64,000 nucleotides of DNA from Haliotis rubra (Eukaryota): positions 1,054,001 through 1,118,000 of the forward strand of contig NW_025767368.1 of assembly GCF_003918875.1 (NCBI RefSeq). The letters are read 5' to 3'. The translations under genes were made by a program, and so were the position numbers. Position 1 is the first letter of the stretch. Each line of letters begins with the position of its first letter. Under the pieces are notes generated by a model. That model made no database searches and had not been told where the DNA came from. It saw nothing but the letters and a program-made list of their open reading frames with translations. Positions 1 to 64,000 of this stretch are shown piece after piece.

Positions 1-2681
1 TTATTATATATTAACATTGTCAAAACCAACATAGTATTAACAGTTACATATCTAACTTAATCAGATTGTTACCTATCATAGTTATTGCATATGTGTTAAA
101 AGTGACGACATATTAGCTGTAGTCATAACCAAAGACAGAATTTATTTCGACCAACCGCTCGTTCATGGCAACACGCATGCATGGAAATGAGTAACACAAA
201 GTGAGGATTGCTGTACCAGTGCGTGATCGTGGTCAGGTCTCGGTATTACACTCATCGATCATATTGCTACATCACCATCAGTACCGAGCACCTGCCACAC
301 GACCCCTGTGTGAGATGATAAGGACACTTGTTAATTCATTTAGTAGATGTACACATTCACCCTTGGACATATCGAGTCGCAACACAAACACGCTGAGTAT
401 CGGAGTCAATATTACACGACCCCTCTCACTCAAAGGCATCGTACGTCTAATCCGGGGTTACCTCCCTTGGGTTAGATTGTTGACAGAAAGATTCACCTGC
501 GGAATACGCACATGCAATGCTCCATTACCGCGTAATCCCTGACCGCCAAAACACAACAAAGAGACCTCACGTCAGTGACGTGGGGCGGCAAATGTTTGAC
601 AAAGACTTACCACCCTGGGTGAAATCGAAAAACCCAATTAACTTGTTAAAAGTGTTATGTTTTTCACAAAATTGTTATTTTTTTTATTGTGCGTAGTAAT
701 GCACGTGAGATGTGAAGTTACATGTGTGATTAGCAGTTGGAAAAGACATGACTCTGAATAAACTTCAGAGAGATCTAAGGGGTTACTCTCTACTTTTAAC
801 TCATCAAATCCGTCTGTGCTGTGAATATTAATGTAGGTACAACCGTTCAATTACAACTCTCGTGCAGAAACCACAATATACAGTTCCCTTCACGTCACCT
901 GCGATTTGCCATATAAAGTATATGAATAACATTAAACAGGCGAAAAGAAATGTGATCGTACCGTCGACTGAATTATCTTATATTAAACGATTTAGACTGA
1001 TTTACGGATATTAAAAATAATATGAATTTATGCATCTATGCACACAGTGAGGTAAAAAACGCTATCCTTTGTCTCGAGTTAGTTCGAGACAACCAGAGTG
1101 ACAGTATTAGGCCGTATTGACCTTGTATACTGAACATATCAGGTGAAACATCTTTAACTCGAACAGTGTTAAGGTATATCATGTAAGACGAGGTAAAATA
1201 CCCTTGTGGAAACGTTGTTTTATCATTGAGTGGCTCGGACGGGATTCAGTGGCACCGCCGAGATATGATTCAGTTAATTTACATTACAATACGTTGATCG
1301 CCATGATTAATCTCTCTATACCTGAAGCTGGTTAGATGTACTGTCTACATGTCGGCGTTTAAAACTCATGTTCAAATATTTGATACCAACAGACCCTGAG
1401 GTTTATATTCTCCATGTCGCTATGGTTGAATATCGAACATCCGTTCTTCCGACCTGCGTCAACAGTTCAGGTGGTTTCACAACACGTAAGTGACAACTGG
1501 CACGTTTATCAGTCCCTGCCCGAATATTCCCAACGCAAATTGTCGCGGAATACACACTAAATTACGAAATATTCCGTTACAGTAACGAATTCACGTATTG
1601 TCAACACGATACCCTTCTAGCCTTGCTCCAAGGCTGTATTGAATGATCCATGGGTATTTAGTTATTCTATCCATATAACGGGCATGCGGACAGTAGGTCT
1701 AAGGACGCAAGTCTTTATGAGGGCAACTTGTTATTATTTATATATTCTAGAAATAATTATTTAAATAAAAATGTACTGCATTAGTCACTTGTGCAAGTCT
1801 ATAAATATGCTTTCTCCGTCTCTATTGCATGGACACCGAGTTGTGTCCATGTGAGTTCCGTGAGCTGTATACGAAGCATATTTCAGAATAACAATTACAG
1901 CGTAGAAAATATATTCAATCTGAAGGCGTTATGCCCACAGCGTGCAGCGTGCAGTTATGTGATTAGGCAACACAGCGGTAGTTGTGGGACTGGCTTTCTG
2001 AAAGCGGAAAAGGGATCGTGATAGAGTACTATATAGAAGACGTCAGTTAAACAAGTTTCAAATTGAAAGTTTACTGAAAAAGAGGATCTTTGAAATTCTG
2101 CAGTGCGTCGCAGGGGTGGCCCAGCTTGAAACACTTGTCGCCCTACCAGCGCAGGTATTTACCTATCGGCCGGAGTACACTGACGAGTGGCTGGCGAAAG
2201 GGGGACGGCTCTGTCGTGACGTCATGAGTAAATCATTTTAATCTCCCCTACAAAGCCCTGATAAACAAGTTGGTTTTGCCTCTTACGGGTTAGTGAGGAC
2301 CATTAAACTAAAGGAACTGTTTCTTTTAACTTATTGCTCTTTTAAGGCGAACAACGAAAAGAACAAAACGAGCTACACAACACAGTTAATTAGAAAGCTT
2401 CCACTTCAGTCGCTGGAGCCTAATCAGCCGCCCTCTACTGGACAAAAAACACTGTATCCATCTACAAATAGCCAGAGCGCAAAGTGGCGGCTTCCAGGTG
2501 ATGATGAAGCGGGGAGGCGGGGAGAATAGCATTGTTTAGTGCGACCTCGGAGGACTACATCTGTAATTATATGGGTGATTAAAGATGAAAAGATACAGAC
2601 TGTCTTATATGCCTGAGCTGCGGGTCGTGTCTTCATCCAACGACAGTCAGGCGTAACAGAGACAAAGGTACTTGAAGCACG

Positions 2682-4514
2682 ATGTCCAGTTTAGTGTCCG
2701 CGTTGTGTGTGTTGCTCGGCACTGGGTTACTATGTCAGGGGAAGATTCTTCTTCTACATGCTGCCAATTCAAAGGGAGAGCATACAATCAATTCCCGTTC
2801 AAACTCCACATCAGGGAGGACTGTGCATTTCGGAGACGGAGAGAGCATTTCACTGACATTCTGCTTACGAAAAGACTTTAACTGGGTAACCGTGACGGGT
2901 GTGCTCTTCTCGAATGACGGACTTCAAGACAGATGCTCCATCAAAATTGACCGTACTGTTGTTGGATCATTCATGTCCAAAAATGAGAGCAATTTTGGTC
3001 ATTTATGGAACGTTTTCCGGAATAGTGGACAGATTGGGAAAGGAATCGGACTTTACCACGGAGTTCACACTATGAATATAGTATGTGGTTCACCAGATGG
3101 TGTCGAGGTCGACGTCGTGAAATTACAGATATCGGACAGCGTCCTTACTCAAGATGTCTTTGACTGTAAGCTACGTTGTCAGGCAGAGTCAGTCATGAAG
3201 AAGCTTGGCAAACCCAACCTCTACAAAAGGAACGCAACCGTCTCCCAGCGCAGCTACATAACCAAATGTGCCGAAGAAGACAACGTGCACGTTCCCCTAT
3301 ACATGGCCAACATCGCCAACTACACTCTGACAGCTACTCTACCGATGTACCCTTCATTCTCCAACAGGCGAGAGCCGGATGAAAACAACTGCCCTTTTCT
3401 ACCGCCAGTTCACTGGAGTTTTAAAGATTTTAAATTGTCTGCAAAACATGGGAAGCTGTATACCAAAGGAGCGGAGCTAAGGTTGTTTGGAAACAACAAA
3501 CAAATTATGCAAACATCCGGTTTGGAAGCCAAGTTTGACCTTGATGGCCCTAGCCGTGGCCATATTGACTCCGAGATAGGGTCAATTATGGTGCTGAAAA
3601 TCCGTCCAGTGAAATTTGCAATTTTACTAAACGCTACATACACAGGGAAAAACAGGGACCTGACGCTCCTGGACATCAAATATCTCCTTCCTGGACAGAG
3701 GGAGGTGGTTTGGAACTTTCCGGATTTCACATGGAGCGAGTTCCGGAAGAACTATGTGTCGCTGTCCTTACTGACTCTCTTTCCGGTGGAGGTGCACGTG
3801 GAAGAATTCCGGATGGAGAGACGCTACATGAAGCCCGACAGGCCATTTTTTATCTACAAAAGTGACGAACTCGTAATTGAAGGTGTAGATGTTGATTTCT
3901 GGTGGCGTGAGCCTCAAAAAATGAAAATGCGACATCTCGACAGCGGAAAAACGTGGGCAGACGTCGACTATTTCAGGATTTCGCGCCCGGTGCCGTGGGC
4001 GAAAGGATATGCACAGGTATTTGTGTTATATCAAGACGGAAACGCTCGTCTGCTGCAGCTACCCCCTGCCGGTTTAGATTGGATTCCGTTCGGTTCGTCC
4101 ATGATTCTGGGTACAACAGATCCCACGTCTTTCCGACCGGCGTCTCCTATTCATCGCGTGGACATCCTGCGGTCTCTTACAGACGACGTGTCCATGGACT
4201 TGCACTACTATGACGGTGGATATGCCCGACTTGACCTTCACGTGGGAATGGACGAGACGACCCTGACAGTGTCCAACATCCGGTACAAGAACACCGCCTA
4301 CTACCCATTTGCTTCGTTTCGCTCCATGTACATCGAGGACGGCAACTCCGACTGTGACCGCGTGATGGTTGATGGCGGCGCCATTTACAACATCATGGAC
4401 AAATGGCGGGCAGTCCAGGGAAGGAGCTTCACCTTCTTCAGACAGTGTGAGTCCAAGCACCTGACCCTCAGCCCTGACATCAGAGTGGACATCACGGGAC
4501 TCTATGGGGAATAG
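2682..4514 (+). CDS. Single-exon 610-aa predicted secreted protein of unknown family; N-terminal region resembles a galactose-binding-like (CBM6/35-type) beta-sandwich
   Basis: Long uninterrupted ORF, more GC-rich than its flanks. Hydrophobic signal peptide MSSLVSALCVLLGTGLLCQG. Motifs RSNSTSGRTVH, FSNDG, GHLWNVF and GVEVDVVKL resemble CBM-like domains (tentative). Confidence 0.85.
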   Translation: MSSLVSALCVLLGTGLLCQGKILLLHAANSKGEHTINSRSNSTSGRTVHFGDGESISLTFCLRKDFNWVTVTGVLFSNDGLQDRCSIKIDRTVVGSFMSKNESNFGHLWNVFRNSGQIGKGIGLYHGVHTMNIVCGSPDGVEVDVVKLQISDSVLTQDVFDCKLRCQAESVMKKLGKPNLYKRNATVSQRSYITKCAEEDNVHVPLYMANIANYTLTATLPMYPSFSNRREPDENNCPFLPPVHWSFKDFKLSAKHGKLYTKGAELRLFGNNKQIMQTSGLEAKFDLDGPSRGHIDSEIGSIMVLKIRPVKFAILLNATYTGKNRDLTLLDIKYLLPGQREVVWNFPDFTWSEFRKNYVSLSLLTLFPVEVHVEEFRMERRYMKPDRPFFIYKSDELVIEGVDVDFWWREPQKMKMRHLDSGKTWADVDYFRISRPVPWAKGYAQVFVLYQDGNARLLQLPPAGLDWIPFGSSMILGTTDPTSFRPASPIHRVDILRSLTDDVSMDLHYYDGGYARLDLHVGMDETTLTVSNIRYKNTAYYPFASFRSMYIEDGNSDCDRVMVDGGAIYNIMDKWRAVQGRSFTFFRQCESKHLTLSPDIRVDITGLYGE

Positions 4515-6336
4515 ACCCGAACATCGGGCCACTCTGGCCATAACTAGAAATAACGCTATGAGTCAGATATTCACTGTTTAGGATGTAACATGCCACGCTT
4601 GACTTTGCAAAGAAACTTGACGTATTTTACCGAGGCTTATTGAGATATGCTTAATCATTGTTCTCTATATTTGAAATGGTTCATTCCGAAACTTTAAATG
4701 CCGATGTAGTTAATCCAGTCTTCCTGCACCGGCTGAATAGGACATAAGAAACAAACCGAACGTTTTATTATTTAATTCCATATTTAGTACATATTTATTA
4801 TTTGACAGTTGCATATATACAGTTGTTTAAAATGTGTAGTACAATCAATCAGTAGGAAATGAATATATTTCCAGATATCGAGGTAATTGCTGTTTGTAGG
4901 TGTGTGTGAGTGTATATATATATAATACAATACATACGTCATCAGCGTGAAATGTAAACGTGGACAGACGCTCAGTACGTTTTCAGTCATGAACAGTTTA
5001 ACGGATCACATTCGTCTGTCTGGATTCTAAGCTGGTTACACAATTCTATTTAAGGTTCGGTCGTATTCCATATTGCGGTCAGGGTTCGGCTATTTATACC
5101 GTAGAGGAAAACAATCAAATTTTGACTTGGTTCGGGACAGGCAATTAGTGAAACAGCGGAAAGTGGTCATTAAATATTACAAATAGACTGTCGGGCTGGT
5201 TAAGATCAAAATGGGGTGTTCCTTAACACTTGCTCATAAAACAATAATTGCTTTGTCAAAATTACTTCTCATGAAGCATAAAACAATTTAACTAACTCTT
5301 AGAGTATACATTATACTGCTTCTATTATCAAGAGTATTATTCTAAGATGGCTGCTGGCGGCCATCTTGAATGATGATTTTCTCCTATGCCGCGTGTCCCG
5401 ACGTTTGGATGTTTGAAACAATGACACCACAGTGTCCTACGAGTATAGACAGTCACAATGGACGTTAAATTTTGAGAGTAGCATAATACTCCAGTTTACT
5501 TCATCAGTGCTATCTGTGGGTGGGCACAGTGTGTGAAACCCATTCCTGATGTCTCCAGCACGTAAACATCGCTCACAATAATTATGTGGAAATTGTACAA
5601 ATGTTTGATATTACCAACTATATTGCATCGGAATAAACCGAAAAAGACGACCAGGCCTCGTTCGTTTTCATTAAACAATACAATATTACCTTTGCGGATC
5701 ACTGCATCACATAACAGTCAATGTTGGATACGGACAAGGTATTAAATACGCGTCAACTCAAGATGTAACATAGCAACAAGTAACTGATGCTTATATGTCT
5801 TTGAAAACGCAGCACACACACAACATATCCAGTTACTGCTCAGCCAAAAAAATCTGAAAAATTAAAGAATGACAAAATTTTATTCCAGAACTGGCATCGC
5901 GTAAAATCTGGGTTTGAATGCATTATAAAGACAATGAACAGACCAGACGAACATGTGTAAGTGCCACATTGAAGCCAACGTTGCATATCTTGCATGGTCA
6001 TATGATCGAATGTAACCGTATTAGAATCAATGACTGGATTGTGTTGTACACTGGCGACTAGGGAAGATACAATTCGCATGTACGCTATTCAAAAGAAGTT
6101 AAAAAACCCATTATATTCTTTCATTTGAATATAACTAGTCATGGCATGATAGGTTAACTGCAGTTACACAAAACAAACGGGTGTACTTCAGTCTAACTCA
6201 ACTTAAGCTGGCAGTGTAACGAATGATGGTGAGCCTAAGTTTACTTAAACTGGGGTGTACTTACTTCTTTCGAGTAGTATATAATATACATCACAAAATA
6301 CTCCTAATGATGCGATATATACCTACGTATTTTCCT

Positions 6337-6560
6337 ACCCGTGAAGATCCTGGTTTGAATCGGTCTTCAGCAACAAATGCTTGTCACAAGAGGCGACCAA
6401 CAGGATCGGGTGGTCAGGTTCGCTGACTTGGTTGACACGCATCCCAACTGAGTAAATTGATGCTCACGATATAAATCACTGGATTGCCTGGTCCAGACTC
6501 GATTATTTACAGACCGCTGCCACAGCTGGAATACTGCTGACTGTGGCGTTAAACAACAAA
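6337..6560 (+). mobile_element. Short retroposon family C (non-tRNA head, ~235 bp)
   Basis: ACCCGTGAAGATCC..GGTGGTCAGG..GGTCCAGACTCGATTATTTACAGACCGC..GCTGGAATA.TGCTGA..GGCGTTAAACAAC. Other copies near 7040-7230, 28220-28577, 30575-31297 (split), 33595-33771, 39190-39251 and 57838-57890. Confidence 0.75.
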
Positions 6561-8725
6561 ATTCATTTATCGATTCATGTTTCATGTTTGTATCAATGTT
6601 TAAGAAAATAACTTACTCGGTATCTACTCAGGCTGGTATTCCTATACCACATTGAATACAATGCCACATACGACTGCCTAATGCAAATAGAATGACCCAA
6701 GAATGATCAATCATTGCAGTTAAACACATACCGGAGAGAATCGAACCCCAGACCAAAGGTTTTGGGCATGGCTAGAAGACGCAACACTACACAGCAAACT
6801 AAGGCACTTTCGACGACGGGGCAGGCCATACCCTCGTCCCATGACTAACTGACTGAGTTTGGTTTTACGCCGCTTTTAGCAATATTCCAGCAACATCACG
6901 GCGGGGGACACCAGAAATGGGCTTCACACATTGTACCCATGTGGGGATTCGAACCCGGGTTTTCGGCGTGACCTCGTCCCATGAAGTAACAAGTCTCCAA
7001 TACTGCCAAACCGTTCAACAAACATCGTGATGATCATGTTATGTCGTAAACCCATGCTGTCGTAAGATGCGATTTGCAGGATCTGATGGAAGGTTCCCAC
7101 ATTTGGTTGACGGTGTGTCATCCAATCACACCGATAATCACATCATTAACTTGTTGGGTGCAGACTCGATTATTTACAGACCTCTGTCGAAGAGTTAGAG
7201 AATTGTTGAGTATGGCATTAAACAACGATTTAAGCCGTAGCAATTTATAGAGTTGTCACGAGATAATATTTCCATCTTGCAGGAATATGTGCAGCTTCAT
7301 AAAGACATGTTGAACAGTATCGAAGACGCCAGGCCACACACTCTGACACGGCGATTCTCATCTTTCAGCCTTGTTACCATTGGGAATCCCATCTATAGGC
7401 GGATATGCTGATCGCCACAGACTTCCTCATGTCACTGCCTGGATATAGATGAGGACCAGACTCATTATACACCTCGCACCATCTTCTCAGTGGTATACGG
7501 TCACTGACTGATAAAGCAGACAAATATCAATCGAGATAGTTTTCCACGTTTTATTAGAAACAAAATACCAACAAAAATAGATAGTAAATACCATAAAGAT
7601 CTGCTCTGAGACTACCTAGTTTCTCTCCCGGTTATATCCCGGAGACTGTACACTACAGTTATATCATACAGTTTGAGACAGGGACAGTAAGTGGAAGGAT
7701 TGACAGATTATAAGATTCTTCACAACCAGTCAGTTAATACCAGTATCGGGATACAGTCTTACATAGCATCTGTACATTAGAAGTGGGCCGACGAAGTCGT
7801 TGTCACATACCGATGTTGTTAATAAATAGCATACAGTATGACCAAGACAATAACTATAGTTTAGACACTGTCCTTCACAGCTCTTCCCAATCATCATGGG
7901 GGCCAGGCTTTATCTACATTGAAACAATGACATTGTTTCAGTGGAAACCTAAAGACAACAGTTTTAGGCCACTTTAGCAATATTCCTGCATTACCAGGCA
8001 ACGGGTGAGAGGCGGCTTAAAATGTGCTTCAAATGCATACATCAATGAGAATCTACGTGGGACTACCCTGGGACCTATGGGCGCCACACACTATCGCACT
8101 GGCCTTGTTCAATCAGACCTACCTCGCACTCTTGATATACAAAATACATTTTGTGCTGACAGACTACAAGCTTTGTTTGAACCACAAAAAGTTAAGGGTA
8201 TGTCAGTTTTCTCGACATTGTGTTCCTTACAAAGAAGCCATTAGATGAATGCTTAGCGAAAAGTAATACCGAGGTCACAACTGTTGTTGATTCTTGTGTG
8301 CAACTGAGGGATTGTCATTAAGCATTTATTGCAAGTGGGATGTGTTAGACCTTGACTAAAATACTCTTAGAATCCGATTCAAACTGCCAACTGTAAATGA
8401 GCTTAATCATGCCCTCTGTAAGATAAATAGCCAGAGACAGACAAAACTTCTGAAACCGATTATCAAAAGGGGATTTACTAACTAATCAGCAGAATTGCAG
8501 TCCCTGTGAACACTGCACTAAGATCAAATATCAAATATCATACAATGGACCACAATGCATTGATCTGTCTGGTAATGTGAAGTATTTTGTTTCCCTTTTA
8601 TTATAGAGCAAAACCCAAGCTAAACGTACTTCCCGAAGCAACAGATACCCCATAGATGGGACGTTCTGTTATGATGCCAAGTAGTCTGAGAGCAAATAGT
8701 CTGCAGCTAAAATATCTTGATTAAA

Positions 8726-11700
8726 TCAGGATGCCTTTCCCAGGTCAATCTTTTTCTGGATGGCTCTAGCAGAATGGTAGATCATCCCGTCTAGGAGACC
8801 AGCAACTGTAAAACAGAGACACAATCAATGGATCGGTACATACAGGTGATGAGTGTGTGTATAAAATAATAATGAGTGAATTTATAAAGCGCTAAAATAC
8901 TCCAGTGTCTGCTCTAAGCGCTATGATGAGTATATACACAGTATTTAAAACAAGCAGGAACAAGGAAATCTAGCAGTGATAGTATTTTCGGAAAAGGAAT
9001 GTCTTTACATGAGATTTGAAGTTGTTGGTGACAGTCTGATATCATGGGGCAGAGAGTTGATGTTGGATGTTGATGTACCACCATTGTCAGCAATAATATT
9101 CCAGCTGTATCAGGCTGCCTTCAAGCAACAGCGAGCAAGTGAGTGAGTTGGGGGCAACTTTTAGCAATATTCCAGCAATATCACCGTGGGAAACCAAAAA
9201 TGGACTTCACACATTGTACCCATGTTGGGAATTGAACCTGTGTCCTTGGCATGATGGGTACCAGTATGTTTTAACCACAAGGCTGCCCTGTAAATAATAC
9301 CCAGGGTCAGGTAAATCACCCTTTGATAACACCCGGCAATGGTTCAAGCTGCCAGTGCATAGTCATTTACAATCAGCCATCATATATGATATTCAGCCCA
9401 TTGGCATTGCATGCATGGTGTACTGGGGGTTGGGGTGGCCTCAGACCCATGATACCAAGGCCCTTTCCACAACGCCATGGTTACATAAAGACTGTCCCTC
9501 ACATACTTTAGTATCACATTATAACAGTTGCCAAGGCAGTGAGCGAGTTAACTGTTATGCCACTTTTAGCTATATTCCAACAATATCATGGTGGGGGGAC
9601 ACCATAAATGGGCTCCACACATTGTACCCATGTTGGGAATTGAACCCGGGTCTTCCACGTGAACGCTTTAACCACTAGGCTACCAACCCCACCCCTCAGG
9701 TACTCAGAGGTACAACAGGGATTTAAGGTTGCATTCAAGATCACTGCCCTTATACGTGCATATCTATATGTGCAGGTGTATGCATGCATGTTTGTAGTCG
9801 TAACTAAGAACCAGTATACTGCACTGTTCAATGTACTCATCCTTACTCAAGCCCTGTGCATTGCTAGCTTCTGGATAATGACTCCTTACTCCTTAGGGGT
9901 TATTATGACTACTCAGTGGTGTTGTGTATTTACCTGTAAATACTCCTCCTATTATTGCACAAACACCTGTCAGAAAATGCATGAAGGATCTGAAAGTAAA
10001 AAGTAGTGGTCAGTAAAATTCAGCAATACTAGAACTACTTGGCTGTGGAATCATCATAATACAAAGTCATTCACATGTAAACAGTTCCTGTTATTGACAG
10101 AGGTATGGGGCCCAAGATTAATGCACACCCCATCACTGGTACAACCCACAAGTCACACGGCCTTGTTGCAAATTGCAGCTATGAAAAGGAAAGCTGTCCA
10201 AGGGAGACAACTCTTGTGAGCTCCCAGACAGTGAGTGTTGACACATCTTCACAATAGCCAGTATCCAACAGTATAGTCTGTCTCACAGTCCCTGAACCAC
10301 ATTATTTTCCCTACTGTCAAGCCCTCTCTGCAGTGCTAAAGCCCTAAATAAAGCAAGTCTAAATTTCCTCAGGTTCTGAATCGCTGGTGTCCCTGGGGCT
10401 CCTTTTCAATTCCAATGGGCTTGTTTGTTACTATCAAAATTATATATATTCAGAGACTAAGCATTAGTCTATCAACAGTATTCAACATACATATACCCGT
10501 CCTATACAGAGGTAGATATATTGACATATTGTTGAGTGAGTGTGGTGTTATCCTACTTGAAGTAAAAGGCTTCAGATATCACAACCCATATGAGGACTCA
10601 AACATAAGTTACTGGTACATTGCCGACAGCAGCATTAAACAACAAACAAAACAAGCCAAACCTGCTCCTGAATGTCTTTCAGTTCATCAGATGACATTTC
10701 ATTAAAACATCTACACATGTCAGGGGGTGGAAATAACTTTAAAATTGCTAGTGTACTCCGGTACAGTGTCACATGTAAAATCACTTGCCCTGATAAGTCT
10801 TCCACTATACCGGCCGTTTTCTTGTTGCTTTTTTAAATAAACAACATAATTAACATTGGAATATCAACTGGACACCGGTACAGTGTGATATACAAATTTG
10901 CTTGCCCGACAGAAAAAAACACTGGACTCGGGCGTCGGGCAATGGGTTATTTCCACCCCTGCATGTAGGTCTACATTAAACATTATTTATCTAGAAACTA
11001 CTGATGCACACATAACAGAGCCTCTATTATGTAAATTTGTCAAGAGACTTGCAGAAGAGACTAAAGTTTATTACAAAAATCAGCTAGATATGTTGTCAAC
11101 AGTTGAAAAAGCTAAGACAGCTCCTGGACAAACGTTGCTTGTGAGGATGATATTCAAATATATTCTGCATAAATACTAAAGTGCTCAAATCAAGTTTCAA
11201 ATATTGCTAAATATATTCCACCCCAAACATATACCAAACATTATATAATTTGAGTAAAGGACAATAAAATAAAAAAAATTTAATATGGCTGCCATGGTGG
11301 CAACATTAAAAATTACATTAAAGCTTCATTAACATATCCAAGTGTCATCAATATTTGGAACAAGTGTATTATGCTCCAGTTTCACTGATCCAGTGGTTTC
11401 CGAGCAAAATATGTTTTCTGTTAATAACCCAGGAACAAAGCTGAGAATGGTTAGTAGTTTTCCCTAAGCACATACCTCTGTTTTTCTGTATATTTAACCA
11501 TCATAGGTGAGAGCTCATACATGAAGAAGACTCCTGGCAGGCCACTCTCCCCTGCTCCCCCAGCCACGGTCTTGGAATGTTTGGTCACTGAGAACTGATT
11601 GGTGTGCAGCGTCTGGAACAACAGTCAAAACTTTGTACCTATCTTTGAATATCAAAGTAATTTTGTTTTAATCTCAAACATTTTGACTTATATTTGTTAG

Positions 11701-14700
11701 TATGCCTCCTTAGCAAGTAATATTACCAACTGAGTTGGTGGCATTTCTTAAACAATACGTCAAAATGTTCTCTTGACTGTGTTGGCCATGTGAATTATTG
11801 TTCAATTTAGAAATATATATTTTTGGGTAATATTTAACATTTGTTATTTTCCTGTGTAGAGCTTGTTTCTCTGTCTTTAATTACACATGCTCATGCAGAG
11901 ACCAAACTTACAAACACAATTATCTATCATAAAACACATAATGCTAAGGCTGACTTTGTCAACATGATTTTTTCTTATTGCAAGAATTCTACAAGCTTAT
12001 TTCAGCAAAAAGCTTATTTATATATACATAGAAAATTGTGAAAGGTTAGAAATTATGAAGCATTATATAAGCTTTTACGGATATCACATGCATATCCATT
12101 TCTTCAGATAAATCCTGATGTACTTACCTTGCCATTAATTTGAGTGTAGGTGGTCGGCACAACTTTAACAAAATATTGGAACATCATCTGTTCTGTAAAC
12201 AGAGAGTTTGATTGATTAGGTACTGGCTACTAACCACAAATTATGTCAATAATTTTCATTACATGATTTACTGAAAATATGTGTTTAAGTTTGGAATTTT
12301 CTCTATACAAAGCCTGTCATGCTTTGATGTGACCCACCAATGCCTAATGTGCCAATTATAGATCACGGTGCTTCATTGACGATATTGGTGAGGTAATACT
12401 GTGGAGATAACAGGTGGGAATCTTATAGCAAACGTTTAAGAGGTGTTCCGTAATAAAGCACCATTCAATTTATCCTACATTAACTTTGGCTACAAAAAGT
12501 ATTCAGTGTGTGTGGAATACTGCCTACATACATAATACTACAACCTGCTTGGTGTTTAATGTCTCTCTCAGAAATATTGCTCCAAAATGGTGGGAACCTG
12601 AATGTAATCAAATCTGGTATAGACAATCCATTGTTCGATGTTTTGTTTCCTGTCACGTGAATGTAGTGAGTGGCTTGAGGTACAAAATGGAGTCAATGTG
12701 GAATCACATCTTTGAGGGGTGTAGGCTCTGACAAACAATTGATATCATAATGATTGCATGTTTCAACATTGTAAATGAATTTTGAACTTCATTCATCCGA
12801 TCTCGTACGAACCATTGCTCACACCCTCGCGGATTATTTCACTCGACAATATATCTTGAAATATAAACCAAAACTTAATTGGGGCCAAGCCGGGAGTCGA
12901 ACCCGGGACCTCTCGCACCCGAAGCGAGAATCATACCCCTAGACCACTTGGCCAGCACGCTGACATGAGGACATTGTTATTGACTACATTCAAATTTTGC
13001 TTTCCCGCACTCGACAATGGAATCACAAGGAAAGGTGTTGTTGAAATATGCACAGATGCGTTTCCTTTAAACGATCCCAATGATCAGGAGACTTAACAAT
13101 GTTCAGTAAACGCCATTCGAAGGGCAAAACATGGAAACCGGAAATGACGAAAGTGCTCATGGGATACAAAATGGTTTCCGAAGCTTAACTGCAGGTGCGC
13201 GATGCCTCGGCCACTGTAACTTGTCACAATTCGAAAAGGTACACACATGCAATCATCGTATTGCTATTTTGTGTATGAATCCATCAGGTTTTGGAGTCAG
13301 ACTTTGTTACACTGGGATCCTCTTTATCGCGTCATCTGGTGGTAGTCGTTATTGTCAAATGGGTCAAAAGCAAACACGCAAGGTCAGGCTTCAAATGTTT
13401 TCAATAATCTGTGGAAAGCGCCGCATCCTTGGTAATACAAATTAAACCTCCCTTCGTGTTGACTTAATTAATACGTCATTACCAAATCCCAGATGTCATC
13501 ATTCGTATCAGTTCCATTGGGTTTATCCTTGAGGTGTTCCAGCTCATCGCACGTGCTTAAGTGAACGGATTCTGAGGTTCTACGAACTGGGGCGTTGCAA
13601 ATGGTGTTGTTTTAGATGGCAAATTGTCGCAATCAGTGTCTTGGTTTAAATTAAAAATTACCCCACCTCAACTGATTTCACAAACAAAAGAGCTAATATT
13701 AGCCCATCAGCCTGTTGAGTAAATTTCATACAAAATGATACATCTTTGTACGTCTTTGGTTTCACCTAATTTCAGTTGTATTAGTTTCCACAGGTCATAT
13801 TACCAAATCACAAGTATATTATTGTTATATATTTTTTCAGCTATCATTCCCTGCATTAATTTTTAAATATTAATTGTGAAACAAACTTATGCGTACAAAA
13901 CTTAGAAAAAAAGTGTTGATTGTGTACCATGTATGTCTACAGTGTTTTGTAGGACTAGTTTCATGATTATAAGCAGTAGTAGTAATCAAAGTATTTCATT
14001 ATCATAACTTTATTTCAAGCTGATAAAAATTCATAAAAGTCATTTGAGATGCCCTGTCATATACACCAGTTGTGTGGGATATTGACCGCCAAAACAAATC
14101 AAATCAGGGATTTGTCTTTCACTTATTGGACCGCCTCCGTGGTGTAGTGGTTAGAGCGTCCGCCCGGAGAGCGGAAGGTCGCGGTTACGATCCTGCGACT
14201 GCGTCATACAAAAAGACATTAAAATATGGTACTTGTTGTTCCCTAAATGGCTCTCGGCATTAATGGGTACAAGGACTGGTCGGCTCGGAGTCAGTATAAT
14301 GTGAGGGATATTTATGCTTCACTGCGGCATGGTATCTCAGTGGGCTAGCACTATAAAACCAGCTTTAGTCTGGGCTAATACAAGCAGCCGCATATACACA
14401 TACACACGCATGCATGTCGTCATATCAGCGAAATATTCTCAAGCACGACGTTAAACCCAATCTCACCTCACCTCACCTTATTCTATCACATATCAGTGCA
14501 ATTTGGCACGATTATAGGGATGAACATTTATTGAGATATTTTGTCACTATCTGGAGTTTTGTGAAGTTGGCATTAATATATTTGATCAACAGGAACATTT
14601 ATAACCAGACCATTGTTATTTTTCAGTACTTTCATAGTGTGCATCTGCCCCCCTGATAATGCCAGCTCCACCGCCTAGTAGCTACTCCATGGGGCATGGC

Positions 14701-17700
14701 CCCAGTTGCTGGGACCGGTCAAAATGGGCTTCATGATGGGATTCTGTGTAGGCATGGCATCTGGGGCTCTGTTTGGGGGATTCTCAGCTCTCAGGTGAGT
14801 TGTTTTAACTGGGTAATCGTGGTCATTAGCTGTACAAGAAAACGTTTAAATAGGTTAGCAAGGATCTTGGACCTGAGACGTTTAATAATTTACACTGACT
14901 ATACATTATTGCAGCTTGACAGATATAGTGTAATCATGTAGCAATTTAAGAAAGGTATATTTGCTAATTTTGGCATATAGGGTGATTATAAGTGTGAAAA
15001 AACTTTCCACAGGTTTGAATTAAAGTCTTTTACATTATTTAGTATAATCTAATCAACAGTAACTGGCATTTAAGAAATATTAGTTGGCAGAATAAAAATT
15101 GAACCCTGTTTTTTTACATCTTAAATTTTGGATGTCAGCAAGTTTAGATTATTCATTAGATACAGAACACCTGATTAGGGTTCAGACAGAAATAACATAT
15201 GATGGTATTATGAACAGTTGACCTTGGTCTTTAACATAGTTTGGAACATAGTTAATTAAACCAGGACTTAGTCTCATTGAATCATATCTGTGCAAAAAAG
15301 GTTGGACAATCACCAAAGTTATAGAAGTAGGTCTTGAAATTTGCTTCAGGCTAATAATCATGTTACAAGTTGAACTTGTCTCTCTCATATACAATGTAGA
15401 TGTTGATATATTATCCTGCTGCTACTTAGTTACATTATTGTTGCAGGTACGGAATGCGTGGTCGTGAGTTGGTGCAGCAGGTGGGAAAGACAATGGTACA
15501 GGGAGGAGGGACGTTTGGGACGTTCATGGGAATAGGAACTGGAATCCGGTGTTGACATGAGTGTGTGTTTCGCAGTAGACTTGTTTAAAGAAGCGTGCTT
15601 GAGTTGACGATCACCAAAGCTGACATGTCATGAGTGATGCTCCAGCCAATATGGCCAGTTTTGCACATGAATGCAGCATTTCTATCACGTCATCATTACG
15701 TTATGTGTTTATAAATGTATATGTAATAAAATTGCAAAAATATTTTTGATGCTTTGTTTTCACAGTGTTGATGAAATATATACAAATTGCTTTCTCAGGA
15801 AAAGGAAATATCTAAGCCCATTGGAAGAAAGAACACCTGTAATGAAAATACATTTAATAGAACATATTTAATATACTCCCCTAGAAATGCTTGCCATGCT
15901 TGTAATTGTTTCCTTTCTTGTATTTAAGATGGTATTTGTTTTTGTTAATAACCAAGACGCAGAAGAAAAACAAGAAAAAATTGTGTCCAGGGACACGGAT
16001 GCCCCCGCTGACATTCATAAGACATATAATGATCAATAATTGAACAAAATTCACGAACAAGTTCAAGAAACATCTATGCAACTATGACATGCACACCTTT
16101 CGAGTCTCAATGAAACACTTGTATAAGCTTAATCAATTCTGTTGAGCAGTTTTTGTGGAGAAGTTGATAGACTTCATCCCCTATAACACTATATTCAGAG
16201 AGAAATTCAACAAAATTTATTCAAGTTTAAACGGCATTAAAATTGGAAAAATAAATAAAATCTAAAATTAAAATATGAGATGCACACCTTTAGAGTCCCT
16301 ATAAAGCACATGTGTAATCTAAATGAATTCCATAAAGCAGTTTTTTGAGGAGAAGTGGATAACGTACACCCCCTGTTGTATGGGACGAACTGGATGAATA
16401 GAACCAAATTCAACTAAGTTCAAACATCTGTAGAAGTGACAAAATTAAGAAATTGGATGAACAAGGTATGAGATGCACACCTTTAGAGACCCAATGAAAC
16501 ACACGTAGAAGCTCAATCAATTCTGATGAGCAGCTTTTGTGGAGAAGTGGATAGACTTCACCCCCTACAACACTATATTCAGACAGAAATTCAACAAAAT
16601 TGATCTAAGTTCAAACGGCATTAAAATTGGAAAAATGATGAAACACAAAATCAAAATATGAGCTGCATGCCTTTAGAGTCCCTATAAAGCACATGTGTAA
16701 TCTAAAAGAATTCCATAAAGTAGTTTTGAGGAGATGTGGTGTAATCTAAAAGAATTCCATAAAGTAGTTTTGAGGAGATGTGGATAACGTACACCCTCTG
16801 TATGGGACCTAACTGGCTGAATAGAACAAAATTCAATTAAGTTCAAACATCTGTAAAAGTGACAAAAGTAAGAAATTGCATAAAAAATTATGAAATGCAC
16901 ACCTCTAGAGTCCCTACAAAAGACATGTAGAAGTTCATTCAATTCTGTTGAGCAGTTTTTGTGGAGAAGTGGATAGACTTCATCCCCTATTACACTATCA
17001 TCATAGAGAAATTCAGCAAAATGTACCTAAGTTCAAATGTCTCTAAACTTACAAAAAAAAACAATAAAATAAAAAAACAAAATATGAGATGCACACCATT
17101 AGAGTCCCAAGAAAGCCCATGTATAAGTTCACTGAATTCCACAGAGCGGTTATGGTGGAGAAGTGGATAGAATACATTCCCTGTTTCGTCGGACGACGGA
17201 CGGACGGACACCGAGGGTAACCCTATATGCCCCTGCCATATATGGCGGGGGCATAATAAATGTTGTAATTGAGGAAAATGTCCTTTAAAATAAAATTACA
17301 ACAAATGAAAATAAGCAGTATTCTCAGACTAAAAGAACTTGGGCTAATGGTCAGGACAGAATTCAACAGCTGCTGATAGTTTCTAGAAACTAACATTTAG
17401 AACCCAGAGGGGAAAACTGCCCTATATTCTGGGCTGCGGTCCCCTTGTTCAGCATCACAACACAGTGCTCGATTTAAGAGATGTTAACCTACTTGCACTA
17501 TGTGCAACATAAGATAAAAACCTAGTTGCACCAGCATAATTCTAGTTGCACTGTTTTTATAGCTATGTAATACTGGGTTGCATCAGTACAAGTAACAAAG
17601 CACTAAATCGAGCCCTGCAACAGATAACCCTATACATCAGAATAGTACTAGTCCCTCAGGATAATAACAAGGTTCACACCAGCATGTAGAAGCCTGAAAT

Positions 17701-20700
17701 TTGAACATTTTACCCCCTTGAAAAGCCCCTTATTGCCAGTCATTTGCCTGGCAGTGGAAAAGGCCCTAAATGTAGCAAAATGGGTCAAGTTATGACTTTA
17801 CAGGAAACTAATACACAATAAAATACATTGCAATGGCAGTAGGTGTTAGTTAATATACAATGTAAAAACGGATTTCCTAGTGAGGCGATGACGCTAAGAG
17901 TTATTTCCCCCTGATGGTTGGTCCTCACCTTGTCTATTTTCAACTTCTTATATGTTACATGTGTTTCTATAGTTCGAAAAAATTGTTGATTAGGGCTTGA
18001 AAAGCTCTTAAAAAAGCCTTATAATCTGTATGAGCCCTGAATAACACTGTAAAATCTTGAAAAAGAGACACGTTTTGGTGTCAGTGCGGGGTGATTCATA
18101 GGAATCCTTGCACCAGTATTGGTTGTAACTCTAAACCTGTTTTGTTTGTGTAAGAATTTAAGTCTTTCTTCAAGAATATTAGGAGCCAACTCAACTTTAT
18201 TCTTGTGAAATTTGGCTCCTAATTTAATATGCTGTCTTCTCTACAGGGTTCTTCTTTCACTCCCTCTTCCCTTTCCAGTTACCTAACATGTTAACTTCAT
18301 GCACTTTGTGACTTGAGCATTATATACACAGATGCCCTTTCCAAAATCCTTGCCCTGCAGTTATACTGACTGACTGACTATGGTTTTACGCCGCTTCTAG
18401 CAACAGTCCAAACACCAGAAATGGCTTCACACATTGTACCCATGTGGGGAATCGAACCCGGCCTTCAGCGTGACAACGAACACTTTAACCACTACAAAAG
18501 ACTGGTAGGCCAGCCCAGTGATTGAAGTGTTTGTTTGTCATGCTGATAATGGGTACATGACACTGCTAGGAAACCAACATCACTCAGTACATGACGGTTA
18601 TAAAGCATGGCATGCTGCCATTACTTGCATCCGATGTAAGCACTATGTCTTGAATCTTAGAAGGCAGAACAGACTTACAAACTTTGCCATAATAGTCCAC
18701 AAAGTGGATTTATGAGTGAAAAACTGAGTAAGATTTCAGGCCATTTTAAGCAAAATTCAACTTCATAGTGAACAAGTGTTCGCCACTAATATGGCAATGT
18801 CCCCCGCCACTAAAGAATGGAATATTCATAACATATTTACTACTTTTTATTTTTTCCTCACATACAAGATGCCTGAAATCACTGGTGTCTGCATAATCAC
18901 CCAATGTAGGCTGTCGACATAATTGAAGACATTGGGTGCAATGTTTTATGAGATGTCGCGTTTACATAAGTTTGAAAAGTGGTCAAAGTGTTGTTGTGAC
19001 CTTGAAGATAAGGTCAAGGTCAAATGTAGGCTGTCACCAAATTTGAAGACACTGGGTACAACAGTTCATAAGATAACGCATTTACATAAGTTTGAAAAGT
19101 GGTCAAAGTGTTGTGGTGACCTTGAAAATAAGGTCAAGGTCACCCAAGTCGACTGGTGTCTGCGTAATCCCCAAATGTAGTCTGTCACCAACTTTGAAGA
19201 CATTGGATACAACAGTGTATGAGATGTCATGTTAACAAGAAGACAAAGTCATCAATATCCCCTGCAATGGCAAAATACTCTTCATGATTATGTCTCACGA
19301 AGTTATGATTATGTCAAATATTTAGGTGTGTATATAGAAAAGTGGAAGGAGAGTAATGAAAGGTTTTGAAAGTTCTGCTCCAGAAAGGAGCACTATCACC
19401 AATTTCAGTCTAAGTCAAACTTGTTGCCATGGAAATGACAAAAATATTTTATTCAGAATTCCAAAACTACCAAAAGGCACCAGTACACCACCAGATCTAT
19501 CTATGTGCCAAGTTTGGTGAAGAAATAGAGAACAGTTTTAGAATTCAGCTCGGAAAAGAGCACTACCACAATTTCAGGCTAAGTGACTCTTGTTGCCATG
19601 GAAACGCCATAATTTTTTATTCAGAATTCCAAAACTACCAAAGGCACAAGTACACCACCAGATCTATCTATGTGCCAAGTTTGGTGAAGAAATAGAGAAC
19701 AGTTTTAGAGTTCAGCTCGGAAAAGAGCACTACCACAATTTCAGGCTAAGTCAAACTTGTTGCCATGGAAACGCCAAAATATTTTATTCAGAATTCCAAA
19801 ACTACCAAAAGGCACCAGTACACCACCAGATCTATCTATGTGCCAAGTTTGGTGAAGAAATATTGAACGGTTTTAGAGTTCAGCTCTGGAAAAGAGCACT
19901 ACCACCAATTTCAGTCTAAGTCGAACTTGTTGCCATGGAAACGCCAAAACTATTTTATTCAAATTCCAAAACTACCAAAAGGCACCAGTACACCACCAGA
20001 TCTATCTATGTGCCAAGTTTGGTGAAGAAATAGTGAACAGTTTTAGAGTTCAGCTCGGAAAAAGAGCACTACCACAATTTCAGGCTAAGTCAAACTTGTT
20101 GCCATGGAAACGCCAAAAATATTTTATTCAAATTCCAAAACTACCAAAAGGCACCAGTACACCACCAGATCTATCTATGTGCCAAGTTTGGTGAAGAAAT
20201 AGTGAACAGTTTTAGAGTTCAGCTCCGGAAAAGAGCACTACCACAATTTCAGGCTAAGTCAAACTTGTTGCCATGGAAACGCCAAAATATTTTATTCAGA
20301 ATTCCAAAACTACCAAAAGGCACAAGTACACCACCAGATCTATCTATGTGCCAAGTTTGGTGAAGAAATAGAGAACAGTTTTAGAGTTCAGCTCCGGAAA
20401 AGAGCACTACCACAATTTCAGGCTAAGTCAAACTTGTTGCCATGGAAACGCCAAAAATATTTTATTCAGAATTCCAAAACTACCAAAAGGCACCAGTACA
20501 CCACCAGATCTATCTATGTGCCAAGTTTGGTGAAGAAATATTGAACGGTTTTAGAGTTCAGCTCCGGAAAAGAGCACTACCACCAATTTCAGTCTAAGTC
20601 AAACTTGTTGCCATGGAAACGCCAAAAATATTTTATTCAGAATTCCAAAACTACCAAAAGGCACCAGTACACCACCAGATCTATCTATGTGCCAAGTTTG

Positions 20701-23700
20701 GTGAAGAAATAGTGAACGGTTTTAGAGTTCAGCTCGGGAAAAGAGCACTACCACAATTTCAGGCTAAGTCAAACTTGTTGCCATGGAAACGCCAAAAATA
20801 TTTTATTCAGAATTCCAAAACTACCAAAAGGCACCAGTACACCACCAGATCTATCTATGTGCCAAGTTTGGTGAAGAAATAGTGAACAGTTTTAGAGTTC
20901 AGCTCCGGAAAAGAGCACTACCACAATTTCAGGCTAAGTCAAACTTGTTGCCATGGAAACGCCAAAATATTTTATTCAGAATTCCAAAACTACCAAAGGC
21001 ACAAGTACACCACCAGATCTATCTATGTGCCAAGTTTGGTGAAGAAATAGAGAACAGTTTTAGAGTTCAGCTCGGAAAAGAGCACTACCACAATTTCAGG
21101 CTAAGTCAAACTTGTTGCCATGGAAACGCCAAAATATTTTATTCAGAATTCCAAAACTACCAAAGGCACCAGTAAACCACCAGATCTATCTATGTGCCAA
21201 GTTTGGTGAAGAAATATTGAACAGTTTTAGAGTTCAGCTCTGAAAAGAGCACTACCACCAATTTCAGTCAAAGTCAAACTTGTTGCCCTGGAAACGCCAA
21301 AAATATTTTATTCAAATTCCAAAACTACCAAAAGGCACCAGTACACCACCAGATCTATCTATGTGCCAAGTTTGGTGATGAAATAGTGAACGGTTTTAGA
21401 GTTCTGCTCCGGAAAAGAGCACTACCACCAATTTCAGTCAAAGTCGAACTTGTTGCCATGGAAACGCGCAAAAATATTTAATTCAGAATTCAAAAACTAC
21501 CAAAGGCACCAGTACACCACCAGATCCACGTATGTGCAAAGGTTGGTGAAGAAATATTGAACGGTTTTAGAGTTCTGCTCGGAGAAAAGACAAATGTGCA
21601 CGGACGGATTGGACGCGACGCCGCACGGACAAAGTCCATTTTAATACCCCCGCAAAGCGGCGTTGCGAGGGATAACAACAGTTGGAAAAGCGTTAAAAGT
21701 GTCGTGGTGACCTTGAAGATAAGGTTAAGGTCGCCCAAATAAATTGGTGTCTGCGTAATCCCTCAATGTAGGCTGTCACCAAATTTGAAGACATTGGGTA
21801 TGACAGTTCATGAGATATCGCATTAACAAGAGTTTTAAAAAGCGGTCAAAGTGTCGTAACCTTGAAAATAAGGTCAAGGTCACCAAAATCGACTGGTGTC
21901 TGGGTAATCCCCTAATGTAGGCTGTCACCAAATTTGAAGACATTGGGTACAAGAGTTCATGAGATATCAGCGTTCACAAGAATCAGGAATCAGGACGTCA
22001 CGCCGCTGAAAACATGGTCCCCCCTCCGTTATGCGGCTGGGGACAATTACACAAGAACGGGCTCAAACATTGTGCCCGTGTGTGGAATTACACCCAGGTT
22101 GTCAGCAAGAGCAAATTCATTGACCACAAACTTACTCTACCACAGGGCTACAGATACGGGGTGTACAGGCGTAATGTACACATGAAAATCAATGAAGTAT
22201 GACATAATATAAGATTTCAAGTGTATCATGTACACACATAAATACCTTTGTACACCTAACATATATGAAGTTTAATAGCTGAAGGGTTGTTTAATATTAT
22301 AAATAACAAAGCACATCACCAACTCACTCGCACAAAATCATGTCAGTACTCCTTCAAAATTCTCAGTACACCTCCACTAGCAATTTATAAGTACACTCAC
22401 ACCCCCAAAAGTTATCTGGAGCCCTGCTACCACCAAGGTGATATGATGAAAGGGGAGGTAACACATCTTACCCTCGTTAGCAGCTTCATATGTTGCATCA
22501 AGAGGGTTGATAATTCCAGGATAGTCAATGCCAAAGGACAGGTGGTTGATTTGATGAGAAATGTTGAACTGCAACATATATAACAATGTATAATGTAGGT
22601 GTTAGAGAAACACCAGGTTTTCTCAATATTTCATTAACCAATGTGTCCTCCCACGGAAGATTACCACAGTAATAGGAAGCAATTGTGTGTTCTTTAACTA
22701 CTTTTGAACAGTATATATTTTCCAAGGGCATAAATGCTTAACTGATTGAAAACACATACTTTGACCTTAATACCTAAGTAACTCAACTGCAGTCTCCCTT
22801 AAATGCAACTGCCTCCGTGGTGTAGTGGTTAGAGCGTCCACCCGGAGAGCGGAAGGTTGCGGGTTCGATCCCCGACCGCGTCATACCAAAAGACGTTAAA
22901 ATATGGTACTTGTTGGTCCCTGCCTGGCTTTAATGGGTACATCAAGGACTGGTCGGCTCGGAGTCAGTATAATGTGTCTGAGTGGCATGTTAGCATGGGG
23001 TATTCATGCTTCACTGCGGCATGGTATCTCAGTGGGCTAGCACTATAAAACCAGCTTCAGTCTGGGCTAGTACAAGCAGCCGCACATACACACGCATGCA
23101 CGTCGTCATATGAGCGAAATATTCTCAAGCACGACGTTAAACCCAATTTCACCTCACCCTTAAATGCATCCTTCACATGACAAGCTGTGATTGTTATCCT
23201 GACATAAGGTCTACACTGAGAGCGTGGGTAAGTGAATGTTGTATCATGACTCCACATATGCAATGAATCATCACACCACGAAAATTGGCCAATCCAGAAA
23301 TTCTCAATACTTGAGCTTCAGTTCTTACAACTATCATTGGAATATGTTGGCCTGAATCCCCAATGGGGATCAAGAGAATGAAAAAAGGAGCGAGTTAATG
23401 ATGTCATACTAACTAAAGATGGACAGTGCTTGATTAAATTGATCTCTCTTTCTGCAACAGTGCTGCTGCCCTGACCTCTCTGTCCCTTTCTCTCTTGTGA
23501 AAGTACTTGCCACATTTCACCTGATTCATGCTTATTGGCTCTAGAAATAATAACACTTCCTATGGAGGAGAACATGTTTTAAACTTACCTTCTGTCCACC
23601 AAATGCCTGCAGATCGTGAACTGAAAGTAAACATCAGTTTGTATCATCAGAAATACTCTCAAACACAAACACACGTTTTTATAAGGTGGGGGTATTTTAC

Positions 23701-26700
23701 TGTACTTATCTCTAGAAAATGATCTGAGGCTTACAGGGCTCCAGATAAGGGCCGTATCGGCATATGTACGGAGAGAAAATATGCACGATACGGTAGGAAA
23801 TAATTTAGAAAACGTAGCAGATACGCACCACAGCAATGGTGTATGGTCTTAAAATCATTTACAGAAGTATTTATCTGAAAAAGTATTGTTTTATTGTTTA
23901 TTGACCTGTTTACACAAGAGAAGCAATGTTGTGGTGCATATATAAAACAAAACACAAGATTACTGATACGCCATTATTTTCCATTCAGTACTCTACATGT
24001 ACTCCAGTACTCCTATAATGAAAAAATAAGGAGTACGTACTCCTGATGTTGAAAACATATCTGGAGCCCTGGGCTTAGGTCTTGACCTTTCATCTTGTTA
24101 TTAGCAGTGTGTGAAATAAGGCCCGTCCAACCGCCCGAGACAGACTAGATTTCTGACGGAGGTCTAAATTTACAACTAGCCAGCCCAATGGTCTGGTAAT
24201 TGTTTTAGATGTTCCATACATCTGAGTAAATTCACCATATCTTGGTGCCTGGTCTGGTTAAATCCATTTTGGGCTGGTAACATTTTGAAGTTACCAGCCC
24301 TGATGCCTTCCTGTTTTTTGGCTTATTTCAAACACTGTTATTAGTACATCTCCCCCAAATACATGTACATTGTACCAGTATATTGACATCAATGGATGAA
24401 AAGAAACAATATCTTATACATGGTTCCTCAAAACACACAATTTCAATATAAGATCTGTCATATTCCGGTCAGTTCTAGTAGGAGCACAAACACTTTATTA
24501 GAACATGGCTTGTCTATGTATCTCACTCATTGTAATAGTTAAATTACATAATCAAAAGAGGATGGAATAATCTGAATTTTTGTCTTCACACATACTAGAT
24601 AATTAACTTTCAAAATGAAATTATAGTTGTTACAGTACAACCAGAAATTATTGAGAATTTAAAGATTTTAAATTTTTTATTTTTTTCACTCCTTACTCAC
24701 GTATTAAATGTGAATATTAGCAGAACATAACTCCAGATTCAAAGACAGGTGAACAGTTAGTATTTTGTCAAGTCACCATGGGCAGCAATGCAGGCTTCAA
24801 TGCGGCGGGGCATACTACTGATCAAAGAAGTTAGAAAGTCGTGGTCCATGCTGTCCCATTATCGGACCGCCTCTTCTTTCATTTCAGCAATATTTGTCAG
24901 ATTTTTCTTATTGACACTTTCCTTCATAGGTCCCCAAACATTTTCTATTGGATTTAGGTCAGGGCTATAGCTTGGCCAATCTAATAATGTCATAAACCAG
25001 GCCTGTGAATGCTTTGAACGATGTTTTGGGTCATTGTCCTGCTGGAAATCCAAAAATTTCCATAGAACATGTGAGCAGATGGAAGTAAATGTCCCTCGAG
25101 AATATCTGTGTACCGCTCACTGTTCATTTTCCCTTCAAATACACAGAAGGGCGATGCCCCTAACACAGATATGCCACCCCACACGTTAAATTTCGGACTG
25201 TGCTTTGGGCGCTGATACAAAGGTTTTTCAGTTTGTTTGGTCCAGAATTTCAGTGTATTAGGAAACAGCCACACAGAACTTTCATCTGAGAAAATCACAT
25301 TGTCCAGTTAAAATTTCTATGCTGTAAGCACCAGTTCAACCTTCACTCCTTTTGTTCAGGTTTCATGATCGGTGATGGAATTCCTCGACTTTTCTGCCAA
25401 CCCATTGTATGCAGCTCAGTTCTTATTGTCTCCTTACAGACAGCCACAGTTCCTCTATCAATCATATCCAGCCTAAAGTTTTCTAAACTTCTTCGTTTGT
25501 TTTTAGAAACAAGAATACCAAGCCACCTCCTGTCACCGACAGTCAATTTTCTGGGCCTACCTGGTACTCATTGCCATATCCATTTGCAATATTTTTCAAA
25601 ACACGATAAACAGTGGACAAAGGGATGCCTGTTCCACTTGAAATCACTTTAGCTCATCTGATGTCCTTGTTATAATACTCTAAAATCAACTTCCTCTTCT
25701 CTAAATCATCCATACTGAGGAACACTGAAAATGTCGTCTGCTAGCAAGTAAACAAAGGGGGATAACTCTTCACAAACTAATGAAAAAGGATTAACGGAGT
25801 TGTCTCTCTTGAATGAAACCAAGCACTTGATAGCTGGTCAAGGTTGTTTATACTAGAAATCCAATTAAAAATATTCCTAAAATTCTCAATAATTTCTGGT
25901 CATACTATAAATGGCAATTTGTGCATTGAAAAAACAATGGTCTTTTCTGTTAACCCCTTGAATTTTTGCCTTTTATCATTGAGTTCTCTACAGACATAGA
26001 CACAACAGTGCTTCAGTAGAATCCTCACCATGCACATGGTGCTGCTGGAAGCTCTTCCCAGGAGCGAAGTGGAAGTTGCCCGCTAACCTGAGACACGGAA
26101 AGGAGGCAGTTTAGACATAGGAAATGATGAAGAAGCATGTGTGAGTCAGTCTGTCTGTCTGGGTGTAATGTCTGCTTAATAGAGCCATAATAATAGAAAA
26201 TATGTAGAGTTTACATGATATCAAGTCTCAGGCACAGACCCATCTGATACCAACCACCAAGCAGGGTAACAATAGGTACCATCTTTTGGTACAACTAGCC
26301 TAGACAGTGAGCCAACTGCCCTGGGAAGACATTCTATAACTAAGGAGATTGTCTAAGCGATGATGACTTCACTAGTTTTACGCCGCTTTTAGCGATATTC
26401 ACATCAGAAATGGGCTTTACACATTGTACACATTGGGGAATCGAACCCAGATCTTCGGCATGATGAGCGAACACTTTAACCACCAGGCTACCCCACCGCC
26501 TCTGATGACTTCACTAGACACTGGGTTTCACCTTGACCTAAGATTTATCATGTCTGTAAATCTGCCGCACAGGACATTGATATTGGCACACCATTGGCCA
26601 ATTGCCTTATATGTGTCACAGACATGGGTTCAATTACTTTTGAAATGTAATTAATTAAATTACAATTACTTTGATTTTCCTCAATTACAATTACAAATAC

Positions 26701-29700
26701 AATTACACCTTAAAATTAAAATGTAATTACAATTACAAATTACTTTGTTAAAAAAAAAACAGAACAAATATATTTTTGTATTCCTTTAATCACTAAATCC
26801 AATTCATTGGTCACTAAATCCAATTCATATTTTTGTCATCAAAAAGTGAAATGCAAAATTAGATTATATCTACAATGTACACTATTTGATCAAATTTGTA
26901 TTTTGCATATTTCTTTGGGCTTATTATCAAATACACACCTCTATCATCTCTTGTTGCAAAAAACACTTTGTCCACCACTGTTACCTTAGGTATACTGTAT
27001 CATGACATCATTACAGGCCTACATTACAATATATAATCAGCCTGTCTCTCTATCTGACATAATCCACATTAACATACTAAAGGATTTGTCAACTTGGATT
27101 TATGGCTTATTACCTTTCATGATTATAAAGATAGGACTACAGTTCAGTAAGATTTTGAATATCCTATCCTATGAGAAATAAACAAAGAGGCCATTTTTAT
27201 AGGAACTTGACTAATAGTACTGTTAATCCCCATTTCCCTCAAATACCAACCTACATTCAGTCATGCGTTGATTCCCTTTGTTTCACAAAATGTGTCATGG
27301 TCAATACCTCATTGACAATTGTTTAACTTTTAATCATATCCGCTGTCCATTATGTAGTGACCCACCTTGTTAACTTCCAGGTAACCAAAAACCCGGCAAC
27401 CTTCATTTTTTTGTGCAGACATTTTCTCGGACCATCCCTCTCGCTTGCACTGCTCGATGGTAGATGGGTTGTTGAAAGCCCAACCCTTTTTCCTGTAGGC
27501 TTCTCTCACATCTTCACAGGTGTTACAGCATCTAGGGAGTTACATTAGAATGGTACTCATCATCTCTGAAGGGACAGTTCAGGCTTTGTCTAAATCCATA
27601 TGATAAAGATTAAGAGTTACTGAGCATGGTTTTACGCCACTTTTAGCAGGATTCCAGCAACATCATTGAGGGTGACACCTAAAATGAGCTTTGAACATTG
27701 TACCCATGTGGGGAATCAAACCCGGTCTTCAGCAGGACAAATGAAAGAATCTGCCACAACACAATCTCTCCTTTCTGTCTTAGATGTGGAACACATTGAC
27801 CAAGACTGCAGAGATGGTTCATCACACAGTACTTACTTCTTCTCATCAGTAACAACTTTCACAGCTTAGCATCAAGTTCCTTCGGCTTTGTAACATTCTG
27901 AAATATGCAAAAATAATTAGCACCAAAGATGCTGATGAGAAAAAGACACAACATGTAACAAAGGTTCCAGCTTCTACAGTCAAGTGATGTGTTGTGACCA
28001 GGGATCCACTCTGATAGGACTTGGGGGATGTAACCATGGATAAAGGTCTGAAAAGTTATCTTCTTTCACAAGTATAATTAGGTATGATGTGCTGTCACAA
28101 GGATTTGTTCAGAAAGATTAACTCTGTTCGGAGCTGTGGGATAAGACACTATGACAAGGGATGAGTCTGTAAAGATTCCACTTTGTTGTGACAAGAAATT
28201 AAGTCTACCATCATCTTCGTTTTGTTTGATTCTTGAATAACACCACACTCGGCAATATACCAGCTATATGTTGGCAGGCTATAAATAACTGAGTCTGGTC
28301 CAGACAATCCAGTGATCAACAATATGAGCATCAACCTACATAATTTGTAACATATGTCATATTTGGGATTGCACCTTCTTAGTAGCAGACAGATTCTAGT
28401 ACTTTTGTTGGGTTGAGTCCATCCAGGATTCGAACCCACACCCATAGAGTCAGGCACCTAATTGCCAGCACTACACAATTTGGACACGATGACATGTCAG
28501 CGAGCCTGACCACCTGATCCCGTTAGTTGCCTCTTATGACAAGCAATGACCAATTCTAACATGGATCTTGAAGGGTACTAATAATATCTGTGGGGTTTAT
28601 GTTGCATCATCATGCTGAATGATTTTGTTGATTTCGTTGTCTACAGTCTTTTGTGTGTTGATGGTTTAATAATCAATCTGTGAAGATATCATTGTCAACC
28701 ATATTTATAAGATTAACTTCAATACATTTTTGCACTTAAGGAGTTATATACCTAAACAAATGCTGAGCATATTTTAGATAAATCAGCTATGCCATTCCAC
28801 AACATAAACATATTGAAGACATACTTACTGCAGCCAAATCTTTAGCGGTATCACCTAAGGCTACAACAGAAATACAGATTTATGTGAATAAGCCAGGAAA
28901 ACAGGTTAAAGACAAGGGGTAAGTAACGAAACAAGCCATTGCACTGATACAAAACTTACCAGTAGAAAAATCATAAATAAGTTTAATATTTGTGTACTTA
29001 TCCTGCAATACTCCTCAATGTAAACATATAAGCAGTAAATATATCTATGAGAAATGCAAGATATGTTCAATAATTCTGTAAATATTGAGCAGAGTAATGT
29101 TCCCTATAAGCATGCTTGGGGCATGGACATTACAGTGATCATGGTGATACTTCCACATATTCACACGGAGCATTATCATGTTTGCTTCATGCTGACTGTT
29201 TCGTTAGTTACATTTTAATTACAATTTGAGAAGAGGCCAAAAGAATTACATTGTTGTAAATCTTCAAACATGAGGCCATGAAAAAATCCATCCATCCATT
29301 GTCTATGGTGCACAAGTACAACCTTAATATGTGATGTTGTTTCAACAACAGGTCAACTGAGCTGATGTATTCACTAAGGATCAGGAAACCCACATTTATC
29401 TACATTTACCAGTTGACATACTTGCCAACCTTATTCAATTTAATTTCAATGGCTAATAACACACAGGTTTGCCAACTTAGCAGCTCTATGGAGTTCCTGG
29501 AGTCCCTTAGTACCTCAAGTGTGACTTAGTCAAGTGTGTTATTGTATAAAAGTGACATGGAAGGCTGACGGTATCATTTAACCAACAGTTTTTTCTGGCC
29601 TATCATTGACAGGCTTTCTCTAATGCCGTAGCTGCCCATCTTGTATTTTGGCTTATCAACAAACATGTTTTCTCACACGCTGTTGCACTTACCTTGTTTT

Positions 29701-32700
29701 TCTGGCTTGTCATCAACAGTTTTCCCATTACTATCCAGACGCTGCTTGAACAGGTTGTGATCTACATCGATCTGCTGTTCACCAGACACGTCCATGGCAT
29801 CAATACTTAAATCTGGAACATCACATCAATACAGCTGCAGGTACTGTGTTGCAGTCATAAATGTCATTTCAAATATTGACTTATTGATTATCACAAACAG
29901 TCTTACAGCATGATACATCAATTACGGATAATACACATATAATTGGCAGTATTGCCCTGTTTTCATCGCACAAGGGCACCTGTGAAACTAATCACATTAA
30001 GAGAAAGGTTACGATACAGTTTACTTTGATGGGATAAACATTATGATAATTACATAAAAATTAACCATGGAATCCAATACCTGTCATGTTATTGAAAAAT
30101 GTTCCATCAATCAAAACAACCAAACACTTCAATAAACATCGACTTGAAAATGTAGTATAGCCATGAACATTTTTACAAAATGGAAATGTCCTCCTAAATC
30201 ATATAGACATACTTTAATAACTGTCCAAAACATTCTTAAAGGCAGTGTACTGGGAACTCACATGCACAAGGCAACTTGGAAAATACTATATCAATGTTTA
30301 TTCGAATCTTCTGGCCTCTTGAAGTATCCACGAATAGTTCTGGTTGCACTTCTTTCGTGAGGTAATAGTTGAACTCCGACACAAACAGTATGAACATCAG
30401 CACTGCACTGGACAGTGTCACTGAAAAGGAAACATGTTGCTGTAGAGGTATGCAAGTAACATCAGAAGGACTTAAAATGCAGGTCGAGAGGCATAATATT
30501 TCACATAGTGATATACATTGTCAAAAAGATTGAAACCTAGTCCTCCAAACATGTATGGCTACATACGTTGCTTTGGCTTGGTTGTTGTTTGATGCCCGCT
30601 CTCAGCATTATTCCAGCTATATGGCAGTGGTCTGCAAATAATCGAGTCTGGACCAGAGAATCCAGTGCTCAACAGCATGAGCATTGATCTACACAATTGG
30701 AATATGATGACGTGTGTCAACAAGTCAGCCAGTCTGACCACCCGATCTTACTACTAGCATTGCTTGCTGGAGACCCAGAGGCCCAGATAGCTGCGTATCC
30801 GGGTAAAATATGCATAGAAACTTTCCAATTACGCATTGAAAAATAATTGTTGCGTACCAATTACGCATTTAAAATGTTAGAAACACAAAAAGTTTAAAAC
30901 AAATGCATACGGAATATATTTATAAAAATCGCTTGCGTAATGAAAAAGACATCAATTGCTATCAAGTTGTACTGTTAGTATAGGACTAGTGTTGTACTGT
31001 CAGTATTGGATAAGTGATTTTTTTATGAAATCATTTTCATTATATTTAAGTTGGTTTTGATTAGGTATGATATAAGGCAGGACATACCTGCTTAGTAAAC
31101 TTACTTAATGACATAATACTTAGGTGAGTAAAATGACTGAAATACGCACATATTTGAAAGCAGTGGGTAACGGAAAATGAAATACCCACTCAACATTCAC
31201 AATACCCACTCCAAAAAATTACAGTGGGTACAGTACCCACATGAGCTAAATCTTATCTTGAGCTCTGAGACCAATTCTAATCCGGATCTTCTTGGATGGC
31301 TACATAGGGGAAAGAATACAGTTTAACATGACCAGTACTGGTGCTGATTCACACTGTATATCATCTCACCTGCATAATGTTTAAAATAGCCTCCTACCAT
31401 GCAGTCTGATGTGTGCCCTGTTTTGGTCACTGCAGGTCAACTTTTACAAAATGTATGTCCAGTGGTTGGGATGAATATATTTTGGAGACATACTTAATAA
31501 AAATATAACATATTTATAAACATATACTGGGAGTGGCATTTTGACAATGACCAGATATCAGTATACTGCCTCGCAACAACTACTTCACTTATACAGTAAA
31601 CTATGTTAATAACCAACATGCTAACAATAATTTGATGGATATAACAAACTGTTCTTAGGTCCAAGTCACTTGCTGTATATATTAGTCAAATGTGTAATTA
31701 TTTTATCAGCATTCTAGAAGTTGGTGAGTCAAAAATGAAACATACAACTTTATGGTGACAACTTCTTATTTATTGCATAGAGCAGCATTTTGATGTAGCT
31801 TCTTAAGCTTGATAACAGTGTAAGAATCTACATCTAAACATCGCTCTGTGCAATATATATGAAGTTGTCTTACATAAAGATGTATGTTTCATTTTTAGTC
31901 AAATGTGTATTACAAACTACGGTTACAATGAACACAAATTTGTCTTCCCTTCAGGATTTTCAAAACCATAGATTACTGATTAACCCAATACATGATTTTA
32001 TGTGTAGGTATTTGTCTTTGTTGTTCAGTTAAGGGTAACACAGATCTGGGATTGCCAGCTGTTTCACTGAAAGTTGTTATCTGCCAGTCCAGCTGTCTGG
32101 TTGGACTATATGATTTGGATGACCCATCGTAATGATTGTTCTACATCTTGTTTTATGTCTTATATTTACTCTCTAATACCAGGCATTGCTTATCTTGTAG
32201 ACATCCTTTGGAGAGAAAGGAACAAATGATATACACCTTTATAACATGTTTGTTTCAAAGGGAAGACAAAAGTGATTACCAAGTGTACCATTTGCAAGCT
32301 TTTACTCTCTTTGGGTTGGCTGTATTTTGGAGTTATAACATCTGGTCTTAAATACAACGCAAGGACACACATACTACCCACATGCTATAACTGCCCCAAA
32401 GGGTCACATGTTCTACATAACACGGGTGGCCTGGAGGGTAGCACCTGTTTCTAACTCTACTCTGTGACAGGATATGGCACTTGATATACGTGCGGGATTG
32501 CTTTACATTGAATTCTAAAACATAGAATACGCTGAGACACGAAAGGTCAGAATTTAATTGACACACATCAAACTTTCTAACAACGAATCAGATAAGATAG
32601 ACCCTGTTTGCTTTGAGACATTCATATTTCGCACACCTGCAGCTCCACCGAACGTTTTCACCCGGAAATCTTCCAACGTCTTTGGATATGCATCAAACTG

Positions 32701-32733
32701 CCGCAGCCGTTCTAACACACTCGAACTCTGCAT
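8726..32733 (-). CDS. ERGIC3: ER-Golgi intermediate compartment protein 3 (Erv46 orthologue), 13 coding exons
   Basis: GT-AG exons: 32733-32637 ([22 protein letters not shown]), 30420-30262, 29812-29693 ([14 protein letters not shown]), 28860-28829, 27897-27837 (damaged, CESCY), 27531-27366 ([17 protein letters not shown]), 26087-26029 ([12 protein letters not shown], +1 base), 23620-23589, 22568-22472 ([15 protein letters not shown]), 12192-12128 ([11 protein letters not shown]), 11612-11476 ([13 protein letters not shown]), 9989-9934 ([14 protein letters not shown]), 8805-8726 ([10 protein letters not shown]). Phases agree except at exons 5 and 7. Confidence 0.96.
10721..10961. mobile_element. 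MITE with CAG..CTG termini and 5-bp TSD
   Basis: TIR CAGGGG(G)TGGAAATAAC; TSD CATGT. Confidence 0.8.
12882..12953 (-). tRNA. tRNA-Pro (anticodon CGG)
   Basis: Reverse complement GGCCAAGTGGTCTAGGGGTATGATTCTCGCTTCGGGTGCGAGAGGTCCCGGGTTCGACTCCCGGCTTGGCCC is a 72-nt cloverleaf with a paired acceptor stem and a typical eukaryotic Pro body. A T4 Pol III terminator follows ~8 nt downstream. Confidence 0.95.
14129..14479 (+). mobile_element. tRNA-derived SINE, family B (~350 bp; central domain resembles the MetaSINE domain)
   Basis: Head GGTGTAGTGGTTAGAGCG, central GTCATAC..AAAGAC.TTAAAATATGGTACTTG..GGCATTAA, tail GCACGACGTTAAACCCAA(CCTCA)n. Confidence 0.8.
14659..15555 (+). CDS. ROMO1: Reactive oxygen species modulator 1 (Mgr2 family), nested antisense in ERGIC3 intron 9
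   Basis: Exon 14659-14794: [20 protein letters not shown][V][25 protein letters not shown], with one G missing near 14718 and a GTGAGT donor. Exon 15447-15555: [41 protein letters not shown] at 15725. Not in the ORF track. Confidence 0.95.
15968..17256 (+). mobile_element. Non-autonomous Helentron-like (HINE/pearl-type) element with internal diverged tandem repeats
   Basis: 5' AACAAG with subterminal ATGCCCCCGC. 3' (CGGA)n tract then a GC-rich hairpin ending GCGGGGGCAT. Internal repeats share GAGATGCACACCTTTAGAGTCCC and GGAGAAGTGGATA. Confidence 0.7.
17463..17617. mobile_element. MITE with CAG..CTG termini and 5-bp TSD
   Basis: TIR CAG(T/G)GCTCGATTTA; TSD CAACA. Confidence 0.75.
17668..18039. 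mobile_element. Degenerate MITE with 5-bp TSD
   Basis: Imperfect TIRs CAAGGTTCACAC / GTATGAGCCCTG; TSD AATAA. Confidence 0.55.
19233..21674 (+). mobile_element. Inner Helentron-like element carrying the ~170-bp satellite
   Basis: 5' AACAAG..TATCCCCTGCAA. 3' CGGACGGA tract and hairpin CCCCGCAA..TTGCGAGGGATA. Confidence 0.6.
19360..21590. repeat. Tandem satellite, ~169-171-bp monomer, ~13 copies
   Basis: Directly visible repeat of ...TTGTTGCCATGGAAACGCCAAAAATATTTTATTCAGAATTCCAAAACTACC...GTGCCAAGTTTGGTGAAGAAAT... Confidence 0.97.
22810..23160 (+). mobile_element. SINE family B
   Basis: Close match to 14129-14479; intact B box GGTTCGATCCC. Confidence 0.82.
23734..24071. mobile_element. MITE with CAG..CTG termini and 6-bp TSD
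   Basis: Perfect 14-bp TIR CAGGGCTCCAGATA; TSD GGCTTA. Confidence 0.82.
24105..24337. mobile_element. MITE with CAG..CTG termini and 7-bp TSD
   Basis: TIR CAGTGT(G/T)TGAAATAAG; TSD TTATTAG. Confidence 0.78.
24633..25907 (-). mobile_element. Degenerate Tc1-family DNA transposon with frameshifted transposase
   Basis: ~28-bp TIRs (CAGTACAACCAGAAATTATTGAGAATTT) flanked by TA. Transposase fragments [36 protein letters not shown] are split over several frames. Confidence 0.93.
30776..31267. mobile_element. MITE inserted into a family C retroposon, 5-bp TSD
   Basis: Imperfect TIR CAGAG..C.AGATA; TSD AGACC. The host sequence resumes (AATTCTAATCCGGATCTT) right after the insert. Confidence 0.72.
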
Positions 32734-32934
32734 ATTTGTATGTCGGTTAGGCAAACTGCTTGAATGTCAGTGAGCTGGCGATCGCTGTAGCTACATCTAC
32801 AGATTTCCACTACTGGCGAATGAAAACAAGCAGCGTGTCGGGGTTAGACTGTTGACTGGGCCCCTGTCTAGCTGTTATTTACAATAGCGCATTGGTGGCT
32901 GCGTGTGAACAACTTAGAACCAGTTAAAGTTTGT

Positions 32935-32975
32935 TGCTCGTTCCGGGTTCCGCTTCGTGGAACGCATGCGCAGCT
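32935..32975 (-). promoter_or_regulatory. Putative ERGIC3 housekeeping promoter with ETS and NRF1-like motifs
   Basis: TTCCGG (ETS core CCGGAA on - strand) and CGCATGCGCA (NRF1-like) in a CpG-containing patch ~210-240 bp upstream of the ATG. Confidence 0.45.
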
Positions 32976-34749
32976 GTCATGTTTGGAGCCTCATTTCTCT
33001 GGTTTTAAACACATTGATGATTGTCAAGATCGAATCTTCATTGTTCTTTCAAGTATTTTTCACTTAAATGTTTGGAATTCTAAATGAGAATGTTCATTTC
33101 CAAATGTAATGGGCCATAATCAAACAGACATACATCGTGGCTACACGCCCTGGAGATGCCGCGTCAGAAGTGTAGCTTTCATCTTACTCACACGACATGA
33201 ATAATTAATTGATGACAGATACCTTTACTTGTTGATCAAACAAAGAGAAGTCATTGCTCTATTCTTTGTTGATTACATTTGGTCAGACCGAAACGTTATA
33301 CTATAGTATTTCAGGTACTGTTATAGTGTGTCCTATATTATTGTCCTTTGAAGTTTGATAAAGAAGGGATAATCTATTCTCCCTGGATAAAGGGAGGCTC
33401 GCTCCAATATTTATCGGAAAATGCCATTTTAGAGCAGCTTCTACGCTAGTAACGCTTAATCGCCGAATATATAATTTTGATACAAACAAATAACTACATT
33501 TTAATTGTAAAGGGCCCCCAGTAAACTCATAGATTCAAGACCTGTAGAAATCTAGACTTCCTTCATATAGAGCTTCCTAGCTAACACTGACTGGCTGAGC
33601 TTAGTTTTACGCCGCACACAGCAATATTCCAGCTACATGGAGGCGGTCTGTAAATAATCGAGTCTGGACCAGACAGTCCAGTGATCAACAGCATGAGCAT
33701 CGATCTGCGCAACTGGGAACCGATGACATGTGTCAACCAAGCCAGCGAGCAGGACCACCCGATCCCGTTAGCCCAGATAACACGAAAATGTCAAAACATC
33801 TCCAAAAGCATTTTATTCATGTGGATGTGTGTGGTTTTAGAGACATTTTTGTGAACTGGTTAGCAAATGTTTGTAAAATATGTATATTCACGTGAATTTG
33901 TATGGTTCCAGAAACGTTTTAACAGTTTTCTCTGAACATTTGGTAATAATGTAGTTTTGCAAAATATTTCATAAAGGCTTCTGAAAAAAGTTTTATTGAC
34001 GTGAATTTGTATGGTTACGGAAACATTTTAAGAACATTTTCTGTAAACATGTGGTTAAATTTTTTCAAAGAATACAATAGCCCAGATAACAATTATAAAA
34101 CACAAAACATGTTGTGGCATAATGTTCTTGAATAACATTTAAAAAAGCATTTTAATATTGTTGTGAAATATTTTCATAATGTTCCGAAAACGTGTTTAGG
34201 AAATTATTTTTGGGAAACTATTTTGAAACCTTATGAAAATGTTATTTTCAATAGGTGGGTTTCAATCCAGAAAGGGTAAGGCGGAAGGAAAATAATGTGG
34301 TTCAGGGATTGTGAGACAGACTAAGCGCCTTCTTCCGAAAATAAATAATACTAATCAATAAAGTTAATATTTGTATCGTCCCGGCTCCAACATATTGCTC
34401 AAAGGCGCTTAGACGAAGGCAATTTTGAACAATTGGGTTTTCAGTTGTTTAAACTGGTCGAGGTTGACAATATCATGAATGTGTCGAGGAAGATGGTTCC
34501 AGAGCCAGGGGCCGGCTTTGGAGAAGGATTTGTCACCATAGTGTCTTTTCCTGGTCATAGGAACATCAAGTGCTCTTGATGAGCATTTAACTCTATACAA
34601 AAAAGGCACGTAAGAAAATGACCTAAAATGCTCTACGTTTGGATGTCGGTTTTCAGTTTAAGGTGAAGACGTCTATCGCGTTACCCATATTACCTGCCCC
34701 GTATACTTCTGAATCGAAGTGTGTGTGTCATAAAGCTGATACTGTTCAT

Positions 34750-35067
34750 CAGCGTTCAAAATACCTGCCTGATCGACCGCCCGGGACGGGTTATTTTCAA
34801 CACGGACTGCCAGATTCTCAAATTCACCTGCCCGACGGTCGGGTTAAACTTTAGACATGTAAATGAAGATATTTATCATATTTCAGGATAATAAATCACT
34901 ATCAATTCACTCTTAAAAATAAATGATGAATTCCAATTGGATGATTAACTACGTCGTTTGTCAAACCTAAATTATTTGCGGGCAGGTAAGTTTTGGCCAG
35001 GGGTGGCAAGTTTTACACCCAATCAGCCCTGTGATCTGGCTGAAATGTTTGGGAGTTTCATACCCTC
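34750..35067. mobile_element. MITE, same family as 37648-37947, 7-bp TSD
   Basis: Close match to 37648-37947; TSD TGTT(C/T)AT. Confidence 0.78.
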
Positions 35068-36226
35068 TGTTTATGTTACTTTACTCACATAAGACAGTTA
35101 TAACTATTTTTAGTGTTGAGAAATAGCCTAATACAGTGTCCCAGTCACTGTGCCTAGCCACAGATCCATTACGTAGCCTCTGGCGACCAGCAGACGCTGC
35201 TTGCGACCAATCTGAATCCACGTTACAGAAAGTATAACATTAGGATAGTTTGCAATTTTCTCTGTACCGGATATAACCGTCTTCCCTTAACCCCACAAAT
35301 ACAGAGCACGTAGTTTGAATGCAAACAGTGATTTAAATGTATATTGCATTTAGCATACACCATCAAAGTGTTTGTAAAAGGTGCGCGTATGTCTGTAAGC
35401 CAGTTATATACGTAGTAATGAGGGCGTACCAATTTCAGTGTATAGGAACACGTTAAAACCAAAACAGTCATCGTGTAATTAGAGAATTGATTTACTGTTA
35501 ATCTAAAATATGAGAGGAAAGTTGTGGTTAAATCTCAAAATTGAGAGGAAAGTTGTTTTAAATGACTTGATCATTTTTGTTGGAGTACGTATTGCTGGTG
35601 ACAGCCGTAGACCTGCTTTTAGATAACTCTATGCAGTTCAAGGGATGTAGAACTCGTAAGGACGACATCCTGAAAGGGGTGGGGTGGGGATTGTCTTTGC
35701 GACAAGGTCATGTCCCATTTGTACGTTCTTAAAATTACGGTACACTAACGCCGAGCAGCCGCATATACGATGGAGGCCTTTCAGGGCAAAACATTTAACA
35801 TACAAAACATTCCAAACATAATTCCATTCTAAAGACGATTTTTCTGCACACGTGTTTTATTGCATGATTGTGGATTGAAATACATATTTTTGGTGACCAG
35901 AGTAGGACCTGGATGGATCCTCCTAAATTACATGCCTAAATTACATTACACGTTTACATTACAACTTTGAGATACGACGTGTCCCTGTATTGCGTATATA
36001 ATTATGTTTGAGATTGATCCACAAAGTTGGGCGGTCTTACAGCTACGTTTATCGTAAGTCTAAACGTTTACCATAGACTTAGACCTGTCGTAGCTCACCG
36101 AAGACATTGTGGATTCCTTCTGGTCCCTAATCTCTGCTAAAACTATTGGTGTTTAGTCGATATTCATATACATGTATTTCGTATTACAGAGTAGAAAACA
36201 AGTGGAGATCACAGGCGTTGTAGATG

Positions 36227-39200
36227 TCAACCGATGGGATTGGTGCAGATGTGGCTGCAGCCGTCGCTCCTCAGACAACACTTCTGGGTCATCGGGCAGT
36301 CGGAGTCCCTGGAACAGAAGCTGACACACATGGAGACCCCATACCCGCTTGGGTTGTCCCCAGGGGCGGGGCACTGGCCATGCTTACCCCTCACCTCGCG
36401 GGGCAGAGCATTCTGGCACTTCTTGCCGCAGACGGATTCACAACACTTCATGGTCCCTGGACACTGCACGTCCACCAGACACAGATCGAAACGAACGCTG
36501 CAGCTAACGGCGAGAGCTGAACGTCTGTCAATGGCGGGGCACACTCCAGGACGAGGGGTGGGGTACTGTTCGGCTCCCGACACTGTCTCCCGCAGTTTGT
36601 CGAGCAACATTTCAGACTTCCGGTACAGTCGGAGTCGTGCTCACATTGGTCACGTGAGAAACAGGGTTCGTTGTTGTAGTCTCGCGGACACGTGCCTGGT
36701 TTTGGTGGGAGAACCGGAGACTGACACGTCCAGCCACATCCATTGCTGCAACATTTTGTGCCGCTGGAACACTCGCTGTCAGACCGACACATCCTGATAC
36801 ACTCGCCAAATGTCTTCACTTTGGGACAGGTTCCAGGAGTGGCAGGCGATGACGGGGAGTTCGTCAAGGAGGCCGTGTTGCGGTGAGGAGGTTGCACTTG
36901 AGACGTTTCACTTTGAGGGACGACGCATGCGTGGCCACAACCATTAAAGCAGCACTTCTGACTGTCTACGCAGTCAATGTCTCGGCCACAGAAGTTGAAA
37001 CAGATGCCGTACCCGGTTGACGCAGGACATGAACCGGGCTTCTTACCTTTAACAAATGGTGATTGACAGTTAGACAAAGGTATACGGTTCATACCGAGTG
37101 TGAAGACATAACTACATCAACTCTATATTATACTACGGGGGCGGTGGGGTAGCCTGGTGGTTAAAGCGTTCGCTCGTCACACCGAAGACCCGGGTTCGAT
37201 TCCCACATGGGAACAATGTGTGAAGCCCATTTCTGGTGTCCCCCGCCGTGATATTTCTGGAATATTGCTAGAAGCGGCGTAAAACAATACTCACTCACTA
37301 TATTATACTACCCTAAAGAGGTTAACACCCGATGTCATCCAACTATAAATAATCTCTCATGGCTGGTGGCCTGTCAATTATGGGCATTCCTTAACTTGTT
37401 TAGAGCAGTATTGTTATAAAATAGTATCTCGGATGGAATTCAAATGACAGTTTAAGATGTTTGTTGTGTGTTTAGGGCAATATCAGATTTATGGGGCTGC
37501 GGGTAGCCAAGCTTATAAGCATTCGTGCACGTCCGAGTCCCCGGACACTGAAGACATTGCTTTAAACGGTGGAAGAACCATGCTGATGTTCCAGGGCAGA
37601 AAAGGGCCGGGGCCAGATCCTTTTGTTGTGAGACCAGAATATTAAGGCAGCGTTCGAAATGCCTGCCTGCCCGACCGACCGGGGCGGGTTATTTTCAACA
37701 CGGACTGCCAGATTCTCAAATTCACCTGCCCGACGGTCGGTTAAACTTTAGACATGTATATGAAGATATTTATCATATTTCAGGATAATAAATCATTATT
37801 AATTCACTCGTAAAAACAAATGATGAATTCCTATCGGATCATAAACTACGTCGGTTGTCAAACCTAAATTATTTGCGGGCAGGTAAGTTTTGGTCAGGGC
37901 TGTTAGCCCTGTGATCTGGGTGAATTTTTTTGGAGTTTCATACCCTGATTAAGGGTGGTTACAGGGTATGGTTTATATCGATGTGAGTCATCACAATGAC
38001 GCGACGGCTAGGGTCGTTGTTCATGCAATCCAGGTTTTACTTTGTACAGGGTGATACAGAGGGAAAATAGCTGACTGCGGCGAAAAACACCATGCGGCGT
38101 ACACATGACATCCTAGAGGTTGTATGACCTGAAATCGGTATCACGTTGCCAAAGGTTCCATTTTGCTTACTGTTGACTGACGCCGGTCCACCGGTCGGAC
38201 AGCACCGCCCCTGGCTGCCGACAGATTCTGTGACACATCCCAGACCCCCGGGACAGGAATCAACCCCCTCTGTGCAAGTTTTCTCTTGGCCGAATGTGGT
38301 GATCAAGGGACTGCCTTCGACACATGGGTTGCTGGTCGTAGCTGGAGCTGAAACATTGGTCAAGGGAATATACAACTTTTGATTATATGTGGAGCTTATT
38401 TCATGGAACGGCTTAATAAATGGATTCCTTTAATGCATTGATGTAGGCTTTATAAAACAAATATATTGTTTGTTTGCAAAACGTACGTTCAATTATAGTA
38501 ATGATGTGAGTTGGAAGGAAAGTACCAATTGGGCGATTTTTGAGGTCCTCCAGTCTCTTAGTAACAGTTGAAAGAAGGGTGAGTGTGTATGGTTTTACAC
38601 CTTTTAGCAATATTCAAGCAATATTACTGTAGGGGACACCAGAAATGGGATCCATGTGGGGAATAAAACCCGTAGTGCTTTAACCGCAAGGCTCCCAAAC
38701 CGCCCCAAGTAGCTTCCAACATGTATAACAAGGTACATAGTAGACCAATGAAGGTTCCCAATCGTTATCTGTTGAGTAGTCAGCATATCATTTGTCAACA
38801 ATTTACCGGGAGTTGTACAGACTGGAACAACCGCGCACACTGGAGCGCATATTTCCACTAGTTTACAAACAGTCCCCTCTCTGCAAGATAACACCTGAAA
38901 CGTAATGGCATGGAAATTATTACAAAGGTTTGGTTTGAAAATGACTGAAGGCCACATTGAATTTATGTTTTGCATTGGCGGAGCCGGGGATGGGTAGGTT
39001 CGAAACCACCCCACCCCAGGGGCGGATACACTTTTGAGAAAGGAGGGGTGCATACCACACTTCATTTCACGAGAGTTTCAATGGTCATTTAATAAAATGT
39101 CAGGACAAAAGGGAGGGTGTGCACACACCCCACCCCTCTGGATCCGCCTATGCAACCCACCCCTTTGAAAATTCCTGGATTCCTGGATGAGTCGCCTCTT

Positions 39201-42200
39201 ACGACAAGCATTGGTTGCTGAAGACAAATTCAGCCCGGATCTTTACGGGTAATTACAAAGAGTATTCAAATACAAACACACAGATGTGGGCCATTGAGGT
39301 TTATCAGTATACATTACCAACATAAGGCAGGACAAAGTCGTCCAGTTCTTACAAAATGTAATCACGGTCAAGAACATAATGCTACATAGGGTGGGTATAC
39401 CAATGATGTCATCAGCGATATAGAAGATTACCCATTGTTCTAAAGACAGGCTGTGACATCAACTATAGCCGATAGCAGTCGTAATATCTTGAATAAGCCT
39501 TTGTTATCTGAGGTAACATACTCCAGCGGCCAGGGAGTGAATTAGTGAACCAGGGCCTAGATTTTCGAAGCTCTCTTAGCGCTAAGATAGCCCTAAGTTA
39601 ATTTTAATGTATGACACTTACGACTATCTTAGCGCTAAGAGAGCTTCGAAAATCTAGGCCCAGCCTCATATCAGGTATCGCAGCCTCATATCAGGTCATT
39701 TCTGGTGTCCCCCGCCGTGATATTGCTGGAATATTGCTAAAAGCGGCGTAAAACCATACGCACTCATATCAGGTATCGCAACTGTGTGCGCCTGACTACC
39801 TGACTACCAGGAGATAGCGTTATGGGTACCAGGTGAGGTGAGGTGAAATTGGGTTTAACGTCGTGCTTGAGAATATTTCGCTCATATGACGACGTGCATG
39901 TGTGTGTATGTGTATGTGCGGCTGCTTGTACTAGCCCAGACTGAAGCTGGTTTTATAGTGCTAGCCCACTGAATACCATGCCGCAGTGAAGCATGAATAC
40001 CCCACTCAGACACATTATACTGACTCCGAGCCGACCAGTCCTTGTTGTACCCATTAATGCCGAGCGCCAGGCAGGGACCGACAAGTACCATATTTTAACG
40101 TGTTTTGGTATGACGCAGTCGGGGATCAGATCGAACCCGCGACCTTCCATACATATACAGCTCTGAGTCAATTAACAAACCAGCGCGACGGCCACGCTCT
40201 AACCACTACAACACGGAGGCGGTTTATGGAGAACCAGGTACATACATATCAGATTTATTACTTGGTCCCCACATATATATGTATATTATATATAGAAGAC
40301 ACTAACACCGACGTATTCCTACCTTACATGGGTCTGGAGCAGTTCTGACGTCATTCAGCAGCAACGCCATCAGAATCTGGAACAATTTCCGAGTGTGGAA
40401 CTGTTAGTTTAGCGCTCTTGAAGACAGATTTAAATGCATGAGATGAGGTCAAATGGAGTTTAACGTTGCACTTGAATATTTCGCTCATATGACGACGTGC
40501 ATGCGTGTGTATGTGTATGTGTGGCTGCTTGTACTAGCCCAGACTTAAGCTGGTTTTATAGTACTAGCCCACTGAGATACCATGCCGCAGTGAAGCATAA
40601 ATATCCCTCACATTATACTGACTCCGAGCCGACCAGTCCTTGTTGTACCCATTAATGCCGAGCGCCAGGCAGGGACCAACAAGTACCATATTTTAACGTC
40701 TTTTTGTATGACGCGGTCGGGGTTCCAACCCGCGACCTTCCACTCTCCGGGCGGACGCTCTAACCACCACACCATGGAGGCGGTCGGATTTAAATGCGAA
40801 TAATGACTATTGTTTAAGGTCGGTTTTTAGGGATATATGTAACCCATGTGTGTCAACTTTGTGTTCATGGAAAGCTACTAATTATGCGGAGAGCATTTAA
40901 TTCATGGGACTCAATCATTCCATGACTATGGTCACTGTGCTGAAATCCTCCAGTAGATCATTGCACATTTACCTATCTCCTAACACAAGGGCATATCCAT
41001 CCCTGGTGAGAAAAGTTTTCTCCAGGTACACGTAGACACCCTCTTCTATCCGTAAATGTAACACTAGCTTTAACAGGGAAGTAATTAGAGGGCTGTTTGT
41101 TTCTCTGGTAAAGGTAACACTAGCTTTAACAGGGAAGTAATTAGAGGGCTGTTTGTTTCTCTGGTAAAGGTAACACTAGCTTTAACAGGGAAGTAATTAG
41201 AGGGCTGTTTGTTTCTCTGGTAAAGGTAACACTAGCTTTAACAGGGAGTAATTAGAGGGCTGTTTGTTTCTCTGGTAAAGGTAACACTAGCTTTGACAGG
41301 GAAGTAATTAGAGGGCTGTTTGTTTCTCTGGTAAAGGTAACACTAGCTTTAACAGGGAAGTAATTAGAGGGCTGTTTGTTTCTCTGGTAAAGGTAACACT
41401 AGCCTTAAAGGGAAGTAATTAGAGGGCTGTTTGTTTCTCTGGTAAAGGTAACACTAAGCTTTAACAGGGGAGTAATTAGAGGGCTGTTTGTTTCTCTGGT
41501 AAAGGTAACACTAGCTTTAACAGGGAAGTAATTAGAGGGCTGTTTGTTTCTCTGGTAAAGGTAACACTAGCTTTAACAGGGAAGTAATTAGAGGGCTGTT
41601 TGTTTCTCTGGTAAAGGTAACACTAGCCTTAACAGGGAAGTAATTAGAGGGCTGTTTGTTTCTCTGGTAAAGGTAACACTAGCTTTAACAGGGAGTAATT
41701 AGAGGGCTGTTTGTTTCTCTGGTAAAGGTAACACTAGCTTTAACAGGGAAGTAATTAGAGGGCTGTTTGTTTCTCTGGTAAAGGTAACACTAGCTTTAGA
41801 GGGAGTAATTAGAGGGCTGTTTGTTTCTCTGGTAAAGGTAACACTAGCTTTAACAGGGGAGTAGTCTAGAGGGCTGTTTGTTTCTCTGGTAAAGGTAACA
41901 CTAGCTTTAACAGGGAAGTAATTAGAGGGCTGTTTGTTTCTCTGGTAAAGGTAACACTAGCTTTAACAGGGAAGTAATTAGAGGGCTGTTTGTTTCTCTG
42001 GTAAAGGTAACACTAGCTTTAACAGGGAAGTAATTAGAGGGCTGTTTGTTTCTCTGGTAAAGGTAACACTAGCTTTAACAGGGGAGTAATTAGGAAGGGC
42101 TGTTTGTTTTTCTGGTAAAGGTAACACTAAGCTTTAACAGGGGAAGTAATTAGAGGGCTGTTTGTTTCTCTGGTAAAGGTAACACTAGCTTTAACAGGGA

Positions 42201-44440
42201 AGTAATTAGAGGGCTGTTTGTTTCTCTGGTAAAGGTAACACTAGCTTTAACAGGAAGTAATTAGAGGGCTGTTTGTTTCTCTGGTAAAAGGTAACACTAG
42301 CTTTGGACAGGAAGTAATTAGAGGAGCTGTTTATTTCTCTGGTAACGGTAACACTAGCTTTAACAGGGAAGTAATTAGAGGGCTGTTTGTTTCTCTGGTA
42401 AAGGTAACACTAAGCTTTAACAGGGGAGTAATTAGAGGGCTGTTTGTTTTCTGGTAAAGGTAACACTAGCTTTAACAGGGGAAGTAATTAGAGGGGCTGT
42501 TTGTTTCTCTGGTAAAGGTAACACTAGCTTTAACAGGGAAGTAATTAGAGGGAGCTGTTTGTTTCTCTGGTAAAGGTAACACTAGCTTTAACAGGGAAGT
42601 AATTAGAGGGCTGTTTGTTTCTCTGGTAAAGGTAACACTAGCTTTAACAGGGAAGTAATTAGAGGGCTGTTTGTTTCTCTGGTAAAGGTAACACTAGCTT
42701 TAACAGGGAAGTAATTAGAGGGCTGTTTGTTTCTCTGGTAAAGGTAACACTAGCTTTAACAGGGAAGTAATTAGAGGGCTGTTTGTTTCTCTAAGCACAT
42801 TATCCTCCGTCCAGCGTATTGTCACCCCGAGCATCAAACAGCGGCGACATGGTCCCTACGGGTTCACATATCTTCACCTACAGTAAATGCCCTTTGTGTT
42901 ATTGTATACCATACCCTACAGAGTTAAATACAATTTGTGAGACACACGTAGTCAGGATGAGTTACCTGTAGACTGTAAATGTAGCAAAGGATGCCACGCT
43001 AACAAGGTACACAATACCATGGATTCTGCTACCCGCGTAGAAACGCTGAGCTACCATTGAACACCCGCGGATTGCGGCCGTTGTCTAGCTAAAGTTTGCA
43101 GTTTGATGTAAACAATGATAAACAAATCGTTACCTGGTGAACAGGTTTCTACGTCTTCATGTAAGACAAGTGAAAGTGACCCCTAAATTCATACTCTGTC
43201 GAATTCATTCTGTCCATTCATTCGACTCTAACTACACCATGACATGTTTACGAATCTTTGTTCAAAACCTTGTGTACGAATCATTGTCGAACACTGTCTT
43301 ATAGTATATAGTATTGTTGATTTCTCCATAGACTCATGCTTAGTCTCTGAATATATATAATTTTGATAGTAACAAACAAGCCCATTTAAATTGAAAAGGA
43401 GCCCTAGGGACACCAGAGATTCAGAACCTGAACCTGGGGAAATCTAGACTTGCTTCGTTTAGGGCTTTAGCACTGCAGGGAACGCTAGGCTGTACGGAAA
43501 ATAATGTGGTTCAGGGACTGAGAGACAGACTAATTCCTGCATTGTACAAACTCGTGTTATCAACGCGTCCAGAGAACCAGCGTAACATTCAAAAGTTATA
43601 AAACCAGGCTTTATGTAAAATTAATTCGTACCCAACGAGATTCGTACCTATCGAAAACGGCCATGCATGTAACGCGTGTATAATTATACATATGTTTGAA
43701 TTTTGGATATAACATTTTAGAATGAGTATGGTAGCGGGATTAAATAAATGAAACAATTTTCCCCAAAGTGCTGGCAACAAAAATACATCCTCAAGTGTTA
43801 CAGTAAAAATAGTCCCGTTCATGGACATGTAGTTATAAGCGTATAATTTGAAGCTATGGGTGTAATATATTCCTAAACGTCACAGTCTCTATATACTGTA
43901 TTACTTCTTGACCCACGTAGGGCACCTCCTCCCTGTACATCGGATGAAACAGAGCAGGGGCTGAACTTTCTAGAGAGCAGACACAAAAATGAAGAATGGA
44001 AAAGTCATCCGTGTTGTCGATATGGCTGAAATATTGCCCATGTGACATTAAATATTAACTCACTCACTCTATGGAGTCGCTAATTATGTATTAAACGAAC
44101 TTGCCAAGATTGAGCTTCTCAACCTGCTTGGTTGAGTGGGTGATTCGATTCAATTCCCATGCATTAATAACCCCATATACTAACAAAGTTTAATCTGAAA
44201 GTATATTCTTTTACCTAGGCAGGTGAGTTAAACAACTGGTTTCCTATGCAAAGAGAAACATGTCGACGCACAGTTGATCCAAGTAAGCACAGTTTCAAAT
44301 GAGAACTGTTCAGTTCTCGCACTGTTATCTTTTCTAAAATAATCCTCAACCCCCGACCTTTGTCAAAAGCAAAATAGCTATCAGAATCAACTTACGAAAC
44401 AAAACTTTAGTGGCTGTGTGTCCTTGCTTCTGTTCATCAT
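36227..44440 (-). CDS. Secreted Cys-rich protein: follistatin-N-like motif, lustrin/WR1-type Cys repeat and five WAP domains (perlwapin/lustrin-like)
   Basis: Phase-consistent exons: 44440-44396 (tentative first exon), 40376-40323 (ILMALLLNDVRTAPDPCK), 38894-38807, 38347-38171 (NPCVEGSP..C..CPGGLGC..GRCCP), 37046-36227 (five PGxCP..C..D.DC....KCC...CG..C units). A one-base shift near 36556-36563 joins ORFs 36448..37092 and 36227..36610. AATAAA on - strand near 35856-35861. Confidence 0.88.
37137..37298 (+). mobile_element. tRNA-derived SINE, family A (~160 bp)
   Basis: A box TAGCCTGGTGG, B box GGTTCGATTCC, body TGTGTGAAGCCCATTTCTGGTGTCCCCCG, (ACTC)n tail. Other copies or fragments near 6855-6972, 9140-9290, 9540-9695, 18364-18495, 26375-26501, 27620-27735, 38580-38705, 39698-39765 and 57670-57790. 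Confidence 0.88.
37648..37947. mobile_element. MITE with CAG..CTG termini and 7-bp TSD
   Basis: CAGCGTTCGAAA / TTTCATACCCTG; TSD ATTAAGG. Confidence 0.8.
39554..39660. mobile_element. PIF/Harbinger-like MITE (hairpin)
   Basis: Perfect 37-bp TIR GGCCTAGATTTTCGAAGCTCTCTTAGCGCTAAGATAG; 3-bp TSD CAG. Confidence 0.8.
39832..40222 (-). mobile_element. SINE family B with a short insertion in the tRNA head
   Basis: Reverse-complement copy; unrelated ~40 bp near 40150-40188. Confidence 0.8.
40440..40786 (-). mobile_element. SINE family B
   Basis: Reverse-complement, near full-length copy. Confidence 0.82.
41058..42792. repeat. 56-bp minisatellite, ~31 copies
   Basis: Unit GTAACACTAGCTTTAACAGGGAAGTAATTAGAGGGCTGTTTGTTTCTCTGGTAAAG. 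Confidence 0.98.
43410..43532. repeat. Dispersed repeat family (other copies near 10274-10398, and split at 33515-33580 / 34265-34323)
   Basis: Shared AAATCTAGACTTGCTT..TAGGGCTT and GGAAAATAATGTGGTTCAGGGACTG.GAGACAGACTA. Confidence 0.65.
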
Positions 44441-45403
44441 GCTGGTGTAGACCGCGAAAGTGGACCTGACCTGGTGTACTACCCCACATTACATGTCTGT
44501 GTGGATAATTTAAATATGTGTGACTGGGATTAAACTGACTGTTGATTTGATAAACTGATAATAGTGGTTTAACTGTTTTATTACCATGCTGGGGAGACAG
44601 TGTGAGAAGGGGTGGATCTGGGCCACCCTGCCGGTAAAGGGAGGGGGGTAATCTTACATCAGGGTCGCATGTTTAAGGGGTGGGGACGTATAGACTATTG
44701 GGTCGGCTTTCACGGATAATTTGTGCAGGTTCAGCACGTATTTCTTCCACGGCACTAAGTTGACAATATAATCCAACAACATGGTGATATACCAGCTTTA
44801 TATCCCAATTTATTCGAGGCAGTGTGTAACAGGAGACCCTGCGAAGCGTAACACCCATAAAGTTCACAGTTAAACTACACGTCAGGCTTATAAATAACAG
44901 ACTTTCGAAATATTTGACATGAATGAATTGTCTTCTTCCCCTGTGATATCGTCACACAATTACACTTTGAGGCAGAGTCATCTTTCATGTCGTAGAAAAT
45001 GTGCATTTTAGCGGGGTGGCTTACATCAAGGAGCGTTATATAGACGTCCGGCTTATATATACAATATCATCAATGCAAACTTAAGAATAATTATAGGGGT
45101 GTGTTCAAAATAACCAAGATGCCCTTCTCTTTGCTTTGAAATATACATTATTGGATTGTCAGTTTTTCGTTCAAGTTTTTGTACTACGTATTATTTTGAT
45201 AAAGTTATTATATTGATTATATCGACACGGGTATTTGCAGTTGAATACAAGTGTCCGGAAGACAAAATAATGTTCCCTCCATTCAAGCAACATCACGGGC
45301 AATGCCTGGTTCAGACACCTTATGATTTTCCGGATTTTATATGAATGCTCCACAGCAGCGCATGCCTCATTTGGGACTTCCAACGCTGCGAAGAGCTCCC
45401 AAG

Positions 45404-47715
45404 ATGGCTTCCGACGAGGAACACGTTCAAGTTTCAGATGAGTCTGAATCAAAATCAAAGTCAAAAACAAAGAAACTAAAAGAACCTGGCATAATATACC
45501 TTAGCAGAATTCCAATGATGATGAACGTTACAACGATCCGAAGTATTTTCAGTCAGCATGGGGAAGTCGGGAAGATTTTCTTACAGCCAGACAGTAAGTA
45601 CCATGGTTGTTCGGTATTCGTTCACAACCATGCTTCGACGGGATTTTGTTTGGTTTTCAGATAAGTAGAAGGTGATATATTTTGTTCTGAAGTACCAATC
45701 GATTTTCTTTCCAATGGCCCATTTGTGTAAGAGTTTCTCCCGTTTCCCCATCCCAAATAATATTTACAAGTTATTTAACAAAACCTAAACAACAATTACT
45801 AGAGAACTCACAAATAACTAAAAGCCCCAAAATTAATTACAATATATTGGGTCGAACCATGTTGCGATACCTATACCAGGCACAGTATTGTTACACAAAA
45901 TATGGGGGAACGGAAGGAGCTCTTTCAAGTAAATCTACGAATGTTATTTTGGACCAGTGAAGTACAGACAGGACCACTAATTATTGTCCACTTAATGGTC
46001 CTGTGGTCTAGTGGGAAATTTTGAAAGGTTTCTTTCCCTGATAACTAAACAGGCTAGAATGCACTTTACCGGGCACAGCCCTCGCTGCTCCCTTTACGAT
46101 CCTTAGGGTTAGGGTATGCCACCCTTTACGATCCTTAGGGTTAGGGTATGCCACCCTTTACGATCCTTAGGGATAGGCACCCTTTACGATCCTTAGGGTT
46201 AGGGGTTAGCATGGTTAGGGTTAGGGAACCCCAACAGCGCTATTTAAGCTGAAAAAGTGCGCCCGGTAAAGTGCAGTTCTCCCACTAAACATTACAGGGT
46301 CACACTAAAATTATATTTACGATCCTAATTCTTCGAAACAAGATTTTATAAGCTTCAGATCATGTAAGAAATGTTTAAGACTGGTTATTACCTTTAATGA
46401 TATATGATGTCTCTTAACCAGTCACCAGAACTTCTCACATTTTGTGTACACTACTTAAATCCACCACCAGTGAATATATATGACTGTTGCATCTAGTGGA
46501 AATGTGTAAAATACAAACCACTTGTCAAAACTGGTATTTCATCAAATTGATTAAAAAGAAATCATCTGATTTTTGTTGGTCAGATAATAATATTTATAAC
46601 ATACCAAATCTGCACCATAAACATGATAAAGCATGTCTTTCAGTGGCATTTAGAAGTTGTACATTGATGTCCAAGATATTTTTATGGATTAAACTTCTTT
46701 TATAATTTCTCTCACGACGTTTCGAGACCAATCCAGGTCCCTTCATCAGGTGAACTGGCAGTTAGGACTATGACGTCGTCACTATGATGTCATAACTGAG
46801 TTATGACTTCACAATGCAAGTGACATCACAGTACACTAGGGAGAGTACTGTATAAGTGAGTTTGAAGAGTTCATAGTGACAATGTCATAGTCCTAACTGC
46901 CAGTTCATCTGATGAAGGGACCTGGAATGGTCTCGGAAACGTCGTGAGAGAAATTAAAAAAGAAGTTTAATCCATAAAAATATCTTGGACATGATAAAGC
47001 ATGCTCAAAAGTGCTACATTAGTTTCTCAGTCAGTGGTGGAGTGTGCACTCAATTTTAATTCTCAGCAACTTAAGCAACTCCTACTGGGTACTGAAAGAT
47101 AGCCTTGTAGCTCCTTTATGTAGCTCAGTTATGAGTAAAAATATCGTAACCTAACTGTCCCTGTAAGTTTCATTTGTTCTTTTTGTTGCAGCCAAAGGTC
47201 ACAAGCGAGGGAAGAAAGTGAGGTGTTTCAGTGAAGGTTGGGTGGAGTTCGAAGACAAGAGGAAGGCAAAGAGAGTGGCAGCCAACCTCAACAACCAGCA
47301 GATAGGAGGCAAAAGGAAGAGTCCATGGTATGAAGAAATCTGGAATATCAAATATTTACATAAATTTAAATGGGCCCACCTCAATGAAAGACTTGCCTAT
47401 GAGAAGGCAGTCCACGAACAAAGAATGAGGACAGAGATATCTCAGGTTAAACGTGAGGCTGACTTCCATAAACAGAATTTTGAAAAGAGTAGAATGTTGA
47501 AAGACATTGAGCAGAGGAAAAGGAAACAGGGAGAAAAGTTTGAGGTGCAGGATTTTAAATTCAAACTGAGAGACACAGAAGATGAGATTTTGGCAAAGAA
47601 ACAAAAGCTTGGAAGTGGAAAGAAGCCAGAACGACTCAGTTCAAAAGCTGCAGGGTCAAGCAAGTCATTCCTTTCCAGTTTGTTCTCAGGTGGAGGCAAA
47701 ATGAAAGATGACTAG
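45404..47715 (+). CDS. ABT1: Activator of basal transcription 1 / pre-rRNA-processing protein ESF2
   Basis: Exon 45404-45593 (PGIIYLSRIP..GEVGKIFLQPD, GTAAGT donor). Exon 47192-47715 (FSEGWVEF..LNNQQIGGKRKS..WNIKYLHKFKWAHLNE). Phases match. AATAAA at 47720 and 47731. Confidence 0.95.
46052..46283. mobile_element. MITE with internal TTAGGG-containing repeats and 8-bp TSD
   Basis: TIR GG..AGAA(C)TGCACTTTACCGGGC; TSD ACTAAACA; four CCCTTTACGATCCTTAGGG units. Confidence 0.8.
46711..46754 (-). ncRNA. Minimal type I hammerhead ribozyme motif
   Basis: UUCAC-CUGAUGA-A-GGGACC-UGGAUU-GGUCUC-GAAA-CG-UC^GUGAG: stem I UCAC/GUGA, 6-bp stem II, palindromic ACGU in place of stem III. Confidence 0.65.
46904..46948 (+). 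ncRNA. Minimal type I hammerhead ribozyme motif (second arm, one extra G)
   Basis: UUCAU-CUGAUGA-A-GGGACC-UGGAAU-GGUCUC-G-GAAA-CG-UC^GUGAG. Confidence 0.5.
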
Positions 47716-48014
47716 GATGAATAAAACATGAATAAAACATCTTTGGTTTTGTCTTGTCACTAAAACTGATGTTTATGTTAAGTGCATGTAACAGAAAATG
47801 TAGTAGTACAATTTAACACATGACATTACCATTGCAGCCAGCTGGAGGGAAAGCATTGTCAGTCACACTTTCTTGTACGTGAATGATGGCGTAAATACTA
47901 CTGAATTTGGAGTTAATACTATTGGGATAGGGGTGGGCATTTGCTCATCTTTTGCTGAAAACCTGGGTTCAATTTGTTCAAACACTGGGAGAATGTGTAA
48001 AGCCCAATTTTTAA

Positions 48015-48245
48015 ACTTATCCTATCTCACGGTATGCACTTCTCTCTCTTGATTCGACACTGTGAGTGGAACAATGTAAACTTTTCCCTTAGGCCTCTCT
48101 TGTCCATCCACCCAAGCACTCCATACTACCCTCACTATAAGACAGCTAAGGCGGATGGACAAGAGAGGCCTAGGGAAAAAGTTTACAGCGTTCCACTCAG
48201 TGTCGAGTCAAGAGCGAGAAGTGCATACCGTGAGATAGGATAAGT
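48015..48245. mobile_element. Long-TIR foldback MITE inserted in a decayed family A SINE
   Basis: ~95-bp inverted arms starting ACTTATCCTATCTCACGGTATGCACTTCTC; SINE halves at ~47930-48010 and ~48280-48350. Confidence 0.78.
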
Positions 48246-48513
48246 ATATAAATATACAATTTATATTAAGATTTTCAGTTTTGGGTCTCCCAACTGTTAT
48301 ATTGTGGGAATATTGCCAGAAGTGACGTAAAATGATCCCAGCCACTCCCTTCAGACCAACTCTCCACTAACCATTAGCGGATCACAAACCATTTGGTGGT
48401 ATGTCATGCTTGCAGTTATAAGTGTACAAAAAATGAGGATTGGCTGGTCAAAATATTGTGACTTTTGCTGATTGTTGCTTGGTGTTCTCGAAAGTCATGA
48501 GAAGCTGGACGAA

Positions 48514-48651
48514 CATGAATACATGACACGTTTGAACTTTTATGGATAACAACTTCTTTTATTCTTTATACGATGTTTCAGCAAGAATTAGCTCTGAAAC
48601 ATGTAAATAATAAAAAGAAGTTGTTCCCTATAAAACATGTCATGTGTTCAT
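48514..48651. mobile_element. Degenerate Penelope-like palindrome
   Basis: TTTATGGATAACAACTTCTTTTATT ... AATAAAAAGAAGTTGTTCCCTATAAA, with GTTTC/GAAAC remnants. Confidence 0.55.
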
Positions 48652-51014
48652 GATTTCTGCTTGTGACATTGCTACTATTGCTGTAAACTGCTGAGTGACT
48701 ACTTTCAACCTAGGATGTTTTCTAGATTTCTTTAAAATAAAGGACAGAATCAAATGTGACATTGTCGCCTTCGAATGTCCAGTGTATAACATGACCATTC
48801 TATTTTGATAAATATCTGGAACCCATTGGACTCCAAAGCTCGAGACACAACCATCTCCATTGCTCAGATCTCTAACTTTGCACACAATGCTTCTTCCCTG
48901 TTGTTTGTTTTGATACATGTATATAAATGTGAAAAAGTCGTTTTTCCCAACCAGACCCCACATCAGGTTATGTCAGCCCATTATAGGTCATGTGTCCTGT
49001 TCCAGGTCATCACACCATCTACCAGTAGTACAGTTCAATCTTATAATGTAACAGGAAGTTTGCCACAATGGCCACGATAATTTGTATCTGGAGCTTAGTC
49101 TTGTATCAGGAATCCTATATTCCAGTATGGTGTTATATTAGTAGCTGTGTTTACGTATATATAGACCAGTTATCACTACAAGCGTGCCACCTTGGTACAA
49201 CTGATTGCTATTGTCGGATAGCATAGCTTGACGAGTCATCTTGAGATTTCCCTCGACCCTGTTATTTCTATTGCGAAGACGCTATTGTTGGAATGTGATT
49301 ATAATGCTTAAACAAATATGAGTCAAAGTAAGAAGTTTATATGTATATTTCAATTATCAACTTACACTCGCATCAAAGCTCATATCGAGGTTATATCCCA
49401 GTGGTTGGTGTAAATCCAGGTGGCTTGGTCGATCACGACTAGTGGAAATATATTAATGAAATTTTGAATAAAATTAAACAATGTCGTACAAGCATAAGTC
49501 AATATATGGGAGAAACATTTATTTACAACAAGCATGTTAAATGACACGAGTAGATTAACACAGATCACATGATACCCGACCCTTGATTCAACATCAAGGG
49601 TGATGCCCGGTGATGAATTGCAAAACGTTACGTCGTACATCATAAAGTGTGGTTAGTGTCCGGTAAGGGAGACACAATACTGTGTATTTTACACAGTTGG
49701 TAATAGAAAGTCACTGTCCCGATCCGGAAGCCGAATTTCCGGTTAAATGAGGGATTTTATGTTTATTTCGAGTCACGTAAATGCGAGGTTTCCAGATATC
49801 AGGGGGCCGTATAAGCGAGGTTCCACTGTATTCCTTTCTAATAGCAACGCTGGGTTTATACTCAGCTTTGTAAATCTTTGATAAATTGTCTCATAAATTC
49901 ACAAGTGTGTAGTGCAGTGAAATGCTAACTCATCTATATTGTAATAACTTATCGATGAAACAAAAATCTGGCCATCCTCCTGCAACCACGACAAGAGTAT
50001 TTTACGTGAGCTTCAATTACTTCTCGTATCAAAGATGTAACAGTAGGCTGAGAGGGAAATGACCTTGTACAGCACAGCGACATGAGATTCCCCCTCCTTC
50101 ATATCCATCTATATTCCTGCTGTCTGTAAATTGTGTATGGGCAAGGCGCACAGGTCGTGACATCATGAGCAATGCCGGGTGTCAGGCTTACATTCAAATC
50201 GCCTGATTATGCATAGGAACCGTCCCATCTCATCAATCGGCTGTATGGACTTGTCACTGCGTCACATGGCCATTTAACACCATGCGGACAAGTAAAATGC
50301 TAAGACATTTATTGTAAAATACTATTTGGTACAAATGCTATCTACAGTACTTTGGGTATCTCAAACTCCTATTTTGATGAGGGTATTTATATTCTCTCTC
50401 TCTCTCTATCTCTTTCTCCCCCGATTCGCTTGATATACCAATGTAAATATGACTATCCCAATAAACAATTGAGTAGTATAATTTAGTTCAGCCACCTTAT
50501 ACCCCCTCTTATATGATGGAATGCGGAGCCATTAATTACACTGTCAGAGTAAACAATGTTTGTGACGTTGATACTGATTTAATTGCTCTGGTCTGATCGC
50601 CTCTGAAACAATACAATACAAACATGGGTTATCTGAACCTGAGTCAGTTTGGAACAGCCATTTTGTATAGTAGCTCACTAGATGTATCCAAATGAGTCCT
50701 GTGGCTCTAGGTGAGAGGAGAACCGGGACTGATACAGCTGGTAGTCCTACCACAATTGGTGAAGTAAACGAGCATGAGATTTGTTCACACAGATCAATAA
50801 TCATGGCCGTGCCATATGGGGAATTCAAACCCAGGACCAACAGATCCTGGTACAGCAGTAAGGGACGCAACTGTGCACTGCAAATTGCGACGCTGGGACG
50901 CCCGTATGTTCTCCATAGGACTGATCGTTGAACACACACCACTGTAATGAAATCCACAAGAATAATCTCCCCGATGAAGCACCATATTTGGGTCACATGG
51001 ATAATTTGAAAACA

Positions 51015-54000
51015 TCACAACATGTCCGGGAAGGAACATGAAGGTAATTCGTCTGTTTGCATGGAACTTAGCTCCCCTGTGAACACAAGGTCACGGGTCT
51101 CCCCTCCACCGTCTAGGTCTGGTTTGTCTGGCAACGACCCCATGCCGGACAACATCACTGACCGCGACCCTTGCCCGGGCAACTGTGATTCTTGCTCGAA
51201 GTCAGGCCTTCCAGGTAACCGTGTCGTCTGTTCGTACGCAGGTTGCCCTGGCAACTGTGCGTGCTCTCTTTGAAGCCGCCTCACTTTCTGTTTCTCATTT
51301 TTCCACCATATTTTCAACCTAGCCGGGGTAATTTTGGGTCTTTCCTGGCGTGTATGACCTTTGTTGAGTTCGTTTGCATAAAACCGTAATTTCTCGGCAG
51401 AAGGTGTCTTGCAGGATTTAAACCACGTCTTCAGAAGAGGAATCTCCAGATCGGGATGAAACGTCAACCGAGTGTCCTTTGGGACACCCTTCGTGTCCAG
51501 GGATGGGAAATCTGTAAATACACACAACAATCCGACAAAGGAACATTGATAGTACAACCAGTGTGTATTGATTTCCGAAAGTATGTGTTCCTAAGAAAAG
51601 CAAGATTAATGGATGTCAACTTATGTATTGTGAATAATTTGCATTCCACTTCTTAATGCCCTTCAAAGATTTGAGCGTGTATTCCGTTGGATAATTGAGA
51701 CTGGTTATTCTCTTCCATTGACGTATAATATATTTACTTGATCTGAGTCGAATCTTCTGTTGCCTGTCGTAACCTAATAGCATTTTTGAATTGGGTAAGC
51801 TACAAAAAGTGTTTTGCCACAGACGTTTTTACCGCCCCTAACTGCATTGCAAAAAAGAAAAGATTTCCTAAACGCCCTTTTCTCATTAGCAGCAGGAGCT
51901 CTGTACTTCTACACAGAAGACATAATTCAAAATTACCATATTGTTTTCAGTTTCAACAAAGTTTGTCAATGCGCTTTCCTGTGCCTTGATTTGGATTGCC
52001 TGGTTTATTAACATGCCACTGAGGTGTTGGCTCCTCCACTGAGATGTTCGGCTACTACACTAAGGTGTTGGCTACTACACTAAGGTGTTGGCTACTACAC
52101 CGAGATGTTTAGGCTACTACATGCAGGTGTTGGCTGCGACACACCAATGTGTTGGCTACTACACTGAGGTGTTGGCTCCTCCACTGAGGTGTTCGGCTAC
52201 TACGCAGGCTGAGGTGTTGAGCTACTACACCAAGGTGTTCAGCTACTACACCAAGGTGTTCAGCTACTACACTGAGGTGTTGGCTACTACACCAAGGTTT
52301 TCGGCTACAACACCAAGGTGTTGGCTACTACACCGAGGTGTTGGACTACTACACTGGGTGTTCTTGCTACTATGCTGAGGTGTTGGCTACTACACCGAGA
52401 TGTTCAGCTACTACACCAAGGTGTTCAGCTTACTACACCAAGGTGTTCAGCTACTACACTGAGGTGTTGGCTACTACACCAAGGTTTTCGGCTACAACAC
52501 CAAGGTGTTGGCTACTACACTGGAGGTGTTGGCTCCTCCACTGAGGGTGTTCGGCTACTATGCTGAGGTGTTGGCTACTACACGGAGAGATGTTCAACTA
52601 CTACACCAAGGTTTTCAGCTACTACACCAAGGTGTTCGGCTACTACACCGAGGTGTTGGCTACTACACCGAGGTGTTGGCTACTACACGGAGGTGTTTGG
52701 CTACTACACCGAGGTGTTCAACTACTACACTGAGATGTTCGGCTACTACCGCGGAGGTGTTTGGCTTCTACTCAGGTGTTCAGCTACTACTTCGATGTCA
52801 GCTACTACACCGAGGTGTTTGGCTACTACACCAAGGTTGTCAGCTACTACACTGAGGTGTTGGCTACTACACTGAGGTGTTGGCTACCACACTGAGGTGT
52901 TGGCTACTACTATACGGAGGTGTTGGCTACTACACTGAGGTGTTGACTACTACACTGAGGTTGGCTACTATACGGAGGTGTTGGCTACTACACTGAGGTG
53001 TCTGCTACTACACTGAGGTGTTGACTACTACACTGAGGTGTTGGCTACTATACGGAGGTGTTGGCTACTACACTGGAGGTGTTGCTGCTACACACGGAGG
53101 TGTTGGCTACTACACTGAGGTGTTGGCTACTATACGGAGGTGTTGGCTACTACACTACATACGGAGTGGAGGTGTTGGCTACTACACTGAGGTGTTGGCT
53201 ACTACACTGAGGTGGCTACTATACGGAGGTGTTGGCTACTACACTGAGGTGTTGGCTACTACACTGAGGTGTTGACTACTACACTGAGGTGTTGGCTACT
53301 ACACTGAGGTGTTGGCTAGGTGTTGGCTACTACACTGAGGTGTTGGCTACTACTGAGGTGGTTGGCTACTACACGGAGGTGTTGGCTACTACACTTACTA
53401 CACTGAGGTGTTGGCTACTACACACGGAGGTGTTGGCTACTACACTGAGGTTGGCTACTACACGGAGGTGTTGGCTACTACACTGAGGTGTTGACTACTA
53501 CACTGAGGTGTTGACTACTACACTGAGGTGTTGGCTACTACACTGAGGTGTTGGCTACTACACTGGAGGTGTTGACTACTACACTGAGGTTGGCTACTAC
53601 ACTGAGGTGTTGACTACTACACTGAGGTTGGCTACTATACGGAGGTGTTGGCTACTACACGGAGGTGTTGCCTACTACACTGAGGTTGGCTACTATACGG
53701 AGGTGTTGGCTACTACACTGAGGTGTTGACTACTACACTGAGGTGTTGGCTACTATACGGAGGTGTTGGCTACTACACTGAGGTGTTGACTACTACACTG
53801 AGGTTGGCTACTACACGGAGGTGTTGGCTACTACACTGAGGTGTCTGCTACTACACTGAGGTGTTGCTACTACACTGACTACTACACTGAGGTGTTGGCT
53901 ACTACACTGAGGTGTTGGCTACTACACTGAGGTGTTGGCTACTACACTGAGGTGTTGGCTACTACACTGAGGTGTTGGCTACTACACTGAGGTGTCTGTT

Positions 54001-54686
54001 GGCTGCTACTACACTACACTGGAGGTGTTGGGCTACTACACTGAGGTGTCTACTACACAGGGGTGTCTACTGCACGGAGGTGTTGGCTACTACACTGAGG
54101 TGTCTGCTACTACACGGAGGTGTTGGCTACTACACTGAGGTGTCTGGCTACTACACGGAGGTGTTGGCTACTACACTGAGGTGTCTGCTACTACACTGAG
54201 GTGTTGGCTACTACACTGAGGTGTTGGCTACTACACGGAGGTGTTGGCTACTACACTGAGGTGTCTGCTACTACACTGAGGTGTTGGCTACTACACTGAG
54301 GTGTCTGCTACTACACAGAGGTGTTTGCTACTACACTGAGGTGTCTGCTACTACACAGAGAGGTGTTGGCTACTACACAGAGGTGTTTGGTTACTACACT
54401 GAGGTATTAGGTCCAGTGGGATCGGTTTCGTGTGACCTCGCGCGCTTCCGTTTAATGCTTACCTGCTGCCTGTTTCGTGTAACGCCGATACCACTCGCCG
54501 AACTCCTCACACTTGTCGCTGCTTAACTTGTTGATGTACTTGCCGTTAGCGATGTTGGATATCATTGACTGACAAAGGGGAGATAACTTCGCAAGCGTCG
54601 ATTGGTTGATTTCCTTCAAGAGCGAGAGAACAGCACAGCGCACATTATGGTCGTTCCAGTCCTTTGTCGTTTTCGGGTCAGGACCT
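51015..54686 (-). CDS. SATB/Compass(dve)-like homeobox protein, 3' exons: CUTL domain plus dve-type homeodomain; 5' exons not found
   Basis: Exon 54686-54463 (WNDHNVRCAVLSLLKEINQSTLAKLSPLCQSMISNIANGKY..KCEEFGEWYR) matches the SATB1 CUTL pattern. A phase-1 splice joins exon 51511-51015 (RLTFHPDLEIPLLKTWF..LN..RQERPKIT..LKIWWKNEKQK), which matches dve/SATB homeodomains. Confidence 0.88.
52016..54408. repeat. 20-bp minisatellite in the intron between the CUTL and homeodomain exons
   Basis: Unit GAGGTGTTGGCTACTACACT with many variants, more than 100 copies. Confidence 0.97.
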
Positions 54687-55125
54687 CTGTCAAAACAAGA
54701 AACTGCATCAACCCGCATTTGGAATAGCGGCACAGCAAGAGGCCATATTAAACGAGAACATATCACACAGTCGTGGATCAAAACAAGGGCGAGACCTTCT
54801 TAAGCAACAGTGGTTGGGTCACTGTCAAAACAAGGAGCTGTTTCAAACAATGTTTTTGCACTGTCAAAAACAAAGAACAATTCATGAAACAGTGGTTGGT
54901 ATAGGAGCAACCAAGCAGCCAACTCATTGGTGGGAGGACATACAAAATAAGGAACTTTGTCAAACAAGAGTTATCAGGAGATGGCACATTCCCCGATCTG
55001 GCGCACTTCGGCCTTATGACCCTCCATGCAAAATTCGGCGGAGAAAACAAAATGGTTGTTGGCATTTCTAAAACCATCAAAAGACACCAGTTCTTTAAAG
55101 CAAGTTTCCCAAGGAAATATTAAAT

Positions 55126-55364
55126 GGTTGGTTTGTGTTTAACGCCGCACTCAACAATATTCCAGCTATATGGCAGCGGCCTGTAAATAAGCGAGTCTGG
55201 AATAGACAATCCAGTGATCAACAGCACGAGTATCGATCTACGCAATTGGGAATCGATGACATGTGTCAACCAAGTCAGCGAGCCTGACCACCCGATCCCG
55301 TTAGCCGCCCTTTATAGCAAGCATGGTTTGCCGAAGATCAGTTCTAACCCGGATCTTCACGAGT
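55126..55364 (-). mobile_element. Short retroposon family C, full-length copy
   Basis: Reverse complement of the 6337-6560 consensus. Confidence 0.78.
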
Positions 55365-55540
55365 ACTAAACGGACGGAGGACGGACATGCTGATTACTAC
55401 TTTATCTACCGGGGTGATAACAATATAGGGTCAAAAACAAGAACCTACTTCAAGCAATGGACGATTATTTACAATATGCGTGGTCCTATACGTTGAGTGC
55501 GGCTTGGAAACAACAGACATAACCTAACACTGGTGACTAT

Positions 55541-55708
55541 GAGTGAGTGAGTGAGTTTGGTTTAACGCCGCTTTTAGCAATATTCCAGCAATATCACGGC
55601 GGAGGGACACCAGAAATGAGCTTCACACATTGTACCCATGTGGGGAATCGAACCCGGGTCTTCGGCGTGACGAGCGAACGCTTTAACCACTAGGCTACCC
55701 TGCCGCCT
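55541..55708 (-). mobile_element. tRNA-derived SINE, family A
   Basis: Near full-length reverse-complement copy with (GAGT)n tail. Confidence 0.88.
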
Positions 55709-56548
55709 CCTGGTTACTATGGTTTTACCTGAGTCAGCATATTCAAAACAGGAACTTTTAACAGTATTTTGCCTTAGTAAGCAGTTGTCGTCGATCACTT
55801 GCACACTTGTAACATGATATACGTTAGTGTATACATCCTATATCCCTCTCCAATTGACCTTGCTTTTTGGACGAATATAGATATATTATCACATGCCATG
55901 TCAGTTACATCCTATATCCCTCTCCAACTGACCTTGCTTTTTGGACGAAATATAGATATATTATCACATGCCATGTCATTATATCCCGTGTTACCTCTTG
56001 ACCCAGTAGACAAGTTCCGTAGTGTGACACATTTTACGCCATTCCATTTTACTTGTTATGATTACATCGAAGCATGAATTATTTTGAATTTTGCAGCATG
56101 AATCGTGTTTAACAATGAATACCTTCTCTTATTTTCTTTGTCCTATATTTTCGGAAATGAACAAGGGTTTGTTCTTCAAGGTTAATACGTACCACTTGTA
56201 ACAGATGCTGTTTAGGGGGAGCGTTTGTACATCATGTGACACATGTTCAACTTAAATACCCCATATTTGCCTCCTCATATTACTATCAGTTACAAGTTAA
56301 TGATAGTCTCTCTAGGTCACATACTGACATATAAAGATCACTCTGTGGCGACACAATTCAATCTGGGGAGGCAAACCTTTGATGGGTTCGAATCCCCGTG
56401 GGTCCTTATTATGTTTCTAGGTTTGTTATCATGATCTGTATGACTTCGAACTGTTCTCCTACACAATAAACTTCACAGTGAAGTAAGCCAAGCTCACTCA
56501 CTCATAAGAGATCACATGATAGTGACGTGAATAGGAGTGGGTTTGTAA

Positions 56549-56549
<1 letters not shown>

Positions 56550-56590
<41 letters not shown>
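56550..56590. repeat. (GT)n microsatellite
   Basis: About 20 GT units. Confidence 0.95.
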
Positions 56591-56594
<4 letters not shown>

Positions 56595-56616
56595 AAAGGG
56601 CTTTACCCGGTATAAT

Positions 56617-56773
56617 GGGGTAGCCTGGTGGTTAAAGCGTTGGCTCGTCGTGCCGAAGACCGGGTTCAATTACCCACATGGGTACAATGTGTGAAGCCCA
56701 TTTCTGGTGTCCCCGTGATATTGCTGGAATATTGCTAAAAGCGGCGTAAACCTAAACTCACTCACTCACTCAC
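56617..56773 (+). mobile_element. tRNA-derived SINE, family A
   Basis: Same head, body and (ACTC)n tail. Confidence 0.85.
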
Positions 56774-56827
56774 TGTACATGGTATACCCTTGTGGTGAAT
56801 CGATGGTCATATCTCAGCTATATATTA

Positions 56828-57061
56828 TCATGTATAAATGCCAATGTTTGCTTCTACTCGAATGTGTTTTACACACGTACGTCAGGATACGTCAGTTTTA
56901 AGATACCACATCAATCCATTATCATGTATAAAGGTCAACGTTTCCTTCCACTCGAATGTGTTTTACACACATACGTCAGAATACGTCAGTTTCTCAAAGT
57001 GCATTTCATGCATAAGGTCAACGTTTCGTTCCACTCAATGTGTTTTACACACATACGTCAA
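56828..57061. repeat. Three degenerate ~85-95-bp tandem repeats
   Basis: TCATG(T/C)ATAA..CAACGTTT..CCACTC(G)AATGTGTTTTACACAC..ACGTCA three times. Confidence 0.75.
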
Positions 57062-58050
57062 GAAATACGTTATTGTCCTCAAAGTGTTTTGAAAAAGCGT
57101 CCTTCGTTCAAAAATGGGATAATTTCAGTGTATATGAAAAGGATTTTTTTGTGTTTAATGGACATACTGGACATAACTGTCCTGTGCTGTGGTCTAATAT
57201 ATAACCTCTTTTACGCTTTTCTTTTTCCTTCAGACCCACCCACCCAATACCCCCCAAAAAATACCCCCACCCACCCCCACCCTGAAAAAGATAAAAACGA
57301 AAACAAACAAACAGAAGACAAGAAGAAAAAAACAACACAAGTCAAACAAAAGTCCTCGTCCCCCAACGGATTTAAACAGTCCGTCCTTAAAACAAAATAC
57401 AGAGATTAAGGAGGACTACATATCACAACTAATAACTCTTCTCATGAGATGATATAACATAGTGATTAAGCCCTTGTGGCGGAGATCTGCAGATGTTAAA
57501 TTAGCCGAGAATAAGATTCTCTGGCTGCAGGGAACACAGACGAGAAAGCCGTGATAAGTCTAGGACGTCCTGATTGTCGATGGGGGACTGTTGTGTCAAA
57601 GCGCAGTTTGAAATTGGCCAGCTGTATAAGGGCGGTTTGTAAATACGCACGTCTGGGTCTGCCAAAGTGAGCATGGTTTTATGGCTAATTTATCATGATT
57701 CCTGCAACATCTCTGCGGGGGACACCTGAAATGGGCTTCACACATTGTACCCGTGTGGGGAACAGAACCCGCATGTTTGATGTCACATGAAGCATCTTGT
57801 AGTCACTGACATTAACAACAATTAGTCCTAGGACACGAGCCGCCATATAGCTGGACTATTGCTGAGTGCGGCGTTAAACAACAAACCAACTAACCTAGGA
57901 CACGAACTGACGAGCCAGATCACGTAATGGCCACCCAGTCTTCTTTTGTCGACTCCGGATTGAGTATGAAAGAAGAAATGGACACGGGGGTTCATTGACG
58001 TTTACGCATGTCCACAATAATGACATGCGCAGATTGACGTAACCTATCTG

Positions 58051-58241
58051 GATAAGGACAGACTTTATGGATGAACAACTTCTTTATTCAGGTGATGTAA
58101 CGTTTCGATATAGATTACTGTATCGTTGTCAAGCAGGATACAATAATCTGTATCGAAACGTCGCATCACCTGACATTGTTCATCCATAAAGTTTGTCCTT
58201 ATCTGAGTCTCCAACTTCTAAAAATGCCACTCACAGAAGCT
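58051..58241. mobile_element. Penelope-like inverted-repeat remnant of the same family
   Basis: Palindrome 58051-58203 with TTTATGGAT..ACTTCTTT and CGTTTCG/CGAAACG. Tail CAACTTCTAAAAATGCCACT is shared with the 46.6-kb copy. Flanking direct repeat GTAACCTAT(C/T)TG. Confidence 0.65.
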
Positions 58242-58520
58242 GTAACCTATTTGATCGAACGCAATGGTGCCAACCCCTCCTCTAGGCATCTTGCATACCA
58301 CTTGCGTTCCAGTTTAATAAGTCGTGGCTTATATCAGTGTACACAGCTAGTACAAGAGAATTCAACTGGGTTTCTATTGATTTGTTACTCTTTGGAAGAA
58401 TATATGGCGGAAAAAAAATTCCAAGCTGAAATATTGGCATACGCGAATAAGATAACCATCCAACTTTCATGGCATCCATCGTACTGCATAACGACATCCG
58501 CCAGCTTGGCATCCGGCACA

Positions 58521-61500
58521 CCAAAAGGGTTTGGCTCCTTCACGTACCTCTAAAGCTAAGAACGACGCAGACAGCAAAGAGTTTGGCTCCCTCAGGTATT
58601 ATTTAAAGCTAAGAACGACACAGACAGCAAAGGGTTTGGCTCCCTCAGGTATTATTTAAAGCTAAGAACGACACAGACAGCAAAGAGTTTGGCTCCCTCA
58701 CGTTTTCTCTAAAGCTAAGAACGACACAGACAGCAAAGAGTTTGGCTCCCTCAGGTATTATTTAAAGCTAAGAACGACACAGACAGCAAAGGGTTTGGCT
58801 CCCTCACGTATTCTCTAAAGCTAAGAACGACACAGACAGCAAAGAGTTTGGCTCCCTCAGGTATTATTTAAAGCTAAGAACGACACAGACAGCAAAGGGT
58901 TTGGCTCCCTCAGGTATTATTTAAAGCTAAGAACGACACAGACAGCAAAGAGTTTGGCTCCCTCAGGTATTATTTAAAGCTAAGAACGACACAGACAGCA
59001 AAGGGTTTGGCTCCCTCACGTATTCTCTAAAGCTAAGAACGACACAGACAGCAAAGAGTTTGGCTCCCTCAGGTATTATTTAAAGCTAAGAACGACACAG
59101 ACAGCAAAGGGTTTGGCTCCCTCACGTTCTCTAAAGCTAAGAACGACACAGACAGCAAAGAGTTTGGCTCCCTCAGGTATTATTTAAAGCTAAGAACGAC
59201 ACAGACAGCAAAGAGTTTGGCTCCCTCACGTTTTCTCTAAAGCTAAGAACGACACAGACAGCAAAGAGTTTGGCTCCCTCAGGTATTATTTAAAGCTAAG
59301 AACGACACAGACAGCAAAGGGTTTGGCTCCCTCACGTATTCTCTCTAAAGCTAAGAACGACACAGACAGCAAAGAGTTTGGCTCCCTCAGGTATTATTTA
59401 AAGCTAAGAACGACACAGACAGCAAAGAGTTTGGCTCCCCTCAGGTATTATTTAAAGCTAAGAACGACACAGACAGCAAAGGGTTTGGCTCCCTCAGGTA
59501 TTCTCTAAAGCTAAGAACGACACAGACAGCAAAGAGTTTGGCTCCCTCACGTTTTCTCTAAAGCTAAGAACGACACAGACAGCAAAGAGTTTGGCTCCCT
59601 CAGGTATTATTTAAAGCTAAGAACGACACAGACAGCAAAGAGTTTGGCTCCCTCACGTATTCTCTAAAGCTAAGAACGACACAGACAGCAAAGAGTTTGG
59701 CTCCCTCAGGTATTATTTAAAGCTAAGAACGACACAGACAGCAAAGGGTTTGGCTCCCTCAGGTATTATTTAAAGCTAAGAACGACACAGACAGCAAAGG
59801 GTTTGGCTCCCTCAGGTATTATTTAAAGCTAAGAACGACACAGACAGCAAAGAGTTTGGCTCCCTCACGTTTTCTCTAAAGCTAAGAACGACACAGACAG
59901 CAAAGAGTTTGGCTCCCTCAGGTATTATTTAAAGCTAAGAACGACACAGACAGCAAAGGGTTTGGCTCCCTCACGTATTCTCTAAAGCTAAGAACGACAC
60001 AGACAGCAAAGAGTTTGGCTCCCTCAGGTATTATTTAAAGCTAAGAACGACACAGACAGCAAAGGGTTTGGCTCCCTCAGGTATTATTTAAAGCTAAGAA
60101 CGACACAGACAGCAAAGAGTTTGGCTCCCTCAGGTATTATTTAAAGCTAAGAACGACACAGACAGCAAAGGGTTTGGCTCCCTCACGTATTCTTAAAGCT
60201 AAGAACGACACAGACAGCAAAGGGTTTGGCTCCCTCAGGTATTATTTAAAGCTAAGAACGACACAGACAGCAAAGGGTTTGGCTCCCTCACGTATTCTCT
60301 AAAGCTAAGAACGACACAGACAGCAAAGGGTTTGGCTCCCTCAGGTATTATTTAAAGCTAAGAACGACACAGACAGCAAAGGGTTTGGCTCCCTCAGGTA
60401 TTATTTAAAGCTAAGAACGACACAGACAGCAAAGAGTTTGGCTCCCTCACGTATTCTCTAAAGCTAAGAACGACACAGACAGCAAAGGGTTTGGCTCCCT
60501 CAGGTATTATTTAAAGCTAAGAACGACACAGACAGCAAAGGGTTTGGCTCCCTCAGGTATTATTTAAAGCTAAGAACGACACAGACAGCAAAGGGTTTGG
60601 CTCCCTCACGTATTCTCTAAAGCTAAGAACGACACAGACAGCAAAGAGTTTGGCTCCCTCAGGTATTATTTAAAGCTAAGAACGACACAGACAGCAAAGA
60701 GTTTGGCTCCCTCACGTTTTCTCTTAAAGCTAAGAACGACACAGACAGCAAAGAGTTTGGCTCCCTCAGGTATTATTTAAAGCTAAGAACGACACAGACA
60801 GCAAAGGGTTTGGCTCCCTCAGGTATTATTTAAAGCTAAGAACGACACAGACAGCAAAGGGTTTGGCTCCCTCAGGTATTATTTAAAGCTAAGAACGACA
60901 CAGACAGCAAAGAGGTTTGGCTCCCTCAGGTATTATTTAAAGCTAAGAACGACACAGACAGCAAAGAGTTTGGCTCCCTCACGTATTATTTAAAGCTAAG
61001 AACGACACAGACAGCAAAGGGTTTGGCTCCCTCACGTATTCTCTAAAGCTAAGGACGACACAGACAGCAAAGAGTTTGGCTCCCTCAGGTATTATTTAAA
61101 GCTAAGAACGACACAGACAGCAAAGAGTTTGGCTCCCTCAGGTATTATTTAAAGCTAAGAACGACACAGACAGCAAAGGGTTTGGCTCCCTCACGTATTC
61201 TCTAAAGCTAAGAACGACACAGACAGCAAAGAGTTTGGCTCCCTCAGGTATTATTTAAAGCTAAGAACGACACAGACAGCAAAGGGTTTGGCTCCCTCAG
61301 GTATTATTTAAAGCTAAGAACGACACAGACAGCAAAGAGTTTGGCTCCCTCAGGTATTATTTAAAGCTAAGAACGACACAGACAGCAAAGAGTTTGGCTC
61401 CCTCACGTTTCTCTAAAGCTAAGAACGACACAGACAGCAAAGAGTTTGGCTCCCTCAGGTATTATTTAAAGCTAAGAACGACACAGACAGCAAAGGGTTT

Positions 61501-62175
61501 GGCTCCCTCACGTATTCTCTCTAAAGCTAAGAACGACACAGACAGCAAAGAGTTTGGCTCCCTCAGGTATTATTTAAAGCTAAGAACGACACAGACAGCA
61601 AAGGGTTTGGCTCCCTCAGGTATTATTTAAAGCTAAGAACGACACAGACAGCAAAGAGGTTTGGCTCCCTCACGTATTCTCTAAAGCTAAGAACGACACA
61701 GACAGCAAAGGGTTTGGCTCCCTCAGGTATTATTTAAAGCTAAGAACGACACAGACAGCAAAGGGTTTGGCTCCCTCACGTATTCTCTAAAGCTAAGAAC
61801 GACACAGACAGCAAAGAGTTTGGCTCCCTCAGGTATTATTTAAAGCTAAGAACGACACAGACAGCAAAGGGTTTGGCTCCCTCACGTATTATTTAAAGCT
61901 AAGAACGACACAGACAGCAAAGGGTTTGGCTCCCTCACGTATTTAAACCTAAGAACGACACAGACAGCAAAGGGTATGGCTCCCTCACGTATTTAAAGCT
62001 AAGAACGACACAGACAGCAAAGGGTTTGGCTCCCTCACGTATTTAAAGCTAAGAACGACACAGACAGCAAAGGGTTTGGCTCCCTCACGTATTTAAACCT
62101 AAGAACGACACAGACAGCAAAGGGTTTGGCTCCCTCACGTATTCCCCAAAGCTAAGGGTAGGACGACACAGACAG
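58521..62175. repeat. 53-bp satellite, ~69 copies, with interspersed variant units
   Basis: Unit AAAGCTAAGAACGACACAGACAGCAAAG(A/G)GTTTGGCTCCCTCA(GGTATTATTT or CGTATTCTCT). Confidence 0.98.
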
Positions 62176-63035
62176 GCAGAGGCTCTGTAGACCTTTAACT
62201 AACTAAACCAGTAAAGCGCCATTGTGAAATGTGTCAAGACTATTCAGAACAATATTTCCTGGAGAGGGTTTCCAGATTTAAACCGGATTTAATTGGAGTC
62301 TTCCCGGTAACATTAATCGTGGCTTTGCCATCACAATAATACTTGACATTTGAATACTAGATGCAGGGAATGGCAAGAAAATAACGCGCGATTCTCCTCG
62401 CTTATCTGCACACGCCAGAAGCTTGGCAAGGATTATGTTGGGTTAGGCGAGTCAAGCGGCCACCACGGAATAGATTAAGTGATAATTAGATTGGAACGCT
62501 GTCTGATTCACTCAGATCAAGCTTTCATCACGGATTTGATTAAAACTAATATGTCATTACACCGGCACGTTACGGAACCTAGGTCAATTTAGGGAAAGAT
62601 TGGATTAAGTTTTTGTTGCTATGGTAACGGATTACAGAACGGAGTTTCTGCTGGGAATGATTTGGTGACTAGGAGCAGAGATTAGGCGGCCAATGCCTCT
62701 CTTCAGCAGACATAGTCTACTCGAGTCAACTGGGTGCTACTTTGGTCGACGCCATCTTTGAGATCGTCTTGCCTGCGCCCTCAGCATGGCTTTTGTCGAT
62801 GTCGACACAGGTGCTGCGCACGAATTTCTAAACAGTTAAAACGGAATTTTCATGTCTCGACTAGAAAATAACTTTTACTGTCAGTCAGGATTTGTAAGAA
62901 TTTTGTCTAAAGTCAAAACAATGCCATGTGCATCAATTAGAGCCAGCGGGCTGTAGCTCACCTGGGTGTGTAGTCACCTACTCATGTCGTCCATAACAAG
63001 AAAAAACACCCAAAGCAGGAGTATAAAATATATTT

Positions 63036-63213
63036 GGGGCGATGGGATAGCCTAGTGGTTAAAGCGTTCCCTCGTCACGCCCAAGACCTGGGTTCGATTC
63101 CGCGCAAGGGTAAAATGTGTGAAGCCCATTTCTGGTGTCCCCCGTCGGGATATTGCTGGAATATTGCTATCGCTTTATTGACTACAGCGGCGTAAACCCC
63201 AACTCACTCACTC
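63036..63213 (+). mobile_element. tRNA-derived SINE, family A, with a small internal insertion
   Basis: Same head, body and tail; extra ATCGCTTTATTGACT in the tail. Confidence 0.85.
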
Positions 63214-63944
63214 ATACATTCCATCAAGATATGTTCAATGGTCTGCACCACATATGGTTCATAACTTAAGTATAACTTTTATTCTGTATTTGTTATGATG
63301 GTTGGAAACCAAAGATACACCTATCTCTCTTGGCTTCGGAAAACTATTCTTCAAAACAACGGGGTACTCATAATTTGAACTATAAAAGTGTTGATTTGAA
63401 TGACATAACCAAATTTGAATCTCGTCAGAATGCAGATTTTAAAGAGTCATACCTTCAGTTTGGTCACAGACAGACGGACAATGTTACATAAGAAGTGATT
63501 AATCATCACAAATGTCAGACTTTGACATGTGAAAGCTTTCAAGCTTCCTTAAAAGCTTTTAGAAAATATACATTTGTAACTATTGTAAGCCCAGGTGCTT
63601 CATTAAATATTCAGCTGATGTCACGGTAGTGATGAGGAAGGGCCGCGCTTTATTTTCCCAGAAGACCATGCTTAAAACCCTTCACTGTTACACACACAAG
63701 TTCGGCATGACCATTGTTTTTCAGGTAATAATGCTTTGCTTGCTGTTAAGAATGAAATTAATTAACACGATGTGCTTATCCAGTGTAAGACATATTAATA
63801 AATCTCGCAATTTCGACAGTCATAAATTAGTGAAAATACTTGGGAAATTCAAGGTCTAAGAGGAGTGTTTTAATTGTAACTAATTACGGCCTTGATTGGT
63901 CCGATTGGGTGAAGACAATTACCCAATGATTCCATCTCACACAA

Positions 63945-63978
63945 GTGAGTGAGTGAGTGAGTGAGTGAGTGAGTGAGT
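63945..63978. repeat. (GAGT)n microsatellite, probably a SINE tail
   Basis: Eight GAGT units; family A tails have the same motif. Confidence 0.8.
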
Positions 63979-64000
63979 ATACCATGGTAAGTCAGCTGTG

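What the first reader, a model, noticed from the sequence alone, without database searches (positions are those of the whole stretch)
51015..54686. Invertebrate SATB-like gene with CUTL joined directly to one dve-type homeodomain and no CUT domains
Seen: a CUTL-like exon spliced in frame to a homeodomain exon with only a short linker. The homeodomain has an insertion before helix 3 and an atypical WWKNEK in place of WFxNxR. Established: vertebrate SATB1/2 are ULD-CUTL-CUT-CUT-HD, while Drosophila dve and C. elegans DVE-1 are CMP/ULD plus two homeodomains. Inference: an intermediate or lineage-specific architecture suggesting CUTL predates the gain of CUT repeats, and a candidate chromatin organiser with altered DNA specificity. 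A ULD exon is expected upstream but was not found in the window.
Basis: partly seen in the sequence, partly recalled or inferred. Interest (0 to 1): 0.72.

Follow-up and report, generated by a model that had tools for sequence, protein, structure and literature searches.

The report
Mollusc Compass-like (Cmpl-type) CUTL-homeodomain exons
These two exons are a real, strongly conserved gene part encoding a SATB-type CUTL domain followed by one dve-type homeodomain, but this layout is the normal second output of the invertebrate Compass locus (sea-urchin Cmpl, oyster Cmp1/Cmp2), not a new architecture.

Summary
On the minus strand, a CUTL exon (54686-54463) joins in frame, across a minisatellite-filled intron, to a homeodomain exon (51511-51015). 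Pfam CUTL scores E 8e-20. The homeodomain folds as one and carries a 10-residue loop insertion and WWKNEK.

CUTL, short linker and one WWKNE homeodomain make up a standard, widely annotated protein type ("type II"). I found it in molluscs, a brachiopod, a leech, chelicerates, echinoderms and a hemichordate.

- In scallop and oyster, type II shares its N-terminus and ULD with the classical two-homeodomain dve/Compass protein, then diverges exactly at the ULD end.
- In Patella, the type II exons lie 9 kb downstream of the dve-type gene. Their acceptor is in the same phase as the window's.
- This is the sea-urchin Cmp/Cmpl arrangement. The published Cmpl-specific primer encodes AVRCTV, the start of this CUTL.
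- The oyster homeobox survey already lists adjacent Cmp1/Cmp2.

The missing ULD probably lies beyond base 64000. dN/dS of 0.03 against a related species shows a working gene.

The gene itself is ordinary. The side result is that the Cmpl-type module is not confined to ambulacrarians, contrary to the 2013 paper. The scan had not noted this before.

The parts
54463..54686 (-). Exon A: the CUTL (CUT1-like) DNA-binding domain. It starts with the third base of a codon and ends with the first base of the Asp codon that is completed in exon B.
   Evidence: Pfam CUTL E 7.7e-20. SATB1 CUTL structures 2L1P/4Q2J at E 1e-16. Splice-site sequences. The related gastropod contig L003 aligns only over 54658-54468, at 77%.
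54687..54688 (-). Acceptor AG of exon A, preceded by the tract CTTGTTTTGAC. It is in the same phase as the type II acceptors of Patella and L003.
   Evidence: The open frame upstream of it (including ATG 54718-54716) is not conserved in L003.
51512..54462 (-). Intron between the CUTL exon and the homeodomain exon (GT 54462-54461, AG 51513-51512).
   Evidence: X1 has zero depth at 51520-51570, while the DNA runs read through.
52017..54405 (.). A 20-bp minisatellite of about 119 copies that fills most of the intron.
   Evidence: Tandem Repeats Finder: score 2698, 81% matches.
51015..51511 (-). Exon B: linker, homeodomain, an 85-residue tail and the stop codon (TGA 51017-51015). This is the last coding exon.
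   Evidence: L001 from a related species is 96% identical in protein and keeps the same stop; identity drops outside the exon. dN/dS 0.03.
51270..51479 (-). Atypical homeodomain of the Compass family, type II (Cmpl-type).
   Evidence: Family HMM 3e-35. AlphaFold pLDDT 86 with homeodomain matches in the PDB. It sits in the protostome type II clade with 99/97 support.
51333..51362 (-). Ten-residue insertion KGHTRQERPK between helix 2 and helix 3.
   Evidence: Alignments. Coordinates checked. The literature describes such an insertion for CMP homeodomains (PMC3784565).
51291..51308 (-). WWKNEK in the recognition helix (W48 W49 K50 N51 E52 K53).
   Evidence: WWKNE[KR] is present in every type II relative, whereas type I homeodomains have WFKN[AH]RA.
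50500..51014 (-). 3' untranslated region of at least about 500 bases. Its real end is not determined.
   Evidence: X1 contigs cover 50500-50697 and 50725-51478. AATAAA/ATTAAA motifs lie at 50583 and 50313.

Best explanation
These two exons are the 'type II' or Compass-like (Cmpl-type) 3' module of a mollusc Compass (dve/SATB-family) locus.

Most likely they are spliced to upstream exons that lie beyond base 64000. Those exons would encode the conserved MDFHAAMETFAEAW N-terminus and the ULD, the domain that tetramerises SATB1. The product would be a ULD-CUTL-homeodomain protein of about 400-450 residues. The same upstream exons can instead be joined to a nearer set of exons that encode a degenerate CUTL and two WFKN-type homeodomains, giving the classical dve/CMP protein.

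The type II product would bind DNA through the CUTL and the K50 homeodomain, and oligomerise through the ULD. By analogy it would act as a sequence-specific regulator or insulator-type chromatin protein, like sea-urchin CMPl and vertebrate SATB1.

Shown here: the exons, their frame, the two domains, purifying selection, family membership, and the shared-ULD arrangement in other molluscs.

Inferred: that this species uses the same arrangement, and the biochemical role.
For: Domains and splice frame.

Selection: 43 synonymous against 6 non-synonymous differences from the related-species contig L001, omega 0.03, with the stop conserved.

Two protein types across bilaterians. The window's homeodomain lies in the type II clade with 99/97 support.

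Shared ULD in bivalves:
- Scallop P0013 (type II) and P0119 (type I), on contigs of the same recorded length, are identical apart from a length difference in a His/Thr/Gly repeat, up to '...ATLRIRLSS'. They then diverge.
- Oyster ULD-CUTL-HD of 401 aa is encoded without introns on roughly 2-kb run assemblies. The index lists it in 41 blocks of the collection, and three places from different runs were read.
- Its first 175 residues are about 92% identical to Saccostrea type I, after which the two diverge.

Patella locus layout: ULD exons, then type I exons, then 8.9 kb, then type II exons. The ULD donor ends in AG|gt. Both acceptors begin with one base, the same phase as the window and L003.

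Sea urchin: exons e5-6 (Cmp) are mutually exclusive with e7-9 (Cmpl), 233 residues are shared, and CMPl binds an insulator element. The Cmpl-specific qPCR primer encodes AVRCTV, the start of the type II CUTL as in Diadema P0017.

Run X1 leaves the genome at the exon B acceptor.
Against: No ULD exon was seen for this species. The 9.3 kb upstream of exon A holds none.

An in-frame ATG at 54718-54716 could start a ULD-less protein of 250 residues.

Several public models of relatives lack a ULD: Saccostrea P0005, Lingula P0019, Diadema P0017 and Nucella P0010.

In chelicerates, and in one Nucella paralogue, type II has a ULD of its own, so sharing is not universal.

The X1 run is only guessed to be RNA, and the sequence beyond its break was not shown.

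No functional data exist for any mollusc member.
Confidence: 0.75

Rival explanations
1. It is an independent, ULD-less two-exon gene. Transcription starts just upstream of exon A, translation starts at ATG 54718, and the product is a 250-residue CUTL-homeodomain protein. That protein binds DNA as a monomer, or competes with the ULD-bearing forms.
For: There is an in-frame ATG and an open frame upstream of exon A. No ULD lies in the 9.3 kb upstream. RefSeq or GenBank models of 190-260 residues without a ULD exist in Saccostrea, Pinctada, Lingula and Diadema. Sea-urchin work showed that the CMPl homeodomain alone can bind its target.
Against: The frame upstream of the acceptor is not conserved in L003 or Patella, where it is a pyrimidine tract. 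The acceptor phase matches the ULD donor. The oyster short model P0184 is a truncation of the 401-aa mRNA product. On the CUTL-HD tree, ULD-less and ULD-bearing rows mix along species lines, which points to partial models rather than a separate clade.
Confidence: 0.2
2. It is a new, lineage-specific intermediate architecture between dve and SATB.
For: Reviews describe COMPASS proteins only as CMP domain plus two homeodomains, and CUTL only in SATB.
Against: The same layout is present and annotated across several phyla. It corresponds to sea-urchin CMPl and to the adjacent oyster Cmp1/Cmp2 genes.
Confidence: 0.03
3. It is a decaying duplicate or pseudogene fragment of a Compass gene.
For: The Pfam homeodomain score is slightly under threshold. 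The intron is swollen by a minisatellite.
Against: omega is 0.03 over 164 codons, with a conserved stop and conserved splice sites. The frame is intact across the splice. There is probable transcript coverage.
Confidence: 0.02

Closest known systems
Sea-urchin COMPASS-like (CMPl), product of the Cmp/Cmpl locus (Cavalieri et al. 2013, PMC3784565)
   Same: Both have a single W48 homeodomain with a long insertion between helices 2 and 3, placed right after a domain that starts ..AVRC.. (CUTL). In both, the exons lie downstream of the two-homeodomain Cmp exons. The part of the protein encoded by this module is about 160 residues. Diadema and Ptychodera type II homeodomains join the protostome type II clade, with moderate support of 80/77.
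   Different: The ambulacrarian insertion is one or two residues longer and rich in K/R, and helix 3 reads WWKNERAK rather than WWKNEKQK. The paper states that the family is exclusive to ambulacrarians. Insulator binding has been shown only in sea urchin.
Pacific oyster Cmp1/Cmp2 (CGI_10015221 and CGI_10015220; Paps et al. 2015, PMC5322547) and oyster 401-aa ULD-CUTL-HD mRNA (P0096/P0185)
   Same: Same phylum. They are adjacent Compass-family homeobox models. The oyster type II homeodomain is 62% identical to the window's, with WWKNERQ and the same insertion.
   Different: I did not map the CGI models onto the sequences used here, so which of Cmp1 and Cmp2 is type II is inferred. The C-terminal tails are unrelated.
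Vertebrate SATB1/SATB2
   Same: The CUTL is clearly homologous, about 50% identical (E 1e-16 to PDB 2L1P and 4Q2J). Relatives of the window gene carry the same ULD-CUTL tandem.
   Different: There are no CUT domains. The homeodomain has W48 and a 10-residue insertion, whereas SATB has F48 and a one-residue insertion.
Drosophila dve / C. elegans DVE-1 / mollusc 'dve-1-like' (type I Compass)
   Same: Same family and, in molluscs, the same locus. The homeodomain has the same 10-residue insertion and K50.
   Different: Type I has two homeodomains with WFKN[AH]RA and a CUTL too degenerate for Pfam. The window unit has one WWKNEK homeodomain and a strong CUTL.

Membership tests
Compass-like / type II (ULD-CUTL-one homeodomain) | A recognisable CUTL domain within about 10-20 residues of the homeodomain | tested here: met
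   Pfam CUTL E 7.7e-20. The linker is DFPSLDTKGVP.
Compass-like / type II (ULD-CUTL-one homeodomain) | A single homeodomain with W48 and a 10-11-residue insertion between helices 2 and 3 | tested here: met
   The insertion is KGHTRQERPK. There is no second homeodomain anywhere in the 64 kb.
Compass-like / type II (ULD-CUTL-one homeodomain) | WWKNE[KR] in helix 3, and placement in the type II homeodomain clade | tested here: met
   WWKNEK at 51308-51291. The clade has 99/97 support.
Compass-like / type II (ULD-CUTL-one homeodomain) | An N-terminal ULD (Compass domain) joined to the CUTL | not testable with these tools
   There is no ULD in the window. In Patella the ULD exons lie 12.3 kb upstream of the type II CUTL exon, and the window offers only 9.3 kb. 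The acceptor phase is compatible.
Compass-like / type II (ULD-CUTL-one homeodomain) | Exons that lie downstream of the two-homeodomain Cmp exons and are mutually exclusive with them | not testable with these tools
   Seen in Patella, scallop and oyster relatives. In this genome the region lies beyond base 64000.
Vertebrate SATB | Two CUT domains between the CUTL and the homeodomain | tested here: not met
   Pfam gives no CUT hit on either exon. The intron is mostly a minisatellite.
Vertebrate SATB | A homeodomain with F48 and a one-residue insertion between helices 1 and 2 | tested here: not met
   It has W48 and a 10-residue insertion between helices 2 and 3.
COMPASS proper (dve / DVE-1, type I) | Two homeodomains of the WFKN[AH]RA type | tested here: not met
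   There is one homeodomain, with WWKNEK, and it falls outside both type I clades.

The most novel reading that the evidence does not exclude
The dual-output Compass locus described in 2013 as exclusive to ambulacrarians is instead ancestral to bilaterians. In this locus, shared N-terminal and ULD exons are spliced either to dve-type exons (two homeodomains) or to Cmpl-type exons (CUTL plus one homeodomain). It survives in molluscs, including this genome. In chelicerates it has been resolved into two genes, and no type II protein was retrieved from insects. On this view the CUTL-bearing output, not dve, is the closest invertebrate relative of the ULD-CUTL part of vertebrate SATB.
Probability: 0.6. 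Interest if true: 0.5.

Novelty: new member of a known kind. Interest (0 to 1): 0.35.

Why it matters
The gene itself adds one more mollusc member to an existing family, so it matters little.

The comparison needed to place it does correct two statements in the literature. One is that the Cmp/Cmpl locus is exclusive to ambulacrarians (PMC3784565). The other is that invertebrate COMPASS proteins are simply a CMP domain plus two homeodomains, with CUTL a SATB feature (PMC4901127, PMC10515288).

If the shared-ULD, alternative-3'-module layout is ancestral, the origin of the vertebrate chromatin organisers SATB1/2 could be tested as the insertion of CUT domains into a pre-existing ULD-CUTL-homeodomain isoform. 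It would also suggest looking for insulator-type functions, as shown for sea-urchin CMPl, in protostomes.

Tried and rejected
- I did not lay reads across both exons at once. The intron holds a 2.4-kb tandem repeat, which the tool says it turns away. I laid only 50500-52000, so the exon A to exon B joint and the exon A acceptor were not seen directly.
- Searching the CUTL exon alone among 41-131-residue proteins returned only P0002, and no spliced contig of this species.
- No protein identical to the window's product appeared in any search, so the genome seems unannotated in the collections.
- The Nucella P0018 locus is not on record.
- The JBC 2014 CUTL structure paper is not held, so DNA-contact residues of the CUTL were not checked.
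- My first tree used a mis-joined exon B, one base off. It was discarded and redone.
- Rfam found nothing in 51500-52020.
- The supplements of the sea-urchin paper hold no protein sequences. The link to CMPl therefore rests on the primer translation, the exon count, the size of the specific region and the Diadema relative.
- The word search of earlier scan notes found nothing on SATB, ULD, Compass, dve or CUTL; the notes near this place concern other features.
Full report
**What is in the sequence.** The feature lies on the minus strand. Exon A runs from 54686 to 54463. It has a good acceptor (CTTGTTTTGACAG|A) and donor (CAG|GTAAGC). It encodes 74 whole codons that Pfam recognises as the CUT1-like domain of SATB, at E 7.7e-20 and 71.5 bits against a cut-off of 25. 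It aligns to the solved human SATB1 CUTL at E 1e-16.

The intron (54462-51512) is mostly a 20-bp minisatellite of about 119 copies.

Exon B runs from 51511 to the stop at 51017-51015. The junction is phase 1 (G + AT = Asp) and gives one continuous frame (which corrects the one-base slip). After an 11-residue linker comes a homeodomain (51479-51270). It has a 10-residue insertion, KGHTRQERPK, before helix 3, and WWKNEK in the recognition helix.

Pfam's generic homeodomain model scores it just under threshold: 21.5 bits against 22.9. A family-specific HMM gives 3e-35. An AlphaFold model built on 24 relatives has pLDDT 86 and three helices, and its best PDB matches are almost all homeodomains.

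**It is a working gene part.** A run-assembly contig from a related species (L001) carries the same exon. The protein is 96% identical and the stop codon is the same. Nucleotide identity collapses just upstream of the acceptor and falls after the stop. There are 43 synonymous and 6 non-synonymous differences, so dN/dS is 0.03. The tail after the homeodomain is also constrained, at 0.05.

A second related gastropod contig (L003) has the same two-exon layout. It aligns with the window only over the CUTL coding core.

In run X1, which is only guessed to be RNA, contigs cover the 3' UTR and exon B. One 343-base contig follows the genome to 51514 and then departs. The last three bases fit both the intron end and the end of exon A. 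X1 has no depth in the intron, while DNA runs X5 and X6 read through. This is suggestive transcript support, not proof of the exon A to exon B join.

**What it is not.** Family HMMs for ULD and for this homeodomain were run without filters on all six frames of the 64 kb. They find no ULD and no second homeodomain. Neither exon has a CUT domain. Exon B ends in a conserved stop, so the product has one homeodomain.

**The family.** A full-library search with the CUTL exon, followed by a search with a full-length relative, returned two clearly different protein types.

- Type I has a ULD, a CUTL too degenerate for Pfam, and two homeodomains reading WFKNARA and WFKNHRAK. It is 650-990 residues long. 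This is classical dve/Compass, found in insects, ticks, spiders, a myriapod, molluscs, a brachiopod and a nemertean.
- Type II has a ULD, a strong CUTL, a short linker and one homeodomain reading WWKNE[KR]Q. It is 400-650 residues long. It is found in bivalves, gastropods, a brachiopod, a leech, spiders, scorpions, horseshoe crabs, sea spiders, mites, a sea urchin, a crinoid and a hemichordate.

On a homeodomain tree the window sits inside the protostome type II clade (99/97). The Diadema and Ptychodera type II domains attach next (80/77), and a sea-anemone ULD-CUTL-homeodomain protein lies outside them. Type I homeodomains 1 and 2 form separate clades.

On a CUTL-plus-homeodomain tree the window groups with Patella inside a mollusc clade. 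Rows with and without a ULD mix along species lines there, which points to incomplete gene models rather than a ULD-less subfamily.

So 'CUTL joined directly to one dve-type homeodomain', the insertion and WWKNEK are all family norms.

**Where the ULD is.** In the scallop, the type II model P0013 and the type I model P0119 lie on contigs of the same recorded length. Apart from a length difference in a His/Thr/Gly repeat, they are identical from residue 1 to the end of the ULD (...ATLRIRLSS). They then diverge, one into a true CUTL and the other into the degenerate one.

In oysters, a 401-residue ULD-CUTL-homeodomain protein is encoded without introns on roughly 2-kb assemblies. The index lists it in 41 blocks of the collection, and three places from different runs were read. 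These contigs look like assembled mRNA. Its first 175 residues match Saccostrea type I at about 92%, and the match ends at the same point.

In Patella the genomic order is as follows:

- first exon, encoding the MDFHAAMETFAEAW motif
- a small exon
- two ULD exons
- two type I exons ending in a stop
- 8.9 kb of spacer
- the type II CUTL and homeodomain exons

The last ULD exon ends with two codon bases (AG|gt). Both the type I and the type II acceptors begin with a single base. The window's acceptor and that of L003 are in the same phase. In Patella the ULD is 12.3 kb upstream of the type II CUTL exon. The window offers only 9.3 kb, so the failure to find a ULD is expected.

**Link to the known sea-urchin locus.** Cavalieri et al. 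(PMC3784565) described a Cmp/Cmpl locus. Its exons e5-6 (two homeodomains, CMP) are mutually exclusive with the downstream exons e7-9 (one homeodomain with a longer K/R-rich insertion, CMPl). The two proteins share 233 N-terminal residues. CMPl (396 aa) binds the boxB element of the sns5 insulator. They called the locus exclusive to ambulacrarians.

Four things show that CMPl is the type II protein:

- The Cmpl-specific qPCR primer, reverse-complemented, encodes AVRCTV. This is the start of the type II CUTL in the sea urchin Diadema (...DQAVRCTVVELL), and corresponds to HNVRCAVLSLL in the window.
- The CMPl-specific part is 163 residues, the size of the Diadema CUTL-homeodomain unit.
- There are three Cmpl-specific exons, as in Patella.
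- The Diadema insertion is K/R-rich and its helix 3 reads WWKNE.

The oyster homeobox survey already lists two adjacent Compass genes, Cmp1 and Cmp2. The window gene is thus a new member of a known kind.

**How it probably works.** Shown here are a CUTL domain homologous to the DNA-binding CUTL of SATB1, and a K50 homeodomain with a loop insertion that leaves the fold intact. The rest is inferred from relatives and from SATB1 and CMPl work. The exons are probably joined to ULD exons, giving an oligomerising protein with two DNA-binding domains. That protein would act as a sequence-specific regulator or insulator-type chromatin protein, made from the same locus as the dve-type factor by choice of the 3' module.

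A ULD-less product starting at ATG 54718 cannot be excluded, and I put it at about 0.2. Against it, the frame upstream of the acceptor is not conserved in L003 or Patella. The short oyster model is also a truncation of the full mRNA product.

Sharing of the ULD is not universal. Spiders have separate type I and type II genes whose ULD-containing regions are only 35-47% identical. Nucella has a type II paralogue with a ULD of its own.

**Verdict.** The claim of a novel intermediate architecture is not supported. CUTL predating CUT repeats, and a ULD lying upstream, are supported. Interest is low to moderate. The gene is ordinary, but placing it shows that the Cmpl-type module, and in molluscs the shared-ULD layout, extend well beyond ambulacrarians. 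No paper in the searchable library states this.

Noticed in passing
window 52017-54405: A 20-bp minisatellite (consensus CACTGAGGTGTTGGCTACTA, about 119 copies, 81% matches) fills most of the intron between the two exons. On the plus strand it creates long spurious ORFs.
   Followed up: partly
window 51592-51674: A roughly 80-base element in the intron is extremely high-copy in DNA runs, with summed contig depth of about 2x10^5 against about 60 for the flanks. Contigs join 51592/51593 to 51640 on opposite strands, which suggests a foldback or inverted-repeat mobile element. Rfam has no match.
   Followed up: partly
window 55577-55837 (-), 56628-56738 (+), 57599-57802 (-), 63034-63195 (+): A dispersed repeat recurs on both strands upstream of exon A. 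Its open frames share motifs such as ..GSIPH.GTMCEAHFWCP... It is probably a transposon or SINE family.
   Followed up: no
P0003/P0073 (Ptychodera) and P0004 (Anneissia): RefSeq models in a hemichordate and a crinoid string ULD, degenerate CUTL, two type I homeodomains, a third very divergent homeodomain (AWFELERQ in Ptychodera) and then the type II CUTL(-HD) into one protein. The third homeodomain has no counterpart in the protostome sequences seen here.
   Followed up: partly
P0010, P0018 (Nucella), P0174 (Babylonia): Caenogastropods have at least two type II paralogues (clade 96/94). One Nucella copy has its own divergent ULD, so in that lineage type II has become a separate gene.
   Followed up: partly
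P0001 (Nymphon striatum): A sea-spider gene model carries two tandem CUTL-homeodomain modules behind a DDE_1 transposase domain. Two further type II models exist in the same species. This is either local duplication with a transposon insertion or a merged model.
   Followed up: no
window 50697-50725 and 50773: All the laid runs of organism A (X1, X5, X6) break between 50697 and 50725 and lack 15 bases at 50773. These are probably indel polymorphisms in the 3' UTR relative to the assembled individual.
   Followed up: no
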